DNA of 16,073 nucleotides from a virus. Lineage: Duplodnaviria > Heunggongvirae > Uroviricota > Caudoviricetes. Positions 1 through 16,073 of this stretch are shown here, in pieces. The notes below the pieces were generated by a model. That model saw nothing but the letters and a program-made list of their open reading frames with translations, was not told the DNA's origin and searched no databases. Positions within the stretch are counted from its first letter, which is position 1, and every line of letters starts with the position of its first letter. A program made the position numbers and the translations under genes. The stretch is taken from the IMG/VR virus record IMGVR_UViG_2923307698_000005. The stretch is one strand, 5' to 3'.

Positions 1-1461
1 ATGAAAAAATTACTGCGTCTTTTTTTCCCGCTCTCGCTGCGGGTACGTTTTCTGTTGGCAACGGCAGCGGTAGTACTGGTGCTTTCGCTTGCCTACGGAA
101 TGGTCGCGCTGATCGGTTATAGCGTCAGTTTCGATAAAACTACGTTTCGGCTGTTACGTGGCGAGAGCAATCTGTTCTATACCCTTGCGAAGTGGGAAAA
201 CAATAAGTTGCATGTCGAGTTACCCGAAAATATCGACAAGCAAAGCCCCACCATGACGCTAATTTATGATGAGAACGGGCAGCTTTTATGGGCGCAACGT
301 GACGTGCCCTGGCTGATGAAGATGATCCAGCCTGACTGGCTGAAATCGAATGGTTTTCATGAAATTGAAGCGGATGTTAACGATACCAGCCTCTTGCTGA
401 GTGGAGATCATTCGATACAGCAACAGTTGCAGGAAGTGCGGGAAGATGATGACGACGCGGAGATGACCCACTCGGTGGCGGTAAACGTCTACCCGGCAAC
501 ATCGCGGATGCCAAAATTAACCATTGTGGTGGTGGATACCATTCCGGTGGAGCTAAAAAGTTCCTATATGGTCTGGAGCTGGTTTATCTATGTGCTCTCA
601 GCCAATCTGCTGTTAGTGATCCCGCTGCTGTGGGTCGCCGCCTGGTGGAGTTTACGCCCCATCGAAGCCCTGGCAAAAGAAGTCCGCGAACTGGAAGAAC
701 ATAACCGCGAATTGCTCAATCCAGCCACAACGCGAGAACTGACCAGTCTGGTACGAAACCTGAACCGATTGTTAAAAAGTGAACGCGAACGTTACGACAA
801 ATACCGTACGACGCTCACCGACCTGACCCATAGTCTGAAAACGCCACTGGCGGTGCTGCAAAGTACGCTGCGTTCTCTGCGTAGTGAAAAGATGAGCGTC
901 AGTGATGCTGAGCCGGTAATGCTGGAGCAAATCAGCCGCATTTCACAGCAAATTGGCTACTACCTGCATCGTGCCAGTATGCGCGGCGGGACATTGCTCA
1001 GCCGCGAGCTGCATCCGGTCGCCCCACTGCTGGACAATCTCACCTCAGCGCTGAACAAAGTGTATCAACGCAAAGGGGTCAATATCTCTCTCGATATTTC
1101 GCCAGAGATCAGCTTTGTCGGTGAGCAGAACGATTTTGTCGAGGTGATGGGCAACGTGCTGGATAATGCCTGTAAATATTGCCTCGAGTTTGTCGAAATT
1201 TCTGCAAGGCAAACCGACGAGCATCTCTATATTGTGGTCGAGGATGATGGCCCCGGTATTCCATTAAGCAAGCGAGAGGTCATTTTCGACCGTGGTCAAC
1301 GGGTTGATACTTTACGCCCTGGGCAAGGTGTAGGGCTGGCGGTAGCCCGCGAAATCACCGAGCAATATGAGGGTAAAATCGTCGCCGGAGAGAGCATGCT
1401 GGGCGGTGCGCGGATGGAGGTGATTTTTGGTCGCCAGCATTCTGCGCCGAAAGATGAATAA
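1..1461 (+). CDS. phoQ: Sensor histidine kinase PhoQ, complete (486 aa)
   Basis: Full-length ORF starting at ATG at position 1. The translation has an N-terminal transmembrane segment, a periplasmic sensor region with an acidic patch (EDDDDAEM), a second transmembrane segment, a HAMP-like linker, the phospho-acceptor His box ([10 protein letters not shown]) and ATPase motifs ([20 protein letters not shown]). Recognised from memory as enterobacterial PhoQ; not checked by search. Confidence 0.95.
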
Positions 1462-1580
1462 ATATGTCCTTTTATCACCATATCAAGACAAGCCATTGAT
1501 TTAATTAAATAATCTTCACTGAAAAAAGTGCCAAAAATCGCAAATTGACTACACCATTAACTACACCGTTCGGTGCACCG

Positions 1581-1610
1581 TATGAAACAACGTGGAACAA
1601 ATAGACACAA
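1581..1610 (+). repeat. Site A: three 10-bp-phased direct repeats with an AACAA core (tatgAAACAA cgtgGAACAA atagACACAA)
   Basis: Read directly. Shares the 15-mer AACAACGTGGAACAA with site B (9049-9063). Confidence 0.4.
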
Positions 1611-1923
1611 GAAATATACAGGCGGATCATCTTTCCAGGGGGAAGCGCACCAATTCATGAGGGGCGTTAATGTCTATATGGGGATCCCCACCTACCGGAA
1701 TTTTTTTCCGGTTAAACGTTAATCAGGCTGGTGGGCTTTACCTGTTCGGTAGGTGTTATGATAATCGTAATACCTTTCCCCCAATGGGGTAAAAGCATCA
1801 ACCGTAACGAAAGTCGTTATGGTTGCCACTGATACCCCAAATTTGGGTATCACGAGTAAGCCCCAAAATCTGGGTGTTACTCTTACTACCCAAACTACGG
1901 GTAGTTTCCGTAGTTTCATGGTC

Positions 1924-1943
1924 GAGTTGCAGATCTGCAACTC
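1924..1943. repeat. Perfect 20-bp palindrome GAGTTGCAGATCTGCAACTC
   Basis: Reverse complement is identical to the forward sequence, centred on AGATCT. Confidence 0.9.
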
Positions 1944-2197
1944 CCCCATTAACCACAGGCGAATTTCCGCCTTCGGTCATTCCTTAATCATCTGCGTAAT
2001 CATAATGATTATTCAGCAAGCGCAATTTTGCGCTTTGCTTAAAGTTCAGCGAGTTACCGCGCCGACTTCCTCAAATTGAGGTTTCCGAAAATATCAGCGG
2101 GTTAGCGATTAAGCTGACCATTAATTAAACTGCGAAAATGTCGTAGTTGTGAGGGGTGTAGCCAACCTATTTTTGGGCCGTCGGGAATATCAACCAG

Positions 2198-2479
2198 TTA
2201 CCGCCGCAACCGCTCCGGCTTCTTCCAGTGGTACGTTATTTTCTCCTTCTCCCGATACATCTCCACGCGGCGACGGTAGGCCAGCAACTCAAGAACTCTG
2301 GTTCGTATGTTGCGCATATCCACGCCATTAAGTTCTATACCATCACGGCGCATCACCTCAGCAACAACACGCGCATAGTTTTCGGCTGTCACGCTGTCCG
2401 GCTGCGTGGCCTGTTCGTCAGCCTGCTGGCTGATTCCGGCAACGCGGCGGATTAATCCCGTTATTTCGGCTTCTGTCAT
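2198..2479 (-). CDS. Hypothetical protein (93 aa), last gene of the packaging operon
   Basis: ATG start at 2479 with GAGG upstream; lies 14 bp downstream of the terL stop on the same strand. Basic C-terminus (HWKKPERLRR). No family recognised. Confidence 0.5.
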   Translation of the reverse strand: MTEAEITGLIRRVAGISQQADEQATQPDSVTAENYARVVAEVMRRDGIELNGVDMRNIRTRVLELLAYRRRVEMYREKEKITYHWKKPERLRR

Positions 2480-2492
2480 GCTGCTGACCTCA

Positions 2493-4154
2493 TTACACCC
2501 CGCTAAATTCTTCCAGTTTCTGGCGGTGGCTGTCGCTTATATCAAAAGCAAAATCCTCATGCTCTGCCTGGAATGTACCAAACGCCATCAGCGCCGCCAC
2601 GCTCGGGTCTATCTTGTTCGGTGATTTTTTCTTGTTCGGCTTGATATTGGCGTTCGCGTCACTCTGCATCACGACGTTACTCATCGACCAGGACAACACC
2701 GGATCGCCACGATGCACAATCACCCTGCGGTTAACAAAAACTTCGAACGATTTCGCCGCCGGACTGAATCTGAGGTAGGTTTGCGGGAACGGCTCCACCT
2801 CAAAACCTGCCCCCTGTAATTGCGTTCTGAGATGCGTGGCGTTCCACGTATCAAAGCCCACCAGCCTGATATTAAATTTCTCCGCGTCCTGCATGATGTC
2901 ATCTCTGATCCGGTCGTAATCAATGCAGTCGCCAGGCGTTGTGCGTATCCAGCCTGCTTTAGCCCACTGACGATAGATGGCGCGGTTTTTATTGGCGGGG
3001 TTCTGTAGCTGAAATTCCGGCAGATAGTGACGGGAAACCAGCATAATGGTTTTACCGACCGGAAAGGCATAGCACACGCTGGAAATATCGCTGGTTGATG
3101 ATAAGTCCAGCCCCGCGTAACACTCCTGGCCGTGTAAATCTTCCTCCGTGAACGTTCCGGCACACTCAGCCCATGCGCCGTTACCCATCCACGGGGTAGC
3201 CCCCTGGCACCAGATATTAAATCGCTTTGTCATCATCTCCACCCACTGCGACGGAATACCCCGCGCTTTCTGGATGGTTGAGGCCAGTTTTTCACGATCG
3301 ACGGAAACATCAATATTAGGGTTCGCCTTTATCCACATCGCCGGATCATCAACCTCGTTTTCGTCGTCCAGTTCGTAAATCAGTACAAAAATTGAATCGT
3401 TAACCTCTTCGCCGTCCAGGATCTGGCAGCAATAATCATAGTGCTGCTTACAGGCTGAAACGACGTTGCTGCCTGATGTGGTAATGGCAAATAACAGCCC
3501 TTCGGGACGTGCGCCCATCCCCAGCTCAAGCGCGGAATAAACGCCGTTATCGGGGTGCAAGTGGTATTCGTCCACGATGGAAAGGCTGGGGTTTGTTCCC
3601 TCGATGGTTGCCGCTTTTGCTGCCAGCGGCTTTAACAGGCTGTTGCTTTTCGGGTGTATCACCTTATGCGCCTGAATATTCACCCGCCTGCGTAACGGTC
3701 GGGATAAAAGGCACATCTGACGCGCATCATCAAAGACGATCCGCGCCTGGTCACGGCTCACCGCTGCGGTGTAGATATCCTGCTGACCGTTCTCCATAAT
3801 CAGAAACCAGTTAGCCAGAATCGCGGCGGTCGTTGATTTCGCATTTTTGCGCGGCACTTCGATAAAGGCGCTCGTATATTTGCGCCGTCCGGTGGCCTTA
3901 ACCTTAAAGCCGAGGATGCACGCAAAGGCGAACTGCTGCCACGGCTCCAGCTCAATGGGTCTGCCACGCATCGGCCCTTTTACGTGCGGGCACACCCTGG
4001 AAAAGGCAATAAACCGATCCACAACCTCACGATCGAACGTGTAAAGGGGGCTTTTAAGGTCCGAAAAGTACCGTTTAACGGCCTGTTTCAGCCGTTTACA
4101 GGCCGGAATTTTGCCCGTTTTTACGTCTTCTGCGTACTTATTCCAGGCGGTCAA
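2493..4154 (-). CDS. Terminase large subunit (553 aa)
   Basis: Translation has an ATPase P-loop-like motif (VPRKNAKST), a Walker B-like SIVDEYH, and a C-terminal nuclease-like region, as in HK97-type TerL. The only in-frame start that keeps the conserved N-terminus is TTG at 4154 with AGGA six nt upstream; it overlaps the terS 3' end by 17 nt. Confidence 0.9.
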   Translation of the reverse strand: MTAWNKYAEDVKTGKIPACKRLKQAVKRYFSDLKSPLYTFDREVVDRFIAFSRVCPHVKGPMRGRPIELEPWQQFAFACILGFKVKATGRRKYTSAFIEVPRKNAKSTTAAILANWFLIMENGQQDIYTAAVSRDQARIVFDDARQMCLLSRPLRRRVNIQAHKVIHPKSNSLLKPLAAKAATIEGTNPSLSIVDEYHLHPDNGVYSALELGMGARPEGLLFAITTSGSNVVSACKQHYDYCCQILDGEEVNDSIFVLIYELDDENEVDDPAMWIKANPNIDVSVDREKLASTIQKARGIPSQWVEMMTKRFNIWCQGATPWMGNGAWAECAGTFTEEDLHGQECYAGLDLSSTSDISSVCYAFPVGKTIMLVSRHYLPEFQLQNPANKNRAIYRQWAKAGWIRTTPGDCIDYDRIRDDIMQDAEKFNIRLVGFDTWNATHLRTQLQGAGFEVEPFPQTYLRFSPAAKSFEVFVNRRVIVHRGDPVLSWSMSNVVMQSDANANIKPNKKKSPNKIDPSVAALMAFGTFQAEHEDFAFDISDSHRQKLEEFSGV

Positions 4155-4494
4155 GCTCGTCCTCTTCTTCTGTTTCCGGTGGATTTTTACGGCGGCTTAT
4201 CGGGTCAAAACCGAGCAAGGAGGCCATTTTTATCATCACTCTTTCCGCGTCGGATTTCGCGCTTAATGCGGGGTTTCTGCTCTCTCCGCCCTGACTGTTA
4301 ACAATGCTGAACCCGCGCGCCGCAAGGTCTGCGACGGCTTTCCGGTATATCGAGTAATTGACGCAATACAGTTCCAGATTGCTCCAGTCGGCGGGAGTCA
4401 GGTCACCCCGTTCCGCAAGCTGCCGCGATTTTTCCCGCCACTGCTTCACGGCGATATCATCCAGGTAGGCGGGGGCTTTCGGTGGTCTTGCCAT
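4138..4494 (-). CDS. Terminase small subunit, P27-like (118 aa)
   Basis: ATG at 4494. Sits directly upstream of and overlapping terL. Translation resembles the P27-family small terminase (DLTPADWSNLELYCVNYSIY) with an acidic C-terminal tail. Confidence 0.8.
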   Translation of the reverse strand: MARPPKAPAYLDDIAVKQWREKSRQLAERGDLTPADWSNLELYCVNYSIYRKAVADLAARGFSIVNSQGGESRNPALSAKSDAERVMIKMASLLGFDPISRRKNPPETEEEDELDRLE

Positions 4495-4539
4495 GCTTAT
4501 TTTTTCGCCAGATTATTTTTCAAAAAATTCCCGTGCATA

Positions 4540-4610
4540 AAAATTTGAGGAGGCGGTCGGTGCCCGGCGGGGTCGGGTTTGTCCTGAAAACGCCCCCCAC
4601 CCCGTCATAC
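4540..4610. other. Candidate cos (cohesive-end) packaging site: GC-rich tract between the HNH gene and terS
   Basis: GGAGGCGGTCGGTGCCCGGCGGGGTCGGGTTTGTCC...CGCCCCCCACCCCGTC, 50-110 bp upstream of the terS start. The HNH-cos-terS arrangement is typical of HK97-like cos phages. Positional inference only. Confidence 0.3.
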
Positions 4611-4783
4611 AGCCTCATCAGCGATTGCGGAAACATTCCATAACCTCGCGGTCACGGTCGGTTAATCGCTTCGCTGTGATGCGTTCTGCGCATCCTGACG
4701 CTTTATCTTTATGCCCTGTTTCCTGTGTCTTCCATGCGTCACGCTGCCTTATAAGTCCACGGATAAGGCGGTTTTGTTCCCGC

Positions 4784-5224
4784 TCATTCATCAGCGTCAT
4801 ACATCCAGTTATTGCGGTTAGCGGCCCGTTCTTCCTCTTCACGAAATCCACCTGCGGCACGCTTACTTTTTGTTGCCGGATCAAGCCATTTCGTTTTCTG
4901 GTTATGGCACGCCTGACACAATGGTTGATGGTTCCATTCGGGCCAGAAGAGAACATCATCACCGCCATTAATCGGGATAATGTGATCCACCACCACGGCG
5001 GGCGTATATATCCCCTTCTCAAGGCATCGCACGCATAACGGGTTTTTACTCAGATACATGGCGCGGTATTTGTCCCACTGTCTGGAGTACCCACGCGCGC
5101 GGCGGTGTCCTCGTCTGGCATCCTCTGCACGCCATGCCGCCCGCCTGTGCTCCTCACACTTGCCGGACTTCACGCGCCTGTTACAGCCTGGTTCTGTGCA
5201 TCGTCTTAATGGTTGCCACGGCAT
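4784..5224 (-). CDS. HNH endonuclease, terminase-associated type (146 aa)
   Basis: Cysteine and histidine zinc-finger-like HNH motifs (CVRCLEKG, VDHIIP, NHQPLCQACHNQKT). Lies between the head-tail connector and terS. Confidence 0.85.
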   Translation of the reverse strand: MPWQPLRRCTEPGCNRRVKSGKCEEHRRAAWRAEDARRGHRRARGYSRQWDKYRAMYLSKNPLCVRCLEKGIYTPAVVVDHIIPINGGDDVLFWPEWNHQPLCQACHNQKTKWLDPATKSKRAAGGFREEEERAANRNNWMYDADE

Positions 5225-5520
5225 CAGTACACCCCCACATCACGGTAAGCCGTCCAGAGTGCACCAATCGTCATGGGTACGCGTGTTTTTGCGTTATCCG
5301 CGACAATCTGGCGATTTTCATACAGGTGAGCGATAAACATCATGCAGCCAATCTTTATGGCTGGCGTGAACTCCAGCCCGTCATCAAAGCGCCTGCCTAT
5401 GTGTATCTGGCACGCCTCAAGCGATGCGGCAATGTATCCGCTGATTAACTGGTCTTCCTCGTCGCCATCGATGCGGCAATGGAGTTTCACTTCTTCCAGG
5501 GTGATAAGTTCTTCTGTCAT
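5224..5520 (-). CDS. Head-tail connector protein, gp6-like (98 aa)
   Basis: Size, position after the head closure gene, and translation consistent with the gp6-like connector family. Its ATG overlaps the upstream stop (ATGA). Confidence 0.65.
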   Translation of the reverse strand: MTEELITLEEVKLHCRIDGDEEDQLISGYIAASLEACQIHIGRRFDDGLEFTPAIKIGCMMFIAHLYENRQIVADNAKTRVPMTIGALWTAYRDVGVY

Positions 5521-5855
5521 TTTTCCGCGCCCTCACGACAAAGAATTTCAAGGCGTGTCCTGGCGGCATCCGGCAGCGGCTGCCCGATGATATTCAGTAC
5601 ACGCCCCGCCAGCGGCCCCGTATTGACCTTTATCCGGCTGGTGGCGTTGATGTCCTTCCTGTAGCGTATCCATACCCTTACCGTTCCAGTCGCCAGTTCT
5701 GCACCCGATGAAATGGCCTCCTTGCTGCTGATCATGTTCACGCTTGCCCAGAGTGTGTGACCGTCCACCCACGTTTCGAGTATTTCGCCCGTCATGGCTC
5801 TGGTCTGTTTCAGGGTCTGAATCGTTACCCTGTCACGCAGTCGCCCTATGTTCAT
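5517..5855 (-). CDS. Head closure / head-tail joining protein (112 aa from the ATG at 5855)
   Basis: Translation MNIGRLRDRVTIQ...VRVWIRYRKDI resembles the phage head-tail joining family. The track ORF starts at 5897, but the ATG at 5855 forms an ATGA overlap with the portal stop and has GAGGGA upstream, so 5855 is preferred. Confidence 0.65.
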   Translation of the reverse strand: MNIGRLRDRVTIQTLKQTRAMTGEILETWVDGHTLWASVNMISSKEAISSGAELATGTVRVWIRYRKDINATSRIKVNTGPLAGRVLNIIGQPLPDAARTRLEILCREGAEK

Positions 5856-7063
5856 TCCGGTTTTTCTCCCTCGCTGATTTTTACTTCCTGTTTCCATGCC
5901 TGGCTGAACTCATCACCACCATCACGCGGTGACAGTCCTTCACGTTCGCGGGCTTCGTTCGGACACATAACGCCGGATTTGATGCCGCGCTCATAGGTGG
6001 CAAAGCGTTCGCCAGGTGTGGCCCGTAACAGGTCCGCGCTGTCAAACTCCACCTGATACCGGATACCAGGTACAGGCGAGGCCACCAGCAGGGCGTTTTT
6101 TATCTGCTGCTCAAAGTTCGCCAGCCACGGGCGCATCGTCATGGTGAGAAATGCGCGGCTTGCCTCGCTGAAATTGCTGTAGGTGCTGTTGCTGTATTCC
6201 TGCAAAAAAATCGGCGAGACGTTGAACATTCTGGCGATGTCTTCAATGGTGAAGCGACGGGAGGCCAGCCATTCAGCATCCTGATTACTCATGCCCAGCT
6301 GCTGATAGCTCATACCCCCTTCAAGGATGGGCGTTTTTCCGGCGTTTCTGGCCCCTTTGTAGCGTTCCAGTGCGGCTAATGCCTGTTTGCCCTTCACGCC
6401 GTCCAGCCATTCGCCTGACGTGATAACCCCTGCCGCCATCATGCCATCACGCATCACGCTCGCGCCGTGGCGTTGTTGGGCCAGCCCAAGCCCCAGCGAT
6501 TCGCGGCAGATGGTTACAGGTGAGCGCCCCATAAAACCGTCATCCGTGGAGTAACGAAGGTGGAGAACCTCCCACGGTAAATAGTTGCGGGTGTTTCCGG
6601 TGTAGGCGTCAGTGATGCAGTAGCGCCAGTTATGCTCACCTGTCTGCTCAACGTTCACCGACTGCGGCGGGTAAGGATGCAAAGCGACCGGAAAACCATC
6701 ACGCCCCCACTGAATCACCGCATAAGCATTACCGTTTAACAGGCAGTGGCGGATCATCATTCGCTTAAACTGGTAGGGGGTTTGCCATGCGTTCGGGCGC
6801 TCGTTGAGGATGTGATCGACCGGATGAGAATCAAGCCACTCGCGGGCCTCCTTCCCCTTCTCATTGCGTACCAGGTACAGGTAACACGGCATGGTAGCCA
6901 CCGCCTCAGAGATGACCGTCACGGCGTTCATGACGGCGGGCAGTGATTCCGCTGTCCCCGATGATACGTACTCACCCGCCCCCGTGTTCGATGTGCCAGC
7001 CAGCGCCATAAACTCATCAAGCGTCATGCTGCGCTGCTCTTTTTTTCTTCTGAAAGGCCACAT
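5852..7063 (-). CDS. Portal protein, HK97 family (403 aa)
   Basis: Size, position and translation consistent with HK97-type portals. ATG at 7063 with GGGGG upstream. Confidence 0.85.
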   Translation of the reverse strand: MWPFRRKKEQRSMTLDEFMALAGTSNTGAGEYVSSGTAESLPAVMNAVTVISEAVATMPCYLYLVRNEKGKEAREWLDSHPVDHILNERPNAWQTPYQFKRMMIRHCLLNGNAYAVIQWGRDGFPVALHPYPPQSVNVEQTGEHNWRYCITDAYTGNTRNYLPWEVLHLRYSTDDGFMGRSPVTICRESLGLGLAQQRHGASVMRDGMMAAGVITSGEWLDGVKGKQALAALERYKGARNAGKTPILEGGMSYQQLGMSNQDAEWLASRRFTIEDIARMFNVSPIFLQEYSNSTYSNFSEASRAFLTMTMRPWLANFEQQIKNALLVASPVPGIRYQVEFDSADLLRATPGERFATYERGIKSGVMCPNEAREREGLSPRDGGDEFSQAWKQEVKISEGEKPE

Positions 7064-7064
7064 A

Positions 7065-7637
7065 TCACACCCCCGCTAAATCCGCCCACCAGCGGCGATT
7101 ATCCGCACGCGGCATTTTTTCGGGGTGCTGCTCATACAGGGAACGGCGGGCCAGCTCCACGTCGGAATCAGGGTAAGCCGGTACGGATGTAACGGTAATT
7201 TCGTACAGTTCCGCCACCAGCACGGTGCGCACGCATGGATCTGTTGTGGTATCCCATACATCCTTACGGGAACGAAAGCCAAAGCTCATGCCGGATATAT
7301 CACCTCGTTTAACCAGTTCGATAACGTCGCGCCCTGTACTGGTATCCGGTGGGGTCAGTTCAAAGCGTAACCCTGTTTCGTCCTCTTCCAGTTTCAGCGT
7401 GCCGGAACGGGTGCGCCCCAGTAACATGCTGTGGTCATGCTCATACAGGCCGCGAACGTCATTACCCGCCGCAAGCCATTCAGTAAACGCCCCCCGCTGG
7501 AATTTTTCGTAAAACTCACCCCATAACAGTTCTGAAAGCTTATCCCAGCGAACAATGTAGCCCGTCAGCGTACCGGCTCCGCTGGTGGTGATTTCCGATG
7601 ACCGGATTTCCATACTCTTCATAATTTTTTCACCCAT
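7065..7637 (-). CDS. Prohead maturation protease, HK97 family (190 aa)
   Basis: Lies between the capsid and portal genes; translation consistent with HK97 prohead protease. Start is ambiguous between ATGs at 7637, 7622 and 7613. Confidence 0.8.
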   Translation of the reverse strand: MGEKIMKSMEIRSSEITTSGAGTLTGYIVRWDKLSELLWGEFYEKFQRGAFTEWLAAGNDVRGLYEHDHSMLLGRTRSGTLKLEEDETGLRFELTPPDTSTGRDVIELVKRGDISGMSFGFRSRKDVWDTTTDPCVRTVLVAELYEITVTSVPAYPDSDVELARRSLYEQHPEKMPRADNRRWWADLAGV

Positions 7638-7646
7638 AAAACACTA

Positions 7647-7666
7647 AAGGGGCTTTTAAGCCCCTT
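7647..7666 (-). promoter_or_regulatory. Intergenic stem-loop between the capsid and protease genes (AAGGGGCTT/AAGCCCCTT)
   Basis: Perfect inverted repeat in the 39-bp gap after the capsid stop, followed on the minus strand by UUAGUGUUUU. Consistent with a partial terminator or mRNA-stabilising hairpin that raises capsid expression relative to downstream genes. Confidence 0.35.
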
Positions 7667-7676
7667 CTGTATGCTA

Positions 7677-8834
7677 TTAATCGTCGTCCTGTGGCAGTTC
7701 CAGAATCTTGATCGCGTTCGAATCCACCACGCCACCGCCTAAATATTTCTGCGCGAAAATTTTGATGAAGCCCGGCTCTGTGAGGTTGTCCGGTCTGGTG
7801 CGAACACCTGTTTCGTGATCAACAATGTAGTAACCGCGTTTGAAGTCACCCAGGGCAATAACGTTATCCGGCATAAACTCCAGATATTCGACCGGAAGGC
7901 CCAGCAACGTATCAGGATCACCCGCCTGTAAACGGTCACGCCAGATGTAATCACCGTTCGCGTTCTTCACCTTCTGGAGTTTTGCCGCCGTCGTGGAGTT
8001 AACCACCCAGACCGCGTTTTTGCGGTATTTTTTACGTAATGCAAATTTCAGGTCGATCAGCGGGTCCGCAGATGTCCACGCCAGAGATTCGGAAGGTTTA
8101 ATTACCTGCAACGTACCAAAATCACGCTCTTTGTCGTTCTTCTCTGCACGGGGTACGGATAGAAAGCCTTTTGCTTTTTTGTCACCGTCGCCCACAACCA
8201 GATCGCTTTCTTCGGTTTCCGTGAAGGTGTCGCCAATCTCGCCCGTCAGCCATGAAAGGATGTCCACATCGGAAAAATCCACGATTTCCTGCGTGGTGCG
8301 CGGGTACGCATAGACCGGATACAGCTTAATGCTCACCTCGTTAATCTGCGGGGTGCTGGTCTGTTCGCGTGCCTTACCCTCTTCACCGTGGTTAACGGTC
8401 GCACCGCCAGCGGAAACAAGCTGCTTAAACTCGTTGCTGCTGATTTTCTTCACGGTACAGATGCGGCGCATGGTGGATTCATCCGTCAGCATTCGCATGA
8501 TTTCGGTGTTCAGTTCGGGGATAACGGTATAACCACCATCAGCGGGAACGCCTGTACTTAATGCGCGGGTTTCACCTGTCAGAATGTAGTGACGTAGTTC
8601 GGCGGGGTCAGTGGTCTGGCTGTTTTTGCCTGGTTTACTGCGCTCTTCGTCAGCAACGGCCTCAAGGCGGGAGATGTCTTTATCGAGGGATTCAGCTTTA
8701 GCGCGTAATTCGTCAAATTTTGCGCCCTCAGCATCGTTAAGGCTGCGGTTTTCTTTTTCCGCGTTCTCCAGCATGTCGCGCATCTGATTTTTAATGGCGG
8801 TTTTCTGCTGGCGTAATTCGATTATTCTCGGCAT
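7677..8834 (-). CDS. Major capsid protein, HK97 fold, with N-terminal delta (scaffold) domain (385 aa from the ATG at 8834)
   Basis: N-terminal coiled-coil-like region (IIELRQQKTAIKNQMRDMLENAEKENRSLNDAEGAKFDELRAKAESLDKDISRLEAV) followed by a capsid body. The track ORF extends to a GTG at 8882 with no ribosome-binding site; the ATG at 8834 has AGGA upstream. Confidence 0.85.
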   Translation of the reverse strand: MPRIIELRQQKTAIKNQMRDMLENAEKENRSLNDAEGAKFDELRAKAESLDKDISRLEAVADEERSKPGKNSQTTDPAELRHYILTGETRALSTGVPADGGYTVIPELNTEIMRMLTDESTMRRICTVKKISSNEFKQLVSAGGATVNHGEEGKAREQTSTPQINEVSIKLYPVYAYPRTTQEIVDFSDVDILSWLTGEIGDTFTETEESDLVVGDGDKKAKGFLSVPRAEKNDKERDFGTLQVIKPSESLAWTSADPLIDLKFALRKKYRKNAVWVVNSTTAAKLQKVKNANGDYIWRDRLQAGDPDTLLGLPVEYLEFMPDNVIALGDFKRGYYIVDHETGVRTRPDNLTEPGFIKIFAQKYLGGGVVDSNAIKILELPQDDD

Positions 8835-9044
8835 AAAAAAAGTCCTGAAGTTAAGTAAGGAACTCCAGGACGCGGCAAACACTCAACCGTTTTTCATAAG
8901 GAAATCAGCAATCGCACCGATCGTTTTCCCGCCTGGTAATGAATATTGGCGGGCACATTAACAGGCGGGAAAGTGGCCCCAGCGTCCTGGCACCACGGGC
9001 GAGAATAATCATGATTCAGTTCGGGTAAAATATGCCGATCCGGT

Positions 9045-9080
9045 CAGCGAACAACGTGGAACAACCACGAACAAATAATT
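9045..9080 (+). repeat. Site B: 10-bp-phased GAACAA direct repeats (gcGAACAAC gtgGAACAAC cacGAACAAA) upstream of the capsid operon
   Basis: Read directly. Lies just downstream (minus sense) of the terminator at 9090-9116 and about 200 bp upstream of the capsid start. A candidate promoter (TTGTTC, 16 nt, TATTTT on the minus strand) sits next to it. Confidence 0.4.
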
Positions 9081-9089
9081 TACAAAACA

Positions 9090-9116
9090 TGACAAAAAGC
9101 CGGATTGCTCCGGCTG
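9090..9116 (-). terminator. Rho-independent terminator ending the replication/early operon
   Basis: 7-bp stem AGCCGGA/TCCGGCT with loop TTGC, followed on the minus strand by UUUUUGUCAUGUUUUG. Starts 6 bp after the PerC-like stop. Confidence 0.55.
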
Positions 9117-9121
9117 TGTGA

Positions 9122-9394
9122 TTATCTGTCCTGGTAATTTCGCCATATTTCATCACCAGCACCATCCATACCCATTTCGGCATAAGTGCGATCGACCGCC
9201 TTTTTCAGGTCTCCGTAATTATCCGGCGGCTCCGGTGGCCTCTGTGCCTTCCTGGAACATTCCAGCCGTCGCATCGTGATGTGATGCCGTTCCTTGTCTG
9301 TCTCCACCAGTTGCATGACTTCACCCCATCGCGCCGACGCTCTCCGGTAAAAGCCTTTCGCCTCCAGTTCTTCCGCTATGCGGTCATGTACCAT
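9122..9394 (-). CDS. PerC-family transcriptional regulator-like protein (90 aa from the ATG at 9394)
   Basis: Translation MVHDRIAEELEAKGFYRRASARWGEVM...TDKER...RR..CSR matches my recollection of the PerC/Pch signature. The track start at 9403 is a GTG; the ATG at 9394 is preferred. Confidence 0.55.
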   Translation of the reverse strand: MVHDRIAEELEAKGFYRRASARWGEVMQLVETDKERHHITMRRLECSRKAQRPPEPPDNYGDLKKAVDRTYAEMGMDGAGDEIWRNYQDR

Positions 9395-9406
9395 CGTCCC
9401 CACCCC

Positions 9407-9817
9407 TCAGAACGGAATATCATCACCGTAAGGGTCATCGCCTCCCGCTGGTGGCTGATTACCCTGTGTGCCTGTGGTCTTGCGTCGGCTCCCACCAGGA
9501 CGTGCCGCACGGGCACTGATTACGCTGTCTGCAATAACCTGATAACCCTGCCGCGTTTCCCCGTTCTGTCCGGTCCACTGGCTGACCTGCATCGTGCCGG
9601 ATACGCTGGCAACGTCGCCTTTTTGATGTTTAGCCAGGAAGTCGGCCTGCTTACCAAATGCGATGACCGATAGCCATAACGTCGCCTGTCCATCCTGTGC
9701 CTGGCTGCATGGCAGCGATACCGCCATACGCGCCAGCGTCATCGGTGTACCCTTGCTGGTCTGTTTTACCTGCGGGTCGTCCACCAGCCGCCAGTAAGCT
9801 GCAATTTGTGCTGTCAT
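9407..9817 (-). CDS. Single-stranded DNA-binding protein (136 aa)
   Basis: OB-fold-like core (WLSVIAFGKQADFLAKHQKGDVASVSGTMQVSQWTGQNGETRQGYQV), a glycine/proline/glutamine-rich linker, and a C-terminal DDIPF tail as in bacterial SSB. GAGGTGG ribosome-binding site. Confidence 0.75.
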   Translation of the reverse strand: MTAQIAAYWRLVDDPQVKQTSKGTPMTLARMAVSLPCSQAQDGQATLWLSVIAFGKQADFLAKHQKGDVASVSGTMQVSQWTGQNGETRQGYQVIADSVISARAARPGGSRRKTTGTQGNQPPAGGDDPYGDDIPF

Positions 9818-9826
9818 ATTGCCACC

Positions 9827-10132
9827 TCAGTGAAGCGATCCGGCGTTGTTCTTTTTCATCTCTTCCATCATTTTTTCAGTGAGCATTACGCACTGAAAAC
9901 CCATGTTTTTGATGTCTACGGGCTTCATGCCTTTATCAGTGGATATCACAGGCAGAATATCCTGATACACATCGCGGTCAGGGTAACTAAGCACACAAAG
10001 CGCCCATGATGCCACGGGTGAGGATCCTTCGTCTGTTTCAACCCACCAGCCTGGTGTAGCTGCGCTTATTTGCTGAATCGTGATCCGTCCGTTGTGCTTG
10101 TAAAGTTTTTCACCAAATTTTGGTTCGCTCAT
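9827..10132 (-). CDS. Hypothetical protein (101 aa)
   Basis: ATG with GGAG upstream; ATGA overlap with the upstream gene's stop. No family recognised. Confidence 0.5.
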   Translation of the reverse strand: MSEPKFGEKLYKHNGRITIQQISAATPGWWVETDEGSSPVASWALCVLSYPDRDVYQDILPVISTDKGMKPVDIKNMGFQCVMLTEKMMEEMKKNNAGSLH

Positions 10133-10380
10133 GATTCCAACTCTCCGGTTTTAACGTTGATGGTTGTTACCTGTTCCGCTTCGGCAATCTCCCGTTCTGT
10201 CAGCGTGGCAAAGTTTGCCGCCGCCGTGGTCATGAATGCGCTTATCAGGTCGGGATGTTCCTTCGCGTATCCTTCCCGCGTGTGGCGGTCTATCGTTCTG
10301 ATTGCCACCTTTAAGGTGTGCTCAGTCATGTCTAACGCTTTATATTTTGGCTCTGTTCTGTCTCTGCGTTTTTGGGTCAT
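10129..10380 (-). CDS. Hypothetical protein (83 aa from the ATG at 10380)
   Basis: The track ORF extends to a GTG at 10410 that lies inside the iteron array; the ATG at 10380 is preferred. No family recognised. Confidence 0.45.
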   Translation of the reverse strand: MTQKRRDRTEPKYKALDMTEHTLKVAIRTIDRHTREGYAKEHPDLISAFMTTAAANFATLTEREIAEAEQVTTINVKTGELES

Positions 10381-10384
10381 TTCT

Positions 10385-10585
10385 CGCAACCTCTCACTTT
10401 TTCGCCTCACTTTTTCAAGCGTCTCACTTCGTCGCAGTTGGGATTTTTGGTTTTTCTATGTGTGTGTTTCATAAGTATTTTTTTACCCCTCACTTTTGAG
10501 GATGTATACAGGTCGAAAAGTGAGGGGGAGCGGGCTAATTTTGGCCCTCTTTCTATCCCCCTCGCTTTTGCTCCTCACTTTTATA
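10385..10585. repeat. Iteron-type replication origin: seven copies of CTCACTTTT (one inverted, one CTCGCTTTT variant) flanking an AT-rich spacer
   Basis: Copies at 10393-10401, 10406-10415, 10423-10430, 10489-10497, 10517-10525 (inverted), 10561-10569 (variant) and 10574-10582. The AT-rich core is 10441-10485. Lies immediately 3' of the replication ATPase gene. Confidence 0.6.
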
Positions 10586-11981
10586 GCGGCGCTACATCAT
10601 CCCCATCGATACGAATAACCCCATCTTTTTCCAGCTTGTACAGCCAGCGCCGGAAGTTTTTCATTTCATACCCCAGCTTTTTCATGTCATCACGTAACAT
10701 CTGGATCGTGCACTTGTCGCCGTTCTGTGTGCGTGAACGGATGCACCCCCATAGCGCGGTATGGTTTTCCGTCTTGTTCCCTGCCTCCTCGATGCGCTCC
10801 AGTTCAACAGGAGGGCGCGGATCATCCACCACCACCAGCGACGTGATTAATTCACCGTCAGCGTCGGTAAAAAGCTCCACCACGCGTAAGTCATATGCGG
10901 CTTCTTTGAGTTCCTCCGCGTCCTTCATTTTGGTGCATGAGATAACCAGCGCTTCGCTTCCTGCGTCCTCCCTGCGTATCCGGTATTCAGCATCCAGCGA
11001 AGCACGAAATGCACTGGAACCGCGCGCGCCTTTCGTCTCATCCTTGCCGGAATGGTGAACCACCAGCACCGTGGCCCCTGTGCGTCGTTTCAGTTCGTCA
11101 CAACCACGGATAAACGCCCCCATATCACGGGAATCATTTTCATCATTCCCACCAAAGCAACGCGCCAGCGTATCCAGAATAATCATGCGTACAGGTTTAC
11201 CCGTTTCCCGCTCCACCTGACGGGCAGCGATAACCATTTCATCAACATCAAGCGGGGCAGCCGGAAAGATGGGGCGGTTTACCAGATACAGATTTTTCAC
11301 CTGCTCATCGTGCACAACCTCCCAGGCTTTTACACGACGCGGAACACCTATACCGCCTTCACCAACCACATAGAGAACCGCACCATGTGCAACCCTGCGG
11401 CCTCCCCACTGGCGACCAGTGGCAACATGGCACGCCCACGATCCGGCAAGGAATGATTTATAGGACCCGCTAGCCCCGTATATGCTGCATAGCGATACCG
11501 CCGGAATAATCCCCTTAACCACGTAATCCAGTTGCGTGTCGTATCCGGTAGATCCAACGCTCATCGGTAGCGTGGTTTTTCGCTGGTGGTTTTTTTCTTC
11601 CGCCGGCTCTTTCCCGCGCACCCGTTCCAGGTATTCGCGCCAGTTCTCCCGCATATGGCTGTGCATCCCTTCGGGGTAATAATTCGCATCAGTTACACCC
11701 GCCGCCGCCAGCTTGTGCGCAATGGCATTAATATTTGATGGCCTGATGTGGCCTGCCTTGTACAGCCGGACACAATAGCGCCCCTCGTCGATGATTCTCA
11801 GGTCTGCCAGTTCATCCAGTTGATCATCAGCCAGCACAACGGGAGGCACATTATCGCCAGCCAGTCGCCCGTCCTGTTCCTGCCACTGTTTCGCATGTGC
11901 CCAGGCATCACTACCCGCAAAAATAATGACTTCGGTCATCTTGTCGTAAGGCTGTTTTTTTAAGTTCGGTGCGCTTTTCAT
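10581..11981 (-). CDS. Replication protein: RecA-fold (RepA/DnaB-like) ATPase, probable helicase or primase-helicase of the satellite (466 aa)
   Basis: Walker A GASGSYKS and Walker B-like MIILDT in a RecA-like core. Sits between the accessory ORFs and the iteron origin, as the pri-rep gene does in PICI and P4-like elements. Confidence 0.75.
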   Translation of the reverse strand: MKSAPNLKKQPYDKMTEVIIFAGSDAWAHAKQWQEQDGRLAGDNVPPVVLADDQLDELADLRIIDEGRYCVRLYKAGHIRPSNINAIAHKLAAAGVTDANYYPEGMHSHMRENWREYLERVRGKEPAEEKNHQRKTTLPMSVGSTGYDTQLDYVVKGIIPAVSLCSIYGASGSYKSFLAGSWACHVATGRQWGGRRVAHGAVLYVVGEGGIGVPRRVKAWEVVHDEQVKNLYLVNRPIFPAAPLDVDEMVIAARQVERETGKPVRMIILDTLARCFGGNDENDSRDMGAFIRGCDELKRRTGATVLVVHHSGKDETKGARGSSAFRASLDAEYRIRREDAGSEALVISCTKMKDAEELKEAAYDLRVVELFTDADGELITSLVVVDDPRPPVELERIEEAGNKTENHTALWGCIRSRTQNGDKCTIQMLRDDMKKLGYEMKNFRRWLYKLEKDGVIRIDGDDVAPL

Positions 11982-12277
11982 TTCTTGCCCCTGAATCCGT
12001 TAACCATGGTTTTCAGCTTCTGGATGTTTGCCCGTGCCCTGGCGTTGCTGGTGGGCACGTTATGCGGCGCGGTCTGTACCAGAGAAAAATCACGCCGGAA
12101 CTGATAAACAGGCATCACGCAATCATATTCGTAACCTTCACGGCGGTAGGTTACGCGCCGTTCTTCCACGCCCTTAATCATTACCGTGCCGCCGTACTGG
12201 TCGCGGTAAATATCACCGCGCGTAAATTTAGGGTGAGTGTTGCCACTGGCAGTTAAGCCAGAATATTTAAGTTTCAT
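11978..12277 (-). CDS. Hypothetical protein (99 aa)
   Basis: ATG with GGAGA upstream; its stop overlaps the replication gene start (ATGA). No family recognised. Confidence 0.5.
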   Translation of the reverse strand: MKLKYSGLTASGNTHPKFTRGDIYRDQYGGTVMIKGVEERRVTYRREGYEYDCVMPVYQFRRDFSLVQTAPHNVPTSNARARANIQKLKTMVNGFRGKK

Positions 12278-12282
12278 TATTT

Positions 12283-12516
12283 TTATTCTCCGGTGTGCTG
12301 TTCTTTATATCTGTCGTGCAATAGATCTATTTCTTGCAGTTCCATTATTACAGGCTCAAGAAGCGTTATTAATGCCGTGACAATTCTTGATTTTTGTTTG
12401 TCGCGTTCATTGTCGCCAAGTGTTTCAAGACATATGCGCAATATTTCGTACATACCTTCAGCGTAAGCAAGGGCACTAAATGCGCGGTCTATTGTTTGGT
12501 GGTAAATATCACGCAT
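12283..12516 (-). CDS. Hypothetical protein (77 aa)
   Basis: ATG with GAGGA upstream; coupled to neighbours. No family recognised. Confidence 0.5.
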   Translation of the reverse strand: MRDIYHQTIDRAFSALAYAEGMYEILRICLETLGDNERDKQKSRIVTALITLLEPVIMELQEIDLLHDRYKEQHTGE

Positions 12517-12973
12517 GGCTTACATCCTCAGGAAATTTTCTTCTATAACGCGCCTCTGCCACATATTCCGCATAATCGGCGGCGATATTCAGTACATCAA
12601 GCCCCGTTGATTTATATTCTCTCGTGGAAAGTAAGAAAAAAGCCGCTCTAATAAGTTCTGGCATTGACGAAAGCGCATCAGCCGCATCATCAGGAACGCC
12701 GGAAAATTCCTGTTTCAGGGAATTAAAACGATCATCACGCATAACCCCCCCATTTTCACAATCAGCAATCAGGATAGCTTTGGCCTCATTCAGCGCCGTA
12801 TCAGCACTAAATTGCATGACAGCCAGTGAGTGAGGAACGAAAGCACCGGCATATTCTGTTTCGCTGGTGGCGTGCTTATGTTCCCTGTCCGCGATAACAG
12901 AAATATCAATCAGCGCGTGCATCAGCGTTTTGATGGCTTCGGCGGCTGCGTCCGGTGTGGTTTTATTGTGCAT
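12509..12973 (-). CDS. Hypothetical protein (154 aa)
   Basis: ATG with AGGGGA upstream; overlaps the downstream gene start by 8 nt. No family recognised. Confidence 0.5.
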   Translation of the reverse strand: MHNKTTPDAAAEAIKTLMHALIDISVIADREHKHATSETEYAGAFVPHSLAVMQFSADTALNEAKAILIADCENGGVMRDDRFNSLKQEFSGVPDDAADALSSMPELIRAAFFLLSTREYKSTGLDVLNIAADYAEYVAEARYRRKFPEDVSHA

Positions 12974-13175
12974 AAAGCATCCCCTGAATATTCGTGTTAA
13001 TCATTCCGGCACGTTTTGTGATTTCCTGTAATGATTCCCTTGTGGCGACAATTGCTTCATCTGGTAAGTGGTAATTACACACCACGCGACCTTTATCCAC
13101 ATTGACCAGTAGCTGCCCTGTGAATTTCTCACGAAACTGAATGCGGTTAAGGTCAGTAAGTGACAGATTAATCAT
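12963..13175 (-). CDS. Hypothetical protein (70 aa from the ATG at 13175)
   Basis: AGGAGG six nt upstream of the ATG at 13175; the start overlaps the upstream stop (ATGATTAA). The track's longer ORF to 13217 has no ribosome-binding site. Confidence 0.45.
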   Translation of the reverse strand: MINLSLTDLNRIQFREKFTGQLLVNVDKGRVVCNYHLPDEAIVATRESLQEITKRAGMINTNIQGMLYAQ

Positions 13176-13365
13176 GGCGCACCTCCTGACGAATACGGGC
13201 GGCAAATACAGCAACACAACCGGACGGGCAACGGTTACGCGCTTCGCGTTCCGTCCAGGCGGTTACGTGGATGATTTGAGATTCTCCGGCACTCAGTGCC
13301 AGAAAACGCCACACAAAGGCCGTTTGTGTGTGTACAAGGTGTGGTATATGATTTACGGCAACCAT
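13168..13365 (-). CDS. Hypothetical protein (65 aa from the ATG at 13365), first gene of the minus-strand early operon
   Basis: AGGAG five nt upstream of the ATG at 13365. The track's extension to 13467 would run through operator palindromes and a hairpin. Confidence 0.4.
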   Translation of the reverse strand: MVAVNHIPHLVHTQTAFVWRFLALSAGESQIIHVTAWTEREARNRCPSGCVAVFAARIRQEVRHD

Positions 13366-13445
13366 AACGGCTCCTAGTTTACGTTGTTGGTTAGAAGCCC
13401 CGTTACTGCTCCTACAGTGCGGGGCTTTGCTTTTTGTGTTGATTG

Positions 13446-13491
13446 TGTGTAATGTGTCATTACACATAAATACATTACATGAGGTGTAATT
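13446..13491. promoter_or_regulatory. Paired operator-like inverted repeats in the divergent control region: TGTGTAATG-TGT-CATTACACA (13446-13466) and CATTACA-N5-GTGTAAT (13473-13491)
   Basis: Read directly. Four copies of the TGTAATG/CATTACA half-site between the minus-strand early operon and the plus-strand Arc-like gene, overlapping the Arc-like gene's ribosome-binding site. Confidence 0.45.
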
Positions 13492-13494
13492 AAC

Positions 13495-13674
13495 GTGTCA
13501 ATACACAAAAACGAAAGGCGTGGTAATCCTCCGTTCCAGTTCCGTTTAGATCCTGACTTACGGGAAAAGATGGAAAAGGCACAACAACAGGACGGCGATG
13601 ATTCTCTTGCTGCCTGGATAAAGCGAATAATCCGCAAAGAATTACAGCAACGCGGCATAGAACCCAAAGGATAA
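13495..13674 (+). CDS. Arc-family ribbon-helix-helix DNA-binding protein (59 aa, GTG start)
   Basis: Not in the ORF track (under 60 aa). GTG at 13495 with GAGG ten nt upstream. Translation VSIHKNERRGNPPFQFRLDPDLREKMEKAQQQDGDDSLAAWIKRIIRKELQQRGIEPKG matches the Arc-type pattern: a PPxFxLRL beta-strand followed by two helices. Confidence 0.6.
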   Translation: MSIHKNERRGNPPFQFRLDPDLREKMEKAQQQDGDDSLAAWIKRIIRKELQQRGIEPKG

Positions 13675-13731
13675 AAACTATCAGCGCCGTGGTGTGAGGA
13701 ACTACGGCGCATTTCTTTACAGGAGTAGACA

Positions 13732-13917
13732 ATGAACAACGAAGAATTACGGGAAATCGCATTATCCATACTTGAAAGACAGGTAGAAAAAAAATTAAGA
13801 GAAATGGATGAAATGCCTGACCATGAACAGGAAGCAAGGCCAAAAAGATTTGCCCTTGAGGATTTTCTTAAAAATTGCCCAAGAAAGATGAGATCGTGGC
13901 GTTGTTGTCCGCCCTGA
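13732..13917 (+). CDS. Hypothetical small protein (61 aa), cotranscribed with the Arc-like gene
   Basis: ATG with AGGAG six nt upstream; charged, helical-looking translation; followed by an intrinsic terminator. Confidence 0.5.
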   Translation: MNNEELREIALSILERQVEKKLREMDEMPDHEQEARPKRFALEDFLKNCPRKMRSWRCCPP

Positions 13918-13994
13918 TGACAGATTTGCCAACCAGCCCAAAATGTGGCATCGTTGTCGATGCATAGTGTAATCAACATGTATATCATATTTTT

Positions 13995-14021
13995 GCGACC
14001 ATCATAGGTCGCATTTTTTTT
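13995..14021 (+). terminator. Rho-independent terminator of the plus-strand Arc-like operon
   Basis: Stem GCGACC/GGTCGC with loop ATCATA, followed by ATTTTTTTT. Confidence 0.6.
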
Positions 14022-14074
14022 GCCTGTAATCCGGCAATTGTGGCGCTTCTTCACACAGTTGATATAATTCCAAT

Positions 14075-14145
14075 GCTCATATTTATTTTTTGTGCAGCAG
14101 GTTAATCGTTCACAAAGGCGCTCAGGTAACTGGGCGCTTTTTGTT
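14075..14145 (+). ncRNA. Candidate small RNA, about 70 nt, with its own promoter and terminator
   Basis: Extended -10 promoter TGaTATAAT at 14060-14068, predicted start near 14075, and a strong intrinsic terminator at 14118-14145 (stem GCGCTCAG/CTGGGCGC with one G-U pair, loop GTAA, then TTTTTGTT). No plausible ORF inside. Confidence 0.3.
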
Positions 14146-14291
14146 ATGCCTGAAAAACCCCAATTTTGTTGTTTTTCAGTTTCACCAGGGCGAACGAATC
14201 CCCGCCCACGTTCTGGCGTATATTCAATCTTCATGGTTATAGCTCTGTGTTCAGATGATTGATGTGTGGCGGCTGTGTGCCGCCAGCGTGA

Positions 14292-14480
14292 TTAATGAAC
14301 TGCCTTGCAGCTATCCTTCCAGGCCAGAACCTCGGATAAAGACCAGCCAACGGAACGACCGCCAAGTTTACGACGTGATGGGAATTGTCCGGCCTTTTCC
14401 AGGCGGTAGCGACACGTACGGCTAAGGCCGGTTAGTTTTTTGCATTCTTTTTCACGTATAAACCGATCAGTGCTTAACAC
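14292..14480 (-). CDS. alpA: AlpA-family transcriptional regulator / excisionase-like protein (62 aa, GTG start)
   Basis: Translation LTGLSRTCRYRLEKAGQFPSRRKLGGRSVGWSLSEVLAW matches the AlpA/Xis-type helix-turn-helix pattern. The ORF has no internal ATG; the GTG at 14480 is preceded by AGGGGG. Lies immediately downstream of the integrase gene. Confidence 0.8.
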   Translation of the reverse strand: MLSTDRFIREKECKKLTGLSRTCRYRLEKAGQFPSRRKLGGRSVGWSLSEVLAWKDSCKAVH

Positions 14481-14750
14481 TATTGCCCCCTTTCGTTTCT
14501 TAAAGAGTCATCAGGTGTCTTATTGTGTCGTATTGTTCCCGCTAGAGTGATGAATGGCAAATACTGAGGATGTATGATTTACAGAAAATGAAACAGTAAG
14601 AATAAAATCTTTTAAATTCATGTTAATACAAAGGCATAAAATATTGTTCCATGCCTTTTTTCTCGCTCTTTAAAGAGTGATTCGCTAGTGTATAAAAACC
14701 AGTAACACATTAAAAATCAGCCACTTATAAATCCGTACGCTTTTTCGCCT

Positions 14751-14800
14751 CTTGTTCGTAGTTGTTCCACATTGTTGCTCATTGTTGCACGTTGTATCTG
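14751..14800 (-). repeat. Site C: four to five 10-bp-phased (C/G)AACAA repeats on the minus strand (gtgCAACAAt gagCAACAAt gtgGAACAAc tacGAACAAg)
   Basis: Read directly. The minus-strand string GTGGAACAACtACGAACAA matches site B (GTGGAACAACcACGAACAA) at 18 of 19 positions. Lies 44-93 bp downstream of the integrase stop. Confidence 0.4.
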
Positions 14801-14843
14801 TTCGCATATCCAGTATGCGCATACTGAAAAAACACGAAAAAAA

Positions 14844-16073
14844 TTATTTTCTTCTGGCTACTGGTAGTGCGGTTACGTTTTCATGTGTTCCCGCCAGTAT
14901 CCCTAACCGCTCCATCCACATATCCAGCGCATTGCGTTTAGCATCCAGATAACGGGAATGATTATAAACTCGCTGCATTCCTGGCATCTGGTGGCCTGTA
15001 AGCTGCTCCACGACGTGAGGATCCACGCCTAAATCGTTCAGCATCGTTGTAAAGGTGCGCCGGATGTCATGTAGTGACCAGTGAGGGTGATTTAGCCTCC
15101 TGTGCGCTAATCTGCCGTACTGCGACACGCTTGTTTCCTGTTTCACTTCCCCCAGCAATAAGCCCGTGTGCCTGTTCTGCTCCACCAGCTGCGTGACGAA
15201 CGGCAGTATTGCTTCCGGTATGGGCCGGAATATGGCTACCTTCGTTTTGCTGTGCTCCTTCGGAACAGTCCAGAGCATTTCGGTAAAATCCCACTCGCCG
15301 ATCTCCGATAACCTAAGTTCGACCGTCCGGCATCCGAACACAATCAGGAGGCGGATTAGCGCGATGTAGTAGGGGGAGAATATTTTTTTGTCCAGTGCCT
15401 GCAATAATTCGCCAAGTTCTTTGTTGCTTAAGACACGCTCGCTTATATCCGGTTTTTTCCCAACGTCCGCCACACTCATATCATCAAGAACGTTGCTGAT
15501 TGCATAGCGCCGCTTCCGGCAGAACTTAAGCGCCTGCTTGCATGTCTGTAGCAGGAACCCGGCGGAAACAGGGGCTTGCTTTGCCACCCGATCAAAACAG
15601 GCCAGCCAGTGCCGTAGCTCGCATTTATCCAGCGGCATAGGGCCAATGTGCTGTATTACGTGATTATTTAGCCGCTTTTTCAGTGGGTCATAATCCACAC
15701 GGTTTTCCTTTGCGTACGACTCAAGCCAGTAGGTGAGCGCATCACCAACCGTTACCGGCTTTAACGCTTCCTGTACGGTGTAATTAAGCTCATGACGTGG
15801 ATTTTTCCCCTCTGCCAGCCATGCGCGACACTGGGCGGCTTTTTCCCTGGCTGATTTCAGGCTCAGATCAGGATAATTTCCCAGCTTAATGCGTTCCGGT
15901 GGTGCCCCCCTTCCCGTTCCGGCCCTGTAAGTGAAATACCAGGTTAAAAGGCCACTGGTTGAATGCCTGACGCTCAGGTTTCCACCGTCATTAAGAAAGG
16001 CTGTTTTTTGGGCGGGTGTGCCGTTGATTTTCCTCAGCTGTGTATCGCTCAGTTTGTTAAGTGCTCTGCTCAT
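14844..16073 (-). CDS. Tyrosine site-specific integrase, P4-like (409 aa)
   Basis: Catalytic-domain motifs near the C-terminus (HDIRRTF, GHQMPGMQRVYNHSRY) and an N-terminal DNA-binding region. The ATG is the reverse complement of the last three bases of the window. Confidence 0.93.
   Translation of the reverse strand: MSRALNKLSDTQLRKINGTPAQKTAFLNDGGNLSVRHSTSGLLTWYFTYRAGTGRGAPPERIKLGNYPDLSLKSAREKAAQCRAWLAEGKNPRHELNYTVQEALKPVTVGDALTYWLESYAKENRVDYDPLKKRLNNHVIQHIGPMPLDKCELRHWLACFDRVAKQAPVSAGFLLQTCKQALKFCRKRRYAISNVLDDMSVADVGKKPDISERVLSNKELGELLQALDKKIFSPYYIALIRLLIVFGCRTVELRLSEIGEWDFTEMLWTVPKEHSKTKVAIFRPIPEAILPFVTQLVEQNRHTGLLLGEVKQETSVSQYGRLAHRRLNHPHWSLHDIRRTFTTMLNDLGVDPHVVEQLTGHQMPGMQRVYNHSRYLDAKRNALDMWMERLGILAGTHENVTALPVARRK

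Follow-up and report, generated by a model that had tools for sequence, protein, structure and literature searches.

Whether the spacer between the integrase gene (int) and alpA of a chromosomal island can act as the control region of alpA, and which of its sequence elements might do so, is the question raised by this locus. Herein, we analysed this spacer of 363 bases (positions 14481-14843) within the window, that is, the whole stretch of 16,073 nucleotides of the IMG/VR record. The role of the spacer as an alpA control region and induction switch is already known from sister elements, and what is added here is a conservation-based map of its parts rather than a new kind of system.

The phoQ gene lies at the start of the window (1-1461, + strand), and the remaining window is taken up by a mobile element whose genes run on the minus strand. 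Pfam domain matches and gene order revealed that the element genes beside phoQ encode an integrase, AlpA, a RepA-type helicase, SSB and small proteins, and that the head-and-packaging module comprises capsid, protease, portal, head completion protein, connector(s), HNH, TerS and TerL. Because this gene set fits the published description of phage-inducible chromosomal islands that form capsids (cf-PICIs), the element is, judged by its sequence, an EcCIEDL933-type cf-PICI that occupies the phoQ/roxA insertion site. EcCIEDL933, the cf-PICI prototype, is a 15.4 kb island of strain EDL933 whose int, alpA and rep genes resemble those of EcCICFT073. The same gene layout between phoQ and roxA was found in the RefSeq annotation of O157:H7 genomes. 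Of 5426 complete E. coli genomes, 695 by megablast and 871 by blastn contained the spacer, and no feature was annotated there.

Both genes that border the spacer are on the minus strand. The upstream gene of the pair, int (14844-16073), encodes a P4-type tyrosine integrase of 409 aa with the Pfam domains Arm-DNA-bind_3 and Phage_integrase, and a homologous locus was found in RefSeq. The downstream gene, alpA (14292-14480), has a GTG start and encodes a protein of 62 aa that matched Pfam Phage_AlpA with E = 5.7e-17, with RefSeq homologues at the same coordinates. It differs from the AlpA of EcCICFT073 at 4 of 62 residues; a structure of the AlpA family is available as PDB 8c3t. Excision and PICI gene expression both require AlpA, which also activates its own promoter (PMC6092414, PMC11773190), and an alpA mutant of EcCIEDL933 was not induced. 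AlpA is the master activator of the island and probably also its excision factor.

Directly after the int stop codon there was a 16 bp perfect palindrome, CAGTATGCGCATACTG (14811-14826), preceded by T-runs on the int strand, with a folding energy of -12.1 kcal/mol (z = -3.3). This palindrome was limited to close relatives, and EcCICFT073-type spacers carried extra ACAAC repeats in its place. An ORF of 45 aa (14685-14822) was considered as a small gene and rejected, as its zinc-ribbon Pfam match was below the cut-off and its frame was not kept among relatives: it was 33, 45, 52, 66 or 91 aa long or missing, depending on the variant, and EcCICFT073-type spacers had no start codon for it. When the relatives were compared, no conserved reading frame was found in the spacer on either strand. 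A search against Rfam gave no match in the window, and only chance-level matches at E up to 10 for 14250-14950.

For comparison, we combined 69 IMG/VR loci carrying a close alpA with four loci from E. coli or Shigella and with EcCICFT073, which yielded 54 distinct sequences upstream of alpA with identities to the window ranging from 99% down to 64%. A scan of genome contigs for AlpA had given only 3 loci, two of them unrelated, and the IMG/VR and E. coli genomes were used in its place; a word-indexed protein search with AlpA gave 19 matches. Invariant runs were judged in 15 representatives, and the hairpin was judged in 15 variant types. Since MAFFT displaced the 5' arm of the hairpin by one column in a distant group, the variants were folded one by one. 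In most of the distant AlpA homologues, an additional gene separates int and alpA and the repeated motif described below is absent; only one of them, L083, was informative. Its alpA is 65% identical, its upstream sequence has otherwise no evident similarity to the spacer of the window, and a canonical terminator directly follows its int. The chance tests on the window alone were only marginal, and conservation across the 54 distinct relatives is the main support for the features that follow.

A sigma-70 promoter for alpA had been proposed in the preliminary description, and it was found on the minus strand as described: TTGCCA (14560-14555), 17 nt and AACAAT (14537-14532), with the sequence TTCATCACTCTAGCGGG between the two hexamers. 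The hexamers match the consensus at 9 of 12 positions, and the predicted start is near 14525. A promoter scanner returned two promoter-like matches in 14100-15100, one of which was this site, and it was the only promoter-like site common to three divergent variants (L002, L012 and the window); in L012 it has a TG extension. Importantly, TTGCCA-17-[A/C]ACAAT was kept in all 54 variants, despite an insertion or deletion of 5 or 10 bp just downstream. The poor -10 hexamer fits a predicted promoter that depends on activation. Transcription of alpA may also come from a promoter other than this one.

Upstream of the -35 hexamer, there were three AT-rich blocks between 14577 and 14624 on the minus strand, ATGAATTTAAAA (14610-14621), TTTTATTCT (14599-14607) and TCTGTAAA (14578-14585, about -60 to -53), which were invariant runs in the 15 representatives and form a candidate activator or UP-element region. 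At the promoter itself, the alignment revealed two repeats 10 bp apart, GGAACAAT and GACACAAT (14522-14539, minus strand), and the variants with 10 extra bases carry one additional repeat unit at the -10 and predicted start. As the repeats overlap the -10 and the start, they would suggest repression rather than activation, and a two-copy repeat is weak evidence on its own. Further downstream, the ribosome-binding site of alpA was read from the sequence as AAAGGGGG (14486-14493, minus strand), with AAAGGGG or GGAGG in relatives.

Other modes of control were considered for this promoter region. Activation of the λ CII type, which requires TTGC-N6-TTGC at the -35, was rejected by eye because the second TTGC is absent. 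A sigma-54 promoter in the spacer was likewise rejected on reading the sequence, as was a LexA box at CTGTAAATCATACATC, and induction is reported to be SOS-independent (PMC6092414). The literature searched held nothing useful on start sites for the O157 element 'SpLE2'.

A hairpin with the arms AGGCAT and ATGCCT, flanked by T-runs on both strands, had also been described. Both arms were found where expected (14632-14637 and 14651-14656), and they are the core of a longer 8 bp perfect inverted repeat, AAAGGCAT/ATGCCTTT (14630-14637/14651-14658). The T-runs were present as well, with T6 on the + strand (14656-14661) and TTTGTATT after the hairpin on the minus strand. Folding and conservation define a minus-strand hairpin at 14630-14658 with a 12 bp stem, AAAGGCAUGGAA / UUUUAUGCCUUU, and a loop of 5 nt, CAAUA. 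On the int/alpA strand it is preceded by A6 and followed by UUUGUAUU, and on the opposite strand it is followed by U6. The minus-strand fold had an energy of -12.5 kcal/mol (z = -3.9), and none of 200 shuffles was as good; the + strand fold had -8.0 kcal/mol. A perfect 8 bp stem occurred in 8.6% of 1000 dinucleotide shuffles of the region. Folding of the variants revealed that the hairpin forms in all 15 types, with compensatory changes of A-T to G-C and with G·U pairs as intermediates.

The label "bidirectional terminator-like" given to this hairpin was fair. Like intrinsic (Rho-independent) bidirectional terminators, it has a stem-loop whose core contains G+C, preceded by an A-run and trailed by U-rich sequence, so that either strand yields a hairpin with a U-tail. 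In contrast to them, the stem here is rich in A/U, with G-C at 3 of its 12 pairs, and its stability is only moderate (-12.5 kcal/mol); on the int/alpA strand the U-tract is broken up (UUUGUAUU), and one subgroup lacks it. As for direction, the G·U pairs favour the int/alpA strand, on which the hairpin was more stable in 8 types, approximately equal in 5 and less stable in 2. The invariant flank is the A6 run, that is, U6 on the opposite strand, and the subgroup of L002 and L066-L071 has no U-tract on the int/alpA strand, where most other variants have UUUGUAUU. The main direction of termination is therefore uncertain. The scanner called the hairpin of the window a terminator on neither strand, and that of L002 on the opposite strand only.

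The spacer also contains a repeated motif. The preliminary description had placed one copy at 14500-14510 and another at 14669-14680 inside a perfect palindrome. The first copy, TTAAAGAGTCA, was found as claimed, whereas the second, TTAAAGAGTGA, begins one base later, at 14670 (14670-14680); the palindrome at 14666-14677 was recovered as CTCTTTAAAGAG. The distal block, GCGAATCACTCTTTAAAGAGCGA (14663-14687, minus strand), holds both ACTCTTTAA, which reads TTAAAGAGT on the + strand (14670-14678), and this 12 bp palindrome. The proximal copy lies in the alpA leader, approximately 8 nt upstream of the ribosome-binding site, as GACTCTTTAAGA (14498-14510, minus strand), with TTAAAGAGT on the + strand (14500-14508) and a 9 bp palindrome, TCTTAAAGA (14498-14506).

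Both ACTCTTTAA-type copies, read on the alpA strand, were kept in all 54 variants, and their positions behaved differently. The distal copy was 118-119 bp upstream of the -35. The proximal copy was 27-30 nt before the alpA start codon, yet 52, 57 or 62 bp from the -35, indicating that the ribosome-binding site, rather than the promoter, fixes where it lies. In the 15 representatives, the ACTCTTT of the proximal copy was invariant while adjacent positions varied in spacers only 64-74% identical. The distal sequences were more varied (ACTCTTTAA, ACGCTTTAA, ACGCGTTAA and ACTCTTAAA); in one subgroup (e.g. CACGCTTTAAAGCGTG) the distal palindrome showed paired changes from CTCTTTAAAGAG to CGCTTTAAAGCG, and in the EcCICFT073 subgroup it was lost. 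L083 has the palindrome TTCTTTTAAAGAA (TTCTTT-T-AAAGAA) immediately before the ribosome-binding site of alpA, at the same place as the proximal motif. In the window, the exact 9-mer of the motif occurred twice in 16 kb, both times in the spacer, and with at most one mismatch 4 sites were observed against 2.3 expected. A second exact 9-mer, TATTGTTCC, is also repeated in the region. When the region was dinucleotide-shuffled 1000 times, 3 or more repeated 9-mers arose in 6% of the shuffles and 2 or more perfect 12 bp palindromes in 0.4%.

Three readings of the motif have to be weighed. The two TTAAAGAGT/TCTTTAAAGA copies, approximately 150 bp upstream and approximately 20 bp downstream of the predicted start, might be an operator pair for one dimeric protein, either a repressor of the PICI or host or an inducer of the helper, which would clamp or loop the promoter and whose release or replacement would be induction; we hold this reading tentatively, as a possibility short of the probable. 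It would account for the palindromic or part-palindromic form of the copies (12 bp at the distal copy, TCTT-A-AAGA at the proximal copy and TTCTTT-T-AAAGAA in L083) and for the retention of both across the variants. A precedent is P2 Cox acting on P4, and according to the 2018 paper the helper inducer of Gram-negative PICIs was unidentified and no repressor of theirs was known (PMC6092414). However, the spacing between the copies was 170, 175, 176, 180 or 181 bp, so the helical phase is not kept, and DNA looping between them was rejected on this ground. Moreover, the distal copy shows a T to G change and, in the EcCICFT073 subgroup, no longer forms a palindrome, whereas the proximal copy is constant, which argues against one protein reading both alike. 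There is no candidate protein, and two copies are unlike a Cox-type array. Alternatively, the proximal copy could act in RNA, with CUCUUU of the leader pairing with the AAAGGG of the ribosome-binding site and restraining translation until this pairing is opened, and with the distal copy as a separate small stem-loop beside the terminator. The distance of the motif to the start codon, which is fixed when that to the promoter is not, agrees with this reading, as do the CUCUUU:AAAGGG stem in the minimum-energy leader fold of the window and several variants and the stem-like paired changes of the distal palindrome (T to G with A to C). We nevertheless consider it unlikely, since CUCUUU is instead paired with AAAGAAUG of the coding region in the minimum-energy folds of other variants, the motif of L083 pairs with itself, and the small distal stem was no better than shuffles (z = -0.8). 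Any run of pyrimidines would find pairing in a ribosome-binding site, which leaves this test with little power, and a single conserved leader RNA fold was rejected because the minimum-energy folds differ among variants. Finally, the motif might be functionless, a chance repeat retained through low divergence of the spacer. From the sequence of the window alone the repeat is not beyond chance, and the region repeats TATTGTTCC just as exactly; but the invariance of ACTCTTT among variable neighbours in spacers only 64-74% identical, and the related palindrome at the same place in L083 within an otherwise dissimilar upstream sequence, make this very unlikely.

The hairpin likewise admits other readings. 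It might mainly terminate a short + strand transcript that diverges from alpA, starting from TTTACA at 14578-14583 and giving a small RNA of approximately 50-60 nt. This would explain why the + strand U6 is the invariant flank and why L002 has a + strand terminator call, and the invariant, -35-like TTTACAGA (14578-14585) does stand back to back with the alpA promoter. Yet no acceptable -10 follows TTTACA, with AATAAA at 17 nt and TAAAAT at 19 nt in the window only; the scanner found no + strand promoter, the G·U pairs favour folding of the int/alpA strand in 8 of 15 variants, and Rfam gave no match, so that such an RNA seems quite improbable. An antitermination switch in the style of Pseudomonas aeruginosa AlpA or phage Q would instead place a promoter upstream of the hairpin (e.g. 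TACACT at 14687-14692), with a short terminated leader from the distal motif and with AlpA or a helper factor permitting read-through. Immediately upstream of the distal motif and hairpin is a conserved block, TTTTTATACAYTRGCGAATCAC, the order motif-hairpin-gene resembles a leader-terminator layout, and the P. aeruginosa protein named AlpA is an antiterminator. Against this, there is no credible -35 and the scanner found no such promoter, a U-tract is missing from the int/alpA strand of the hairpin in one subgroup, and the AlpA of PICIs is a Phage_AlpA domain of 62 aa, much smaller than the P. aeruginosa protein, whose GGGACG element is absent here. We regard this switch as highly unlikely.

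Beyond the promoter, hairpin and motif, the spacer carries an array of five RAACAAY repeats with a period of 10 bp at 14747-14796 on the minus strand, called site C in the preliminary description; 5-6 copies were present in all relatives. A chain scan revealed three such arrays in the window (14747-14796, 1586-1615 and 9050-9100), compared with none in 200 shuffles, and the array at 9050-9100 precedes the capsid operon. Comparison with the empty K-12 site placed the att core near 1461-1470, where it overlaps the stop codon of phoQ. Both att arms carry a doubled ACTACACC followed by a RAACAAN array, which was also true in O157 and CFT073. The RAACAAY array is probably the binding array of a protein that takes up one repeat per helical turn. 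Arrays of this type are found on the two att arms, the place of action of any excision factor, as well as before alpA and the capsid operon; for this reason AlpA is the favoured and most likely candidate for it, and the doubled ACTACACC would be the better candidate site for the arm domain of the integrase. The array in the spacer is placed 190-240 bp upstream of the -35, a long way off for direct activation.

Between the array and the distal motif there is an IHF-like site, TAAGTGGCTGATT (14715-14727, minus strand), which has one mismatch to the consensus YAANNNNTTGATW (WATCAANNNNTTR) and is followed by a T-tract. It was located 167-170 bp (mostly 168 bp) upstream of the -35 in the 46 variants in which the scan detected it, and the remaining variants show it in the alignment. 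Its NNNN positions vary, whereas TAA and TGATT are invariant, and EcCICFT073-type variants match the consensus exactly. In the window, the IHF pattern was not commoner than chance.

Taken together, we consider it likely, at a probability of roughly 70%, that 14481-14843 is the cis-regulatory region of alpA, consisting of a terminator or insulator for int and then a weak, activator-dependent promoter with flanking operators. The elements of this model are present and conserved. Promoter activity, activation by AlpA and induction by helpers are assigned to the region by analogy with its homologues, and we infer the protein-site pairings, the transcription start, the termination and the role of the motif. 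In this model, int ends at 14844 and is followed by the five-unit RAACAAY array, where AlpA would bind with one protein per helical turn, and the IHF-like site at 14715-14727 could bend the DNA. The distal ACTCTTTAA palindrome then stands directly before the hairpin, which as an intrinsic terminator or insulator would keep int transcripts out of alpA and could also stop opposing transcription. Approximately 70 bp beyond the hairpin, the weak sigma-70 promoter (14560-14532) would depend on activation through its poor -10. In its predicted leader of approximately 45 nt, the ACTCTTTAA/TCTTAAAGA element of the proximal copy, whose distance from the ribosome-binding site is fixed, would act as a DNA operator or roadblock, or as RNA by pairing with that site. 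Upon helper phage induction, a phage factor would raise transcription from the alpA promoter, and AlpA would then boost its own synthesis, leading to excision, replication and packaging. The suggestion that the spacer is the likely decision point for induction is thus supported by the AlpA-activated and helper-induced homologous regions of EcCICFT073 and EcCIMP1, by the retention of the promoter in all 54 variants and by the compensatory changes in the hairpin.

This parts map (promoter, hairpin, two motif copies, IHF-like site and arrays) provides targets for mutagenesis and footprinting in EcCIEDL933 or EcCICFT073, and it may aid the search for the helper-phage inducer of Gram-negative PICIs. 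By analogy, one could even imagine that the paired TCTTTAAAGA-type palindromes are the cis target by which Gram-negative PICIs sense their helpers, with a repressor removed by the phage or an inducer supplied by it as the partner. We think this improbable; if true, it would point to the missing induction mechanism of a large satellite family.

The closest studied relatives are EcCICFT073 and EcCIMP1. Reporter fusions of EcCICFT073 revealed that alpA has a promoter region of its own, which AlpA activates and which responds to induction by the helpers λ and φ80 but not by SOS, and that the int promoter of this element does not respond to AlpA (PMC6092414). The alpA region of EcCIMP1 behaves in the same way, as a fragment from -449 to +50 (PMC11773190). 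The spacer of the window shares with these PalpA regions its position between co-oriented int and alpA, and with EcCICFT073 also the phoQ/roxA insertion site. It aligns with the EcCICFT073 spacer (L029-type) block by block, including the promoter, both motif copies, hairpin, array and IHF-like site, at approximately 71% identity overall; unlike EcCICFT073, the window has the 12 bp and 16 bp palindromes and lacks one 10 bp unit after the -10. In the literature searched, including the EcCICFT073 and EcCIMP1 papers, no map of the cis elements of the alpA control region was found.

P. aeruginosa AlpA shares with the AlpA of the island its name, its role as a positive regulator near a promoter and a hairpin close by. 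That protein, however, is an antiterminator of at least 142 residues and eight helices, with an N-terminal ring, that inserts into the RNA exit channel of RNA polymerase, and it depends on a GGGACG element located between the two promoter hexamers (-35 and -10) and on a terminator further downstream. Here, AlpA has 62 aa, GGGACG is absent and the hairpin is upstream of the predicted promoter, and antitermination of this type was rejected as a different protein in a different layout.

P2 and its satellite P4 offer a nearer parallel. P2 Cox is a small excision and regulatory protein that binds repeats spaced by 10-11 bp at the att site and at promoters, and Cox of the helper P2 activates P4 through TTAAA(G/C)NC(A/C) boxes (at the late promoter PLL of P4, and also at P2 Pc and attP). 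The RAACAAY arrays are like the Cox boxes in layout, with a 10 bp period and positions at the att arms and before operons, whereas their sequence is unrelated. The TTAAAGAGT motif is identical to the Cox box in its first six bases and matches it at 7 of 9 positions; a Cox-box array was nevertheless rejected for it, as there are only two copies 170 bp apart, compared with at least four to six copies 10-11 bp apart. The known helpers of EcCIEDL933-type islands, HK106 and HK446, are also of a different phage type from P2 (described as Siphoviridae). As an analogy of function, P2-P4 is the best one for helper-driven activation of a satellite.

The gap ahead of the capsid/packaging operon carries a fourth RAACAAY-type array of five units on the plus strand (9050-9100), placed directly after a clear terminator on the minus strand (9099-9114), in which GCCGGA-GCAA-TCCGGC is followed by T5. 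The location of this array suggests that a shared controller is used, with the late genes also governed by the protein that controls alpA and excision. AlpA is the favoured candidate for binding these 10-bp-period repeats, and the window AlpA matched PDB 8c3t (E = 1.8e-6), a solved structure of 73 aa named 'AlpA family phage regulatory protein'. No paper citing PDB 8c3t was found in the literature searched.

For the structure of the attachment site, window 1455-1620 and positions 4095-4280 of the related locus L001 were taken. Comparison of the window with the empty K-12 site placed the att core, approximately ATAAA(A)TATGTCC, near 1461-1470, where it overlaps the phoQ stop codon; the right-hand junction lies ~190-205 bp past the window end. 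On both att arms, ACTACACC is doubled (1548-1567 in the window), and 13-15 bp beyond this pair, three to four RAACAAN units recur every 10 bp (1586-1615 in the window). The IHF consensus is matched exactly at 1489-1501.

In the alpA control region, the stretch between the predicted -10 and the proximal motif in the alpA leader (14509-14531) differed in length among variants by exactly 10 bp or by 5 bp. The 10 additional bases constitute one further GACACA-type unit, so that this stretch resembles an expandable repeat in its behaviour. Just past the int stop codon lies a 16-bp perfect palindrome, CAGTATGCGCATACTG (14811-14826), which together with its flanking bases folds at -12.1 kcal/mol (z = -3.3) and has a terminator-like form on neither strand. 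It is confined to close relatives, and spacers of the EcCICFT073 type have additional ACAAC repeats at that place.

The 286-aa ORF on the minus strand (13374-14234) is probably not a real gene across its full length. It had no Pfam match, overlaps a strong plus-strand terminator (13994-14021), and covers two small plus-strand ORFs (13495-13674 and 13732-13917), whose positional counterparts in relatives are annotated as YlcI/YnfO family and hypothetical; the O157 RefSeq annotation gives an Icd-like pseudogene at about the same stretch.

Among more distant relatives, the metagenome contig L083 (1295-1769; alpA 65% identical) has a canonical terminator immediately past int, ACAGATAGC...GCTATCTGT followed by T7, and a palindrome, TTCTTTTAAAGAA, just upstream of the alpA ribosome-binding site. 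Its direct repeats differ, with two copies of ATCTAATCAAAGCT and repeats of GGTCAGGAC. In L077, L078, L079, L081, and L082 (alpA homologues of 66-72% identity), the int-alpA interval contains one or two additional genes (110-302 aa, no Pfam match), and the gap ahead of alpA is only 50-95 bp. Judging from these gene arrangements, the long int-alpA spacer of the window is specific to one branch.
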